Shown here: positions 1 to 5,193 of the stretch, one piece after another
Layout of the letters: the number at the start of each line of letters is the position of its first letter
Numbering within the stretch: the first letter of the stretch is position 1
IMG/VR virus record: IMGVR_UViG_2897358383_000001
Span: 1 to 5,193 of that record
Reading direction: 5' to 3' (one strand)
Length of the DNA: 5,193 nt
From: a virus
Taxonomy: Duplodnaviria; Heunggongvirae; Uroviricota; Caudoviricetes
Translations under genes and position numbers: made by a program
The notes under the pieces: model-generated
Databases searched by the model: none
Seen by the model: the letters and a program-made list of their open reading frames with translations, nothing else
Told to the model about the DNA's origin: nothing

Positions 1-1
1 C

Positions 2-328
2 CCAACGTTAAAATTACCTGATTTACGCGGTGAGTTTATCCGTGGTTGGGATGATGGGCGAGGTGTGGATGCGGGAAGGGTCATCTTAAGCATACAGGGG
101 TGGTTAACAGGAAGTCATTATCATAATATTCGGTCATGGGACGCGTGGGATAACACGGTATTGGTGCCAAATGACAGAGGGGGGGATAGCCTGTTGTCGA
201 CAGATAACGCCGTCCAAGAAGGAGCGATTAATGGTAAATTTACCAGTCAATACAGAACGGAGTTATCTGGGGGGAATGAAACCCGCCCACGTAACATTGC
301 CTTCAATTATATTGTGAGAGCAGCATAA
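2..328 (+). CDS. Tail-fibre protein, C-terminal variable (receptor-binding) cassette A; 5' end lies upstream of the window
   Basis: Frame is open from position 2 to TAA at 326-328 (the GTG at 65 in the ORF track is internal). Translation PTLKLPDLRGEFIRGWDDGRGVDAGR...ETRPRNIAFNYIVRAA carries the Mu S / P1 S-type motif and the same C-terminal 16-mer as the - strand cassettes. Its stop overlaps the next start (TAATG). Confidence 0.8.
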   Translation, partial: PTLKLPDLRGEFIRGWDDGRGVDAGRVILSIQGWLTGSHYHNIRSWDAWDNTVLVPNDRGGDSLLSTDNAVQEGAINGKFTSQYRTELSGGNETRPRNIAFNYIVRAA

Positions 329-938
329 TGGATAATGCGATATTAAATAGCGAACTTATAGCCATACAGGCAGGAAACATTATCGTTTATAACTATGATG
401 GTGGTAATCGGGAATATATTTCTGCATCAACTGAATATCTTGCTGTTGGCGTTGGTATTCCGGCACATTCTTGTTTGGATGCTCCAGGCTCACATAAAGC
501 AGGTTATGCGATTCTCCGTTCAGAGGATTTAAGTTCATGGGAGTATGTGCCAGATCATCGTGGCGAAACTGTCTATAGCATTGACACAGGGAATCCCGAA
601 GAAATCACGGTGTTGGGTGACTATCCGGAAAATACAACCACTATCGCCCGCTAACACCATACGACAAATGGGATGGAGAGAAATGGGTGGTTGATACTGA
701 GGCTCAACATAGTGGCAGCTGTAGAGGCAGCAGAAACAAAACGTCAGTCATTGATTGATACTGCGATGGATTCCATTAGTCTGATTCAGTTGAAATTACG
801 GGCTGGACGGAAGTTGACGCAGGCAGAAACCACCAGCTTAACTCCGTGCTAGATTATATAGACGAGCTGAACGCGATGGATTTAACCACGGCACCAGATC
901 TCAACTGGCCTGAAAAACAACTTTCTACAGCCAGTTGA
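328..938 (+). pseudogene. Tail-fibre assembly chaperone (Tfa/U-like), reading frame interrupted at least three times
   Basis: ATG at 328 overlaps the cassette A stop. Frame 1 (328-654) gives MDNAILNSELIAIQAGN...ENTTTIAR*. The protein then continues in frame 3 (657-~710, PYDKWDGEKWVVDTEAQH), frame 1 (~709-852, VAAVEAAETKRQSLIDTAMDSISLIQLKLRAGRKLTQAETTSL) and frame 3 (849-938, LDYIDELNAMDLTTAPDLNWPEKQLSTAS*). The C-terminal TAPD(I/L)xWP motif is typical of phage tail-fibre assembly proteins. Breaks coincide with short homopolymers. Confidence 0.55.
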
Positions 939-948
939 TATAATTAAT

Positions 949-989
949 CCGCCCTCACAATATAATTAAATGCAATATTACGAGGGCGG
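949..989. other. Imperfect hairpin (CCGCCCTC..AATAT / ATATT..GAGGGCGG) between the convergent chaperone gene and cassette B; possible bidirectional terminator
   Basis: 8-bp GC-rich stem 949-956/982-989 with an inner 5-bp AT stem 959-963/975-979 and an 11-nt loop. It lies inside the sequence encoding the cassette B C-terminus (RPRNIAFNYIVRA) and is followed by only a short T-run (GTTTCT). Confidence 0.25.
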
Positions 990-1243
990 GTTTCTAAGCC
1001 AGCAGTACCTAAATTAGCTACGGACTGTTTATATGTTTTAAAGTTCCATAATTAGGGGCTGGCAATCCTGCATCGCTTGTGTTCCCCCATCTGATAACTC
1101 CCGTATTACCACTAGTAGCCCATGCCTCGTCAAAGTAGAAATTAATTGAGCTGTCAGTTGCTACGGTTGATTTTGACGGTAATCCGTGAGCATGATCTCC
1201 GTTGCATATCCTTGCTCGCTTAAATAGAGCGACCTGGATCAAT

Positions 1244-1447
1244 CCCGCGCCCGTCATCCCAGCCACGAATGAACTCACCACGTAAATCAGGCAATTTATT
1301 GTCGGGTTAAGCCTTTGCCAGATTTGGGTACTTTTCAGAAGAAAATGCTGCACCATTGCATTTCAGCCACCCCGTTGGAGGTGTGGCTGAGGGCCACGGA
1401 ACAGGCACACCAACAGGCAGTGCAGAGCCTTCCCCAAACCAACGTTT
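1244..1447. repeat. Direct repeat copy 1 (5' module of cassette B including crossover site)
   Basis: Aligns with 1731-1934. About 98% identical over the site-proximal ~140 bp (1310-1447 vs 1796-1934: three substitutions plus a 1-nt C-run difference), about 75% over the distal ~65 bp. Confidence 0.85.
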
Positions 1448-1454
1448 TTATGCC
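1430..1454. other. Candidate invertase crossover site (hix/gix/cix-like), copy at head of cassette B
   Basis: TTCCCCAAACC-AA-CGTTTTTATGCC. The core AAACC-AA-CGTTT resembles the AAACC-NN-GGTTT core of Hin/Gin/Cin sites; the left half is 11 nt rather than 12. Confidence 0.4.
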
Positions 1455-1924
1455 GCCCTTACGATGTAATTAAATGCGATATTTCGTGGACGGGTTTCAC
1501 TCCCGCCAGTATTACCGATACTCCCTCGTGAATGAAGTGTCGGTGATGGGATCAGACTCCCTCCTGTATTTGTGGCATCAAGTCCCCATCCTTGTGTGTA
1601 TGTTTTTTTGAAAATTGTCGCCAGCTCCCATTCATCTTTTGTGTCGTAACCATCATTGGCTACAACAATATGTCGATGCTTTTCCAGCATTCCTGTCTGA
1701 ATGCTCAATAAAGCACGTCCCGCATCCACCCCGCGCCCATCATCCCAGCCGCGAATAAATTCTCCCCGTAAATCCGGTAATTTATTGGTGGGATAAGCCT
1801 TTGCCAGATTTGGGTACTTTTCAGAAGAAAATGCTGCACCATTGCATTTCAGCCACCCCGTTGGAGGTGTGGCTGAGGGCCACGGAACAGGTACGCCAAC
1901 AGGCAATGCAGAGCCTTCCCCCAA
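1448..1924 (-). CDS. Tail-fibre variable cassette C (silent orientation, promoterless; expressed only when fused to the constant part by inversion)
   Basis: Intact 158-codon frame ...LGEGSALPVGVPVPWPSATPPTGWLKCNGAAFSSEKYPNLAKAYPTNKLPDLRGEFIRGWDDGRGVDAGRALLSIQ...ETRPRNIAFNYIVRAA*. The apparent start is a TTG immediately preceded by an in-frame TAA (1934-1936) and sits inside the crossover site, so there is no independent start. Confidence 0.75.
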   Translation of the reverse strand: MGEGSALPVGVPVPWPSATPPTGWLKCNGAAFSSEKYPNLAKAYPTNKLPDLRGEFIRGWDDGRGVDAGRALLSIQTGMLEKHRHIVVANDGYDTKDEWELATIFKKTYTQGWGLDATNTGGSLIPSPTLHSRGSIGNTGGSETRPRNIAFNYIVRAA

Positions 1925-1934
1925 ACCAACGTTT
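1731..1934. repeat. Direct repeat copy 2 (5' module of cassette C including crossover site)
   Basis: Partner of 1244-1447 in the same orientation. The diverged inverted counterpart of the distal part is at window positions 1-70 in cassette A. Confidence 0.85.
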
Positions 1935-1941
1935 TAGTCTT
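1916..1941. other. Candidate invertase crossover site (hix/gix/cix-like), outer site next to the invertase gene
   Basis: TTCCCCCAAACC-AA-CGTTTTAGTCTT, 26 bp. The left half matches the recalled gix left half TTCCTGTAAACC at 9 of 12 positions. It lies at the 5' boundary of cassette C, 55 bp upstream of the invertase ATG. Confidence 0.5.
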
Positions 1942-1995
1942 AATCCCTACCTATACCAACGATGTATTTTTAACTAAACAAAGAGGTTGTTTTTC

Positions 1996-2568
1996 ATGCA
2001 AATTGGCTACATTCGTGTGTCAACAAATGACCAAAACACAGATTTACAAAGAAATGCACTGAACTGCGCAGGATGTGAACTGATTTTTGAAGATAAAATA
2101 AGCGGAACAAAGTCAGCCAGACCAGGCTTGAAAAAGCTGCTCAGAACGTTATCAGAAGGAGATACGCTGGTTGTCTGGAAGCTGGATAGGCTTGGCAGAA
2201 GTATGAAACACCTTATCACGCTTATAGAGGAGTTGCGGGAAAAAGGTGTTAATTTCCGTAGTCTGACAGACAGTATTGACACATCAACACCCATGGGGCG
2301 TTTCTTTTTTCACGTCATGGGGGCTTTAGCAGAAATGGAACGTGAATTAATTGTTGAGAGAACACTGGCCGGACTGGCAGCTGCACGCGAACAGGGACGC
2401 ATTGGCGGACGTCGCCCGAAGTTGACAAAAGAACAACATGAGCAAATAGCGAGGTTGATCGAAAATGGCTACAGCAGGAAACAGTTGGCAATTATTTACG
2501 ATATCGGTGTATCGACGATTTATCGTTATCATCCTGTAGAGAAGCGCCAAACTCAATCTGAGCTGTAA
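1996..2568 (+). CDS. Serine DNA invertase, Gin/Cin/Pin/Hin/Min family
   Basis: 190 aa from ATG 1996 (the track start at 1987 is an upstream TTG), with AAGAGG 9 nt upstream. MQIGYIRVSTNDQNTDLQRNAL... contains the catalytic-serine motif, the conserved VVWKLDRLGRSMKHL and GRFFFHVMGALAEMERELI blocks, and a C-terminal HTH (GYSRKQLAIIYDIGVSTIYRY). Confidence 0.95.
   Translation: MQIGYIRVSTNDQNTDLQRNALNCAGCELIFEDKISGTKSARPGLKKLLRTLSEGDTLVVWKLDRLGRSMKHLITLIEELREKGVNFRSLTDSIDTSTPMGRFFFHVMGALAEMERELIVERTLAGLAAAREQGRIGGRRPKLTKEQHEQIARLIENGYSRKQLAIIYDIGVSTIYRYHPVEKRQTQSEL
2017..2080. promoter_or_regulatory. Candidate recombinational enhancer (Fis-binding sites) inside the 5' end of the invertase gene
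   Basis: Position by analogy with hin/gin/cin enhancers. Near-palindrome GTCAACAAATGAC at 2019-2031; GCGCAGGATGTGAAC at 2066-2080 fits the degenerate Fis pattern G-N2-Y-R-N2-W-N2-Y-R-N2-C; centres are about 48 bp apart. Confidence 0.3.
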
Positions 2569-2688
2569 TTCTAATGCCGCGTCGGTGTAATTTATCTTGA
2601 TAGAATAGGTACATTTATCGCGCGGCACATCAATTCGATGTATCTAGCGCCTGCTGACCGCTAATGAAAACTGTCCTCGAAATGTTGT

Positions 2689-2707
2689 CCCTAGCCCGAG
2701 ACTAGGG
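2689..2707. other. Perfect 6-bp palindromic hairpin CCCTAG-N7-CTAGGG in the invertase-downstream intergenic region
   Basis: Stem 2689-2694/2702-2707, 7-nt loop, no T-tract after it. Could be a protein-binding palindrome or a weak terminator. Confidence 0.25.
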
Positions 2708-3003
2708 TATCACCTCTGGAAAGCATACGCAGAACCTTTTTTAACCCAGGGTGCCCAGCCTTTTTGCTGCTCGCCTTATTCGCAAAAATTAGCTCACATC
2801 CTGCGCTTTCAAGTGCTTTTCACTGCATAGCTGTGTTTTGTTCATTTGTCTATATGCGTACATAGCCTATTAGCATATTTTCTGCCCACTATCGTTATTT
2901 ATTGCAAGCTACAGGTTTTAATTAACAAAACCAGTGTGTGTGGAAATCACAAAGTGCATACCGTTCTCAGATGTTGTTCAACTTACTGTTGTATAGGTAA
3001 AAA

Positions 3004-3267
3004 ATGACATTTTATGTACATATCGTGATGTTATCCCTTCTTGGTGGGGTGTATTCGTATTTGAGTGGGCTATGTGAAAACCGTTACGAGTCTTCATGCA
3101 AGAAATTGCTGGCCGAATGTATTTCCGCCGTACTTGCTGGCTTTATTGGCATGTATCTCGCGGAATATAAGGATATGAATGAAAGCCTTCAGAGCTGCAT
3201 GGTTCTTATTTTCAGCGCCAATAGCAGGCTTATTATTGAAGGTTCCAAAAGTCGGTTGAATAGGTAA
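3004..3267 (+). CDS. Small membrane protein, holin-like paralogue of the following gene
   Basis: 87 aa, AGG 6 nt upstream of ATG. Two clear hydrophobic helices (FYVHIVMLSLLGGVYSYLSGL; LLAECISAVLAGFIGMYLA) and a charged C-terminus. Aligns with the 3342-3671 product in the pattern LLxxxGGxxxxL..R..S..LLxxxxExxxAVxAGxxxxYL...ASN. Confidence 0.45.
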   Translation: MTFYVHIVMLSLLGGVYSYLSGLCENRYESSCKKLLAECISAVLAGFIGMYLAEYKDMNESLQSCMVLIFSANSRLIIEGSKSRLNR

Positions 3268-3315
3268 GTCTCTTATGCAACATAACCGGTTGAGAAGTTA
3301 CTTTGCATACCATTA

Positions 3316-3335
3316 CCTCCTGACAACGTAGGAGG
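3316..3335 (+). promoter_or_regulatory. Hairpin occluding the Shine-Dalgarno sequence of the 3342 gene
   Basis: CCTCCT (3316-3321) pairs with AGGAGG (3330-3335) across an 8-nt loop; the paired GGAGG is the only ribosome-binding site, 6 nt before GTG 3342. Confidence 0.35.
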
Positions 3336-3341
3336 GAACTT

Positions 3342-3671
3342 GTGCTTGACACACAGGAATTAGCTCCAGTTGCTATTGCGCTCCTGCTTTCAGTAATTGG
3401 TGGGATAGGCACGTTCCTGATGGATGTCCGAGACGGTCGCCAGTCTGGCAATTTGTTGGGATTGGTTACGGAGATCTTTGTTGCAGTGACAGCTGGCGCG
3501 GTGGCGTACCTATTGGGGCAACACGAGGGCTGGGAGTTATCCATTACGTACTTAATGGTAACGATAGCCAGCAATAACGGTCATGAGGTGATTTCAGGGA
3601 TGAAACGAGTGAATATCGATAGCATTCTGAATGTTCTTACAAGTTTGGTGAAAAAGGGAGGCGGGAAATGA
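3342..3671 (+). CDS. Putative phage holin (small 2-3 TM membrane protein)
   Basis: 109 aa, GTG start with strong GGAGG. TM segments LAPVAIALLLSVIGGIGTFLM and LLGLVTEIFVAVTAGAVAYLLG, a weaker third, and a Lys-rich hydrophilic C-terminus (LVKKGGGK). Stop overlaps the next start (ATGA). Confidence 0.65.
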   Translation: MLDTQELAPVAIALLLSVIGGIGTFLMDVRDGRQSGNLLGLVTEIFVAVTAGAVAYLLGQHEGWELSITYLMVTIASNNGHEVISGMKRVNIDSILNVLTSLVKKGGGK

Positions 3672-4111
3672 TTGGCTGGGGTGTATGCGTTCTTGCGTTA
3701 GCCTTAGCCGATCGCTATTTGCTAAAACGCAAGGACATCACGCATTTAGAACTTGGTGATGTGGAAATTAAACCGGGTTTCATCCGGGTGCCGTTCAAAT
3801 ACCGGTCTAAATTCCCGTTTTTGCGCGGCGCAACGGTCAGATATTGGATCCGCGATGTTCAGAAGCCGACGACAGTGATTGAAGGCGAACAACGTTGTTT
3901 GACGTCGGCTGAACAGGGCGAAAACAGTGAATGGTTGTACATACCCACTGAATATATGGGTAAAGGAGAGCGACTGTGGCATTTCAACGTCATGGTTACG
4001 CATGGCGACTCGTTCATTAACCCGTTGTATCGGATTTTCCCTGTTACTCAGCAAATCCGCAGAAGTTACGTAATAAATCTCGCACAGGATGTGTCAGATG
4101 ACGAAAAATAA
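3668..4111 (+). CDS. Hypothetical protein with N-terminal membrane anchor, translationally coupled to the holin-like gene; possible holin regulator
   Basis: 147 aa, ATG 3668 overlaps the upstream stop, AGGGAGG 6 nt upstream. N-terminus IGWGVCVLALALA is hydrophobic, the rest hydrophilic. The function is inferred only from position after a holin. Confidence 0.6.
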   Translation: MIGWGVCVLALALADRYLLKRKDITHLELGDVEIKPGFIRVPFKYRSKFPFLRGATVRYWIRDVQKPTTVIEGEQRCLTSAEQGENSEWLYIPTEYMGKGERLWHFNVMVTHGDSFINPLYRIFPVTQQIRRSYVINLAQDVSDDEK

Positions 4112-4700
4112 GTATGCAACGGTCGATTTTGACCAGGTTAATGAAAAGGGGCTGAAATCCCTTATCGCGGCGATCAATAAAACCGGTGTTACGGTAATTG
4201 AGGTTGACTCCAGCAACCGCGCAACAACGAAAGATGGCGTTAAAGTTAAAACCGCAAAGCTGGTTCTTAACGACGGACAAATTCTTGCCATACAGGTAAA
4301 CGATACTGGCGATATATCGTCTGTGAGGCTGAATGGAAAAGCTATTCCTAACGCTCAATCGCCGGATATCAAGACGCTTGGTACCGTCATGGGGCAAGCG
4401 GCCCGCAAAAACTCCGCAAAATTCCAGAAATCACTGATCGCCAAAGCGAAACGTGTTGCCAATCCGGTAGACAAGAAACCGGCAGTAAAATCCAACTTTC
4501 AGCGCCTGCAAGAGGCAAAACAGCGGAATGCTCAGGTGGTTGCCGCTTATAAATCAGCGCAGAACTCGGTGTCTTTCAATCAACAGCAGATCACTGATTT
4601 GCGGGCGAAGCTGGATAAGGAGACAGGCCGACTCAATAACGAAAAGGCCCGAAATGGCGAACTCAAACGCCGTCTTAAGCAACTGAAAGCAGGAAATTAA
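4098..4700 (+). CDS. Hypothetical Lys-rich protein with C-terminal coiled-coil-like region
   Basis: ATG 4098 preferred over 4089 (AGGA 8 nt upstream); the start lies 14 nt inside the upstream gene. 200 aa, MTKNKYATVDF...; C-terminal third is rich in K/R/Q/E/A (QRLQEAKQRNAQVVAAYK...LRAKLDKETGRLNNEKARNGELKRRLKQLKAGN). Confidence 0.65.
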   Translation: MTKNKYATVDFDQVNEKGLKSLIAAINKTGVTVIEVDSSNRATTKDGVKVKTAKLVLNDGQILAIQVNDTGDISSVRLNGKAIPNAQSPDIKTLGTVMGQAARKNSAKFQKSLIAKAKRVANPVDKKPAVKSNFQRLQEAKQRNAQVVAAYKSAQNSVSFNQQQITDLRAKLDKETGRLNNEKARNGELKRRLKQLKAGN

Positions 4701-4701
4701 C

Positions 4702-5193
4702 ATGGAACAGTTCAATATCAATAAAGGGGTGACGATCAAGCCTGGGCTTGACGTGCTTCCCCCGCCAGTGACTGATGATGAATATCGCGCATTAATGGCC
4801 GGTGAGGACCGCTATCTGATGACGGAATCCAACACCCTGGAGGAAATCGAGGCTACGTTCTTCTATGACACGCCGATCCACTGGTGTGCTACGGATTTAC
4901 TGGAGGCGATTAGTTCTACTCGTTTGCAGTTACACCGGACCATGCAGGCATTTGTCCGGGCATTGAACCAGAAGCTGAATGGTACCGGAATCTCTGCGGG
5001 GAGTGATAAAACGGGGGATGTGGCCCAGAGCGGCGCGCGCGCGATCGGCGGTGCTGAAATTGGCCGGGCACGGAACGTTAACGGGCTGCCGGTCCTGCCA
5101 GCCATTATTCCGCTCAGTGATGGTCAGACTATCAGCATTCTGTTTCATAGCCCGACAGCGGAAAACCGGATCACCAATAGCGATACGCTGGTT
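4702..5193 (+). CDS. Hypothetical protein, 3'-truncated by the window (at least 164 codons)
   Basis: ATG 4702 is 1 nt after the upstream TAA with AGGAAA 5 nt upstream. Frame is open to the window end (MEQFNINKGVTIKPGLDVLPPPVTDDEYRALMAGEDRY...). It is absent from the ORF track only because no stop falls inside the window. Confidence 0.65.
   Translation, partial: MEQFNINKGVTIKPGLDVLPPPVTDDEYRALMAGEDRYLMTESNTLEEIEATFFYDTPIHWCATDLLEAISSTRLQLHRTMQAFVRALNQKLNGTGISAGSDKTGDVAQSGARAIGGAEIGRARNVNGLPVLPAIIPLSDGQTISILFHSPTAENRITNSDTLV

What the first reader, a model, noticed from the sequence alone, without database searches (positions are those of the whole stretch)
1..2568. Invertible tail-fibre host-range switch with three C-terminal cassettes and an adjacent serine invertase
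The sequence shows one + strand fibre cassette (A) open from the window start, two - strand promoterless cassettes (B, C) that each begin at a crossover-like site, and a Gin/Cin/Pin-family invertase 55 bp beyond the outer site. Simple G-segment (Mu) or C-segment (P1) systems carry two cassettes; three cassettes with repeated crossover modules fits a multiple-inversion system of the p15B Min type. The inverted partner site needed to fuse B or C to the constant region should lie roughly 130-140 bp upstream of position 1.
Basis: partly seen in the sequence, partly recalled or inferred. Interest (0 to 1): 0.75.

Follow-up and report, generated by a model that had tools for sequence, protein, structure and literature searches.

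The report
p15B Min-type tail-fibre inversion switch
This is the already-described multi-cassette "Min" DNA-inversion switch that P1-like phage-plasmids of E. coli use to swap the tip of their tail fibre and so change host range; the window is an unplaced, error-bearing assembly fragment of such a plasmid.

Summary
The window carries one + strand fibre-tip cassette (A, 2-328) and a tail-fibre assembly gene U (328-938). Two - strand cassettes follow (B 944-1437, C 1448-1924). Each starts at a 26-bp crossover site of the form TTCCCCCAAACC-AA-CGTTTT (1430-1454 and 1916-1941). An intact Gin/Cin-type serine invertase (1996-2568) lies 54 nt beyond the outer site.

The interpretation as a p15B Min-type multiple-inversion system also holds. 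The window is the whole GenBank record NZ_CP027129.1, "plasmid unnamed5" of E. coli AR_0372. It is really a fragment of that strain's 97-kb P1-like phage-plasmid.

The companion contig carries the predicted inverted partner site 136 bp upstream of window position 1. It also carries two more partner sites and the constant fibre gene reading through one of them. The strain therefore has five cassettes, not three. Relatives have 5 to 11.

Closed relatives are found as different inversion isomers, including one with C fused to the constant region. U is co-oriented with the invertase in 14 of 31 plasmids and opposite in 17.

The frameshifts in U and B are nine single-base indels, probably consensus errors at a contig end. 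A published relative was reported 99% identical to p15B min. Verdict: already known, low interest. One loose end remains: how the single U gene is expressed when it is inverted.

The parts
2..328 (+). Cassette A: the 3' two-thirds of an alternative fibre-tip coding segment. Its 5' 136 nt and its crossover site lie off the window.
   Evidence: Open frame to the stop at 326-328. It corresponds to the intact 152-aa ORF WP_071961623.1 at L002 6823-7281, which has a Collar domain. The conserved C-terminus is ETRPRNIAFNYIVRAA.
328..938 (+). U, the tail-fibre assembly (chaperone) gene. Its ATG overlaps A's stop codon (TAATG). In the window it is broken by single-base indels at 647, 714 and 834.
   Evidence: 99% identical to the intact 612-bp gene in L002 and L004. 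The intact product is 203 aa and matches Caudo_TAP at 3e-30.
944..1437 (-). Cassette B: an alternative fibre-tip segment convergent with U. Its stop lies 5 nt from U's stop. In the window it is broken by indels at 1040, 1197, 1222, 1299, 1307 and 1433.
   Evidence: It aligns to the intact 165-aa ORFs at L002 7898-8395 and L004 8945-9442, which have a Collar domain.
1430..1454 (+). Internal crossover site at the 5' end of B. It overlaps the stop codon of C. It reads TTC[T]CCCAAACC AA CGTTTTTATGCC, and the window lacks the bracketed T.
1448..1924 (-). Cassette C: an intact alternative fibre-tip segment of 158 aa. The frame stays open back through the site (..NVGLGEGSALPVG..).
   Evidence: ORF and Collar domain. 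The same cassette is fused to the constant region in CP088415.1.
1916..1941 (+). Outer crossover site next to the invertase: TTCCCCCAAACC AA CGTTTTAGTCTT.
   Evidence: It has the same 12-2-12 layout as the annotated cixL of P1 (TTCTCTTAAACC AA GGTTTAGGATTG).
1996..2568 (+). Min-type serine DNA invertase, 190 aa, with the catalytic serine at Ser9.
   Evidence: Resolvase and HTH_7 domains. It matches Mu Gin structures 4M6F and 3UJ3 at E 4e-92 over residues 1-185, and Ser9 aligns with the S9A position of 3UJ3. It is 74% identical to P1 Cin. It is identical to UniRef Q05517_ECOLX 'DNA-invertase' and is seen on at least 1000 contigs.
2014..2085 (+). Probable recombinational enhancer inside the 5' end of the invertase gene. 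This is inferred by homology only.
   Evidence: 58 of 72 positions are identical to the annotated 'enhancer of Cin-mediated C-segment inversion' of P1, at the same position in the gene.
2703..2876 (-). Pseudogene remnant of a P1-type cin gene: the first ~58 codons, with two in-frame stops. It marks the boundary where the Min module replaced the Cin module.
   Evidence: Homology to P1 (94%) begins at about window 2700-2703, inside cin. The translation is MLIGYVRI*TNEQNTAMQ*KALESAGCELIF... It retains 62 of 72 enhancer positions.

Best explanation
The window is the invertase-proximal end of a Min-type multiple DNA-inversion switch in the tail-fibre operon of a P1-like (IncY) phage-plasmid.

The fibre gene S has a constant 5' part (Sc) that ends at a 26-bp crossover site. 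Downstream lies an array of about 150-codon cassettes with no evident promoter of their own. Each cassette begins with the same site and a conserved module of about 220 bp (the Collar domain). Each ends with the same about 60-bp 3' module (..ETRPRNIAFNYIVRAA*). Only the middle part, which presumably binds the receptor, differs between cassettes.

The serine invertase encoded just outside the array recombines any two sites in inverted orientation. Fis acting at an enhancer in the 5' end of its gene probably assists it. Each inversion turns round the DNA between the two sites. It places a different cassette in frame behind Sc and reorients other cassettes for later rounds.

The R-S late transcript then yields a fibre with a new tip. 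When the single chaperone gene U is co-oriented, the same transcript also expresses U.

Shown here: the anatomy, the enzyme family, the in-frame read-through, and the natural isomers. Inferred: Fis dependence, host-range consequences, and activity in this particular strain.
For: - Sites and cassette modules are real and non-random.
- The invertase is intact with a catalytic Ser9. It matches Gin structures at E 4e-92 and is 74% identical to Cin.
- The same strain's contig supplies Sc and three partner sites in the opposite orientation. The S ORF reads through the first of them.
- Closed relatives show 5, 7, 8 and 11 sites with the same grammar. That grammar is a site with the Sc-type left half, internal sites that overlap the previous cassette's stop codon, and a distinct outer site next to the invertase.
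- Isomers exist. CP088415.1 has Sc fused to cassette C, with the A-U-B-C block inverted.
- Klebsiella plasmids INF277 and KSB1_1H have the same length and come from the same hospital. They differ by rearrangements whose breakpoints fall exactly at sites. Two inversions explain the difference.
- U is co-oriented with the invertase in 14 of 31 plasmids and opposite in 17.
- Literature: MF510496.1 is a 99.5% match to the invertase region. Its inversion region was reported as 99% identical to p15B min (PMC5786510). A pJIE250-3 invertase 98.5% identical in protein sequence to p15B Min lies in reverse orientation relative to P1 cin (PMC6906374).
- The P1 record's own notes map p15B homology to the 5' end of cin and to the enhancer.
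Against: - No read-level data exist for AR_0372, so inversion in this strain is not shown.
- In the window as deposited, U and cassette B are frameshifted. If those indels were real, part of the switch would be dead. They are absent from the same strain's other contig, so they are most likely errors.
- The p15B sequence (X62121) was not available to the tools. Identity to p15B therefore rests on two papers plus transitive similarity.
- The enhancer is inferred from 58/72 identity only.
- The single U gene is antisense to S in about half of the natural isomers. No promoter that would then express it was found.
Confidence: 0.93

Rival explanations
1. It is a simple two-state switch of the Mu G-segment or P1 C-segment type. 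Only the Sc site and the outer site recombine. The internal sites and extra cassettes are inert relics of duplication.
For: The invertase is a close relative of Gin and Cin. The central unit A-U/B resembles a G segment that has lost U'.
Against: The rearrangement breakpoints between INF277 and KSB1_1H fall at internal sites (8716/8719 and 10301/10304). The internal sites keep the same invariant cassette-side half and TT core as the Sc and outer sites. Cassette order and orientation differ among relatives in ways a single inversion cannot produce.
Confidence: 0.03
2. It is a decayed, non-functional locus. The frameshifts in U and cassette B in the window are real, and the plasmid can no longer make switchable fibres.
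For: In the deposited window, U has 3 indels and B has 6. Some published P1-like plasmids do have crippled switches (PMC6906374).
Against: The same strain's other contig covers the same DNA, with U and B intact and annotated. All nine indels are single bases. They all lie in the first 1450 bases at the contig end, while window 1696-5193 has no gaps against a relative. The other contig shows the mirror-image error pattern at its own end.
Confidence: 0.03
3. It is a genuine small 5.2-kb plasmid carrying a captured piece of phage DNA, as the GenBank record title suggests.
For: The record is titled 'plasmid unnamed5'.
Against: The record is linear and has no replicon or mobility typing. Both ends cut through genes: cassette A at the left and darA at the right. 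It is collinear with the interior of closed 95-97-kb P1-like plasmids. It overlaps the 97-kb contig of the same strain, which lacks exactly this invertase-to-darA stretch.
Confidence: 0.01

Closest known systems
Min multiple DNA-inversion system of plasmid p15B, E. coli 15T- (Sandmeier, Iida, Arber and colleagues 1990-1992; Iida 1990)
   Same: Both sit on a P1-related IncY backbone. Both have a serine invertase read away from the invertible DNA, opposite to P1 cin, and more than two crossover sites. Both have one constant fibre 5' part and several alternative 3' cassettes, with a remnant of cin beside the invertase. A 99.5%-identical relative of the invertase region was published as 99% identical to p15B min. 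From my own knowledge of the abstracts, p15B has six mix sites, 240 isomers and six alternative 3' ends.
   Different: This strain has five sites and cassettes rather than six. Relatives range from 5 to 11. Direct alignment to X62121 was not possible with these tools.
Cin / C-segment of phage P1
   Same: Same genomic position, between S and the lydC-lydA-darA operon. The recombinase is 74% identical. The 12-2-12 site layout is the same, and an enhancer lies at the same place in the gene.
   Different: P1 has two sites and two long Sv cassettes, each with its own U or U'. P1 cin is on the opposite strand and ends 4 bp from cixL. Here the P1 homology stops inside cin, at about window 2703, and only a pseudogene stump remains.
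Gin / G-segment of phage Mu
   Same: Mu Gin is the best solved-structure match to the invertase (4M6F and 3UJ3, E 4e-92). The central unit A-U/B is built like a G segment.
   Different: Mu has two sites, two cassettes and two chaperone genes. Here there is a single U and no U'.
R64-type shufflons (Rci)
   Same: Both are multiple overlapping inversions that swap the C-terminal ends of one adhesin-like protein.
   Different: The shufflon recombinase Rci is a tyrosine recombinase with asymmetric sfx sites, and its target is the pilus tip protein PilV. The resemblance is an analogy, not a relationship (own knowledge; reference list of PMC11850598).

Membership tests
Din family of serine DNA invertases (Hin/Gin/Cin/Pin/Min) | Protein of about 190 aa with an N-terminal resolvase-type catalytic domain carrying the nucleophilic serine, and a C-terminal helix-turn-helix | tested here: met
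   Resolvase 2e-51 (residues 3-135) and HTH_7 3e-15 (138-180). It aligns end to end with Gin, and Ser9 aligns to the S9A position of 3UJ3.
Din family of serine DNA invertases (Hin/Gin/Cin/Pin/Min) | 26-bp crossover sites made of two imperfect 12-bp inverted half-sites around a 2-bp core, present in inverted orientation | tested here: met
   Two sites lie in the window in one orientation. Three lie in the opposite orientation on the same strain's other contig. The layout matches the annotated cixL and cixR of P1.
Din family of serine DNA invertases (Hin/Gin/Cin/Pin/Min) | Fis-dependent recombinational enhancer in cis, within the 5' end of the invertase gene | tested here: inconclusive
   58 of 72 positions are identical to P1's annotated enhancer at the same position in the gene. 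Fis binding was not tested and cannot be tested here.
Min-type multiple inversion system (p15B) | More than two crossover sites defining overlapping invertible segments | tested here: met
   Five sites in AR_0372 (window plus L002). Relatives have 5 to 11.
Min-type multiple inversion system (p15B) | One constant 5' fibre ORF that reads through a site into any of several alternative 3' cassettes | tested here: met
   S ORFs span the Sc site in L002, L004, L007, L008, L010 and L011, with different cassettes fused.
Min-type multiple inversion system (p15B) | Inversion actually occurs, so isomers are found | tested here: met
   This holds at the level of natural relatives. There is a C-fused isomer, INF277 and KSB1_1H lie two inversions apart, and U orientation splits 14:17. 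It was not tested for strain AR_0372 itself.
Min-type multiple inversion system (p15B) | Sequence identity of the invertase and the inversion region to p15B (X62121) | not testable with these tools
   X62121 is not in the collections. Indirect support: MF510496.1 is 99.5% identical to window 1942-2700 and was reported 99% identical to p15B min (PMC5786510). The P1 record notes p15B homology to the 5' end of cin and to the enhancer.
P1 Cin / C-segment | Two cix sites only, Sv-U and Sv'-U' cassette pairs, and cin read towards the segment | tested here: not met
   There are more than two sites and a single U. The invertase is on the opposite strand, and cin is reduced to a pseudogene stump.

The most novel reading that the evidence does not exclude
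The array has only one chaperone gene, U. It is locked in a unit [site-A-U / B-site] with no site inside it, so every inversion flips U, and cassette B can never be co-oriented with U.

About half of natural isomers carry U antisense to the R-S late operon. I found no P1-type late promoter and no convincing sigma-70 promoter facing U from the invertase side.

The most novel reading not excluded is that U is expressed independently of orientation by an unrecognised route. Alternatively, some cassettes, B above all, may fold without U. Under either reading the Min switch would work differently from the paired Sv-U / Sv'-U' logic of Mu and P1.

The plainer alternative is that U-antisense isomers are simply non-productive.
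Probability: 0.2. Interest if true: 0.35.

Novelty: already known. Interest (0 to 1): 0.15.

Why it matters
As biology it confirms a textbook mechanism. Min-type switches give P1-like phage-plasmids several alternative fibre tips, and so a broad and variable host range. That matters because these elements carry resistance genes such as mcr-1 and ESBL genes between Enterobacteriaceae.

The practical lessons are about data.
- A GenBank 'plasmid' of 5.2 kb is really a fragment created when an assembler broke at an invertible region.
- The apparent pseudogenes in it are probably consensus errors.
- Deposited P1-like plasmids are arbitrary snapshots of a shuffling locus. Fibre-gene annotation and host-range prediction from a single assembly are therefore unreliable.

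Tried and rejected
1. Original Min papers. I tried to read PMC53420, PMC206102 and the P1 genome paper PMC523184. None is held. Statements about six mix sites and 240 isomers therefore rest on my own knowledge of the abstracts.

2. Promoter for inverted U.
- The sigma-70 and terminator scan of 1-3400 found fewer promoter-like sites than shuffles give, and none in a useful place.
- The P1 late-promoter box AAGTTACTT occurs only upstream of R and at LPdar (window 3295-3313). It never faces the array from the invertase side.
- The former cin promoters upstream of the cin stump are degraded. For P1cin the -10 hexamer has changed from TAAAAT to TAAAAC and the spacer is one base shorter. P2cin has diverged.
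- I therefore dropped the idea that they drive U or an antisense RNA to the invertase.

3. Palindromic end of the 97-kb contig. I considered whether it might be a real isomer. It cannot be, because it inverts Sc and R, which lie outside all sites. It is a fold-back at the 220-bp inverted module.

4. Recent descriptions. A literature search for recent accounts of large cassette arrays in P1-like phage-plasmids found nothing specific.
Full report
**What the window is.** The 5193 bases are identical to the whole GenBank/RefSeq record NZ_CP027129.1, 'Escherichia coli strain AR_0372 plasmid unnamed5'. That record is linear and has no replicon typing. The same strain has a 97,167-bp linear record, NZ_CP027133.1, which is a P1-like phage-plasmid. 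Window 1-1935 overlaps that record (L002 6954-8853, 96.9%, many single-base gaps). The 97-kb record lacks everything to the right of window 1935. The window is collinear with the interior of closed 95-97-kb IncY plasmids. An example is NZ_CP023961.1, to which window 1696-5193 is 99.4% identical with no gaps. It is therefore not a plasmid. It is the missing invertase-lydC-lydA-lydB-hdf-darA' piece of the strain's P1-like element, split off when the assembler broke at the invertible region.

**Checking the observation.** Cassette A is open in frame 2 from base 2 to the stop at 326-328. The motif CCCAAACCAACGTTTT occurs at 1433-1448 and 1920-1935, against none in 200 shuffles. The 26-bp sites are at 1430-1454 and 1916-1941. 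A 221-nt direct repeat (1230-1450 and 1716-1936, 89%) and a 64-nt direct repeat form the shared 5' and 3' modules of cassettes B and C. Both modules have inverted counterparts in A.

Cassette C (1448-1924, - strand) is an intact 158-aa frame with a phage tail Collar domain. Its frame stays open back through the site. The invertase (1996-2568) has Resolvase and HTH_7 domains. It matches Mu Gin structures at E 4e-92 with the catalytic Ser9 in place. It is 74% identical to P1 Cin.

Alignment shows nine single-base indels at 647, 714, 834, 1040, 1197, 1222, 1299, 1307 and 1433. The same nine appear against the same-strain contig and against a closed relative. In both of those, U (203 aa, Caudo_TAP 3e-30) and B (165 aa, Collar) are intact. 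All nine lie in the first 1450 bases at the contig end. The other contig shows the mirror-image error pattern at its own end. I read them as consensus errors. One of them removes a T from site B, so the true sequence there is TTCTCCCAAACC.

**The rest of the locus.** On the same-strain contig the annotated 974-aa fibre gene S (L002 3449-6373) reads through a site at 5865. Further sites follow at 6379 and 6818, all in the orientation opposite to the two in the window. It is an internal site, however. In this arrangement A is the third + strand cassette (order Sc::X, Y, A, U) and is not fused to the constant part. The strain therefore has five sites and five cassettes.

Read in cassette sense, every site has an invariant cassette-side half, GGTTTGGGGGAA, and a TT core. 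The other half depends on position:
- TTCTTAATTACC at the Sc junction
- GGCATAAAAACG at internal sites, where it overlaps the stop codon of the preceding cassette (..VRAA*)
- AAGACTAAAACG at the outer site beside the invertase

**Relatives and evidence for inversion.** Closed relatives show the same grammar with 5, 7, 8 and 11 sites.
- CP088415.1 (circular) carries the block A-U-B-C inverted relative to its flanks. Sc is fused in frame to the cassette equivalent to window C, and the match to the window ends at 1932, inside the site.
- Two Klebsiella plasmids from one hospital, INF277 and KSB1_1H, are both 95,815 bp. Their flanks are collinear, but their arrays are rearranged. L010 6804-8917 is inverted at L011 10304-8191, and L010 8716-10351 is displaced to L011 6804-8439. 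The breakpoints fall at sites, and two successive inversions explain the difference. KSB1_1H is the Sc::B isomer.
- Across 31 plasmids that appear in both search tables, U lies on the same strand as the invertase in 14 and on the opposite strand in 17. This is what a freely flipping segment sampled at random would give.

**What it is.** The right flank is P1-like: lydC, lydA, lydB (LydB 8e-104), hdf and darA, with the LPdar late promoter conserved at 3295-3313. P1 homology (94%) stops at about window 2700-2703, inside cin. In P1, cin lies on the opposite strand and ends 4 bp from cixL. What remains in the window is a cin stump of about 58 codons with two in-frame stops (2703-2876, - strand). 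To its left sits a different invertase gene read away from the array.

This is the arrangement recorded for p15B. The P1 record's own notes map p15B homology to the 5' end and promoter of cin, and to the enhancer. Venturini et al. found a pJIE250-3 invertase 98.5% identical in protein sequence to p15B Min, 'in reverse orientation' relative to P1 cin (PMC6906374). Zhou et al. reported the inversion region of pMCR_SCKP-LL83 (MF510496.1) as 99% identical to p15B min (PMC5786510). MF510496.1 is 99.5% identical to window 1942-2700, 99.7% identical to U, and 94.9% identical over window 11-1935. The invertase is identical to UniRef Q05517_ECOLX and occurs on at least 1000 contigs. One cluster member of cassette C is already annotated 'alternative C-terminus of phage tail fiber protein, fused to tail fiber protein by ...'.

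**Mechanism.** The invertase recombines any pair of inverted sites. This turns round the intervening DNA and brings another cassette into frame behind Sc, and repeated rounds shuffle the array. The stretch 2014-2085 matches 58 of 72 positions of P1's annotated Cin enhancer, at the same place in the gene. Fis-assisted synapsis is therefore the likely control, by analogy with Hin, Gin and Cin. That is inferred, not shown. Host-range change is also inferred, from the Collar and receptor-binding character of the cassettes and from the p15B, P1 and Mu literature.

**A loose end.** There is one U gene. It sits in a unit site-A-U / B-site with no site inside it, and the stops of U and B are 5 nt apart. 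Every inversion therefore flips U, and B can never be co-oriented with it. No late-promoter box faces U from the invertase side. The simple promoter scan found nothing useful. The old cin promoters are degraded. Either U-antisense isomers are non-productive, or U is expressed or dispensable in a way I could not see.

**Verdict.** The cassette count needs correcting, and so does the assumption that A is the fused cassette. The system has been known since 1990-92 and is common in E. coli, Klebsiella and Salmonella P1-like plasmids. Novelty: already known. Interest: low.

Noticed in passing
whole window; L002 8643-13874: The 'plasmid unnamed5' record is an assembly fragment. The companion 97-kb record ends in a 5.2-kb palindrome: L002 8643-13874 is the reverse complement of L002 1327-6593 (98.3%, 61 gaps). 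The fold-back occurs at the inverted 220-bp cassette module. About 1.07 kb of darA is missing from both contigs.
   Followed up: yes
window 647, 714, 834, 1040, 1197, 1222, 1299, 1307, 1433: Nine single-base indels relative to both the same-strain contig and a closed relative break U, cassette B and one crossover site. They are probably long-read consensus errors at the contig end.
   Followed up: yes
window 2703-2876 (- strand), upstream region to about 3000: There is a stump of a P1-type cin gene of about 58 codons with two in-frame stops. It keeps 62 of 72 positions of the Cin enhancer. Its former promoters are degraded (P1cin -10 TAAAAT to TAAAAC, spacer one base shorter). It marks the junction where the Min module replaced the Cin module.
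   Followed up: yes
window 328-1454; L008, L010, L011: A single chaperone gene U is locked convergent with cassette B. U is antisense to the fibre gene in 17 of 31 plasmids, and no promoter that would then express it was found.
   Followed up: partly
L002 4114-5704 (outside the window, constant part of S): The fibre shaft carries 5.3 tandem copies of a 300-bp unit at 98% identity. CP088415.1 (L008) has one copy fewer in the blast map, which suggests variation in fibre length.
   Followed up: partly
L009 (NZ_LR882977.1) 8417-19930: This relative has 11 crossover sites in one array. It also has a second copy of invertase-lydC-lydA with three more sites 3.8 kb downstream. This is either a real duplication or another assembly artefact of the invertible region.
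   Followed up: no
window 3004-5193: This stretch is the P1-type lysis and antirestriction operon: lydC (3004/3028-3267), the LPdar late promoter box AAGTTACTT-N4-TACCAT at 3295-3313, lydA (3342-3671), lydB (3668-4111), hdf (4098-4700, DarA_N domain) and the first 164 codons of darA (4702-5193).
   Followed up: partly
window 2574-2588: A short hairpin followed by a T-rich tail lies 6 nt after the invertase stop codon. It is a candidate terminator for the invertase gene.
   Followed up: no

What the first reader, a model, noticed from the sequence alone, without database searches (positions are those of the whole stretch)
1..5193. Overall layout resembles a P1-family phage-plasmid but with a non-canonical cassette set
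A fibre inversion region, a Cin-like invertase, then holin-like genes and a late operon of unknown proteins recalls the cin-lyd-dar neighbourhood of P1. It differs from P1 in having three cassettes, a single broken chaperone gene and a duplicated holin-like gene. This may be an undescribed variant of the host-range switch or a decaying prophage copy.
Basis: inference. Interest (0 to 1): 0.5.

Follow-up and report, generated by a model that had tools for sequence, protein, structure and literature searches.

The report
P1-like plasmid with p15B-type Min switch
This is an ordinary piece of a common P1-like E. coli phage-plasmid carrying the multi-cassette "Min" tail-fibre switch first described on plasmid p15B around 1990; the "broken" chaperone gene is most likely a sequencing artefact.

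Summary
The P1-family layout is real. Window 2700-5193 is 94.4% identical to P1 (dead cin 5' remnant, lydC, lydA, lydB, hdf, darA'), and about 95-kb IncY E. coli plasmids match the whole window at 98-99%.

It is not an undescribed variant. Window 1-2700 is the right-hand end of the p15B-type Min multiple-inversion region. It holds short alternative tail-fibre 3' cassettes, each starting at a TTCCCCCAAACCAACGTTTT crossover site. It also holds one tail-fibre assembly gene and a Min-type serine invertase (72.6% aa to Cin, opposite orientation). The invertase is 189/190 identical to the pJIE250-3 enzyme, published as 98.5% identical to p15B Min.

- **"Three cassettes":** a truncation effect, because the array runs off the left edge. 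Relatives carry 2-10 crossover sites.
- **"Duplicated holin":** this is lydC plus lydA, which P1 also has.
- **"Unknown late operon":** this is lydB-hdf-darA behind an exact LPdar promoter.
- **"Broken chaperone":** real in this sequence. It comes from nine single-base indels clustered at 646-1432, which also break cassette B and one crossover site. None is seen in four aligned relatives, and eight of them are absent from the best matches among 5,426 complete E. coli genomes. The surrounding sequence is otherwise identical, so assembly error is the likeliest cause.

At least 145 PLSDB plasmids carry this invertase region. Already known; low interest.

The parts
1..328 (+). Cassette A: last 109 codons of an alternative tail-fibre C-terminus, cut by the window edge. 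The complete cassette is 152 codons in relatives and ends ...ETRPRNIAFNYIVRAA.
   Evidence: The translated window part is contained exactly in L001 7870-8328 (WP_071961623.1). The full cassette has a Pfam Collar domain (4.9e-15) and a weak short-tail-fibre receptor-binding-domain hit.
328..938 (+). Tail-fibre assembly (chaperone, U/Tfa-like) gene. Its ATG overlaps cassette A's stop. It is broken here by single-base indels at 646, 714 and 833.
   Evidence: The intact orthologue L001 8328-8939 matches Pfam Caudo_TAP at 3e-30. The window differs from it only by three indels and no substitutions.
944..1448 (-). Cassette B: an alternative tail-fibre C-terminus in silent orientation. It is broken here by six single-base indels at 1039, 1196, 1221, 1298, 1307 and 1432.
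   Evidence: three-frame translation. The intact orthologue is L004 7945-8442, 165 aa. The equivalent cassette in L001 has a Collar domain.
1429..1448 (+). Internal crossover (mix-type) site at the head of cassette B. It is one base short in the window compared with the sites found in all five relatives scanned.
1448..1935 (-). Cassette C: an intact alternative tail-fibre C-terminus (158 aa from the crossover site) in silent orientation.
   Evidence: (Collar 3e-15). The exact protein occurs on 210 contigs.
1916..1935 (+). Invertase-proximal crossover site TTCCCCCAAACCAACGTTTT, the boundary of the invertible region. It is the counterpart of P1 cixL.
   Evidence: The same site with the same flank (..AGTCTTAATC) lies next to the invertase gene in L001, L003, L004, L006 and L007.
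1996..2568 (+). Min-type serine DNA invertase, 190 aa.
   Evidence: Pfam Resolvase 2.1e-51 and HTH_7 3.4e-15. 72.6% aa identity to P1 Cin and 189/190 to the pJIE250-3 invertase. The exact sequence carries the UniRef name DNA-invertase Q05517_ECOLX.
2014..2085 (+). Homologue of the recombinational enhancer, inside the 5' end of the invertase gene.
   Evidence: 60 of 73 aligned positions match the annotated P1 cin enhancer. Function is inferred from homology only.
2703..2876 (-). Dead 5' remnant of a cin gene (about the first 58 codons). It has in-frame stops, including one at codon 9 where Cin has the catalytic serine. The P1 cin promoter region follows up to about 2990.
   Evidence: Alignment to P1 L002 8001-8310; sequence read. 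P1's GenBank notes place the same remnant in p15B at nt 7147-7408.
2787..2858 (-). Second copy of the enhancer homologue, inside the cin remnant.
   Evidence: 62 of 72 positions match the P1 cin enhancer.
3004..3267 (+). lydC, the holin-like LydA paralogue. This is a divergent allele, 57% aa identical to P1 LydC.
   Evidence: Pfam Phage_holin_3_3 1.2e-9.
3295..3313 (+). Late promoter LPdar (-22 box and -10).
   Evidence: Exact 19-nt match to the annotated P1 LPdar.
3342..3671 (+). lydA holin.
   Evidence: 100% aa identity to P1 LydA. Pfam Phage_holin_3_3.
3668..4111 (+). lydB, the LydA-holin antagonist.
   Evidence: Pfam LydB 8e-104. 98.6% aa identity to P1.
4089..4700 (+). hdf, the DarA-related antirestriction (head) protein gene.
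   Evidence: Pfam DarA_N 1.5e-21. 98.5% aa identity to P1 Hdf.
4702..5193 (+). darA, first 164 codons, cut by the window edge.
   Evidence: Pfam DarA_N 2e-22. 99.4% aa identity to P1 DarA.

Best explanation
The window is a slice of a P1-like (Punavirus, IncY-type) E. coli phage-plasmid. It carries the p15B-type Min multiple-inversion host-range switch in place of P1's two-state Cin/C-segment.

Shown:
- A string of about 460-500-bp cassettes each encodes an alternative tail-fibre C-terminus. Each has about 67 conserved N-terminal residues with a Collar domain, about 80 variable residues, and a conserved ...ETRPRNIAFNYIVRAA end.
- Each cassette begins at a crossover site, CCTTCCCCCAAACC-AA-CGTTTT.
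- One cassette (A) is followed by a tail-fibre assembly gene.
- A Min-type serine invertase gene sits just outside the last site.

Inferred from the Hin/Gin/Cin/Pin/Min family:
- The invertase, helped by Fis bound at an enhancer inside its own 5' coding region, inverts DNA between oppositely oriented sites.
- Successive inversions bring different cassettes in frame behind the constant part of the tail-fibre gene S, which lies off the window to the left. This changes receptor specificity.

Downstream are a dead cin 5' remnant, lydC, then the late LPdar operon lydA-lydB-hdf-darA (lysis control and antirestriction head proteins), essentially as in P1.

The broken chaperone gene, cassette B and internal crossover site are most probably base-calling or assembly errors. 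They could have arisen in an invertible, repeat-rich stretch where mixed isomers degrade the consensus. Genuine decay is less likely.
For: **P1 backbone**
- 2700-5193 is 94.4% identical to P1. LydA, LydB, Hdf and DarA are 98.5-100% identical to P1 at the protein level, and LPdar is exact.
- Full-length matches at 98-99% are to 92-99-kb plasmids, and the one typed by PLSDB is IncY.

**Min type**
- The invertase is 72.6% identical to Cin and 189/190 to pJIE250-3's enzyme. That enzyme is published as 98.5% identical to p15B Min (PMC6906374).
- A published plasmid with the same gene order as the window has a 5-kb invertible region reported as 99% identical to the p15B min region (PMC5786510).
- The p15B coordinates quoted in P1's GenBank notes (6463-6533, 7147-7408, 7483-7638, 7728-8294) map onto the window at a near-constant offset of about 4443-4446.

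**Crossover sites**
- Two sites in the window against 0 expected by chance. There are 8, 10, 2 and 9 in relatives L001, L003, L004 and L007.
- They fall into three flank classes that parallel P1 cixL and cixR.

**Evidence that the switch flips**
- Window 11-1498 is inverted relative to the invertase gene in L007. The inverted block lies between L007's crossover sites at 3045-3064 and 4620-4639.

**Prevalence**
- 145 plasmids carry the invertase region at 95% or better, against 208 carrying P1-type cin at 95% or better.

**Indels as artefact**
- All nine indels lie in 646-1432 and none in the other 4.4 kb. If placed uniformly, the chance is about (787/5193)^9, roughly 4e-8 (my arithmetic).
- Against L004, positions 1-1448 have 9 indels and 4 substitutions, while 1724-5193 has 0 indels and 18 substitutions.
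- The twelve listed top hits among 5,426 complete E. coli genomes are 98.9% identical over 600-1330. This equals the 8 indels in that stretch with no substitutions.
Against: - The constant part of gene S, the oppositely oriented partner sites, and the replication and partition genes lie outside the window. The window alone therefore shows only two same-orientation sites.
- The p15B sequence X62121 itself could not be retrieved. Identity to Min rests on published percentages for near-identical plasmids and on GenBank notes.
- Enhancer function and Fis dependence are inferred from 82% sequence similarity only.
- No reads are available, so the artefact explanation for the indels is an inference. 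Some of the indels are not in homopolymer runs.
Confidence: 0.93

Rival explanations
1. A genuinely decaying switch. The nine indels are real mutations. This copy has lost its chaperone, one cassette and one crossover site, so the phage-plasmid is drifting towards a frozen host range or a pure plasmid.
For: - Frameshifts hit three functional parts in a row.
- The locus already holds a dead cin remnant.
- Degenerate relatives exist. pJIE250-3 keeps only same-orientation sites and lacks the other tail-fibre modules. L003 has an IS21-family insertion in the array.
Against: - Nine single-base indels with zero substitutions in an otherwise identical 1.39 kb is not how pseudogenes usually decay.
- No other record shares any of the indels.
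- min, lydC, lydA, lydB, hdf and darA are all intact.
- Several of the indels shorten or extend short homopolymer runs.
Confidence: 0.17
2. An undescribed variant of the P1 host-range switch: a new cassette set and architecture distinct from both Cin/C-segment and Min.
For: - Relatives carry 8-10 crossover sites. From memory, p15B was described with six.
- Only one cassette has an adjacent chaperone gene.
Against: - The invertase, the sites, the cin remnant and the gene order all match published Min-type plasmids.
- More than 145 plasmids share the invertase region.
- Cassette count varies among otherwise near-identical relatives, which is ordinary copy-number variation of a known array.
Confidence: 0.04
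3. A chromosomal defective prophage with a Pin, Gin or Hin-type switch (e14-, Mu- or P2-like) rather than a P1-like plasmid.
For: - The cassette N-termini and the chaperone gene have 76-87% matches in lambdoid, SfIV-like and P2-like phages and on many E. coli chromosomes.
Against: - Those matches cover only short pieces.
- The contiguous lydC-darA block is P1-specific at 94-99%, and every match covering at least 76% of the window is a plasmid or a P1-like phage record.
Confidence: 0.02

Closest known systems
Min multiple DNA inversion system of E. coli 15T- plasmid p15B (Iida et al. 1990 Mol Microbiol 4:991; Sandmeier et al. 1990 PNAS 87:1109; 1991 NAR 19:5831; 1992 J Bacteriol 174:3936). The references appear in the lists; the full texts were not held.
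   Same: - A Min-type invertase oriented towards lyd.
- Several short tail-fibre 3' cassettes, each headed by a crossover site.
- A single U/Tfa-like gene inside the segment.
- A cin 5' remnant between the invertase gene and lydC, then lydC-lydA.
- The window is collinear with p15B coordinates at an offset of about 4443.
   Different: - Nothing in kind.
- The closest complete relatives have more sites (8-10) than the six I recall for p15B.
- This copy has nine private single-base indels.
Cin/C-segment switch of phage P1 (and P7)
   Same: - The same backbone and position in the genome.
- The same family of serine invertase (72.6% aa identity).
- A homologous crossover core (..AAACCAAGGTTT.. against ..AAACCAACGTTT..) and a homologous enhancer.
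- The same downstream lyd-dar operon.
   Different: - P1 has two sites, two long Sv/Sv' cassettes of about 1.6 kb, and two chaperone genes (U and U').
- cin is transcribed away from lydC.
- Here there are many short cassettes, one chaperone gene and an invertase of opposite orientation. P1's cin survives only as a dead stub.
Published Min-type P1/P7-like plasmids: pJIE250-3 (Venturini 2019, PMC6906374) and pMCR_SCKP-LL83 (Zhou 2018, PMC5786510)
   Same: - 99.4% nucleotide identity to pJIE250-3 over 1315-5193.
- The same gene order as listed for pMCR_SCKP-LL83: cassettes, tfaE, two cassettes, pin, lyd, darA.
   Different: - pJIE250-3 has lost most of the array.
- The window keeps the chaperone gene and cassettes A and B, but with frameshifts.
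R64 shufflon (Rci tyrosine recombinase)
   Same: It works alike: multiple inversions shuffle alternative C-terminal cassettes of an adhesin gene.
   Different: - A different recombinase family (tyrosine rather than serine).
- Different sites.
- A different target gene (pilV).
- Not a homologue.

Membership tests
P1-like phage-plasmid (Punavirus / IncY) | Gene order: S variable region, invertase, lydC, lydA, lydB, hdf, darA. | tested here: met
   The invertase orientation differs from P1 but is the same as in Min-type members.
P1-like phage-plasmid (Punavirus / IncY) | High nucleotide identity to P1 across backbone genes, and the Lpa-type late promoter LPdar. | tested here: met
   94.4% identity over 2700-5193. 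LPdar is exact at 3295-3313.
P1-like phage-plasmid (Punavirus / IncY) | Plasmid replication and partition genes (repA, parAB) and P1 morphogenesis genes on the same replicon. | not testable with these tools
   These lie outside the 5.2-kb window. The closest full-length relatives are 92-99-kb circular plasmids with P1 tail and baseplate genes upstream, and L001 is typed IncY.
Din family of serine DNA invertases (Hin/Gin/Cin/Pin/Min) | Small serine recombinase: N-terminal resolvase catalytic domain with the active-site serine, plus a C-terminal HTH. | tested here: met
   Resolvase 2.1e-51 and HTH_7 3.4e-15. The motif YIRVSTNDQ aligns with Cin YVRVSTNEQ.
Din family of serine DNA invertases (Hin/Gin/Cin/Pin/Min) | About 26-bp crossover sites with a conserved core around a central AA, present in inverted orientation. 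| tested here: inconclusive
   Two sites with the core lie in the window, but both have the same orientation. The oppositely oriented partners lie left of the window. They are present in relatives L001, L003, L004 and L007.
Din family of serine DNA invertases (Hin/Gin/Cin/Pin/Min) | A Fis-dependent recombinational enhancer within the 5' part of the invertase gene. | tested here: inconclusive
   A 72-bp homologue of the annotated P1 cin enhancer lies at 2014-2085, with 60 of 73 positions matching. Fis binding and function cannot be tested here.
Min multiple-inversion system (p15B type) | An invertase that is Min rather than Cin. | tested here: met
   The test is indirect. The invertase is 189/190 identical to the pJIE250-3 enzyme, which is published as 98.5% identical to Min of X62121. 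X62121 itself was not retrievable.
Min multiple-inversion system (p15B type) | More than two crossover sites, delimiting overlapping invertible segments that carry several alternative 3' ends of one tail-fibre gene. | tested here: met
   The window has three cassettes and two sites, with the site of cassette A just off the edge. Relatives collinear with the window have 8-10 sites.
Min multiple-inversion system (p15B type) | Different inversion isomers exist, with breakpoints at the sites. | tested here: met
   Window 11-1498 is inverted in L007, and the block lies between L007's sites at 3045-3064 and 4620-4639. The chaperone block is + in L001, L003 and L004 and - in L007. This compares plasmids; it does not show flipping within the source culture.

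The most novel reading that the evidence does not exclude
The source element, like its closest complete relatives, may carry an expanded Min array. That would mean 8-10 short receptor-binding cassettes against the six crossover sites I recall for p15B, with only one cassette linked to a tail-fibre assembly gene. If so, most of these tips either fold without a dedicated chaperone or share one chaperone whatever its orientation. That would be a larger and differently organised host-range repertoire than has been analysed experimentally.
Probability: 0.2. Interest if true: 0.3.

Novelty: already known. Interest (0 to 1): 0.08.

Why it matters
It matters little for discovery. The Min-type switch has been known since 1990 and is present in a large share of sequenced P1-like plasmids.

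There are two practical points:
- **Annotation.** The "recombinase family protein" and "phage tail protein" strings in these plasmids are a Min invertase and its silent tail-fibre cassettes. The stub between min and lydC is a dead cin.
- **Quality control.** Clustered single-base indels inside an invertible, repeat-rich segment should be treated as probable assembly errors before calling pseudogenes or "decay".

These arrays could still be a useful natural library of receptor-binding tips for P1-based delivery vectors.

Tried and rejected
- **p15B record X62121.** I tried to fetch it for a direct alignment. It is not in the collections.
- **Original papers.** I tried the p15B papers, the P1 genome paper and Johnson's 2015 review (PMC53420, PMC206102, PMC523184, PMC4384473). 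None is held. What I state about p15B's six sites and 3.5-kb segment is therefore from memory of those papers.
- **RNA genes.** Rfam, tRNA and tmRNA scans of the window found nothing.
- **Promoters and terminators.** The consensus scan of 1900-3400 gave nothing beyond chance for promoters, and a few weak terminator-like hairpins that I did not interpret.
- **DGR or phase-variable slippage as the source of the indels.** Rejected. The changes are indels rather than A-directed substitutions, and the runs involved are only 3-5 nt long.
- **A chromosomal e14/Mu/P2-type switch.** Rejected, because only short mosaic pieces match such phages.
- **Large searches not run.** I did not run the large protein-homology or structure searches, because exact-sequence look-ups and Pfam already identified every gene.

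Full report
**What is in the window.**
ORF listing, repeat finding and Pfam scans give this map:
- Cassette A (1-328, +): the last 109 codons of a tail-fibre C-terminal cassette.
- Tail-fibre assembly gene (328-938, +): its frame is broken.
- Cassettes B (944-1448) and C (1448-1935): two further cassettes on the minus strand.
- Serine invertase gene (1996-2568, +): Resolvase 2e-51, HTH_7 3e-15.
- A 430-bp spacer.
- Two LydA-family holin genes (3004-3267 and 3342-3671).
- LydB (3668-4111; Pfam LydB 8e-104).
- A DarA_N-domain protein (4089-4700) and the first 164 codons of a second one (4702-5193).

The repeat families D1 and D2 and the inverted repeats I1-I4 are the conserved heads and tails of the cassettes. 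The three cassettes share their first 67 or so residues (LGEGSALPVGVPVPWPS..., with a Collar domain) and their last 16 or so (ETRPRNIAFNYIVRAA). They differ in an 80-residue middle, giving about 60% pairwise identity.

**Where it comes from.**
- Against phage records, P1, P7, SJ46, RCS47 and other Punavirus genomes match 2700-5193 at 94-98%. Only two P1-like isolates also match from about 1230 leftwards.
- Against PLSDB, 613 plasmids match, nearly all non-mobilisable E. coli plasmids. Eleven of these cover at least 80% of the window in one place, at 98-99%.
- Sixteen complete E. coli genomes hold such a copy.
- The annotated neighbourhoods of the best hits put P1 baseplate, tail-tube, R and S genes upstream and darA-ddrA-ddrB-hxr downstream. 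These are NZ_CP023961 (typed IncY), NZ_AP040955 and NZ_CP069092.
- At the protein level LydA is 100%, LydB 98.6%, Hdf 98.5% and the DarA N-terminus 99.4% identical to P1. The 19-nt late promoter LPdar is present exactly at 3295-3313.

P1's own annotation reads S, U, U', Sv', cin, lydC, lydA, lydB, hdf, darA.

**What the "non-canonical" part is.**
Left of 2700 the window does not match P1. The invertase is only 72.6% identical to Cin and points towards lyd, whereas cin points away.

Between the invertase gene and lydC lies the first 58 or so codons of a cin gene on the minus strand (2703-2876), followed by the P1 cin promoter region. It has stop codons, including one at codon 9 where Cin has its catalytic serine.

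This is the arrangement of plasmid p15B. Four lines of evidence support that:
- P1's GenBank notes record p15B similarity at p15B nt 6463-6533 (enhancer), 7147-7408 (cin 5' end), 7483-7638 (lydC) and 7728-8294 (lydA). These map onto the window at a near-constant offset of about 4443-4446.
- The invertase is 189/190 identical to that of pJIE250-3. Venturini et al. report that enzyme as 98.5% identical to Min of p15B and as "in reverse orientation" to cin (PMC6906374).
- Zhou et al. describe pMCR_SCKP-LL83, whose listed gene order is the window's: cassettes, tfaE, two cassettes, pin, lyd, darA. They report its 5-kb invertible region as 99% identical to the p15B min region (PMC5786510).
- The exact invertase sequence carries the UniRef name DNA-invertase Q05517_ECOLX, and the exact LydA sequence Q47424_ECOLX.

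I could not retrieve X62121 itself or the original papers. The identification is therefore indirect, but the lines agree.

**Crossover sites and evidence that the switch flips.**
- Each cassette starts at TTCCCCCAAACCAACGTTTT. The window has two such sites (1429-1448 and 1916-1935) against 0 expected by chance.
- Relatives have 8 (L001), 10 (L003), 2 (L004) and 9 (L007) sites.
- Aligned, the sites share CCTTCCCCCAAACC-AA-C/GGT. They fall into three classes by right-hand flank: next to the constant S part, internal (the flank is the stop codon of the preceding cassette), and next to the invertase gene. This parallels P1 cixL and cixR, which share TTCTCTTAAACC-AA-GGT.
- A 72-bp homologue of the annotated cin enhancer lies in the invertase gene's 5' end (2014-2085, 60 of 73 positions). 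A second lies in the cin remnant (2787-2858, 62 of 72).
- Window 11-1498 (cassette A, chaperone gene and cassette B) is found inverted relative to the invertase gene in NZ_MG288678. There the block lies between that plasmid's sites at 3045-3064 and 4620-4639. Natural isomers with breakpoints at the sites therefore exist.

The mechanism is inferred from the Din invertase family and was not tested here. It comprises Fis-enhancer-dependent inversion between oppositely oriented sites, and successive inversions that place different cassettes behind the constant S part.

- **"Three cassettes."** Three are visible, but the array runs off the left edge. Cassette A itself starts about 130 nt before base 1, and collinear relatives have five to seven more cassettes upstream.
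- **"Duplicated holin-like gene."** This is lydC plus lydA, present in P1 and annotated there as paralogues. It is not a difference. The lydC allele here is divergent (57% aa identity to P1 LydC), in line with lydC-cin-S being a known variable region of P1-like plasmids (PMC9603915).
- **"A single broken chaperone gene."** A single chaperone gene is normal for this type of region. The breakage is real in this sequence and needs its own explanation, given next.

**The breakage.**
- Against each of three relatives aligned base by base, the window carries the same nine single-base indels, at 646, 714, 833, 1039, 1196, 1221, about 1298, 1307 and about 1432. Seven are deletions and two are insertions. 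A fourth relative, L007, also shows nine gaps across 11-1498.
- Three break the chaperone gene, five break cassette B, and one removes a base from the internal crossover site.
- There are no indels anywhere else in the window.
- Against NZ_CP069092, positions 1-1390 have no substitutions at all. Positions 1724-5193 have 18 substitutions and no indels.
- The twelve listed top matches among 5,426 complete E. coli genomes are 98.9% identical over 600-1330. That equals the eight indels in that stretch with no substitutions, so none of them shares the indels.
- Nine of nine indels falling in 15% of the window has a chance of about 4e-8 if they were placed uniformly (my arithmetic).
- Several indels shorten or lengthen short homopolymer runs.

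This pattern is what uncorrected long-read or mixed-isomer consensus errors look like. It is not what pseudogene decay looks like. I put about 0.75-0.8 on artefact and about 0.17 on real lesions. Only the reads can decide.

**How common it is.**
The invertase region (1940-2700) is found at 95% identity or better in 145 PLSDB plasmids, and at 90% or better in 161. The P1-specific part of cin is found at 95% or better in 208. The Min type is thus roughly 40% of P1-like plasmids with a recognisable invertase.

**Verdict.**
The suggested novelty is not there. This is the known p15B-type Min multiple-inversion region in a common P1-like E. coli phage-plasmid, with probable sequencing errors in one patch. 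Novelty: already known. Interest: low.

The only mildly open points concern the family, not this window. Arrays are larger than the six sites recalled for p15B, only one cassette has a chaperone gene, and there are two enhancer copies.

Noticed in passing
window 646-1432: Nine single-base indels are confined to a 790-bp patch inside the invertible segment, and the last one lies within the crossover site itself. No public relative examined shares them. The pattern suggests consensus errors where inversion isomers or repeats were mixed during assembly.
   Followed up: yes
window 2014-2085 and 2787-2858: There are two homologues of the cin recombinational enhancer about 770 bp apart. One lies in the live min gene and one in the dead cin stub. 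I did not examine whether the second still binds Fis or affects inversion.
   Followed up: partly
window 3004-3267 versus 3342-3671: There is a sharp mosaic boundary. LydC is only 57% identical to P1 LydC, while LydA, 75 bp downstream, is 100% identical. The module exchanged relative to P1 therefore seems to run from the variable part of S through min, the cin stub and lydC, ending just before LPdar.
   Followed up: partly
L001 8328-8939; L003 7328-7939; L004 7328-7939; L007 3559-4170: In every relative examined, the single tail-fibre assembly gene directly follows the A-type cassette and flips with it. The other five to eight cassettes have no adjacent chaperone gene. How their products fold when the chaperone gene is in antisense orientation is unclear.
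   Followed up: no
L003 3068-5319 (NZ_AP040955): An IS21-family element (ISEc10, istA and istB) is inserted inside the cassette array of the relative that matches the window best over its full length. That array has 10 crossover sites.
   Followed up: no
L005 (ON470615.2, phage vB_EcoM-673R5) 7271-7842 and 8940-9119: In this deposited phage genome the invertase is annotated as two fragments ("Hin2" and "Hin1"), LydB is truncated, and many tail-fibre genes are fragments. This suggests frameshift errors in that record too.
   Followed up: no
L006 4116-4135 and 4603-4622 (pJIE250-3): This published relative keeps only two crossover sites, both in the same orientation, next to a hok toxin gene. 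Its switch can no longer invert, which agrees with the authors' comment that functionality is probably impaired.
   Followed up: partly
window 1239-1447: The conserved N-terminal part of the cassettes is 86.7% identical to the side tail-fibre gene stf of phage HK97. The chaperone gene is about 80% identical to tfa genes of SfIV-like phages. This is the usual tail-fibre mosaicism across phage families.
   Followed up: no

What the first reader, a model, noticed from the sequence alone, without database searches (positions are those of the whole stretch)
328..1447. All frame disruptions cluster in the chaperone gene and cassette B while flanking genes are intact
At least three frame changes in the chaperone gene (near 652, 708 and 847), plus a nonsense codon, several frame changes and a shortened crossover-site C-run in cassette B, fall within about 1.1 kb. 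Roughly 3.7 kb of other coding sequence in the window shows none. That argues for genuine decay of this contiguous block, or for local misassembly of a region that exists as mixed inversion isomers, rather than random sequencing error. If real, cassette A has no functional linked chaperone and the switch may be partly crippled.
Basis: seen in the sequence. Interest (0 to 1): 0.55.

Follow-up and report, generated by a model that had tools for sequence, protein, structure and literature searches.

The report
Probable assembly errors in tail-fibre switch
Nine one-base insertions or deletions really are packed into 0.8 kb of a well-known invertible phage tail-fibre switch, but they look like uncorrected sequencing or assembly errors rather than real gene decay.

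Summary
The window is the Min-type (p15B-like) multiple-inversion tail-fibre region of a P1-like phage-plasmid. It holds cassette A, a Caudo_TAP chaperone, cassettes B and C on the opposite strand, the Min invertase, then lydC/lydA/lydB/hdf/darA.

Against every relative there are exactly nine 1-nt indels between 646 and 1433: three in the chaperone and six in cassette B, one of them in the crossover site. None occurs in the other 4.4 kb (scan statistic P about 2e-6).

The "genuine decay" reading fails on five counts:
- Against NZ_OZ501685.1 the flanks (1-640 and 1941-5193, 3.9 kb) have zero differences.
- From 641 to about 1390 the block has eight indels and no substitution.
- Undoing the nine indels restores proteins identical to the intact orthologues.
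- Seven of the nine are deletions, and six lie in homopolymers of 3 bases or more.
- Alleles 1-8 occur in none of 5,426 complete E. coli genomes or 33 fetched loci.

Other public assemblies show frameshifts confined to the same invertible region, for example pHeN100_02 with 11 consecutive frameshifted CDS and intact flanks.

Verdict: a local consensus or polishing artefact in a structurally heterogeneous region (about 0.85). Only the reads can prove it. Low interest.

The parts
2..328 (+). 3' part of tail-fibre tip cassette A (the variable C-terminus of the S-like fibre gene). It is intact.
   Evidence: No differences from L001, L004 or L006 over 1-640. It corresponds to the 152-aa Collar-domain cassette WP_071961623.1. 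There is a weak Pfam S_tail_recep_bd hit.
328..938 (+). Tail-fibre assembly chaperone gene (Caudo_TAP, U/Tfa-like), broken into three ORF pieces by three 1-nt indels.
   Evidence: ORFs 328-654, 673-852 and 846-938. The indels are seen. The repaired product is identical to the 203-aa WP_000367942.1. Pfam PF02413 scores E=3e-30.
647..649 (.). Indel 1: C-run of 3 bases where all relatives have 4 (-C).
   Evidence: The window allele is absent from 33 loci, 5,426 E. coli genomes and the viral, genome and metagenome collections. The intact allele is found in 11 viral contigs.
714..715 (.). Indel 2: GG where relatives have a single G (+G).
   Evidence: Absent elsewhere.
833..834 (.). Indel 3: a G is missing between these two bases (CCACGCAGC becomes CCACCAGC). 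Not a homopolymer.
   Evidence: Absent elsewhere.
944..1447 (-). Silent tail-fibre tip cassette B (Collar domain), disrupted by six 1-nt indels.
   Evidence: The repaired product is identical to the 165-aa cassette of L004, WP_072196854.1. Pfam Collar scores E=4e-15.
1040..1042 (.). Indel 4: A-run of 3 bases where relatives have 4 (-A).
   Evidence: Absent elsewhere.
1197..1198 (.). Indel 5: GATCCTCC becomes GATCTCC (-C), next to a GATC site.
   Evidence: Absent elsewhere.
1222..1224 (.). Indel 6: A-run of 3 bases where relatives have 4 (-A).
   Evidence: Absent elsewhere.
1299..1309 (.). Indels 7 and 8: -T (TTT becomes TT at 1299-1300) and +T (T becomes TT at 1307-1308), 9 nt apart. They compensate for each other but create an in-frame TAA on the minus strand at 1307-1309. 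The site is variable between paralogous cassettes.
   Evidence: The resulting string matches no natural cassette allele in any locus. CP173566.1 is also garbled at the same spot.
1430..1454 (.). Crossover (mix) site B: TTCCCCAAACC-AA-CGTTTTTATGCC, core AA at 1441-1442. The left half-site is 11 nt instead of 12 because of indel 9 (C-run 1432-1435).
   Evidence: All of the roughly 30 sites found in relatives have a 12-nt left half. The C4 allele recurs in 14 other E. coli genomes. In the two records inspected, the cassette is annotated as frameshifted.
1448..1924 (-). Silent tail-fibre tip cassette C (158 aa, Collar domain). It is intact.
   Evidence: ORF. There are 0 indels against L008. The exact protein is on record in 206 blocks of the public collection, in many cassette orders.
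1916..1941 (.). Crossover (mix) site C, 26 bp: TTCCCCCAAACC-AA-CGTTTTAGTCTT, core AA at 1928-1929. It borders the fixed DNA next to the invertase gene.
1996..2568 (+). Min-type serine DNA invertase (190 aa). It is intact.
   Evidence: Pfam Resolvase plus HTH_7. It matches Mu Gin structures 3UJ3 and 4M6F at E about 1e-91. The DNA is identical to the L004 gene for WP_001165547.1. The invertase of pJIE250-3, which differs at 2 nt, was reported as 98.5% identical to p15B Min (PMC6906374).

Best explanation
The locus is the Min-type multiple-inversion host-range switch of a P1-like (p15B-like) phage-plasmid. A serine invertase recombines 26-bp crossover sites that lie at the 5' ends of several roughly 150-165-aa Collar-domain fibre-tip cassettes. 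Different tips thereby become fused to the constant part of the tail-fibre gene. One Caudo_TAP chaperone gene sits in the central segment.

The nine frame-disrupting 1-nt indels at 646-1433 are most likely not in the real DNA. They are residual sequencing-type indel errors that consensus calling or polishing failed to correct in this one stretch. The likely reason is that the stretch lies in a segment that exists in the culture as a mixture of inversion isomers and carries paralogous repeats, so reads map poorly or ambiguously there.

Shown: the indel pattern, its privacy to this sequence, its error-like signature, and the same syndrome in other public assemblies.

Inferred: that the cause is read mapping or polishing failure, and why the block starts in mid-chaperone.
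For: 1. Against NZ_OZ501685.1 (L004), window 1-640 and 1941-5193 (3,893 bp) show 0 substitutions and 0 indels. Window 641-1440 shows 9 indels.
2. From 641 to about 1390 there are 8 indels and 0 substitutions. With indels at about 10-20% of spontaneous mutations (my knowledge of E. coli mutation-accumulation data), this has P about 1e-8 to 3e-6.
3. Undoing the nine indels gives a chaperone identical to WP_000367942.1 and a cassette B identical to the L004 protein, with no residual stop codon.
4. Seven of the nine are deletions. Six lie in runs of 3 nt or more, which make up 19.5% of bases (P=0.003). Four lie in runs of 4 nt or more, which make up 6.8% of bases (P=0.002).
5. The density is 1.1% per base. 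This is far above any polymerase frameshift rate known to me, and in my experience of the order of the indel errors left in a poorly supported long-read consensus.
6. Alleles 1-8 are absent from 33 related loci and from all 5,426 complete E. coli genomes. Allele 1 is absent from the viral, genome and metagenome collections. The frameshift-specific products are not on record. The chaperone is intact in 24 of 25 loci.
7. In a control region of the same size (3300-4160), 26 records are 100% identical to the window. For 600-1460 the best record is 98.5%.
8. The same syndrome appears in independent assemblies. pHeN100_02 has 11 consecutive 'frameshifted' CDS across the invertible region with intact genes on both sides. 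CP173566.1 has private indels only inside the region, including a garbled allele at the same paralogous site. CP088429.1 has its own private indels there. The invertible segment is also deposited as orphan 2-3-kb 'plasmids'.
9. Identical cassettes occur in many different orders in near-identical plasmids, so isomer mixtures are expected.
10. [quoted passage not shown]
Against: No reads are available and the source record could not be found, so this remains an inference.

The error block does not match the whole central invertible segment. Cassette A and the first 320 bp of the chaperone are clean; zero events in 646 bp at the in-block rate has P about 6e-4 (my calculation). I have no shown reason for the left boundary near 640.

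Six of the nine indels lie in sequence that is single-copy within the plasmid region examined, so cross-mapping between paralogous cassettes cannot explain them by itself.

Two of the lesions (+G at 714, -G at 833/834) are not in homopolymers.

Silent cassettes are under relaxed selection, so some real damage there would not be absurd. The C4 crossover-site allele recurs in 14 other genomes.
Confidence: 0.85

Rival explanations
1. Genuine gradual pseudogenisation. The chaperone and silent cassette B have decayed under relaxed selection in this plasmid lineage, leaving cassette A without a chaperone and the switch partly crippled.
For: The disruptions are contiguous and hit a silent cassette. 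Frameshift-annotated cassettes occur in other records.
Against: There are no substitutions alongside eight indels, and the flanks are 100% identical to relatives over 3.9 kb, so there has been essentially no divergence time. The repaired proteins are identical to the orthologues. None of alleles 1-8 is shared by any relative. The chaperone is intact in 24 of 25 related loci.
Confidence: 0.03
2. A real one-off burst of clustered frameshift mutations. One example would be error-prone repair synthesis starting from a double-strand break made by the invertase at crossover site B and running about 0.8 kb into the central segment.
For: The cluster abuts crossover site B, with its last indel 8-10 bp from the core, and it extends in one direction only. 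The lesions are mostly -1 events in short runs.
Against: Nine indels in 787 bp is 1.1% per base. That is orders of magnitude above the frameshift rates known to me for error-prone polymerases. There are no accompanying base substitutions. Similar frameshift clusters in other assemblies are spread over the whole invertible region rather than next to one site. No such process is documented for Hin/Gin/Cin/Min systems as far as I know.
Confidence: 0.03
3. A mixture. Most indels are artefacts, but one or a few are real variants. Candidates are the C5-to-C4 change in the crossover site, or the -T/+T pair at the paralogous site (for example from an imprecise gene-conversion tract between cassettes).
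For: The C4 allele recurs in 14 other E. coli genomes. Positions 1299-1308 lie at a site where cassettes differ naturally, within a mosaic and evidently recombining N-terminal repeat.
Against: In the two records inspected, the cassette carrying the C4 allele is annotated as frameshifted, and one of them is riddled with frameshifts. The 1299-1308 string matches no natural cassette allele. A homopolymer undercall would explain the recurrence equally well.
Confidence: 0.08

Closest known systems
Min multiple DNA-inversion system of plasmid p15B (Sandmeier, Iida, Arber 1990 and 1992; Iida 1990). These are cited in the reference lists of PMC5903667, PMC11850598 and PMC6906374. The details are from my own knowledge.
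   Same: It sits in a P1-like backbone (lydC/lydA/lydB/hdf/darA). The invertase differs at only 2 nt from one reported as 98.5% identical to p15B Min. Several Collar-domain fibre-tip cassettes each begin with a conserved crossover site. Relatives carry 5-7 such sites in both orientations, and the cassette order is shuffled between near-identical plasmids.
   Different: Nothing structural differs. The only peculiarity is the nine private 1-nt indels, which are probably not real. The window shows only two of the crossover sites, both in the same orientation. Their inverted partners lie upstream of the window.
Cin/C-segment of phage P1 and Gin/G-segment of phage Mu (simple two-site tail-fibre inversion switches)
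   Same: A serine invertase of the same family (E about 1e-91 to Mu Gin) switches the C-terminal part of the tail-fibre gene to change host range.
   Different: P1 and Mu have two crossover sites and two S-variable/U pairs, so each fibre variant brings its own chaperone. Here there are many short cassettes and a single chaperone gene. DNA homology to P1 begins only at window position 2700.
Local failure of error correction in multi-inversion (shufflon) regions of long-read or hybrid assemblies, for example plasmid 2 of Pseudomonas koreensis P19E3 (PMC6158609)
   Same: The problem region is confined to a multiple-inversion locus and the surrounding sequence is clean. In that paper both ONT and Illumina reads mapped poorly to the region, and it needed tailored polishing.
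   Different: That case was demonstrated with reads. Here the reads are not available and the cause is inferred from the error signature and from comparison with relatives.
R64-type shufflon (Rci tyrosine recombinase, pilV tips)
   Same: It uses the same multi-site inversion logic to shuffle alternative C-terminal tips of an adhesin-like protein.
   Different: It has a different recombinase class (tyrosine rather than serine), different sites, and a pilus rather than a phage tail fibre.

Membership tests
Din-family serine DNA invertases (Hin/Gin/Cin/Pin/Min) | A protein of about 190 aa with an N-terminal resolvase catalytic domain, a serine near position 9-10, and a C-terminal HTH_7 domain. 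| tested here: met
   Pfam Resolvase E=2e-51 and HTH_7 E=3e-15. The N-terminus reads MQIGYIRVS, with Ser9, in the sequence. It matches Mu Gin structures at E about 1e-91 over residues 1-185.
Din-family serine DNA invertases (Hin/Gin/Cin/Pin/Min) | 26-bp crossover sites made of two 12-bp half-sites around a 2-bp core, present in inverted orientation. | tested here: inconclusive
   Site C (1916-1941) fits. Site B (1430-1454) has an 11-nt left half because of indel 9. Both sites in the window have the same orientation. The inverted partners are seen only in relatives, because the window starts inside cassette A.
Din-family serine DNA invertases (Hin/Gin/Cin/Pin/Min) | A Fis-dependent recombinational enhancer in cis. 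| not tested
   I did not scan for Fis sites or an enhancer.
Min-type multiple inversion system (p15B) | More than two crossover sites bounding overlapping invertible segments that carry alternative 3' ends of the fibre gene. | tested here: met
   Relatives that are identical in the flanks carry 5-7 sites and 5-7 Collar cassettes. The same cassettes occur in different orders and orientations in different records. The window itself holds three cassettes and two sites.
Min-type multiple inversion system (p15B) | The invertase is Min rather than P1 Cin. | tested here: met
   There is no megablast homology to P1 before position 2700. The invertase is 2 nt different from that of pJIE250-3, which PMC6906374 reports as 98.5% identical to p15B Min. 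I made no direct comparison with X62121.
Caudo_TAP tail-fibre assembly chaperone (U/Tfa) | One open frame of about 200 aa with the PF02413 domain, immediately downstream of a fibre tip. | tested here: not met
   As written, the gene is split into ORFs 328-654, 673-852 and 846-938. After repair of three 1-nt indels it is identical to WP_000367942.1 and matches PF02413 at E=3e-30.
Genuine (evolved) pseudogene | Indels are accompanied by substitutions, the flanks show comparable divergence, and the lesions are shared by related isolates. | tested here: not met
   There are 8 indels and 0 substitutions from 641 to about 1390. The flanks show 0 differences over 3.9 kb. Alleles 1-8 are absent from all relatives and from 5,426 genomes.
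Sequencing or assembly artefact (uncorrected consensus indels) | Lesions are 1-nt indels only, deletion-biased, homopolymer-enriched, private to one record, and located in a repeat or structurally heterogeneous region. Other assemblies show the same syndrome at other positions. | tested here: met
   Searches show the signature and its privacy to this sequence. Searches show the recurrence in other assemblies. Searches show the orphan contigs made of the invertible segment.
Sequencing or assembly artefact (uncorrected consensus indels) | Raw reads contradict the consensus at the affected positions. | not testable with these tools
   No reads are available. The source record was not found in any searchable collection.

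The most novel reading that the evidence does not exclude
The nine indels are real and arose in one event. The invertase made a double-strand break at crossover site B, and the break was repaired by grossly error-prone synthesis running about 0.8 kb into the central segment. This killed the only chaperone gene, one cassette and one crossover site. It would be a collateral-damage mode of serine-invertase switches that, as far as I know, has not been described.
Probability: 0.03. Interest if true: 0.6.

Novelty: not a real feature. Interest (0 to 1): 0.1.

Why it matters
The main value is as a quality-control lesson. Invertible tail-fibre regions of P1-like phage-plasmids are a recurrent trouble spot in public "complete" assemblies. 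They show up as frameshifted cassettes and as orphan mini-contigs deposited as plasmids. Pseudogene calls, host-range predictions or "crippled switch" interpretations taken from such records would be wrong. If the lesions were real, this prophage would have lost its only tail-fibre chaperone and one of its host-range variants. That would be a minor, lineage-specific event in a well-known system.

Tried and rejected
1. Finding the source record, or any second carrier of the frameshift alleles. There was no 100% match for 600-1460 in the plasmid or E. coli collections. The 30-mer spanning indel 1 is absent from the viral, genome and metagenome collections. The three frameshift-specific ORF products are not on record.

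3. Cross-mapping between paralogous cassettes as the sole cause. Rejected for six of the nine sites, which lie in sequence that is single-copy within the region examined. It remains plausible for 1299-1308 and 1432.

4. Simple geometric models in which reads from the flipped isomer contaminate the pile-up. These predict symmetric damage in cassette A, or damage limited to about 200-300 bp next to the site. They do not explain a one-sided 0.8-kb block, so I left the left boundary unexplained.

5. A base-level comparison of pHeN100_02 with L004 across the region. It was uninformative because the cassette order differs, so I relied on that record's annotation instead.

6. An Rfam scan of the window found no RNA family. 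A PDB sequence search with the repaired chaperone found no hit. The phage vB_EcoM-673R5 was not used as a reference because its own record is full of split genes.
Full report
**What the window is.** The window lies in a P1-like phage-plasmid. The downstream part (from about 2700) matches P1, P7 and SJ46 at 94-98% and covers lydC, lydA, lydB, hdf and darA. Whole-window matches at 98-99% are to E. coli IncY-type phage-plasmids.

Annotation of relatives and Pfam give this layout:

| Feature | Window coordinates | Strand |
|---|---|---|
| 3' part of Collar-type fibre-tip cassette A | 2-328 | + |
| Caudo_TAP tail-fibre assembly chaperone | 328-938 | + |
| Cassette B | 944-1447 | - |
| Cassette C | 1448-1924 | - |
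| 190-aa serine invertase | 1996-2568 | + |

- The invertase has Resolvase and HTH_7 domains and matches Mu Gin structures at E about 1e-91.
- It differs at 2 nt from the pJIE250-3 invertase, which was reported as 98.5% identical to Min of p15B (PMC6906374).
- Each cassette starts with a conserved crossover site of the form TTC(C/T)CC(C/T)AAACC-AA-CGTTTT.... The window has two, at 1430-1454 and 1916-1941.
- Relatives carry 5-7 such sites in both orientations.
- The exact cassette C protein occurs in many public contigs with the same cassettes in different orders and orientations.

This is therefore the known Min-type multiple-inversion host-range switch. The description of that system as a cluster of overlapping invertible segments carrying alternative tail-fibre gene ends comes from my knowledge of Sandmeier, Iida and Arber (1990, 1992).

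**Check of the observation.** Alignment to every relative examined gives the same nine 1-nt indels and nothing else between 641 and about 1390:

| # | Change | Position | Gene |
|---|---|---|---|
| 1 | -C (C4 to C3) | 647-649 | chaperone |
| 2 | +G | 714/715 | chaperone |
| 3 | -G | 833/834 | chaperone |
| 4 | -A (A4 to A3) | 1040-1042 | cassette B |
| 5 | -C (CC to C) | 1197/1198 | cassette B |
| 6 | -A (A4 to A3) | 1222-1224 | cassette B |
| 7 | -T (T3 to T2) | 1299-1300 | cassette B |
| 8 | +T | 1307/1308 | cassette B |
| 9 | -C or -T | C-run 1432-1435 | cassette B, left half of crossover site B |

It is created by the compensating pair 7 and 8.
- Outside this block there is no indel. There are 0 indels and 0 substitutions against NZ_OZ501685.1 (L004) in 1-640 and 1941-5193, and 0 indels against pJIE250-3 (L008) in 1441-1940.
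- Nine events confined to 787 of 5193 bp has P = 2.2e-6 under uniform placement.

**Real decay or artefact?** Six lines of evidence argue against real decay.

- *No divergence time.* 3,893 bp of flank are identical to L004, yet 800 bp carry nine indels.
- *Indels only.* From 641 to about 1390 there are eight indels and no substitution. The five substitutions against L004 all lie at 1395-1437 (repaired coordinates). That stretch is the mosaic N-terminal repeat that cassettes evidently exchange, and the changes do not alter the protein. If indels are 10-20% of spontaneous mutations (my knowledge), 8:0 has P about 1e-8 to 3e-6.
- *Repair restores the orthologues.* Repairing the nine indels gives a chaperone identical to WP_000367942.1 and a cassette B identical to that of L004.
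- *Error-like signature.* Seven of nine are deletions. Six lie in runs of 3 nt or more (P=0.003) and four in runs of 4 nt or more (P=0.002). The 71 runs of 4 nt or more elsewhere in the window are untouched. A density of 1.1% per base is in the range I would expect from a poorly supported long-read consensus, not from any polymerase I know.
- *Privacy to this sequence.*
  - Alleles 1-8 occur in none of 33 related loci.
  - They have no exact 28-mer match in 5,426 complete E. coli genomes.
  - Allele 1 is absent from the viral, genome and metagenome collections, while the intact allele is in 11 viral contigs.
  - The frameshift-specific ORF products are not on record.
  - The chaperone is intact in 24 of 25 loci. 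The exception is a phage record full of split genes.
- *Control region.* In 3300-4160, a region of equal length, 26 records are 100% identical to the window. These include the same plasmids that reach only 98.3-98.5% in 600-1460.

**The same syndrome elsewhere.** Independent public assemblies show frame disruptions confined to this invertible region.

- pHeN100_02 (NZ_CP044439.1) has 11 consecutive CDS annotated "frameshifted" from 26,052 to 31,006. Eleven upstream and nine downstream genes, including the invertase, are intact.
- CP173566.1 differs from L004 only inside the invertible region. It has a garbled allele at the same paralogous site as window 1299-1308.
- CP088429.1 has its own private indels in cassettes B and C.
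- The C4 crossover-site allele (indel 9) recurs in 14 genomes. In the two records inspected, the cassette is annotated as frameshifted.
- The invertible segment is deposited on its own as 2.0-2.95-kb "plasmids" or contigs alongside the full plasmid. This is what an assembler produces from a population of mixed isomers.
- A published case describes a shufflon that stood out during error correction because both ONT and Illumina reads mapped poorly to it, and that needed tailored polishing (PMC6158609).

**Best explanation and its limits.** I conclude, at about 0.85, that the nine indels are residual consensus errors in a structurally heterogeneous, repeat-bearing region, and that the real plasmid has an intact chaperone and cassette B.

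What I cannot show is why the block covers only about 646-1433.
- Its right end coincides with crossover site B, which is natural for an isomer-related problem.
- Cassette A and the first 320 bp of the chaperone are clean, although they belong to the same central segment that flips at every inversion. Zero events in 646 bp at the in-block rate has P about 6e-4 (my calculation).
- Simple models of contamination by reads from flipped isomers do not predict this asymmetry.
- A patch or bridge built from low-depth long reads, or a paralogous copy elsewhere in the source genome that blocked short-read polishing, are possible but untested.

**Rivals.**
- Gradual pseudogenisation (0.03) is contradicted by the indel-only pattern, the identical flanks and the privacy of the alleles.
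- A real one-off burst, for example error-prone repair from an invertase-made break at site B (0.03), would fit the one-sided position next to the site. It requires an implausible error rate of 1% per base with no substitutions.
- A mixture in which indel 9 or the 7/8 pair is real (0.08) cannot be excluded.

**Comparison with the known, and verdict.** The locus is an ordinary member of the p15B Min-type system in a P1-like backbone. It differs from the P1 Cin and Mu Gin switches in having many short cassettes and one chaperone, and from R64 shufflons in the class of recombinase. The finding itself, clustered frame disruptions, is real in the text of the sequence but most probably not in the molecule. 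Interest is low. Its value is as a caution about pseudogene calls in invertible regions of public assemblies. Reads, or PCR plus Sanger sequencing across 600-1500, would settle the matter.

Noticed in passing
NZ_CP044439.1 26,052-31,006 (L023 12053-17007): Eleven consecutive CDS across the Min invertible region of pHeN100_02 are annotated 'frameshifted', while the genes on both sides are intact. This is the same syndrome as in the window, on a larger scale.
   Followed up: partly
NZ_CP142924.1 (L006, 2,021 bp, linear); NZ_JBQJRT010000008.1 (2,950 bp); NZ_JBQJRM010000005.1 (2,595 bp); NZ_JBQJRS010000019.1 (2,526 bp): RefSeq 'plasmids' or contigs that consist only of the invertible segment (cassette A, chaperone, cassette B and the next cassette), alongside the full phage-plasmid in the same genome in at least some cases. 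They are probably alternative-isomer assembly leftovers.
   Followed up: partly
window 1291-1312; L005 5686-5725: The -T/+T pair lies at a spot where the cassettes naturally differ (five natural alleles). The window string and the CP173566.1 string are both unnatural hybrids of those alleles.
   Followed up: yes
window 328-938 in relation to sites at 1430-1454 and 1916-1941; L024-L033: There is only one Caudo_TAP chaperone gene for 5-7 cassettes. It sits in the central segment that flips at every inversion, so by my reasoning it is antisense to the fibre operon in the isomers that express cassettes such as B or C. How those tips are chaperoned, or whether Collar-type tips need a chaperone at all, is unclear to me.
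   Followed up: no
window 1432-1435; 14 E. coli genomes: The shortened crossover-site allele TTCCCCAAACC (11-nt left half-site) recurs in 14 complete genomes, six places on chromosomes. Either it is a common homopolymer undercall or a real recurrent variant of the mix/pix-type site. In the two records inspected, the cassette is frameshifted.
   Followed up: partly
window 1230-1450 vs 1716-1936: The N-terminal repeats of cassettes B and C are 89% identical over 221 nt. They form a mosaic relative to their orthologues in other plasmids, which suggests frequent gene conversion between cassettes.
   Followed up: partly
window 2569-3003: The 435-bp gap between the invertase gene and lydC has no ORF that is annotated in relatives and no Rfam hit. 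P1 homology starts at 2700, so the Min/P1 substitution boundary lies inside this gap.
   Followed up: no
L024-L033: The identical 158-aa cassette C protein is found next to the invertase, second or third from it, or next to the constant fibre part in different near-identical plasmids, and once on a 5.15-Mb chromosome record (CP091159.1). This is a snapshot of inversion isomers frozen in different assemblies.
   Followed up: partly

Follow-up and report, generated by a model that had tools for sequence, protein, structure and literature searches.

A probable Min/Pin-type multiple-inversion tail-fibre system with several collar-type tips and a single tfa gene

In the C-segment of P1 (Cin) and the G-segment of Mu (Gin), alternative C-terminal parts of the tail-fibre protein S are exchanged by a serine invertase, as appears to be the case at the locus described here. 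The P1 alternatives are two ~520-aa cassettes of the Mu S type which end in ...WYNVAQV and ...WYNAGSI and, unlike the cassettes of the present locus, have neither a collar nor the C-terminal 16-mer discussed below. Each is provided with its own chaperone gene, U or U', the products of which are only 55% identical to each other. The Pin P segment of e14 also differs from the present locus in that it has two cassettes of two fold classes, each with its own chaperone (StfE-TfaE and StfP-TfaP), and no orphans. The Min layout of p15B has reportedly been known since the early 1990s through the work of Sandmeier, Iida and Arber (1990-1992), who are said to have found six crossover sites in 3.5 kb, a length that would fit six cassettes of ~0.48 kb plus one tfa gene of 0.6 kb. 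T4 gp37/gp38, like lambda Stf/Tfa, provides another parallel. In gp37 the collar is formed from an N-terminal segment plus a C-terminal strand, with an HxH motif after the collar half (PMC12724248), the variable middle determines which receptor is bound and the gene immediately downstream encodes a conserved chaperone (PMC9659904). These features have counterparts at the present locus, although the T4 tip is single, fixed and not subject to inversion, with a far longer needle in gp37, and gp12 uses gp57A only.

The window analyzed here is the whole stretch of 5,193 nucleotides of viral DNA, and by its matches it appears to belong to a P1-like phage-plasmid of E. coli. Complete P1-like plasmids carrying S, R, min, lydA/B and darA were 98-99% identical to the window in DNA sequence and 613 plasmid records matched it. 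We consider it probable that the window contains that end of a p15B Min/e14 Pin-type multiple-inversion tail-fibre system which adjoins the invertase gene, and that one generic Tfa serves all of the cassettes. A layout with swappable tips and a single chaperone gene is an already known kind of system. The likeness to p15B Min comprises the P1-like phage-plasmid backbone, a Min-type invertase that reads away from the array, homology to e14 Pin and several short, interchangeable 3' cassettes for gene S, each with a crossover site before it; the P1 annotation notes place p15B homology at the same flanks. In contrast to p15B, the number of cassettes varies (three in the window and in locus L002, up to nine elsewhere, with S fused in frame) and the window copy has private indels. 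The window invertase is 82% identical to e14 PinE and 74% identical to P1 Cin, its Tfa is 78% identical to e14 TfaE, and StfE is a collar cassette of the same type as cassette B that ends in SETRPRNIAFNYIVRAA. In a report on a related plasmid, the invertase is given as 98.5% identical to Min (PMC6906374).

Table 1 Features of the tail-fibre array and invertase gene in the window
Feature	Position	Strand	Evidence
Cassette A, last 109 codons of a collar-type tail-fibre tip	1-328	+	99% DNA match, L001 8870-9328
16-mer ETRPRNIAFNYIVRAA of cassette A	278-325 (stop 326-328)	+	Six-frame search
tfa, tail fibre assembly protein (Caudo_TAP)	328-938	+	Intact homologue WP_000367942
Cassette B, e14 StfE type, end ...ETRPRNIAFNYIVRAD; 16-mer 947-994, stop 944-946	944-1437	-	Intact homologue L001 9945-10442
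Crossover (mix-like) site, 5' edge of cassette B: TTCCCC-AAACC AA CGTTTTTATGCC	1430-1454	-	Sequence
Cassette C, intact 158-aa collar-type tip; 16-mer 1451-1498, stop 1448-1450	1448-1924	-	ORF; Collar E 3e-15
Crossover (mix-like) site, 5' edge of cassette C, beside invertase gene: TTCCCCCAAACC AA CGTTTTAGTCTT	1916-1941	-	
Min-type serine DNA invertase	1996-2568	+	PF00239 E 2e-51 plus HTH_7
Enhancer-like stretch inside invertase gene	2020-2078		83% match to P1 cin enhancer

The window begins within cassette A; upstream of that point are the 5' end of the cassette, its crossover site and the constant portion of gene S. The L001 counterparts of cassettes A and B are intact, encode 152 and 165 aa, respectively, and both have a Collar match (PF07484). 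Of the three cassettes and tfa, cassette C and the visible part of cassette A are the only ones with an uninterrupted reading frame in the window. Six 1-nt indels (1039-1432) separate cassette B from its 165-aa homologue, and three (at 646, 714 and 833) separate tfa from its intact 203-aa homologue (L001 9328-9939), which matched PF02413, the Caudo_TAP family of lambda Tfa, P2 G and Mu/P1 U, with an E value of 3e-30; the first 108 aa of the frameshifted window tfa alone gave no Pfam match. All nine indels are private to the window copy, being found in none of the 183 matching plasmids. A sequence search of the PDB with a Tfa query returned no match through which the Mu Tfa complex 5YVQ might be mapped onto this protein. 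As the preliminary description had stated, a chaperone gene follows cassette A alone, with none after B or C. The tfa ATG overlaps the cassette A stop codon (TAATG), the stop codons of cassette B and tfa, on opposite strands, are 5 nt apart and the cassette C stop falls within the next crossover site.

The crossover site, GCATRA AAACGTTGGTTTGGGGGAAGG, is short and imperfectly palindromic; it is found before every cassette and resembles P1 cix (AAACCTTGGTTTAAG); by analogy with cix, gix and hix it would extend over 26 bp. The same site recurs before every L001 cassette and at the ends of orphan cassettes, and cassette C ends, with its final Ala codon and its stop, in the outer half of the site at the edge of cassette B. 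Both window sites are on the minus strand, inverted relative to the expression-site copy, which is upstream of the window and is visible in L001 and L002. The resemblance of the enhancer-like stretch to the P1 cin enhancer extends over 59 nt and is a sequence match only. Near-identical plasmids were found in 12 'co' and 11 'anti' arrangements with different cassettes fused to S, a comparison that points to inversion taking place.

Each cassette consists of a conserved start of 66 residues, a variable insert and a conserved end. A shared C-terminal 16-mer had been reported for cassettes A, B and C, and the six-frame search bore this out: exactly three copies of ETRPRNIAFNYIVRA are present in the window and the residue that follows is A or D (cassette B ends ...RAD). 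The positions first given for these ends were within one codon of those in Table 1, but the ranges for A and B took in the stop codon and left out the Glu codon. At the DNA level the three versions share 77-83% identity. Over the 48 nt, Nei-Gojobori counts gave 6.5 synonymous and 1.5 non-synonymous differences for A/B (pS 0.57, pN 0.04), 11 and 0 for A/C (pS 0.93, pN 0) and 7.5 and 1.5 for B/C (pS 0.65, pN 0.04). Synonymous divergence among the three ends is near saturation and non-synonymous change is almost nil. The 66 distinct 51-nt ends collected from 83 loci encode almost invariant residues, with the codons for Pro, Arg, Asn, Ala, Tyr, Ile and Val varying freely. As pN/pS is ~0.04 for the C-terminal end and 66 DNA versions encode the same peptide, the target of selection is the peptide rather than the DNA, as the preliminary description had proposed, and the pS values also agree with its view that the cassettes are not recent duplicates. 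However, the C-terminus is not singled out, as conservation is just as strong in the N-terminal 66 residues (pN/pS 0.06-0.12 over their codons). Note that the last codons are under additional constraints at the nucleotide level: the Arg14 codon of the 16-mer is always AGR and forms the tfa ribosome-binding site, and the GCA plus stop at the cassette end shares nucleotides with the tfa ATG or else with the outer half of the following crossover site.

All seven intact cassettes submitted, plus the S-fused cassette of L001 (eight in all), matched PF07484 Collar with E values of ~1e-15. Using phmmer, both ends of cassette C aligned to T4 gp37 (2XGF) and also to gp12 and 9CUY. The last 11 residues, NIAFNYIVRAA, align to gp37 residues 1016-1026; gp37 ends in NIAFNYIVRLA and gp12 in ...ETRPWNISLNYIIK. 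The gp37 collar is composed of residues 811-860 and 1016-1026 (PMC12724248), the chain turning back to reach it (PMC12609058). The C-terminal strand of the cassettes probably also returns to close the collar. Given this alignment and the presence of the same ending on gp12, which needs only gp57A and neither Tfa nor gp38 (PMC3004832), the 16-mer seems to be first of all a fold element rather than a docking tag peculiar to this system. The motif is also found in P2-like fibres, T-even gp37 and gp12 homologues and cyanophage collar proteins, and a related motif is internal, not terminal, in the 554-aa fibre 9CUY. An HxH motif was seen by eye after the collar half in the translations of cassettes A (SHYH), B (DHAH) and C (KHRH), the last of which aligns with AHSH of gp37; the motif is missing from several further cassette types (GDAIRNI type). 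A homologue search with cassette C gave, among the 120 proteins listed, only those of 88-96% identity.

The preliminary description had asked whether relatives that carry the 16-mer also have a single chaperone gene, and this was the case for 23 of 24 related arrays, which contain 3-9 cassettes and one tfa. Extra chaperone genes for B and C were absent from the nine complete arrays (3-9 cassettes), in which no second Tfa, U or U' homologue was found within 9 kb of the single tfa. Nor was the 16-mer missing from the cassettes of relatives: the ending was present in 147 of the 147 collar cassettes that read to the stop without a frameshift, orphan or tfa-linked alike. Both orphan types have been found directly upstream of 77-80% identical tfa genes in other prophages (C-type, 15/33; B-type, 3/11), as has the B-type cassette of StfE-TfaE in the e14 element of E. 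coli K-12, and the insert of cassette B clusters with those of the tfa-linked cassettes of L053, L059 and L069. Overall, 16 of 21 insert clusters were found directly before this tfa family. Unrelated inserts precede Tfa proteins that are 96-98% identical, and the lowest pairwise Tfa identity was 73%. Tfa identity was 92% between units with the same insert versus 82% otherwise, a difference that could reflect mild co-adaptation or simple linkage.

From these pairings it is plausible that, as first suggested, a single chaperone family serves all of the cassettes. The accompanying idea of the 16-mer as a module peculiar to a one-chaperone system did not hold, as cassettes with their own adjacent tfa all carry the 16-mer too. 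Non-collar alternative cassettes come with their own distinct chaperone (e14 StfP-TfaP, the P1-type S-U in L037, and L047). These data fit a pattern in which chaperone genes track fibre-tip fold classes rather than cassettes, with one per fold class, and correct the idea that every cassette needs its own chaperone. P1 S and S' do have U and U', but the contrast drawn earlier with Mu and P1 is a contrast of fold class, the P1 tips being non-collar. Lambda Tfa can substitute for T4 gp38 in gp37 folding (PMC9659904). Tfa proteins are modular (PMC9608196, citing North 2019) and the Mu fibre is bound by the non-conserved N-terminal domain of Tfa (PMC9608196), which argues for binding that is specific to the tip rather than to a scaffold. 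Unlike the Mu case, the Tfa N-terminal domain is conserved in the arrays studied here (73-100% identity).

If the 16-mer were a dedicated Tfa docking or maturation tag, conserved since one chaperone must recognise all cassettes, its presence on every cassette of arrays with one tfa would be expected. Translational coupling of tfa to a cassette end would also be in keeping with such a tag, as would the view that fibre folding begins C-terminally, with gp38 bringing the C-terminal ends together (PMC3004832). We consider this explanation unlikely, as the same ending is also seen in the group 2 loci and e14, where no cassette lacks a tfa of its own, and is kept in gp12, and the related motif of 9CUY is internal. 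Moreover, the equivalent gp37 residues help to build the collar itself (PMC12724248), and the N-terminal 66 residues are conserved as strongly. That the conservation is instead a DNA-level effect of crossover sites, gene conversion or recent duplication is hardly credible. Although the last Ala codon and stop of orphan cassettes belong to the next crossover site and the invariant AGR of Arg14 can be assigned to the tfa ribosome-binding site, the crossover site begins only at the final codons and the other 13 codons are near synonymous saturation (pS 0.57-0.93). The codon counts thus rejected a DNA-level cause for codons 1-13, and it holds only for the last two to three.

A further explanation, that B and C are silent relics or chaperone-free folders and tfa serves A only, seems to us quite improbable. 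It draws on the constant physical coupling of tfa to A, on the frameshifts of cassette B in the window and on the fact that B is never co-transcribed with tfa because the two are convergent within one invertible unit. However, the related plasmids and loci examined carry intact B- and C-types, with pN/pS well below 1, and B is fused to S in L009 and L087. The occurrence of both types with their own adjacent tfa in other prophages suggests that they need one.

The favored reading, a Min/Pin-type array served by one generic Tfa, starts from the cassette anatomy, the selection pattern, the gp37/gp12 collar homology, the one tfa per array and the promiscuous pairing of this Tfa family with 16 of the 21 insert types. 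The serine invertase would recombine short in-frame sites at the 5' edge of each cassette, so that any cassette could become the C-terminal 140-167 residues of S. Each cassette would be a self-contained, gp37-like tail-collar tip in which the 66-residue collar half is followed by a variable receptor-binding insert and then by the C-terminal strand that completes the collar. Because the 16-mer would complete the collar, we propose that purifying selection acts on it mainly for fold and trimerisation and, because all cassettes share the scaffold, that one generic Tfa of the Caudo_TAP family suffices. Tfa would travel with cassette A, act in trans on the collar cassette fused to S and recognise the conserved scaffold, and it may be needed for every cassette. 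The system is widespread, as judged by the plasmid records, with many receptor-binding tips shuffled onto a single fibre shaft. Such tips, modular in that a conserved collar scaffold surrounds a free insert and one generic chaperone family would serve all, could be useful for engineering P1-type or other collar-type fibres toward new hosts.

The cassettes of every one of the 23 single-tfa arrays are directed toward the junction between A-tfa and B (c+...c+ tfa+ c-...c-), and therefore every inversion flips the sole tfa. In 11 of these 23 arrays tfa is antisense to the S (late fibre) operon. A search for P1 late-promoter boxes (AAGTTACTT-N4-TANNNT, at most two mismatches) found none inside the invertible DNA, the only matches being LPs and LPdar. 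The antisense orientation, together with the lack of such a box in the invertible DNA, counts against the favored reading, as half of the states have no evident source of Tfa, and so do the frameshifts of tfa and cassette B in the window. Scans for sigma-70 promoters gave fewer matches than shuffled controls and hence were uninformative. A fragment of P1-type cin survives in the window at 2700-2876; the P1cin promoter upstream of it has lost the last T of its -10 hexamer and is not proposed as a source of leftward transcription. We suggest, with considerable doubt, that the fibres of 'anti' phages work by one of three routes, failing which the orientation of tfa would be a hidden second switch. 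If 'anti' fibres work, Tfa may be supplied regardless of orientation from an unrecognised promoter or in trans from the 77-80% identical Tfa of resident cryptic prophages (such as e14 TfaE), or else the B-arm cassettes may fold without Tfa. If they fail, every other inversion state would yield fibre-defective particles.

A six-frame translation of the window contains exactly three copies of ETRPRNIAFNYIVRA, one at the end of each cassette. At the DNA level the three share 77-83% identity, and Nei-Gojobori counts gave pS of 0.57-0.93 and pN of 0-0.04. Across 66 distinct 51-nt cassette ends drawn from 83 loci the residues were almost invariant, with four codons in use for Pro, three to four for Arg and both for Asn, Tyr and Ile. 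The selection on the peptide proposed in the preliminary description is thus sound. The pN/pS ratio was 0.04 for the cassette end versus 0.06-0.12 for the first 66 codons, which are constrained in a similar way, and the cassette can be pictured as a conserved two-piece scaffold framing a free insert.

Features of the window and its right-hand P1 genes
Feature	Position	Strand	Remarks
Cassette A, 3' part of tail-fibre cassette	1-328	+	
tfa, tail fibre assembly gene	328-938	+	
Cassette B	944-1437	-	
Cassette C	1448-1924	-	
ETRPRNIAFNYIVRA, first copy	codons 278-325	+	then A or D, then stop
ETRPRNIAFNYIVRA, second copy	codons 947-994	-	then A or D, then stop
ETRPRNIAFNYIVRA, third copy	codons 1451-1498	-	then A or D, then stop
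Serine invertase	1996-2568		PF00239 and HTH_7
P1-type cin gene fragment	2700-2876	-	between min and lydC; first ~59 codons, 62% to Min
P1 genes lydC/lydA, lydB, hdf, darA	right end of window, after cin fragment		
LPdar, late promoter	3295		

The scaffold is that of a tail collar. The Pfam Collar domain (PF07484, E about 1e-15) was found at the start of all seven intact cassettes submitted and of the S-fused cassette of the plasmid locus L001. In a PDB sequence search cassette C aligned, through its first 90 and last 24 residues, to both ends of 2XGF, a tip fragment of T4 gp37; NIAFNYIVRAA paired with NIAFNYIVRLA, with which gp37 ends (residues 1016-1026). The same search matched cassette C to T4 gp12, …GNETRPWNISLNYIIK, and to an internal segment of the 554-aa short tail fibre 9CUY, …AENRPKNIAVMYII. 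In gp37, residues 811-860 and 1016-1026 together make up the collar domain (PMC12724248), and the chain of gp37-like tips doubles back from head to collar (PMC12609058). Together with the alignment to residues 1016-1026, these properties identify the 16-mer, as predicted from sequence, as the strand with which the chain comes back and completes the collar. Comparable endings are also present in P2-like fibres, T-even gp37/gp12 homologues and cyanophage collar proteins. In contrast, the P1 S and S' tips end in …WYNVAQV and …WYNAGSI and differ in fold class. Some database entries (proteins P0010, P0031 and P0081) list tail-fibre proteins of the collar type, 256 aa long, under the name 'integrase'; this misannotation was probably inherited from the adjacent invertase.

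The 5193-base window has 98-99% identity to P1-like E. coli phage-plasmids that are complete and circular, the best matches being NZ_CP023961 (L001) and NZ_CP098199 (L002). The system matches the Min region of p15B, reportedly 3.5 kb with six crossover sites, which would fit six cassettes plus one tfa, and it is homologous to e14 Pin. The window invertase shares 82% identity with PinE from the e14 prophage of K-12 and 74% with P1 Cin; for the invertase of a sister plasmid, 98.5% identity to p15B Min is reported (PMC6906374). Judged by these sequences, the multiple inversion system is of the Min type. The cin fragment retains its upstream region and an enhancer-like stretch (2787-2849) whose DNA matches that of the P1 cin enhancer at 89%; upstream of the fragment, the predicted P1cin -10 hexamer has changed from TAAAAT to TAAAAC. 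The fragment and altered hexamer are consistent with Min having replaced an ancestral Cin system. For the gp37/Stf family, conserved modules of chaperone plus scaffold have already been described around receptor-binding inserts that vary (PMC9659904) and, given this precedent, the p15B match and the e14 homology, the arrangement is known biology, correctly observed.

As the preliminary description stated, tfa follows only cassette A in the window, and in P1 each variable part has its own chaperone, U and U' accompanying S and S'. We surveyed 79 loci from an IMG/VR scan with a Tfa protein plus eight complete plasmid regions (two window-wide matches and six more), mapping collar starts, endings, Tfa/U/U', invertase and S in each. 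The 24 Min-type arrays carry 3-9 collar cassettes each and, in 23, exactly one tfa; no second Tfa homologue was found within 9 kb in Min-type arrays, in agreement with the single chaperone gene noted in the preliminary description. The exception, L017, has a duplicated A-tfa unit. Its two copies lie in inverted orientation on one IMG/VR contig (8565-10609), and either duplication or misassembly of two inversion states would account for them. The second group comprises two-cassette segments of other prophages, about 55 loci: one collar cassette is accompanied by this tfa (77-83% identical), and the other, non-collar cassette has its own distinct chaperone (for example e14 StfP-TfaP, L047 and the P1-type S-U of L037). 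In L037 (8055-13910), a P1/D6-like element, a Mu/P1-type S-U pair is found with a long alternative S'; the end of this S' is a C-type collar cassette, after which comes the collar-class tfa, so that one invertible segment holds two fold classes and two chaperones.

The ending RPRN(I/V)AFN(Y/F)IVRA(A) was present in 147 of 147 collar cassettes, tfa-linked or not, counting only those that read to a stop without frameshift. Insert clustering gave 21 types, 16 of them seen immediately 5' of this tfa family; C-type inserts were orphan (without an adjacent tfa) in 18 cases and tfa-linked in 15, and B-type inserts in eight and three, plus e14 StfE-TfaE. Tfa proteins following unrelated inserts are up to 96-98% identical, and collar-class Tfa proteins at least 73% for any pair, whereas identity between P1 U and U' is only 55%; the number of chaperone genes therefore follows tip fold classes, not cassettes. 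The collar-class Tfa family does not track receptor specificity, and this gives good comparative support to the idea that one chaperone serves all cassettes.

That shared chaperone was half of the interpretation offered in the preliminary description. The other half, that the 16-mer is conserved as a docking or maturation module on account of the one-chaperone arrangement, was not supported, the 16-mer being primarily a part of the fold. It is just as much present in three settings in which a tag for one chaperone would be unexpected: loci that give each collar cassette a tfa of its own; gp12, whose only requirement is gp57A (PMC3004832); and proteins with an internally placed collar. Its conservation thus neither needs nor can be explained by a single chaperone. 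Published work on other chaperones is compatible with the conserved fibre end taking part in folding that a chaperone assists. T4 gp38 was suggested to bring C-terminal ends together (PMC3004832) and can be replaced by lambda Tfa (PMC9659904). For Mu Tfa, PMC9608196, citing North 2019, has a non-conserved N-terminal domain binding the fibre and a conserved C-terminal domain driving trimerisation.

Constraint at the RNA or DNA level acts as well on the last two to three codons, which overlap either translation signals or a crossover site. Tfa-linked cassettes end in GTGAGRGCNGCATRATG, with a Shine-Dalgarno-like GAGR 7-8 bases 5' of an ATG that overlaps the cassette stop. In orphan cassettes GCATRA passes directly into AAACGTTGGTTTGGGGGAAGG; this is the next cassette's crossover site, with GCA plus stop as its outer half. 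Given the shared GCATRA end, orphans resemble cassette-tfa units with a crossover site in place of tfa. In each of the 66 versions the Arg in IVRAA is encoded by one of the rare codons AGG and AGA, without a single CGN, and this codon contributes to the GAGR; the RPR arginines, in comparison, use CGN in 61 and 62 of the 66. In the window these cassette ends lie at 317-328 and 1448-1459.

The layout c+...c+ tfa+ c-...c- is common to all 23 arrays with a single tfa (within loci L001, L002, L004-L024 and L083-L088). As cassettes converge on the A-tfa|B junction, the A-tfa-B core flips at any inversion between a + and a - site. The tfa gene has the same orientation as the S operon in 12 arrays and is antisense in 11; in L009 and L087, B is fused to S and tfa is convergent. 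No P1 late-promoter box was found inside the invertible DNA, such boxes being present only at LPs and LPdar, and sigma-70 scans, with fewer matches than shuffled controls, are uninformative. In antisense states Tfa might come from an unrecognised promoter or be supplied in trans by a resident prophage (e14 TfaE is 78% identical); otherwise, folding could be chaperone-independent or particles defective.

Relative to intact homologues (203-aa Tfa, 165-aa B), the window has nine 1-nt indels, three in tfa and six in B, all within the invertible tfa-B stretch (646-1432) and not shared with any of the 183 matching plasmids, a point missing from the preliminary description. They probably reflect consensus errors in an invertible segment of mixed orientation, with reads running both ways, or otherwise very recent decay; intact ORFs suggest that the rest of the window is free of such frameshifts. 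The constant part of S in L001 (4023-6872) contains 12 Phage_fiber_2 repeats, and the length of this part varies widely among near-identical plasmids (L001 and L083-L088, S genes of 1950 to 3183 nt), which points to expansion and contraction of fibre-shaft repeats.

What the first reader, a model, noticed from the sequence alone, without database searches (positions are those of the whole stretch)
1244..1941. Two crossover modules in direct orientation, homogenised near the site and diverged distally
The modules at 1244-1447 and 1731-1934 share about 98% identity over the ~140 bp next to the crossover site and only about 75% over the next ~65 bp. The same protein motif in cassette A (window 1-70) differs from C almost only at synonymous positions. 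This suggests gene conversion or recombination keeps the site-proximal module uniform while the rest evolves under protein-level constraint. Direct orientation of the two sites also permits deletion of cassette C between them.
Basis: seen in the sequence. Interest (0 to 1): 0.65.

Follow-up and report, generated by a model that had tools for sequence, protein, structure and literature searches.

The report
Repeated tail-fibre cassette heads, Min-type shufflon
The two repeats are the conserved first 200 bases of two silent tail-fibre tip cassettes in the well-known multiple-inversion ("Min"-type) host-range switch of a P1-like phage-plasmid; their patchy identity comes from one shared recombination tract, not from a special homogenising process at the crossover site.

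Summary
The repeat is real. Windows 1244-1447 and 1730-1934 align at 92.7%: 96.5% over the site-proximal 142 columns, 84% over the distal 63. A perfect 98-nt tract lies at 1308-1405.

It is the 5' end of two promoterless tail-fibre C-terminal cassettes, B (944-1442, minus strand) and C (1448-1929, minus strand). Each starts at a 26-bp cix/gix-like crossover site. A Gin/Cin-family serine invertase follows at 1996-2568. The module encodes the phage tail collar domain (Pfam PF07484), homologous to the T4 gp37 fibre tip.

Fourteen related loci yielded 112 such cassettes of about 12 types, in arrays of 2 to 17. This matches the p15B Min system described in 1990-92.

- **Exchange by homologous recombination is supported.** The modules are mosaics. 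The tract test gives P of about 1e-4, and at least 17 recombination events are needed.
- **Site-anchored homogenisation is not supported.** Synonymous diversity is flat along the module. B and C differ at three positions and one indel within 38 nt of the site.
- **Copy-number variants exist.** Some relatives lack cassettes and some have extra ones, with site-bounded junctions. Whether the invertase or homologous recombination made them is unresolved.

Verdict: ordinary and already known. Interest is low.

The parts
1..328 (+). Cassette A (type V02): the 3' three-quarters of a tail-fibre C-terminal cassette, cut by the window start. Bases 1-75 are the distal end of its collar module. It ends ...ETRPRNIAFNYIVRAA*.
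   Evidence: Translation. It is 99% identical to the complete cassettes in L002-L006. Inverted repeats I1/I2 pair it with the B and C modules.
328..940 (+). Tail fibre assembly (Tfa/U-like chaperone) gene. In the window it is broken by three 1-nt indels.
   Evidence: The intact orthologue L005:8329-8937 hits Pfam Caudo_TAP PF02413 at 3e-30. Frameshifts are at 646, 714 and 833.
944..1442 (-). Cassette B (type V03): a promoterless tail-fibre C-terminal cassette. In the window it is disrupted by six 1-nt indels, one of which lies inside the site's inner half.
   Evidence: Intact 167-aa orthologues are present in L002-L006, with a Collar domain hit.
1227..1442 (-). Collar-coding 5' module of cassette B. 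This is the first copy of the reported repeat.
1429..1454 (-). 26-bp crossover site of cassette B. On the plus strand it reads CTTCCCCAAACC AA CGTTTTTATGCC. Its outer half overlaps the stop codon of cassette C. Its inner half is one G/C shorter than in relatives.
   Evidence: It was compared with the annotated P1 cixL/cixR sites.
1448..1929 (-). Cassette C (type V00): an intact 160-codon tail-fibre C-terminal cassette that starts at the crossover TT. Its layout is collar module, then an HRH motif and variable tip, then the C-terminal NIAFNYIVRAA strand.
   Evidence: Pfam Collar PF07484 at 3e-15. It aligns to the T4 gp37 tip structure 2XGF at both ends, E = 6.5e-17.
1714..1929 (-). Collar-coding 5' module of cassette C. 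This is the second copy of the reported repeat.
1916..1941 (-). 26-bp crossover site of cassette C, next to the invertase. On the plus strand it reads TTCCCCCAAACC AA CGTTTTAGTCTT.
1308..1405 (-). 98-nt tract perfectly identical to 1794-1891. It is a shared recombination or conversion block inside the module.
   Evidence: P about 1e-4. Its central block (module positions 62-122) is carried by six cassette types in other plasmids.
944..1007 (-). Conserved 3' arm of cassette B, repeated at 1448-1511 in C (77% identical). It encodes the last strand of the collar domain.
   Evidence: family D2; inverted repeats I3/I4 pair it with cassette A at 267-329. One search gives the alignment to the gp37 C-terminus.
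1996..2568 (+). Serine DNA invertase of the Min/Pin/Cin/Gin family, 190 aa.
   Evidence: Pfam Resolvase 2e-51 and HTH_7 3e-15. Gin structures 3UJ3/4M6F at about 1e-91. It is 74% identical to P1 Cin. The exact sequence equals UniRef Q05517 'DNA-invertase', found on at least 1000 contigs.
2014..2085 (+). Putative recombinational (Fis) enhancer inside the 5' end of the invertase gene.
   Evidence: Positional and sequence homology (58/72) to the enhancer annotated in P1 cin. Fis binding was not tested.
2700..2965 (-). Relic 5' end and promoter region of a cin-like invertase gene with in-frame stops. It marks the replacement of a Cin system by the Min-type system.
   Evidence: 89.9% identity to P1, and the translation carries stops.

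Best explanation
Window 1-2568 is the invertase-proximal end of a Min-type multiple DNA inversion region in a P1-like phage-plasmid. It works as a tail-fibre 'shufflon' run by a serine invertase.

Each silent cassette is a complete fibre tip. It has a collar domain, a variable receptor-binding needle/head, and a last collar strand. Each begins exactly at a 26-bp crossover site. The inner half of that site plus the next 200 nt or so encode the conserved collar domain. Inversion between the site at the end of the constant S gene and an oppositely oriented cassette site fuses a new tip in frame.

The reported direct repeat is this collar-coding head of the two neighbouring minus-strand cassettes, B and C. 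Its amino-acid sequence is held by protein-fold constraint. Its nucleotide sequence is a mosaic, because the heads of the roughly 12 cassette types exchange blocks by homologous recombination or gene conversion, within arrays and probably between elements. The 98-nt perfect B/C tract is one such shared block. The same homology, possibly with rare invertase action on direct sites, lets cassettes be lost or duplicated.

Shown here: the anatomy, the homologies, the mosaic and tract structure, and natural isomers and copy-number variants.

Inferred: which enzymes carry out the block exchange and the deletions, and that inversion is active in this particular element.
For: - **Backbone.** Window 2700-5193 is 94-99% identical to P1/P7-type phages and IncY plasmids.
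- **Invertase identity.**
- **Sites.** They match the annotated P1 cix sites, with the same TT core and 9/12 of the inner half. They are the only two such motifs in the window.
- **Module identity.** The module is Pfam Collar. The cassette aligns to the T4 gp37 tip structure 2XGF at both its N-terminal module and its C-terminal NIAFNYIVR strand.
- **Cassette family.** 112 cassette starts in 15 sources fall into about 12 recurrent types. The same type sits in different slots and orientations. Whole-core inversion isomers exist (L009, L013).
- **Protein constraint.** Diversity at third codon positions far exceeds that at first and second positions.
- **Mosaicism.** There are 58 module haplotypes. 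319 of 595 site pairs fail the four-gamete test, and Hudson-Kaplan Rm is at least 17.
- **Module vs variable domain.** Same-type modules are only 90% identical where their variable domains are 99% identical.
- **A clean tract.** The V03 alleles of L002 and L005 differ at 13 sites, all within positions 62-122. The L005-type block occurs in six cassette types.
- **The B/C tract.** Permutation P is about 1e-4.
- **Within-plasmid signal.** Long identical tracts are more frequent within plasmids, 9.0% vs 6.2% of pairs, p about 5e-4.
- **Copy-number variants.** Arrays range from 2 to 17 cassettes. L004 and L005 are 99.5-99.9% identical in their flanks and differ by site-bounded absence of four cassettes.
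Against: - No read-level or experimental evidence shows that inversion or conversion occurs in this particular element.
- In the window, cassette B and tfa carry nine 1-nt indels, and the B site is 1 nt short. B may therefore be dead here, or the sequence locally unreliable.
- Mean identity of different-type modules is no higher within plasmids than between them. Much of the exchange may be between elements rather than intragenomic conversion.
- The permutation tests ignore the relatedness of the plasmids.
- Arrays with many duplicated cassettes (L008, L012) could be assembly chimeras of inversion isomers.
Confidence: 0.85

Rival explanations
1. Site-anchored homogenisation. A process tied to the crossover site, either repeated strand exchange or conversion starting there, keeps the site-proximal 140 bp uniform among cassettes while distal sequence drifts.
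For: In this one pair, identity is higher in the proximal 142 columns (96.5%) than in the distal 63 (84%). There is a modest within-plasmid excess of long identical tracts.
Against: Third-position diversity across 110 modules shows no gradient from the site. The perfect tract starts 38 nt from the core, after three mismatches and an indel. The window's B head nearest the site differs at four positions from the V03 head of L005, to which the rest of cassette B is substitution-identical. Mean identity of different-type modules is 88.6% within plasmids against 88.4% between. Serine invertases exchange strands at a fixed 2-bp core without copying flanking DNA (established mechanism; PMC4817059).
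Confidence: 0.07
2. Pure protein-level constraint on an old duplication. The two heads are similar only because the collar fold is conserved, with no DNA exchange.
For: There is a strong excess of synonymous over non-synonymous variation. The collar domain is conserved as far as T4 gp37.
Against: This view predicts even synonymous divergence. Instead there are 33 consecutive family-polymorphic sites with no B/C difference (P about 1e-4). Haplotypes are shared in blocks across cassette types, with Rm at least 17.
Confidence: 0.04
3. A nucleotide-level functional element, such as an accessory protein-binding site or an antisense transcript or ORF, inside the 98-nt tract keeps it identical.
For: Antisense ORFs of 52 and 58 codons lie over both copies (1315-1473 and 1801-1977).
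Against: The same stretch carries 33 polymorphic sites across the family, so it is not conserved at the DNA level. The enhancer-like element lies in the invertase gene instead. No further site-like motif was found. The antisense ORFs are simply duplicated along with the repeat.
Confidence: 0.02
4. Assembly duplication. The second copy is a mis-assembly of one cassette.
For: The region is error-prone in this sequence, with nine 1-nt indels at 646-1432. Some relatives have suspicious duplicated arrays.
Against: B and C have unrelated variable domains. The same B-C arrangement is present in independent assemblies (L001, L003). Each cassette type recurs in 13-17 of the sampled slots, and the module is found in hundreds of records.
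Confidence: 0.02

Closest known systems
Min multiple DNA inversion system of plasmid p15B (E. coli 15T-). Sandmeier et al. 1990 PNAS (PMC53420) and 1992 J Bacteriol (PMC206102). Neither paper was held in the library, so their content is cited from my own knowledge; their existence is confirmed through the reference lists seen.
   Same: P1-like IncY backbone. Serine invertase transcribed away from the array, with a relic cin 5' end beside it. More than two crossover sites. Several promoterless 3' tail-fibre segments, each starting at a site and sharing conserved sequence next to it. The lydA/lydB/darA genes lie downstream.
   Different: I could not align against X62121 directly. The arrays sampled here range from 2 to 17 cassettes, against six sites in p15B (from memory). 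The window copy of cassette B and tfa is frameshifted.
Cin/C-segment of phage P1 and Gin/G-segment of phage Mu
   Same: Same recombinase family (74% identity to Cin; Gin structures at about 1e-91). Homologous 26-bp sites with a TT core inside the S gene. An enhancer in the 5' end of the invertase gene. The same purpose, host-range switching.
   Different: P1 and Mu have two sites, two large Sv/Sv' segments and two tfa genes (U and U'). Here there are many short cassettes of about 480 bp, a single tfa, and the invertase gene in the opposite orientation.
Pin/P-segment of the e14 element, and P2-like prophage invertible tail-fibre regions
   Same: Homologous cassettes and sites occur in a chromosomal P2-like prophage (L015, about 88% identity). 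3375 chromosomal places match the query region.
   Different: Different phage backbone, and a different 199-aa invertase in L015.
R64 shufflon (Rci)
   Same: A cluster of overlapping invertible segments supplies alternative C-termini to one surface protein. Inversion is favoured over deletion despite same-oriented sites (PMC11850598).
   Different: Rci is a tyrosine recombinase and the target is the PilV pilus adhesin. There is no sequence relationship.
T4 gp37 long tail fibre tip (PDB 2XGF)
   Same: The cassette aligns to the collar-forming N-terminal segment, the HxH region and the C-terminal NIAFNYIVR strand. This explains why both ends of each cassette are conserved.
   Different: gp37 is a single fixed gene with no inversion, and its needle/head is much longer.

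Membership tests
Din-family serine DNA invertase systems (Gin/Cin/Pin/Hin/Min) | Recombinase with an N-terminal resolvase catalytic domain and a C-terminal HTH_7 domain, about 190 aa | tested here: met
   Pfam PF00239 at 2e-51 and PF02796 at 3e-15. Gin structures at 4e-92. 74% identity to P1 Cin.
Din-family serine DNA invertase systems (Gin/Cin/Pin/Hin/Min) | 26-bp imperfect-palindrome crossover sites with a 2-bp core, homologous to cix/gix/hix | tested here: met
   1429-1454 and 1916-1941. The core is TT and the inner half GGTTTGGGGGAA, against GGTTTAAGAGAA in P1 cix. These are the only two matches in the window, where 0.27 are expected by chance.
Din-family serine DNA invertase systems (Gin/Cin/Pin/Hin/Min) | Fis-dependent recombinational enhancer in the 5' part of the invertase gene | tested here: inconclusive
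   58/72 identity to the annotated P1 Cin enhancer at the same gene position. Fis binding and function cannot be tested here.
Din-family serine DNA invertase systems (Gin/Cin/Pin/Hin/Min) | Sites in inverted orientation bracketing segments that actually invert | tested here: met
   The window holds only the two direct sites, and the inverted partners lie upstream of base 1. In related loci, plus- and minus-oriented sites coexist. The same cassette types occupy different slots and strands, and the whole core is found in both orientations relative to S and the invertase.
Min-type multiple inversion region (p15B) | More than two crossover sites, giving overlapping invertible segments with several alternative 3' ends for the tail-fibre gene | tested here: met
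   The window has two sites plus cassette A, which implies a third. Relatives have 2-17 sites.
Min-type multiple inversion region (p15B) | Invertase is Min itself (identity to the p15B min product, X62121) | tested here: inconclusive
   The exact protein equals UniRef Q05517_ECOLX 'DNA-invertase'. A paper reports a P1-like plasmid invertase 98.5% identical to Min (PMC6906374). The p15B record itself was not available to align.
Phage tail collar domain / gp37-type fibre tip | Collar domain formed by an N-terminal segment and the C-terminal strand, with HxH motifs following | tested here: met
   PF07484 at 3e-15. 2XGF aligns to residues 7-93 and 137-160 of cassette C. HRH, HAH and HYH motifs are seen in the translations.
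Concerted evolution by intragenomic gene conversion | Different-type (paralogous) copies within a genome are more alike than copies compared between genomes | tested here: inconclusive
   Mean identity is 0.886 within and 0.884 between plasmids, p = 0.12. Runs of at least 90 nt of identity occur in 9.0% vs 6.2% of pairs, p about 5e-4. Plasmid relatedness was not controlled for.
Concerted evolution by intragenomic gene conversion | Discrete tracts with two breakpoints shared between non-allelic copies | tested here: met
   The V03 alleles differ only at positions 62-122, and the block is shared by six types. The B/C tract gives P about 1e-4. Rm is at least 17.
R64-type shufflon | Tyrosine recombinase Rci acting on sfx sites | tested here: not met
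   The recombinase here is a serine resolvase/invertase. This is an analogy only.

The most novel reading that the evidence does not exclude
The conserved collar-coding head and the 60-nt tail of each cassette may act as homology arms. Receptor-binding inserts would then be copied or swapped between slots, between co-resident P1-like plasmids, and between these and P2-like prophages. Occasional invertase action on same-oriented sites might excise or insert whole cassettes, which would make the array a capture-and-shuffle system somewhat like an integron. The site-bounded differences between near-identical plasmids and the module mosaics do not exclude this. They are equally explained by ordinary RecA-type recombination.
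Probability: 0.15. Interest if true: 0.5.

Novelty: already known. Interest (0 to 1): 0.2.

Why it matters
The main value is annotation. These repeats mark a host-range switching array in P1-like phage-plasmids, which are common carriers of resistance genes in E. coli and Klebsiella.

Recognising the array explains three things:
- why complete assemblies of near-identical plasmids differ in cassette order, orientation and number;
- why this region is prone to assembly and polishing errors;
- why tail-fibre tips are mosaics.

The population comparison adds one modest point. The 'conserved' head of a cassette is exchanged so often that it diverges more between copies of the same cassette type than the receptor-binding part does. 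Nothing here challenges current understanding.

Tried and rejected
- **Original papers.** I tried to read the p15B Min papers and the P1 genome paper (PubMed id 1534556, PMC53420, PMC206102, PMC523184). None is held, so their content is cited from memory only.
- **Recent literature.** Searches on P1-like phage-plasmids found general mentions of the C-segment/Min switch but no analysis of the cassette heads.
- **Mean identity test.** Within-plasmid against between-plasmid mean identity gave no signal. A run-length statistic was then needed to see a small effect.
- **Invertase pseudo-sites.** I looked inside the module for sites that could explain the tract boundaries. None was found at up to 2 mismatches.
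- **DNA-level element or antisense ORF in the tract.** Considered and rejected, because the stretch is polymorphic in the family.
- **Assembly duplication.** Considered and rejected.
- **Separating invertase-mediated from homology-mediated deletion.** I attempted this using the L004/L005 junctions. The junctions are confined to 16-28 nt around the core. However, a plausible intermediate isomer would have about 135 nt of identical module sequence at the junction, so the test cannot decide.
- **Structure prediction.** Judged unnecessary once the solved gp37 tip aligned by sequence.
Full report
**Observation**

The window contains a direct repeat with a 486-bp period (1230-1450 vs 1716-1936, 89% ungapped). 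Gapped identities are as follows:

| Window region | Partner | Identity |
|---|---|---|
| 1244-1447 | 1730-1934 | 190/205 = 92.7% |
| 1307-1447 (site-proximal) | 1793-1934 | 137/142 = 96.5% |
| 1244-1306 (distal) | 1730-1792 | 53/63 = 84% |

A perfect 98-nt tract lies at 1308-1405 (1794-1891 in the other copy). The perfect stretch also does not touch the crossover site. Between the tract and the core dinucleotide there are three synonymous mismatches and a 1-nt indel.

The cassette A fragment at the window start differs from C by 10 nucleotides in synonymous codons and by one amino acid.

**What the region is**

Bases 2700-5193 are 94-99% identical to the lydC-lydA-lydB-hdf-darA region of P1, P7 and many IncY phage-plasmids.

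Bases 1996-2568 encode a 190-aa serine DNA invertase:
- Pfam Resolvase and HTH_7 domains.
- About 1e-91 to the solved Gin structures.
- 74% identical to P1 Cin.
- Identical to UniRef Q05517 'DNA-invertase', a protein seen on at least 1000 contigs.

On the minus strand upstream of the invertase lie two promoterless tail-fibre C-terminal cassettes, C (1448-1929, intact) and B (944-1442). On the plus strand lie a tail-fibre assembly gene (328-940) and the end of a third cassette, A (1-328).

Each minus-strand cassette begins at a 26-bp site:
- 1916-1941: TTCCCCCAAACC AA CGTTTTAGTCTT.
- 1429-1454: CTTCCCCAAACC AA CGTTTTTATGCC.

These are the only two such motifs in the window. They are homologous to the annotated cixL/cixR sites of P1, with the same TT/AA crossover dinucleotide. 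The outer half of the B site contains the stop codon of cassette C, so the cassettes are packed head to tail.

A relic cin 5' end sits at 2700-2965 on the minus strand. An enhancer-like stretch lies at 2014-2085 in the invertase gene (58/72 to the P1 Cin enhancer). Both fit what I recall of the p15B Min system: a Pin-like multiple-inversion module that replaced a Cin-type one in a P1-like backbone. The original papers were not available to me.

**What the repeated module encodes**

The first 200 nt or so after the crossover encode VGLGEGSALPVGVPVPWPSATPPTGWLKCNGAAFSSEKYPNLAKAYPTNKLPDLRGEFIRGWDDGRG. This is the phage tail collar domain (Pfam PF07484, 3e-15).

The whole cassette aligns to the solved T4 gp37 fibre tip (2XGF). 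The alignment covers this N-terminal segment, an HxH motif, and the very C-terminal ...NIAFNYIVR(A/L)A strand. This explains why both ends of each cassette are conserved. The 3' arm, 944-1007 against 1448-1511, is 77% identical. It also explains why the middle, the receptor-binding part, is not conserved.

**Comparison with relatives**

I fetched 14 related loci: 12 P1-like plasmids or phages, one D6-like/P1-like plasmid and one chromosomal P2-like prophage. From these and the window I extracted every cassette start, 112 in all. They fall into about 12 recurrent variable-domain types.

- The window's A, B and C are types V02, V03 and V00.
- The core V02>-tfa-<V03 is present in 11 of the 14 related loci.
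- The remaining cassettes occupy different slots and strands in different plasmids.
- In L009 and L013 the whole core is inverted relative to the S gene and the invertase.
- Array size ranges from 2 cassettes (L004) to 17 (L012).

These are the natural isomers and copy-number variants expected of a multiple-inversion system. They also rule out an assembly artefact as the source of the repeat.

**Test of the homogenisation idea**

Across 110 aligned modules, diversity at third codon positions in successive 27-nt bins from the core is 0.22, 0.31, 0.31, 0.20, 0.21, 0.33, 0.34 and 0.54. Diversity at first and second positions is 0.00-0.06 until the last bin. Two conclusions follow:
- The whole module is under strong protein constraint.
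- There is no gradient of DNA-level uniformity away from the site. The lowest diversity is in the middle of the module.

Different-type modules are 88.6% identical within a plasmid and 88.4% identical between plasmids (p = 0.12).

Cassettes of the same type from different plasmids are far more alike in their 'variable' domain than in this 'conserved' module:

| Type | Variable domain identity | Module identity |
|---|---|---|
| V03 | 98.9% | 90.0% |
| V00 | 97.4% | 91.0% |
| V07 | 98.7% | 90.4% |

That pattern is the signature of module exchange between cassette types.

**Evidence for exchange**

- Polymorphic-site tables show block-wise sharing of haplotypes across types.
- There are 58 distinct module haplotypes. 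319 of 595 informative site pairs fail the four-gamete test, and at least 17 recombination events are required.
- The clearest case is V03. Its alleles in L002 and L005 differ at 13 positions, all within positions 62-122 of the 505-nt cassette. The L005-type block is carried exactly by 16 cassettes of six types, including V00.
- The window's B has the L005-type block. This is why it matches C perfectly over 98 nt.
- A GENECONV-style permutation gives P of about 1e-4 for that tract.
- About 5.5% of all different-type pairs in the sample have a run of at least 98 nt, so the B/C tract is not exceptional.
- Long identical runs are somewhat more frequent within plasmids than between them (9.0% vs 6.2% of pairs with at least 90 nt, p about 5e-4). 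This suggests some intra-array conversion, but plasmid relatedness was not controlled.

**Deletion between direct sites**

Variants lacking cassettes exist. L004, L006 and L010 have V03 directly next to the invertase, with no V00 anywhere in the array.

L004 and L005 are 99.5-99.9% identical in their flanks. L004 lacks four cassettes that L005 has. The junction modules are 216/216 identical to the retained cassettes, which confines the junctions to 16-28 nt around the core. That is what a site-to-site event would leave. However, two inversions followed by a single homologous crossover within about 135 nt of identical module sequence would give the same product, so the mechanism is undecided.

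Published work on this enzyme family shows that wild-type, Fis/enhancer-dependent invertases are orientation-selective. Deletion at rates comparable to inversion is reported for an enhancer-independent mutant (PMC4817059). Multi-site inversion systems favour inversion over deletion (PMC11850598). 'Permits deletion' is therefore too strong as a statement about the invertase. The 200-bp direct homology is the more likely substrate for both deletion and duplication; a tandem V00-V00 pair is seen in L011.

**Caveats on the window sequence**

Relative to its closest relatives (99.1%), the window has nine single-base indels against four substitutions. All nine lie between 646 and 1432, and there are none in the other 4.4 kb. 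They break tfa and cassette B and shorten the inner half of the B site by one base, so B would be out of frame after fusion. This ratio of indels to substitutions looks more like local consensus error than like decay, but only reads can tell.

**Verdict**

The feature is real. It is the collar-coding head of two neighbouring cassettes in a Min-type tail-fibre inversion array, a system described more than 30 years ago. The patchy identity reflects one recombination tract in a family-wide mosaic, not a site-anchored homogenising mechanism. Novelty: already known. Interest: low.

Noticed in passing
window 646-1432: Nine single-base indels relative to 99%-identical relatives, against only four substitutions. 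All fall within tfa, cassette B and the inner half of the B crossover site, with none elsewhere in the window. This is either local decay of these two genes or a consensus error in an inversion-prone region.
   Followed up: partly
window 2700-2965 (minus strand): Relic 5' end and promoter region of a cin-like invertase gene, 89.9% identical to P1, with in-frame stops. It includes a second enhancer-like copy at 2787-2858 (60/72 to the P1 Cin enhancer).
   Followed up: yes
window 328-940, and loci L009, L013, L014: Only one tfa chaperone gene lies between the convergent cassettes. When a minus-strand cassette such as B or C is fused to the S gene, tfa becomes antisense to the operon, as in the natural isomers L009 and L013. 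L014 instead has two convergent tfa genes. How fibres made from B or C are chaperoned is unclear.
   Followed up: no
L012:6860-15320 and L008:11930-19660: L012 has 17 cassettes, with several types present 2-4 times on both strands. L008 has a second copy of the invertase-lydC-lydA-lydB block with three more cassettes. These are either real amplification through the repeated modules or long-read assembly chimeras of inversion isomers.
   Followed up: no
L003:3068-5319: An ISEc10 (IS21-family) element is inserted inside the cassette array of plasmid pe1-39_A.
   Followed up: no
L015:6245-10522: A chromosomal P2-like prophage carries homologous cassettes (types V09, V02, V14 and V01, about 88% identical) with tfa and a different 199-aa invertase. 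The cassette set is therefore shared between unrelated phage backbones. 3375 chromosomal places in E. coli genomes match the query region.
   Followed up: partly
window 1315-1473 and 1801-1977 (plus strand): Antisense ORFs of 52 and 58 codons lie over both copies of the module. They are duplicated because the repeat is duplicated, and nothing suggests that they are genes.
   Followed up: no
window cassette C (minus strand, about 1670-1690) and cassettes in L002-L006: HxH motifs (C: HRH; B: HAH; A: HYH; others HTH and HAH) directly follow the collar module. The metal-binding needle of the T4 gp37 tip has the same feature.
   Followed up: partly

What the first reader, a model, noticed from the sequence alone, without database searches (positions are those of the whole stretch)
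3004..3671. Two tandem paralogous holin-like genes
The 87-aa and 109-aa products share a recognisable alignment across both transmembrane helices (LLxxxGGxxxxL...LLxxxxExxxAVxAGxxxxYL...ASN), and both have charged C-termini. Tandem paralogues of this kind could be a holin/antiholin pair or two holins of different timing. No endolysin is in the window, so the lytic enzyme must be elsewhere.
Basis: partly seen in the sequence, partly recalled or inferred. Interest (0 to 1): 0.6.

Follow-up and report, generated by a model that had tools for sequence, protein, structure and literature searches.

The report
Phage P1 holin genes lydC and lydA

Summary
ORFs 3004-3267 (87 aa) and 3342-3671 (109 aa) are real, paralogous genes for two-helix membrane proteins. 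They share 30% identity (Smith-Waterman z = 16 against shuffles). Both pass the gathering threshold of Pfam PF16083, the LydA holin family, and both fall in holin family phrog_1527.

The window is a P1-like phage (Punavirus), 99.9% identical to Escherichia phage vB_EcoM-813R1. Gene order is invertible tail-fibre segment, invertase, decayed cin remnant, lydC, late promoter LPdar, lydA, lydB, hdf, darA.

- **LydA:** 100% identical to P1 LydA, the main canonical holin.
- **The 87-aa protein:** a common allele of LydC, identical in at least 127 plasmids. P1's own LydC allele was shown in 2022 to be an accessory holin.
- **Antiholin:** this is the unrelated LydB, encoded by the next gene (3668-4111), not LydC.

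Verdict: already known, low interest. Minor residual points: lydC is a sharply bounded divergence island beside a nearly invariant lydA, it is absent from more distant relatives, and a hairpin buries the lydA ribosome-binding site only in read-through transcripts (untested).

The parts
2700..2876 (-). Decayed 5' remnant of a P1-type cin invertase gene. It marks the left boundary of the lydC region.
   Evidence: Aligns to the 5' end of P1 cin. Its translation, MLIGYVRI*TNEQNTAMQ*..., has in-frame stops. The same remnant is annotated as a short 'DNA invertase' in phage SJ46.
3004..3267 (+). lydC, 87-aa allele: accessory holin, paralogue of LydA. A weak Shine-Dalgarno AGG lies at 2995-2997.
   Evidence: PF16083 38.6 bits (gathering score 28.4). 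phrog_1527 E = 6e-28. Annotated LydC in vB_EcoM-813R1. Identical in at least 127 plasmids. 67% identical to P1 LydC over a 73-residue core. dN/dS 0.40. Two hydrophobic segments.
3295..3313 (+). Late promoter LPdar: Lpa-type -22 box AAGTTACTT (3295-3303) and -10 TACCAT (3308-3313).
   Evidence: Exact match to the pattern. The flanking region is near-identical to P1, 98% over 3283-3332. The position corresponds to the annotated LPdar of P1 and P7 (alignment).
3316..3335 (+). 7-bp hairpin CCUCCUG/UAGGAGG that pairs the whole lydA Shine-Dalgarno AGGAGG (3330-3335). Its 5' arm lies where LPdar transcripts should start.
   Evidence: Fold -10.7 kcal/mol, z = -2.1, 5 of 200 shuffles as good. Any function is inferred, not tested.
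3342..3671 (+). lydA, 109 aa: main canonical holin.
   Evidence: 100% identical in protein to P1, P7 and SJ46 LydA, with 1 nucleotide difference from P1. PF16083 30.1 bits. phrog_1527 E = 4e-49. Two hydrophobic segments.
3668..4111 (+). lydB, 147 aa: LydA antagonist (antiholin). Its start overlaps the lydA stop codon (ATGA).
   Evidence: PF16084 E = 8e-104 over the full length. phrog_1898. 2 amino-acid differences from P1 LydB.
4089..4700 (+). hdf, an Hdf-like antirestriction / head-associated protein; next gene of the dar operon.
   Evidence: DarA_N PF18788 E = 1.5e-21. phrog_1620 E = 4e-80. Same position as P1 hdf.
4702..5193 (+). 5' part of darA, running off the end of the window.
   Evidence: Open frame starting MEQFNINKG... 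two bases after the hdf stop. Two 25-nt stretches of it occur exactly within the P1 darA region of L001 (P1 layout).

Best explanation
The window comes from a P1-like temperate phage-plasmid (Punavirus). The finding covers lydC and lydA, two paralogous two-helix holins of the LydA family.

Proposed mechanism:
1. lydA is the first gene of the late dar operon (lydA-lydB-hdf-darA...), transcribed from the Lpa-dependent late promoter LPdar, which lies between lydC and lydA.
2. LydA accumulates in the inner membrane late in infection. At a critical level it forms large holes that collapse the proton-motive force.
3. Hole formation triggers lysis by the SAR-endolysin Lyz, which is encoded elsewhere in the genome.
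4. LydB, translated from the overlapping next gene, antagonises LydA and delays triggering.
5. LydC is a second, accessory holin encoded outside the late operon. It adds to the holin pool and sharpens or advances lysis timing, with a contribution that depends on host and growth conditions.

Shown here: gene identity, paralogy, family membership, two hydrophobic helices per protein, promoter position, synteny, and conservation under purifying selection.

Taken from published P1 experiments:
- LydA is the main holin and supports the canonical lambda R endolysin.
- lydC mutants lyse late.
- Cloned lydC or lydA is toxic.
- LydB delays lysis.

Inferred: that the 87-aa LydC allele in this window (67% identical to the tested P1 allele, with a shorter C-terminal tail) does the same job.
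For: - DNA is 99.9% identical to Escherichia phage vB_EcoM-813R1, where these genes are annotated LydC, lysis determining protein, LydB and Hdf. It is 92% identical to P1.
- LydA is 100% identical to P1 LydA, and LydB has 2 substitutions.
- Both small proteins pass the PF16083 gathering score and share phrog_1527.
- The paralogue alignment has z = 16.
- Each protein has two hydrophobic segments of transmembrane length and a basic C-terminus.
- LPdar matches its pattern exactly and the flanking DNA is near-identical to P1.
- lydC dN/dS is 0.40, and the identical 87-aa protein occurs in at least 127 plasmids.
- Experiments in PMC9025707 show that LydA is the main holin, LydC and LydD are accessory, LydD is a pinholin, cloned lydC or lydA is lethal, and LydB is an antiholin.
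- CRISPRi plating efficiencies in P1 were lydC 1.1, lydA 0.12 and lydB 0.023 (PMC10695390).
Against: - The allele tested experimentally is the 93-aa P1 LydC, not this 87-aa allele. The two differ at a third of core residues and in the whole C-terminal tail, through a frameshifted stretch and an earlier stop.
- No convincing sigma-70 promoter or C1 operator was found upstream of lydC here, so when this lydC is expressed is unknown.
- LydC's first hydrophobic segment is only marginal on a 19-residue window (1.51).
- In one P1 background, loss of lydC slightly accelerated lysis (PMC9025707), which does not fit a purely lysis-promoting role.
Confidence: 0.93

Rival explanations
1. LydC is mainly a regulator of LydA, an antiholin-like or timing partner. 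It would form mixed oligomers with its paralogue rather than holes of its own, making the pair a holin/antiholin couple.
For: - The two proteins align across both helices, so mixed assemblies are plausible.
- In P1 with lyz replaced by lambda R, loss of lydC slightly accelerated lysis of E. coli, and the authors mention a possible timing role (PMC9025707).
- LydC alone cannot support plaque formation.
Against: - In wild-type P1, lydC mutants lyse later, not earlier, in both E. coli and Enterobacter cloacae.
- Cloned lydC is itself lethal.
- LydC contributes to lysis with the canonical R endolysin in E. cloacae (PMC9025707).
- A dedicated antagonist, LydB, already sits next to lydA.
- There is no lambda-type dual-start arrangement; lydC is a separate gene.
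Confidence: 0.12
2. LydC is a pinholin. It would make small depolarising channels that release the membrane-tethered SAR-endolysin Lyz, rather than large holes.
For: - P1's endolysin is a SAR-endolysin, which needs only depolarisation (PMC9025707).
- LydC has two helices like the pinholin of phage 21 (established knowledge, not tested here).
- Its first helix is weakly hydrophobic and rich in Gly/Ser/Tyr.
Against: - P1 already has a demonstrated pinholin, LydD, next to lyz.
Confidence: 0.08
3. The 87-aa ORF is a decaying, non-functional duplicate, or a chance ORF, in a variable region.
For: - lydC is dispensable for plaque formation (plating efficiency 1.1 under CRISPRi, PMC10695390).
- It is absent from the more distant relatives D6, JK004, pCFSAN001636 and pCF5125-2.
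- It lies in a region reported as highly variable (PMC9603915).
- Its tail is frameshifted relative to P1.
Against: - The frame is intact and identical in at least 127 plasmids.
- dN/dS is 0.40 at dS 0.44.
- It scores above the Pfam threshold.
- P1 lydC mutants have a lysis-delay phenotype, and the cloned gene is toxic (PMC9025707).
Confidence: 0.03

Closest known systems
LydA holin of bacteriophage P1 (Pfam PF16083, Phage_holin_3_3; phrog_1527)
   Same: The 109-aa protein at 3342-3671 is 100% identical, with the same GTG start, the same Shine-Dalgarno sequence, the same LPdar promoter, and the same overlapping lydB downstream.
   Different: Nothing of substance: one synonymous nucleotide difference.
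LydC of bacteriophage P1 (93 aa; accessory holin, Bednarek et al. 2022, PMC9025707)
   Same: Same position between the invertase region and LPdar. Same family and two-helix layout. 67% identical over a 73-residue core.
   Different: - 87 aa rather than 93 aa.
- The N-terminal few residues differ.
- A 1-nt and an 11-nt deletion plus an earlier stop give a different, shorter C-terminal tail (EGSKSRLNR versus EKLQRIIDSYLNRNAS).
- This allele has not itself been tested.
- Upstream, the working invertase is co-directional here, whereas P1 cin is divergent.
LydC of phage P7 (94 aa)
   Same: Same locus, same flanks (cin 5' end, LPdar), and a recognisable two-helix alignment.
   Different: Highly divergent. 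The DNA is only about 50% identical across the gene, and the P7 protein is not recovered by tblastn at E < 1e-3. P7 carries an annotated C1 operator, Op(lydC); no operator-like site was found in this window.
LydB antiholin of P1 (Pfam PF16084)
   Same: The gene at 3668-4111 is a full-length match, E = 8e-104, with 2 substitutions relative to P1. It is the real antagonist partner of LydA.
   Different: It is unrelated in sequence to the holins, unlike the lambda S107/S105 dual-start pair. How it acts is unknown (PMC9025707).
Lambda S105/S107 and phage 21 S68/S71 holin-antiholin pairs
   Same: Small membrane proteins that set lysis timing. A second, related polypeptide modulates the first.
   Different: Those pairs arise from two start codons in one gene. 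Here the two related proteins are separate, 30%-identical genes separated by the LPdar late promoter, so that lydC lies outside the late operon, and the antagonist is a third, unrelated protein.

Membership tests
Pfam PF16083 Phage_holin_3_3 (LydA holin family) | Whole-protein HMM score at or above the curated gathering score (28.4 bits) | tested here: met
   LydC 38.6 bits (residues 7-71). LydA 30.1 bits (residues 12-85)..
PHROG phrog_1527 (holin) | Best-scoring PHROG for both proteins | tested here: met
   E = 6.3e-28 (LydC) and 4.3e-49 (LydA).
Holin (functional class) | Small protein with at least one transmembrane helix and a hydrophilic, charged C-terminus | tested here: met
   87 and 109 aa. 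Two Kyte-Doolittle segments each. Net +3 and +2 over the last 20 residues..
Holin (functional class) | Expression is lethal, permeabilises the inner membrane and allows endolysin-dependent lysis | not testable with these tools
   Published for P1 LydA (identical protein) and for the P1 allele of LydC (67% identical core) in PMC9025707. Not shown for the 87-aa allele.
Class II holin (two transmembrane helices, both ends cytoplasmic) | Exactly two membrane-spanning helices | tested here: inconclusive
   Each protein has two clear hydrophobic segments. LydC also has a third, short segment that reaches the threshold on a 15-residue window (residues 64-78, 1.59); the aligned stretch of LydA does not reach it. 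LydC's first segment is marginal at a 19-residue window (1.51).. PMC9025707 also predicts two helices.
Class II holin (two transmembrane helices, both ends cytoplasmic) | N-in, C-in orientation | not testable with these tools
   Only charge counts are available: a basic C-terminus, and an N-terminus with no positive charge.
P1 dar-operon lysis module | Gene order invertase region - lydC - LPdar - lydA - lydB - hdf - darA | tested here: met
P1 late (Lpa-dependent) promoter | -22 inverted-repeat box followed by a -10 hexamer, as annotated for LPdar | tested here: met
   AAGTTACTT-TGCA-TACCAT at 3295-3313, an exact match to the pattern, in DNA 98% identical to P1 over 3283-3332. Lpa dependence itself was not tested.
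LydB antiholin (Pfam PF16084) | Full-length HMM match above the gathering score, immediately downstream of lydA | tested here: met
   344 bits, positions 1-147 of 147. Start overlaps the lydA stop.
Dual-start holin/antiholin (lambda S type) | Antiholin is an N-terminally extended product of the same gene | tested here: not met
   LydC and LydA are separate genes, 30% identical, 74 nt apart, with the LPdar promoter between them.

The most novel reading that the evidence does not exclude
Two linked, untested ideas.

(a) lydC is an exchangeable allelic cassette. It is sharply bounded by the cin remnant and LPdar, with dS 0.44 against 0.012 in lydA. Its variants would tune lysis timing to different hosts while LydA and LydB stay invariant.

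(b) The 7-bp hairpin that buries the lydA Shine-Dalgarno sequence exists only in RNA reading through from lydC. LPdar transcripts should start inside its 5' arm. Translation of the lethal main holin would then be confined to late transcripts.
Probability: 0.15. Interest if true: 0.35.

Novelty: already known. Interest (0 to 1): 0.1.

Why it matters
It matters little as a discovery. lydA and lydB were described in the 1990s, lydC was annotated in the 2004 P1 genome, and all three holin-like genes were dissected genetically in 2022 (PMC9025707).

The useful outcome is a correct label for this window: a P1-like phage-plasmid lysis and antirestriction operon. It also corrects one point, that the antiholin is LydB, not LydC.

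The small open questions would interest P1 and lysis specialists only. They are what the divergent LydC alleles do, when lydC is expressed, and whether lydA translation is gated by RNA structure.

Tried and rejected
- **BLASTP of the two proteins:** no alignment. I set this aside as a false negative because Smith-Waterman with shuffles and two profile libraries agree on homology.
- **NCBIfam:** no model matched any of the three lysis proteins.
- **Solved structures:** no relative of LydA.
- **C1 operator consensus ATTGCTCTAATAAATTT, up to 3 mismatches:** none in the window.
- **Sigma-70 scans upstream of lydC:** nothing convincing. The only decent match (3209-3236) lies inside the 3' end of lydC.
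- **A late-promoter-like box upstream of lydC (AACTTACTG...TATAGG, about 2981-2997):** considered by eye and rejected. It fails the pattern at 2 mismatches or fewer, and it would place the transcript start on the ATG.
- **The anti-Shine-Dalgarno hairpin in relatives lacking lydC:** the hairpin is absent there, but a crude accessibility measure did not separate the groups. Left as inconclusive.
- **The P1 genome paper (Lobocka 2004):** could not be read.
- **A literature search for the holin superfamily classification:** nothing useful.
- **The large protein-database searches and structure prediction:** deliberately not run, because the identification was already unambiguous.
- **The antisense ORF 3233-3574 (113 aa) and the upstream ORF 2846-3007 (53 aa):** treated as mechanical ORFs. 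They overlap or abut annotated genes, and neither is annotated in the related phage records I inspected.

Full report
**What is in the window.** A 147-aa ORF follows at 3668-4111, with its ATG overlapping the stop codon of the 109-aa ORF, and then a 203-aa ORF at 4089-4700. A megablast of 2569-4200 against phage genomes gives 99.9% identity to Escherichia phage vB_EcoM-813R1. It gives about 92% identity to P1 from window position 2700 onward, with the underlying genes annotated LydC, LydA, LydB and Hdf. The annotated P1 and 813R1 records confirm the order lydC, late promoter LPdar, lydA, lydB, hdf, darA. The open frame starting at 4702 is the 5' part of darA.

**Checking the observation.** The BLASTP tool found no alignment between the two small proteins. 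A plain Smith-Waterman alignment scores 94, with 24 identities in 79 columns (30%). One thousand shuffles gave mean 25, maximum 50, so z = 16. This matches the 29-30% quoted in the P1 annotation and literature (PMC9025707).
- Both proteins exceed the gathering score of Pfam PF16083, 'LydA holin'.
- Both have holin family phrog_1527 as their best match.
- Kyte-Doolittle profiles give two hydrophobic stretches of membrane-spanning length in each protein, a short charged loop, and a basic C-terminus.

The 87-aa ORF is conserved: the identical protein is encoded in at least 127 plasmid records and 152 are at least 95% identical, and all listed hits at that level are annotated as a phage holin family protein. 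Its divergence from the P1 allele shows purifying selection, with dN/dS 0.40 at dS 0.44.

**What it is.**
- The 109-aa protein is 100% identical to LydA of P1, P7 and SJ46.
- The 147-aa protein is LydB (PF16084, E = 8e-104, two substitutions relative to P1).
- The 87-aa protein is an allele of LydC, 67% identical to P1 LydC over a 73-residue core. A 1-nt and an 11-nt deletion plus an earlier stop give it a different, shorter tail.
- The Lpa-type late promoter LPdar (AAGTTACTT, four bases, TACCAT) lies at 3295-3313, between the two holin genes, matches the pattern exactly, and lies in DNA that is near-identical to P1.
- lydA has a strong AGGAGG Shine-Dalgarno sequence at 3330-3335. lydC has only AGG at 2995-2997.

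**How it works.** The mechanism comes from published work on P1 (Bednarek et al. 2022, PMC9025707).
- LydA is the main canonical holin. Without it P1 does not lyse E. coli in liquid culture, and it is required when lyz is replaced by the cytoplasmic lambda R endolysin.
- LydB delays LydA-dependent lysis.
- LydC and LydD are accessory, and LydD, encoded next to lyz, is a pinholin.
- lydC mutants lyse late in both E. coli and Enterobacter cloacae.
- Cloned lydC or lydA is toxic.
- The endolysin Lyz is a SAR-endolysin encoded in an unlinked late operon.
- A CRISPRi screen of P1 gave plating efficiencies of 1.1 for lydC, 0.12 for lydA and 0.023 for lydB (PMC10695390).

For LydA and LydB the transfer to this window is direct, because the sequences are identical or nearly so. 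For the 87-aa LydC allele it is an inference.

'Tandem paralogous holins' and 'endolysin elsewhere' are right. [quoted passage not shown] I could not find a convincing sigma-70 promoter or a C1 operator upstream of lydC here, whereas P7 has an annotated Op(lydC). 'Holin/antiholin pair' is not the established relationship, because the antagonist is LydB, the next gene. A minor regulatory role for LydC is not excluded, since lysis was slightly faster without lydC in the lyz::R background.

**Comparative context.**
- lydC is a sharply bounded island of divergence. Identity between the window and P1 is 54-86% across 2948-3282, then 98-100% from 3283 onward. Against P7 it is about 50% across the whole gene.
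- LydA is at least 99% identical in 468 plasmids. LydC falls into at least three allele classes.
- The variability of the lydC-cin-tail-fibre region has been reported before (PMC9603915).
- More distant relatives with LydA at 43-74% identity go straight from the upstream gene (an invertase in three of the four) to lydA, with no lydC. These are D6, Cronobacter phage JK004, Salmonella pCFSAN001636 and Citrobacter pCF5125-2. lydC therefore looks like a lineage-specific duplication in the P1/P7/SJ46 group.

**A side observation.** A 7-bp hairpin (3316-3322 with 3329-3335, -10.7 kcal/mol, z = -2.1) pairs the entire lydA Shine-Dalgarno sequence. The LPdar -10 ends at 3313, so late transcripts should begin at about 3320, inside the 5' arm, and could not form the hairpin. 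RNA reading through from lydC could form it. This would restrict translation of the lethal holin to late transcripts. The sequence is invariant among P1-like phages, so covariation cannot be assessed. The hairpin is absent in the lydC-less relatives, but a crude accessibility measure did not separate the two groups. It remains a hypothesis.

**Verdict.** This is a correct observation of an already known, experimentally characterised system. It is novel only at the level of an untested LydC allele and two small hypotheses. Interest is low.

Noticed in passing
window 2700-2876 (- strand) and 1987-2568 (+ strand): A decayed 5' remnant of a P1-type cin gene, with in-frame stops, sits just upstream of lydC. 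The intact invertase is a different, Pin/Hin-like serine recombinase on the opposite strand from P1 cin. The layout matches Salmonella phage SJ46 and suggests replacement of the invertase and tail-fibre module by recombination.
   Followed up: partly
window 3316-3335: A 7-bp hairpin CCUCCUG/UAGGAGG buries the lydA Shine-Dalgarno sequence. Its 5' arm coincides with the expected LPdar transcription start, so only read-through RNA from lydC would carry it. It is identical in P1 and P7 and absent in relatives without lydC, but the accessibility comparison was inconclusive.
   Followed up: partly
window 3668-3724 (LydB residues 1-19): The LydB N-terminus, MIGWGVCVLALALADRYLL, is hydrophobic (Kyte-Doolittle 1.62 over 19 residues, 1.93 over 15). 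It resembles a signal or anchor segment, although the literature states that LydB has no predicted transmembrane domain.
   Followed up: no
window 2948-3282 versus 3283 onward: The divergence boundary is sharp. lydC differs from P1 by 14-46% per 50-nt block and from P7 by about 50%. Everything from just upstream of LPdar onward is 98-100% identical (dS 0.44 in lydC, 0.012 in lydA). This looks like an old allelic cassette exchanged by recombination.
   Followed up: partly
L006 (JK004), L007 (D6), L008 (pCFSAN001636), L009 (pCF5125-2): Relatives with LydA at 43-74% identity keep lydA-lydB-hdf-darA but have no lydC between the upstream gene (an invertase in three of the four; a 226-aa hypothetical protein in JK004) and lydA. 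lydC therefore appears to be a duplication specific to the P1/P7/SJ46 lineage.
   Followed up: partly
window 11-97, 267-329, 943-994, 1233-1297, 1448-1509, 1697-1783; also 902-921 and 1986-2005: There are three copies of the conserved tail-fibre C-terminal end (...ETRPRNIAFNYIVRAA), in both orientations, along with other long inverted repeats. A 20-nt inverted repeat has one arm at the invertase start. This indicates a multi-cassette invertible host-range segment; the crossover sites were not mapped.
   Followed up: no
window 3209-3236: The only sigma-70-like match in 2500-4200 (TTTTCA, 16 nt, TATTAT; 9 of 12) lies inside the 3' end of lydC, upstream of LPdar. The scan found fewer such sites than expected by chance, so it is probably meaningless.
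   Followed up: no

Follow-up and report, generated by a model that had tools for sequence, protein, structure and literature searches.

The dar locus in the window

The DNA analyzed here, referred to below as the window, is a stretch of 5,193 nucleotides (positions 1 to 5,193 of IMG/VR record IMGVR_UViG_2897358383_000001) that is part of a P1-like phage or phage-plasmid (Punavirus). From 2900 to 4200 (1.3 kb) its identity is 99.8% with Escherichia phage vB_EcoM-813R1 and ~92% with P1, and P1-type phages generally are 92-99.8% identical to it in the lydA region. On the + strand the order is tail-fibre segments, invertase, lydC, lydA, lydB, and hdf. The genes referred to below are:

1987-2568, + strand: Cin/Gin-type invertase (open reading frame list, profile matches)
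3004-3267, + strand: lydC, an 87-aa holin paralogue (open reading frame list; PF16083, 38.6 bits; LydC is annotated in P1-type phages)
3342-3671, + strand: lydA, a 109-aa holin with a GTG start (open reading frame list; PF16083)
3668-4111, + strand: lydB, the antiholin (open reading frame list; PF16084, E 8e-104)
4089-4700, + strand: hdf (DarA_N, E 1.5e-21)

An earlier note on this DNA, made from the sequence alone, had described the 109-aa gene as holin-like and the 87-aa gene upstream as its paralogue. Both identifications hold and can be made specific because of the PF16083 and PF16084 matches: the former is the known P1 holin gene lydA, followed by lydB, and the latter is lydC, whose product matches PF16083 as LydA does. 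LydA scores 30.1 bits against this Pfam family (the gathering cut-off is 28.4, so the match passes), and the protein is 99% identical to E. coli holin clusters. The succession of LydA (PF16083), LydB (PF16084), and hdf (DarA_N) is that of the dar operon; the window thus carries the locus known from P1 as LPdar-lydA-lydB-hdf-darA with lydC upstream. Unlike in P1, the invertase is co-oriented with these genes, 435 nt upstream, and the 3′ end of lydC differs. The 435-nt gap between invertase and lydC contains no convincing open reading frame. In P1 the invertase gene cin (L001, 917-1477) is divergent from lydC. In a near-identical phage record, the invertase of the window is split into two CDSs, Hin1 and Hin2.

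The lydC stop is a TAA at 3265-3267. The position of the lydA GTG is backed by variants in which it is ATG (L003, L233). The lydA stop and the lydB start overlap as ATGA (3668-3671) and a GGGAGG lies within lydA just 5′ of the lydB ATG, a classic layout for antiholin-to-holin translational coupling.

An inverted repeat at the lydA ribosome-binding site

The 26 nucleotides that precede the lydA start codon include a perfect inverted repeat, one arm of which is the Shine-Dalgarno (SD) sequence:

3316-3321, + strand: left arm CCTCCT, an anti-SD sequence (from sequence and folding), starting 2 nt past the −10 hexamer of the late promoter described below
3322-3329, + strand: loop GACAACGT, which a G3322-U3329 pair can shrink to 6 nt
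3330-3335, + strand: right arm AGGAGG, the lydA SD, with a 6-nt spacer to the GTG at 3342-3344

The exact complementarity of CCTCCT to the AGGAGG that serves the GTG at 3342 had been pointed out in the earlier note, and its coordinates are exact. The stem predicted by RNAfold has 7 bp, that is, the six Watson-Crick pairs plus G3322-U3329, and both the minimum free energy (MFE) and the centroid structures pair the SD with the left arm. Folding of 3300-3350, which the note had proposed as a check, yields a stable hairpin of −15.3 kcal/mol (z −3.05; 2/200 shuffles equal or better), and the shorter segment 3310-3345 folds at −10.7 kcal/mol (z −2.14; 5/200 shuffles equal or better). The claim that the SD is sequestered is thus upheld in that a stable predicted stem buries it in RNAs carrying both arms.

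How unusual this is depends on what is being counted. Purine-rich SD regions find some pyrimidine partner in about one third of random 80-nt segments (two null tests), and because SDs so often pair with random sequence, what is distinctive is not the ability to pair, but the presence of a perfect complement just 8 nt away. The window contains CCTCCT-N3-12-AGGAGG a single time (expected ~0.003 per window; found in 0/200 dinucleotide shuffles), as do the 47.4 kb of phage P1, in both cases at the lydA SD. A second pair in P1, in the reverse order AGGAGG-N6-CCTCCT, is found at 3514-3531 of AF234172 (L239), within the 3′ end of res and just past the mat stop, and has no linked start codon as far as checked.

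In longer contexts the signal is diluted. In a 113-nt context the z of the whole RNA is only −0.56, with the hairpin still in the centroid. A 141-nt fold (z −0.94) showed an alternative pairing, of 3262-3267 (AGGUAA, overlapping the lydC stop) with 3313-3318, that we set aside; this portion of lydC is not conserved in P1. A covariance-model search of the whole window against Rfam 15 gave no match at E ≤ 1.

The late promoter LPdar overlaps the hairpin

The GenBank annotation of P1 (AF234172, AJ000741) places a late promoter, LPdar, between lydC and lydA. Mapped onto the window, its elements lie immediately upstream of the left arm:

3295-3303, + strand: LPdar −22 box AAGTTACTT (P1 annotation; Lpa- and SspA-dependent)
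3308-3313, + strand: LPdar −10 hexamer TACCAT (P1 annotation)
3319-3323, + strand: predicted start of the late lydA mRNA, 6-10 nt past the last base of the −10 hexamer

Window positions 3295-3313 read AAGTTACTT-TGCA-TACCAT, identical to the annotated promoter, and the window and P1 are identical from ~3283 through the start of lydA. Six late promoters are annotated in the first half of P1, and have in common a box resembling AAGTKACTT, a 4-nt spacer, and a −10 hexamer; the five others were examined and are without such a hairpin element.

The left arm occupies the discriminator and +1 region of LPdar. Given that the −10 hexamer ends at 3313, and that setting the center of the −22 box (3299) at −22 puts +1 at 3321, we infer that late transcription starts at ~3319-3323, within or just past the left arm. 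No data on mapped P1 start sites turned up in a search whose reach did not include the primary P1 papers.

Just 5′ of the −22 box (window 3283-3294), comparison of L003-L082 reveals a mosaic junction, at which at least five unrelated left contexts abut one invariant block comprising promoter, hairpin, and lydA. Judging by sequence comparison, the late promoter and the holin gene appear to travel as one module. A different boundary is seen in one viral contig (L074, 1-56, and L236; IMGVR_UViG_2597489893_000001, at the contig start), which diverges completely up to the base preceding CCTCCT, so that the left arm is present and the LPdar boxes are absent. A rearrangement could account for this, as could the edge of an insertion or misassembly at the end of a contig.

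Predicted SD accessibility depends on the RNA 5′ end

If the start of the late mRNA falls within or just past the left arm, then the fold around the SD should depend on where an RNA begins. Partition-function folding of RNAs with successive 5′ ends gave:

5′ end at 3200-3316: stem pair probability 0.84-1.0, SD opening cost 6.6-13.1 kcal/mol
5′ end at 3317: stem probability ~0.5-0.84, SD opening cost 5.4-6.4 kcal/mol
5′ end at 3318-3323: stem probability ≤0.06, SD opening cost ~5 kcal/mol

The hairpin, predicted to form in ~99% of RNAs that begin no later than 3316, is therefore lost (6% at most) once the 5′ end lies at 3318 or beyond. Shuffling of the upstream sequence lowered the cost of opening the SD: in the window, 8.6 was observed, compared with 5.7 ± 1.6 among the shuffles, 6/100 of which were as high; for P1 the observed value was 11.8, compared with 6.5 ± 1.8, and 1/100 was as high.

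The late leader itself is not devoid of structure. From −22 to +40 it is no more structured than shuffled sequences (z −0.06), and within the predicted late leader a small hairpin of −6.9 kcal/mol at 3328-3348 (CAA.GUA.GAG with CUU.UGC.UUG) touches part of the SD and the GUG. This small hairpin explains the residual SD opening cost in late RNA and, because of it, the predicted late mRNA is not fully open; according to the folding model, late translation of lydA may be damped. At one point a conserved late-leader structure (start codon with codons 5-6, SD with codons 9-10) seemed to be present in three lineages. We dropped it because the −22 to +40 z is ordinary (−0.06 in the window, and +0.43 to −2.1 elsewhere) and because the register of the SD pairing shifts among lineages.

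Possible transcription from upstream

If the late mRNA lacks the left arm, the hairpin would act only on RNA that enters from upstream. Such transcription is plausible because the terminator scan of the lydC-lydA gap (3268-3341) found no terminator-like site, lydC has been described as having a putative early promoter (with lydA and lydB described as late; PMC9025707), and the invertase in the window is co-oriented. It is also plausible because in distant lineages the invertase is mostly on the same strand and directly 5′ of lydA (see below). In P1, cin is divergent, and read-through there would therefore have to come from lydC or from run-on of the tail-fibre operon only. Transcripts that reach the hairpin by read-through are likely to come from lydC. 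The sole sigma-70-like consensus match in 1900-3800 is at 3209-3236 (TTTTCA-16-TATTAT), in the 3′ part of lydC, and an RNA beginning there would include the complete hairpin.

Published CRISPRi roadblocks bear on where functional expression begins. A roadblock in lydC had no plating phenotype (efficiency of plating 1.1), and those in lydA and lydB lowered the efficiency of plating to 0.12 and 0.023, respectively (PMC10695390). Because of this difference, the data fit a model in which functional lydA-lydB expression starts downstream of lydC, at LPdar. In RNA-seq of P1vir in a dksA host at 30 min, lydA mRNA was reported down and lydB mRNA up (PMC8201110). Such a pattern in adjacent genes of one operon hints that parts of the dar mRNA differ in processing or stability.

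Comparison across lydA lineages

We compared ~230 loci drawn from phage, plasmid, viral-contig, and metagenome sets, which together comprise 13 distinct start-region sequences. The ~215 P1-type sequences show no variation between the −22 box and the GTG, bar four rare polymorphisms:

C3316 to A (L145): weakens the outer pair
A3315 to C (L046, L206): adds a C-G pair with G3336
A3337 to T (L063, L224): outside the stem
ATG in place of the GTG start codon (L003, L233)

Because the P1-type block offers only these four polymorphisms among ~230 loci, covariation in the hairpin cannot be tested for, and none is seen. Invariance of the block is in turn weak evidence because lydA itself is 99% conserved across the same set.

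The comparison also covered distant lineages, with 58-77% LydA identity, which were found in Salmonella salamae, Cronobacter/Klebsiella, Pantoea, and one metagenomic contig. A search of GTDB species genomes added no further lineage, and the metagenome and viral scans added only the metagenomic one (L098). Both LPdar boxes are kept in these lineages, whereas the 8 nt of the left arm are not. The aligned position of the −10 hexamer reads TAACAT, TACCAT, or TAAAAT, and a G-R-CAA-Y motif just downstream is common to all lineages (GACAAC in the window, GGCAAT elsewhere). The left arm, and with it the local hairpin, is thus limited to the P1-type lineage and is absent outside it, where the promoter is kept. 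The distant lineages examined (L083-L091, L095-L098) have no lydC upstream of lydA; instead, the invertase is on the same strand, directly 5′ of lydA, with the exceptions of phage D6, in which it is divergent, and L091, in which the contig ends too early.

Most of the other lydA lineages keep the promoter without a significant upstream anti-SD sequence, as judged by null tests with shuffled or random upstream sequence. A CTTACCYTYY tract just 5′ of the −22 box in the lineages from Salmonella and Cronobacter was considered as a homologous anti-SD sequence, and MFE folds do pair it with the SD. We do not claim it as such because three null tests revealed no excess over shuffled or random upstream sequence. 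In the Pantoea lineage (L089, 2487-2500), the SD GGAG is paired with a CUCC located between the SD and the GUG (GGAGUAACUCC). This arrangement differs from that of P1 because the small hairpin would persist in the late mRNA.

The metagenomic locus L098 has another arrangement, which is stronger. Here, a 14-bp helix (10 + 4 bp), formed by CCUCCCGCGC.CUUGC and GCAA.GCGCGGGGGG (507-524 and 573-589), joins the SD region of lydA to sequence that closely follows the invertase stop (the gene ends at 503), and the entire late promoter lies inside the 49-nt loop. The helix has a z of −3.30, with 1/200 shuffles as good, and its duplex energy of −22.9 kcal/mol was matched by 0/500 random segments. Phage D6 has a weaker promoter-spanning helix (z −1.87). 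The transcript-selective model set out in the next section is backed by one independent recurrence, that in L098, and not by general conservation.

A possible transcript-selective silencer and its alternatives

We propose that the inverted repeat acts as a transcript-selective translational silencer of lydA, and consider this reading about as apt to be right as wrong. Whatever its origin (lydC, the invertase or tail-fibre genes on the same strand, or a spurious start), RNA entering from upstream would carry both arms, and in such RNA the local hairpin would bury the AGGAGG SD. Because the SD would be buried, no lethal holin would be made from upstream RNA early in infection or in the lysogen; we infer both the existence of this read-through RNA and the size of the effect on its translation. 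Once the late activator Lpa turns on LPdar, RNA polymerase would start at ~3319-3323, and because this puts the 5′ end inside the left arm or immediately beyond it, the late mRNA should be free of most or all of the arm. Its leader of ~20 nt, without the anti-SD sequence, would then be translated.

This proposal departs from the interpretation in the earlier note, which had the holin as a whole waiting for the hairpin to open. That the SD is sequestered and that the gene encodes a holin both stand; the RNA affected and the mode of relief were probably misidentified. A general requirement for opening is not supported, given that LPdar is placed so that the late mRNA should drop the left arm. 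The suggested opening of the hairpin by ribosomes finishing lydC is unlikely too, considering the lack of lydC in distant lineages and the lack of effect of the lydC roadblock. A ribosome covers ~15 nt downstream of its A site, and one terminating on lydC would be out of reach because the stop at 3265-3267 lies 49 nt before the left arm. The idea of a translational guard on a lethal protein survives, with the difference that the target is likely stray RNA and not the timing of the main mRNA.

A version of the original idea deserves consideration in its own right, namely, that the hairpin sits on the functional lydA mRNA as a general attenuator or timer, opened by lydC translation or by a late factor. 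A stable hairpin does cover the SD, holin dosage sets lysis timing, and even the predicted late leader, whose start we place by promoter geometry, retains weak structure over the SD and GUG. However, for the late mRNA to include the whole arm, transcription would have to start 1-3 nt past the −10 hexamer, and the same points that count against lydC ribosomes (the 49-nt distance, the distant lineages, and the roadblock) apply here, so we regard an attenuator as improbable. The structure might otherwise belong to the lydC transcript, as a terminator or stabilising hairpin at its 3′ end, and it is indeed located 49 nt past the lydC stop. Yet the stem is followed by GAACUUGUGCUU rather than by a U-tract, the terminator scan does not call it, and several P1-type contexts have no lydC-type sequence 5′ of the same block, which leaves this explanation with very little probability. 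Equally hard to credit is a role of the palindrome at the DNA level, where it would bind a dimeric regulator or form a roadblock between +1 and +20 of LPdar. The position of a perfect 6-bp inverted repeat right where a regulated promoter starts would suit such a role, but no annotated P1 regulator has this recognition sequence (the C1 operators in the record are different sites), the element is absent at other late promoters, and one of its arms is simply the SD consensus.

The serious alternative, although we judge it unlikely, is that there is no regulatory role: the complement arose by chance, or CCTCCT is kept as part of the LPdar discriminator or initially transcribed sequence, with the pairing incidental. 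In favor of such an explanation are the absence of the hairpin outside the P1 type despite conservation of the promoter, and the lack of covariation. It is also consistent with the z values in longer contexts, which are not significant (−0.56 to −0.94), and with the ease with which SD regions find partners. Moreover, the whole window was scanned for anything notable, so multiple testing applies. What argues against it is the form of the repeat (exact, 6 + 6, with a short loop, and with the low expectation and the absence from shuffles given above) and its placement, at a single site in 47 kb of P1 that coincides exactly with the SD of a lethal gene located right behind an early one. The independent promoter-spanning anti-SD helix of L098 also argues against it, as does the fact that the other five late promoters of P1 that were examined do without the element. 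On balance, the transcript-selective silencer is the reading that we carry forward.

Relation to known systems

Silencing of this type is well documented in phage T4, in which a helix over the start site of genes e (lysozyme), soc, 49, and I-TevI silences long early RNAs, and a late promoter in the region encoding the 5′ strand of the helix gives a late mRNA that is without this strand and is translated (PMC3014915). As with T4 gene e, lydA is a lysis (toxic) gene behind DNA that is probably transcribed earlier, with its SD paired, in this case by prediction, with an upstream strand. There are clear differences. The late promoters of T4 are of the gp55 type, whereas those of P1 use the host sigma-70 polymerase with Lpa, SspA, and the −22 box; gene e encodes an endolysin, whereas lydA encodes a holin; and lydA has a short stem of 7 bp whose 5′ arm contains the predicted transcription start. 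The comparison rests on experiment on the T4 side, and on sequence and folding for lydA. The element is likely a further example of a well-known phage strategy, in a well-known locus.

Other systems offer partial parallels. The sdi stem-loop of lambda S is also an RNA structure at the translation start of a holin gene, and influences holin output in lambda. Unlike lambda S, lydA has no dual-start motif, and its antiholin is encoded by a separate gene, lydB. The sequence rules out a dual start of the lambda S type: the coding region opens with GTG CTT GAC ACA..., the next Met is residue 27, there is an in-frame TGA upstream of the GTG (3321-3323), and no second in-frame start is near the GTG. 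The hairpin also resembles SD-sequestering RNA thermometers and riboswitches in that the SD is within a hairpin, but it is a perfect GC-rich helix, with none of the typical mismatches and no aptamer.

P1 is a classic model phage whose lysis system is unusually complex (LydA, LydB, LydC, LydD, Lyz) and continues to be dissected; in the functional study of the P1 holins from 2022 we found neither a hairpin nor a stem-loop mentioned. If correct, transcript-selective silencing would explain how a lethal holin gene can lie directly behind an early gene or a constitutive invertase without killing of the lysogen. It would also extend the T4 rule (a late promoter inside an inhibitory helix) to a temperate phage-plasmid with a different system of late transcription. 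Because the mechanism itself is textbook, the gain would be a neat detail that can be tested, not a new principle.

A broader claim, which we put forward only tentatively and regard as rather doubtful, is that anti-SD helices straddling the late promoter of the holin gene have arisen repeatedly, and each time independently, in P1-like phage-plasmids. Candidates are the P1-type hairpin, the long-range 14-bp helix of L098, and possibly a 10-bp helix in D6. If this were so, the holin would be insulated from invertase and early-gene read-through in the plasmid-prophage state, and occlusion of the ribosome-binding site by a helix with an embedded promoter would be a general safety design for lethal late genes of temperate phages and not an oddity of T4. 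At a practical level, lydA cloned or engineered with the 6 nt at 3316-3321 should differ in leakiness from lydA without them.

Follow-up and report, generated by a model that had tools for sequence, protein, structure and literature searches.

The 5,193-nt stretch analysed here (the window) is, by its sequence, a segment of a P1/P7-type phage-plasmid, and the two overlapping genes that are the focus of this work are lydB and hdf, both already named and known in phages P1 and P7 (Table 1). An earlier note made from the DNA letters had listed both as genes of unknown function, which was mistaken: lydB and hdf have been characterised genetically, and the structure of Hdf has been solved. By megablast, 19 P1-type phage records match the region, with annotated LydA, LydB, Hdf and DarA; the LydB and Hdf encoded here are 98.5-100% identical to the named P1/P7 proteins, and the gene order and the LPdar promoter are the same in the curated P1 and P7 annotations. 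We hold with very high confidence that the region covers the second and third genes of the late dar operon in a temperate myovirus of P1/P7 type, maintained as a plasmid prophage, a reading taken jointly with the inferred translational coupling and the bitopic LydB discussed below. Older P1 genetics is cited here through PMC9025707, PMC12810830 and PMC9024508.

Table 1. Genes, protein domains and sequence signals in the window, with the evidence for each.
Feature	Coordinates	Strand	Evidence
lydC-like accessory holin gene, 87 aa	3004..3267	+	Pfam PF16083, E 1.2e-9; phrog_1527 holin
LPdar late promoter, -22 box and -10 box	3295..3313	+	Exact match to the 19-nt P1 LPdar (AF234172); annotated in P7 too
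lydA, holin, 109 aa, GTG start	3342..3671	+	100% identical to P1 and P7 LydA; Pfam PF16083; phrog_1527, E 4e-49
lydA/lydB junction: SD-like GGGAGG 3656-3661, ATGA stop/start overlap 3668-3671	3656..3671	+	Sequence
lydB, antagonist of holin LydA, 147 aa	3668..4111	+	Pfam PF16084, E 8e-104; phrog_1898, E 3.6e-85
LydB residues 2-19, N-terminal hydrophobic helix, candidate N-out/C-in anchor, ending in a D15-R16 motif	3671..3724	+	AlphaFold2 helix 2-19; family pattern
LydB residues 24-138, predicted Ig-like beta-sandwich domain	3737..4081	+	AlphaFold2
lydB/hdf junction: AGGA 4086-4089, alternative ATG 4089, preferred ATG 4098, lydB stop TAA 4109-4111	4086..4111	+	Sequence
hdf (odaE in P7), internal head/Dar-system protein, 200 aa (203 aa from 4089)	4098..4700	+	phrog_1620, E 4e-80; PDB 9ukm_H/9vz0 'Hdf', E 9e-119
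Hdf N-terminal DarA_N domain, residues 13-109 (203-aa numbering)	4125..4415	+	Pfam PF18788, E 1.5e-21
Hdf C-terminal alpha-helix domain, residues 135-203 (203-aa numbering), forming a bundle with DarA at the inner face of the capsid	4491..4697	+	Identity to P1; cryo-EM (PMC12810830)
darA 5' part, first 164 codons, cut by the window end	4702..5193	+	Pfam DarA_N, E 2e-22

By their identity to characterised genes and by published work, lydA, lydB, hdf, darA and those that follow are transcribed together from the late promoter LPdar, and the unity of the operon from lydA through darA is supported by the + strand from 3342 to 5193, in which neither a terminator-like nor a sigma-70-like site was found; an Rfam scan of the window gave no match. 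The DarA fragment is 99.4% identical to P1 DarA and 100% to that of P7, whereas upstream of LPdar the element differs from both phages, and the product of the lydC-like gene, which lies outside the late operon and is part of its context, shares just 57% identity with P1 LydC and 25% with P7 LydC. Two antisense open reading frames, 3746-4054(-) and 4044-4397(-), were rejected as genes, being unannotated in the P1, P7 and D6 records, and conservation across them is explained by the third-position pattern of the sense frames. Relative to the corresponding genes of Cronobacter phage JK004 (60-78% identical), differences at first, second and third codon positions number 47/38/87 in lydB and 29/31/123 in hdf, so that third positions dominate, which together with the near-identity to named P1/P7 proteins marks both frames as more than chance; these counts are used instead of dN/dS because NG86 dS is saturated for both genes in this comparison.

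The assignment of the 147-residue protein to LydB rests on a full-length profile match (344.1 bits to PF16084 against a curated cutoff of 28, covering residues 1-147 of 147, with phrog_1898 in agreement) and on its setting in the late dar operon, where its gene follows directly on a LydA-type (PF16083) holin gene and overlaps it. It is identical to P7 LydB over the same 147 residues and 98.6% identical to P1 LydB, from which it differs by T79A and R132S, and both its position after lydA and the ATGA overlap are those found in P1 and P7. The lengths of 109 and 147 aa, tentatively matched in the earlier note to P1 LydA and LydB, are borne out by records, profiles and identity, and the suspicion of a holin regulator in the first protein proved correct, LydB being the antagonist of LydA (PMC9025707, PMC12894885). 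PMC9025707 describes premature lysis in lydB amber mutants and delayed lysis when lydB is added to a lyz-lydA plasmid; lydB has been termed essential because unregulated LydA sets off lysis too soon (PMC12894885), and in a CRISPRi screen lydB scored as essential, whereas lydA, hdf and darA did not (PMC10695390). Antiholin activity of the window LydB is accordingly predicted from its P1 counterpart, two residues different, and its identical P7 counterpart: LydA would be the main holin and LydB would oppose it, such that no holes form before virions are complete and lysis without LydB comes prematurely. The mode of LydB action is still called unknown (PMC9025707).

The second protein is Hdf, recognised by phrog_1620 and by chain H of PDB 9UKM, 100% identical to P7 OdaE and 98.5% identical to P1 Hdf, with three substitutions (positions 27, 61 and 80 in the 203-aa numbering), all in the N-domain. 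As expected of a 'homolog of DarA fragment', it matches PF18788 with 76.9 bits (cutoff 27) and aligns by BLASTP with residues 107-210 of P1 DarA at 29% identity (E 8e-4); its residues 120-203, a stretch modelled in PDB 9UKM, are identical to those of P1 Hdf, and its gene sits between lydB and darA as in P1 and P7. Its composition is basic (Lys 13.5%; 38 K+R versus 17 D+E). In P1, cryo-EM resolved 55 DarA-Hdf pairs on the inner capsid surface, with Hdf 135-203 helix-bundled with DarA and the N-domain near DNA (PMC12810830), so the earlier suggestion that this coiled-coil-like protein could be virion internal or DNA-associated anticipated its location well. Small T=7 heads lack both DarA and Hdf (bioRxiv 10.1101/2025.11.26.689930), and published work on P1 describes the two proteins as required to form large heads normally and to load the other anti-restriction proteins, with a role in capsid sizing, and as leaving the head together with the DNA. 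The window Hdf would thus be packaged and take part in Dar loading in the manner shown for P1 Hdf. Its C-terminal helix and the DarA helix would bundle in parallel on the inner wall of the capsid, at the junctions of pentons and hexons, with the basic N-domain lying against the DNA.

Both overlaps pointed out in the earlier note can be read directly from the sequence, as an intact 147-aa frame that begins on the holin stop and a further frame that begins inside it. The lydB ATG (3668-3670) and the lydA stop TGA (3669-3671) share a 4-nt overlap, with GGGAGG placed 6 nt upstream of the ATG. At the second junction the start of hdf has two in-frame options: ATG 4089 (23-nt overlap, 203 aa, N-terminus MCQMTK), the choice of the P1 annotation and of PDB 9UKM, and ATG 4098 (14-nt overlap, 200 aa, N-terminus (M)TKNKYATV), the choice of the P7 annotation and of the earlier note. 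Comparative data favour ATG 4098 and its 14-nt overlap, which is the better supported because AGGA lies 8 nt before it, the codon of JK004 at the position of ATG 4089 is ACG, and the PHROG profile begins at Hdf residue 4.

Loss of synteny with holin genes among relatives is not seen: ten lineages, the most distant at about 30% LydB identity, share the order holin-LydB-Hdf-DarA, with the first two junctions almost always overlapping. Seven of these lineages are annotated (P1, P7, D6, JK004 and the Acinetobacter, Vibrio and Shigella dysenteriae plasmids) and three are distant loci (L088, L089 and L092). The D6-type and other P1-like dar operons (D6 orf30-27, JK004, and the Acinetobacter, Vibrio and S. 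dysenteriae plasmids) share with the window the order holin-LydB-Hdf-DarA(-DdrA) and the overlapping starts, whereas their LydB proteins are only 31-60% identical to the one studied here; D6 and the S. dysenteriae and Acinetobacter plasmids are without lydC, and some distant loci encode far larger DarA-like proteins (1010-1703 aa). Because it is conserved across distant hosts, the holin-antiholin-Hdf-DarA block is a useful marker for P1-like elements. Other searches stayed closer to P1: an alignment-based LydB search of viral contigs gave 80 loci, every one 99-100% identical and hence uninformative on distant synteny, and tblastn of two distant LydB relatives (P0034 and P0044) against GenBank phages found nothing beyond the P1/P7, D6 and JK004 groups.

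The overlaps bear on how these genes may be translated. An overlap of 1-8 nt between lydA and lydB is annotated in all seven phage or plasmid lineages, and one of 11-14 nt between lydB and hdf in five other annotated lineages, in each case with an SD-like motif upstream; the Vibrio record covers the lydA/lydB junction only, its sequence ending there. Both junctions have the geometry of coupled pairs, with a start that overlaps or abuts the preceding stop and an SD motif located within the gene before it, and tight co-translation of lydA, lydB and hdf is a reasonable inference from them. The starts of lydB and hdf, each with its SD-like motif inside the preceding gene, would couple translation along the operon, and with such coupling the antiholin would be produced whenever the holin is. 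It is rather improbable that the overlaps are ordinary compaction of a phage genome, each gene being translated from its own ribosome-binding site with no stoichiometric coupling, a reading with which the well-spaced SD-like motif at each start agrees, as do the unequal copy numbers quoted in PMC12810830 (about 400 Hdf versus about 100 DarA per virion) and the small gap of 4-11 nt that replaces the lydB/hdf overlap in L088 and L092. Against it, lydA and lydB overlap in nine of the ten lineages and abut, with one spare base, in the tenth (L088), and overlap architecture already serves as a hallmark in antiholin prediction (PMC7692668). Of the nine lineages that show the lydB/hdf junction, seven have an overlap there, and L089 keeps both overlaps.

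How LydB might act on the holin is suggested by its predicted structure. The AlphaFold2 model (pLDDT 91.4) consists of a helix at residues 2-19 and a beta-sandwich at 24-138, and an N-terminal helix followed by a generic Ig-like beta-sandwich is predicted with high confidence; a fold search of the viral structures in BFVD gave weak matches only (E ≥ 3e-4), none functionally annotated. The hydrophobic stretch of residues 2-14 carries no charge, and the mean Kyte-Doolittle hydropathy over 19 residues (KD19) reaches 1.62 against the classical threshold of 1.6. The same arrangement recurs in 43 members of the LydB family, as an uncharged hydrophobic N-terminal run with a median length of 16 aa, followed by (D/E)R and a cluster of K/R, with on average 3.8 K/R in the 15 residues after the motif versus 0.05 before it, and KD19 is at least 1.6 in 32 of the 43. 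The invariant surface residues of LydB are D15, R16, P67 and N118, together with the conserved HGDSF-NPLYRIFP stretch at residues 112-125. Across the family the helix looks like an N-out/C-in membrane anchor. The single N-terminal anchor proposed earlier for this protein, still a candidate, gains from the family-wide pattern of hydrophobicity and charge, and runs against a published report in which LydB has no predicted TM domain (PMC9025707, 2022); with a KD19 at the threshold, the observation is real but borderline.

That published view, in which LydB is a soluble cytoplasmic antiholin that does not insert into the membrane and the helix is part of the soluble fold or makes a peripheral amphipathic contact, is a serious but not the favoured alternative, which we regard as somewhat doubtful. 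Besides the negative TM prediction, it fits the short hydrophobic run (13-14 residues in P1-type LydB) with its marginal KD19, the 11 of 43 relatives in which KD19 falls below 1.6, and a Wimley-White octanol scan that did not discriminate, the LydB N-terminus scoring no better than aromatic beta-strand segments of the globular domain; since those globular segments scored equally, the scan was not used as evidence. It fits less well with N-terminal hydrophobicity that is kept while the sequence varies across the 43 relatives, with the combination of zero charge before (D/E)R and a K/R cluster after it, which is the usual evolutionary signature of a signal anchor, and with the uncharged runs of 17-24 aa in many relatives. 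Far less probable is export, with a cleavable signal peptide (A-L-A followed by D15) and a periplasmic sandwich that acts on a periplasmic loop of LydA much as T4 RI acts on holin T. A cleavable peptide was rejected because the segment is just 14 aa and is without a positively charged n-region; R16, K20, R21 and K22 follow directly past the putative cleavage site, and the AxA motif is not kept in relatives (IAVV-DR, YMIA-DR and LSVI-DR, for example).

With the anchored reading preferred, LydB would be a bitopic protein whose short N-out/C-in helix (2-19) keeps the cytoplasmic Ig-like beta-sandwich at the membrane, where the tethered domain would bind either the transmembrane helices or the basic cytoplasmic C-tail of LydA and block holin oligomerisation. 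Among proteins that delay holin triggering are T4 RI, T4 RIII and lambda S107, which have the same functional role as LydB; T4 RI is membrane-tethered through an N-terminal hydrophobic segment and acts in the periplasm, and S107 is a longer isoform of its own holin, extended at the N-terminus. No similarity in sequence or fold to the RI, RIII or S107 type and no dual-start holin isoform were found for LydB, and Pfam returned PF16084 only. The tether of RI resembles the anchor proposed for LydB, whereas the LydB domain is predicted to be cytoplasmic and that of RI is periplasmic; the predicted Ig-like fold differs from those of RI, RIII and S107, and LydB, unlike S107, is the product of a separate gene. 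The Ig-like fold and the anchor signature appear to go beyond the published accounts consulted. Somewhat short of an even chance, in our estimate, is the broader proposal that LydB represents a structurally new class of antiholin, in which a short anchor missed by standard TM predictors and a cytoplasmic Ig-like sandwich restrain the class-I-like LydA from the cytoplasmic face, and that the holin-antiholin pair is hard-wired by overlaps to the Hdf-DarA head module in P1-like phage-plasmids of Enterobacterales, Vibrio and Acinetobacter. Together, the fold prediction and the family-wide anchor signature provide a concrete and cheaply testable hypothesis for how LydB acts.

The co-directional plus-strand ORFs that run from position 3004 to the end of the window (six-frame ORF list and raw sequence; see the table) form a textbook locus that is already known. 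A megablast search with positions 2900-5193 matched 19 phage records, every one of them P1-type (Punavirus and relatives), with at least 83% query coverage and 94.5-99.8% identity, and the features beneath the matches are annotated LydC, LydA, LydB, Hdf and DarA; the curated order in P1 (AF234172) and P7 (AF503408) is lydC, LPdar (the late promoter of the dar operon), lydA, lydB, hdf (odaE in P7), darA, ddrA, ddrB. In profile searches, LydB matched PF16084 over its full length (E 8e-104), Hdf matched DarA_N (PF18788; E 1.5e-21) and phrog_1620, "Hdf-like antirestriction" (E 4e-80), and LydA fell, like the 87-aa protein, into the LydA holin family. Hdf has a match of known structure in PDB 9ukm chain H (also 9vz0; E 9e-119), while a sequence search found no PDB relative of LydB. 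Against the diverged locus of Cronobacter phage JK004 (59-79% protein identity), differences pile up at third codon positions of the annotated frames (positions 1/2/3: lydA, 25/14/53; lydB, 47/38/87; hdf, 29/31/123), with dS saturated for lydB and hdf, so that no dN/dS ratio is given for these two. Judged from sequence comparison, this pattern and the near-identity to characterised genes establish lydB and hdf as real genes. The earlier note, which called both holin-coupled, had picked out a real feature and described it correctly, though the two genes are not, as it put it, of unknown function.

Features of the window, with protein identities to phages P1 and P7
Feature	Position (nt)	Strand	P1	P7	Basis or remark
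Tail-fibre cassette, intact ORF	65-328	+			ends ...ETRPRNIAFNYIVRAA
Tail-fibre cassette, intact ORF	1448-1924	-			ends ...ETRPRNIAFNYIVRAA
Tail-fibre cassette, remnant only	about 944-1356	-			
Direct repeats	1230-1450 and 1716-1936				221 nt, 89%
Inverted repeats	11-97 vs 1697-1783 and 1233-1297				
U-like tail-fibre assembly gene, seemingly split	328-654 and 673-852				108 aa and 59 aa, different frames
Resolvase/invertase gene	1987-2568	+			Pfam Resolvase, E 2e-51
lydC	3004-3267	+	57%	25%	87-aa ORF (ORF list); LydA holin family PF16083
LPdar late promoter	3295-3313	+			19 nt, exact sequence match
lydA	3342-3671	+	100%	100%	109-aa ORF, GTG start (ORF list)
lydB	3668-4111	+	98.6%	100%	147-aa ORF (ORF list)
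hdf	4089-4700	+	98.5%	100% (OdaE)	203-aa ORF; second in-frame ATG at 4098 gives 200 aa
darA, 5' part	starts 4702, leaves window	+	99.4%	100%	first 164 aa present (ORF list)

The lydB start sits on the lydA stop in the ATGA at 3668-3671, with GGGAGG 6 nt upstream; this stop/start overlap had previously been noted and used for predicting antiholins elsewhere (PMC7692668). The hdf start precedes the lydB TAA by 23 nt (ATG 4089) or 14 nt (ATG 4098). The earlier description of a 147-aa gene starting on the holin stop and a next gene starting 14 nt inside it is accurate, the 14 nt corresponding to ATG 4098. Annotations of the hdf start differ, with ATG 4089 (203 aa) used in P1 and PDB 9UKM and ATG 4098 (200 aa) in P7 OdaE, and the Hdf N-terminus is not resolved in the P1 cryo-EM map (PMC12810830). 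ATG 4098 would be the preferred start, since JK004 has ACG in place of ATG 4089 and keeps the second ATG alone, an Acinetobacter homologue also overlaps lydB by 14 nt, AGGA (4086-4089) lies 8 nt ahead of ATG 4098, and the PHROG profile of Hdf starts at residue 4.

The LydB family is small: it forms 16 clusters at 90% identity, and an exhaustive profile search of 1.8 billion proteins gave 60 at 50% identity. Among GenBank phages it is confined to the P1/P7, D6 and JK004 groups, and it occurs in 641 plasmid records, mainly of Escherichia and Salmonella, with Vibrio, Citrobacter, Klebsiella, Pantoea, Aeromonas and Acinetobacter as further hosts. The order LydA-type holin, LydB, Hdf-like protein (~200 aa), DarA-like protein was present in every context examined, namely P1 and P7 (LydB 98.6% and 100% identical to that of the window), D6 (35%), JK004 (60%), plasmids of Acinetobacter venetianus (38%), Shigella dysenteriae (31%) and Vibrio alginolyticus (35%; holin and LydB only, where the stretch ends with the record), and the distant loci L088, L089 and L092 (about 26-32%). 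Synteny with holin genes, whose loss would have spoken against the coupling proposed earlier, is thus kept throughout, and in the annotated phage and plasmid loci phmmer confirmed that every neighbour is homologous. Overlaps of 1-8 nt join lydA and lydB in seven annotated phage/plasmid lineages, L089 and L092, the two genes abutting in L088; between lydB and hdf, the overlap is 8-14 nt in P7, D6, JK004, L089 and the plasmids of Acinetobacter and S. dysenteriae and 23 nt in P1 as annotated, and L088 and L092 have a gap of 4-11 nt. Since lydC is not found in the D6, S. dysenteriae plasmid or Acinetobacter plasmid loci, it lies outside the conserved block. The L088 holin is a 99-aa GTG-start ORF (3700-3999; lydB starts at 4001) with obvious LydA-like features, uncalled in the source annotation. 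The darA position holds a much larger protein in both L088 (5143-8504; 1703 aa, with DarA_N, InPase and DarA_C matches) and L089 (5078-8110; 1010 aa, followed by an InPase-domain gene); the Hdf-like gene stays at ~200-210 aa.

Late transcription would start at LPdar, annotated in P1 and P7 and identical in sequence in the window, and lydA, lydB, hdf and darA would be translated off one mRNA, the overlaps coupling lydB to lydA and hdf to lydB; such coupling is proposed because the overlap geometry recurs at nearly all of the lydA/lydB and lydB/hdf junctions examined. Within 3342-5193 there was no Rfam family, and neither a plus-strand terminator-like site nor a sigma-70-like promoter was found, which fits a single late transcript from LPdar.

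LydA would be held back by LydB until late, as genetically shown for P1. LydB has been called essential, unregulated LydA firing lysis ahead of complete morphogenesis (PMC12894885), and in a CRISPRi screen lydB was essential and lydA, hdf and darA were non-essential (PMC10695390). This restraint may act through a membrane-tethered beta-sandwich, the domain predicted by AlphaFold2 behind the N-terminal helix of LydB; one family member, P0048 (292 aa), has a C-terminal extension of ~150 aa past it. Across 43 full-length family members, LydB begins with an uncharged hydrophobic run of 10-24 aa (median 16) that varies in sequence and ends in a near-invariant (D/E)R motif, with a mean of 3.8 K/R in the next 15 residues vs 0.05 ahead. 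By the positive-inside rule, this asymmetry makes it reasonably likely that the N-terminus is an N-out/C-in signal-anchor, with the C-terminal domain cytoplasmic. The Kyte-Doolittle 19-residue threshold of 1.6 was reached by 32 of the 43 relatives (1.62 for the window LydB); the P1-type run is short, a Wimley-White scan did not discriminate the N-terminus, and LydB has been described as having no predicted TMD (PMC9025707). The N-terminus of LydA is acidic, its hydrophobic segments are two clear ones and a short third, and its C-tail has 5 K/R; these features fit the class-I N-out/C-in topology described for a holin with the LydA motif (PMC7692668). Given that topology, one may speculate that a membrane-tethered cytoplasmic LydB domain could touch the LydA cytoplasmic tail or helices.

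The surmise that the second protein, Lys-rich and coiled-coil-like, is virion-internal or DNA-associated was borne out, because P1 Hdf sits inside the capsid near DNA and bundles with DarA. Cryo-EM of P1 placed 55 DarA-Hdf pairs at penton-hexon junctions on the inner capsid surface, in which Hdf residues 135-203 contact the capsid and bundle with DarA as parallel helices, and the N-domain, which is flexible and consists of two helices and a four-stranded sheet in the AF3 model, fits density adjoining DNA; Hdf copy number is quoted as ~400 per virion, and deletion of hdf or darA gives particles without any Dar proteins (PMC12810830). In a preprint, DarA and Hdf were present in T=13 large heads and absent from T=7 small heads (bioRxiv 10.1101/2025.11.26.689930). 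The window Hdf is 13.5% K (K+R 38 vs D+E 17), and its DarA-interacting helix is identical to that of P1. As shown for P1, Hdf and DarA would assemble together on the inner capsid wall, determine the formation of large heads, bring in the other Dar proteins and exit with the DNA.

Upstream of lydC, window positions 1-3000 are not collinear with P1 or P7, are at most 52% covered by any single phage record, and carry several tail-fibre C-terminal cassettes on both strands. This stretch resembles an invertible tail-fibre region with multiple cassettes, of greater complexity than the single C-segment of P1. The split U-like gene could be a pseudogene or stem from a frameshift or sequencing error. 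The invertase gene runs in the same direction as the lyd genes, as in the closest phage, vB_EcoM-673R5 (annotated "Hin2/Hin1"), whereas cin is on the opposite strand in P1, P7, D6 and the S. dysenteriae plasmid. Because LydC has diverged while identity from LPdar onward is 98.5-100%, the alignments place a recombination breakpoint between lydC and LPdar, at about 3270-3295. The annotation of the vB_EcoM-673R5 record (ON470615.2) gives lydB as a fragment of 59 aa (3969-4148), with a tblastn LydB match in two pieces, and the invertase (2300-2871) as two pieces, Hin2 and Hin1; since both ORFs are intact in the window, these breaks are probably frameshift errors.
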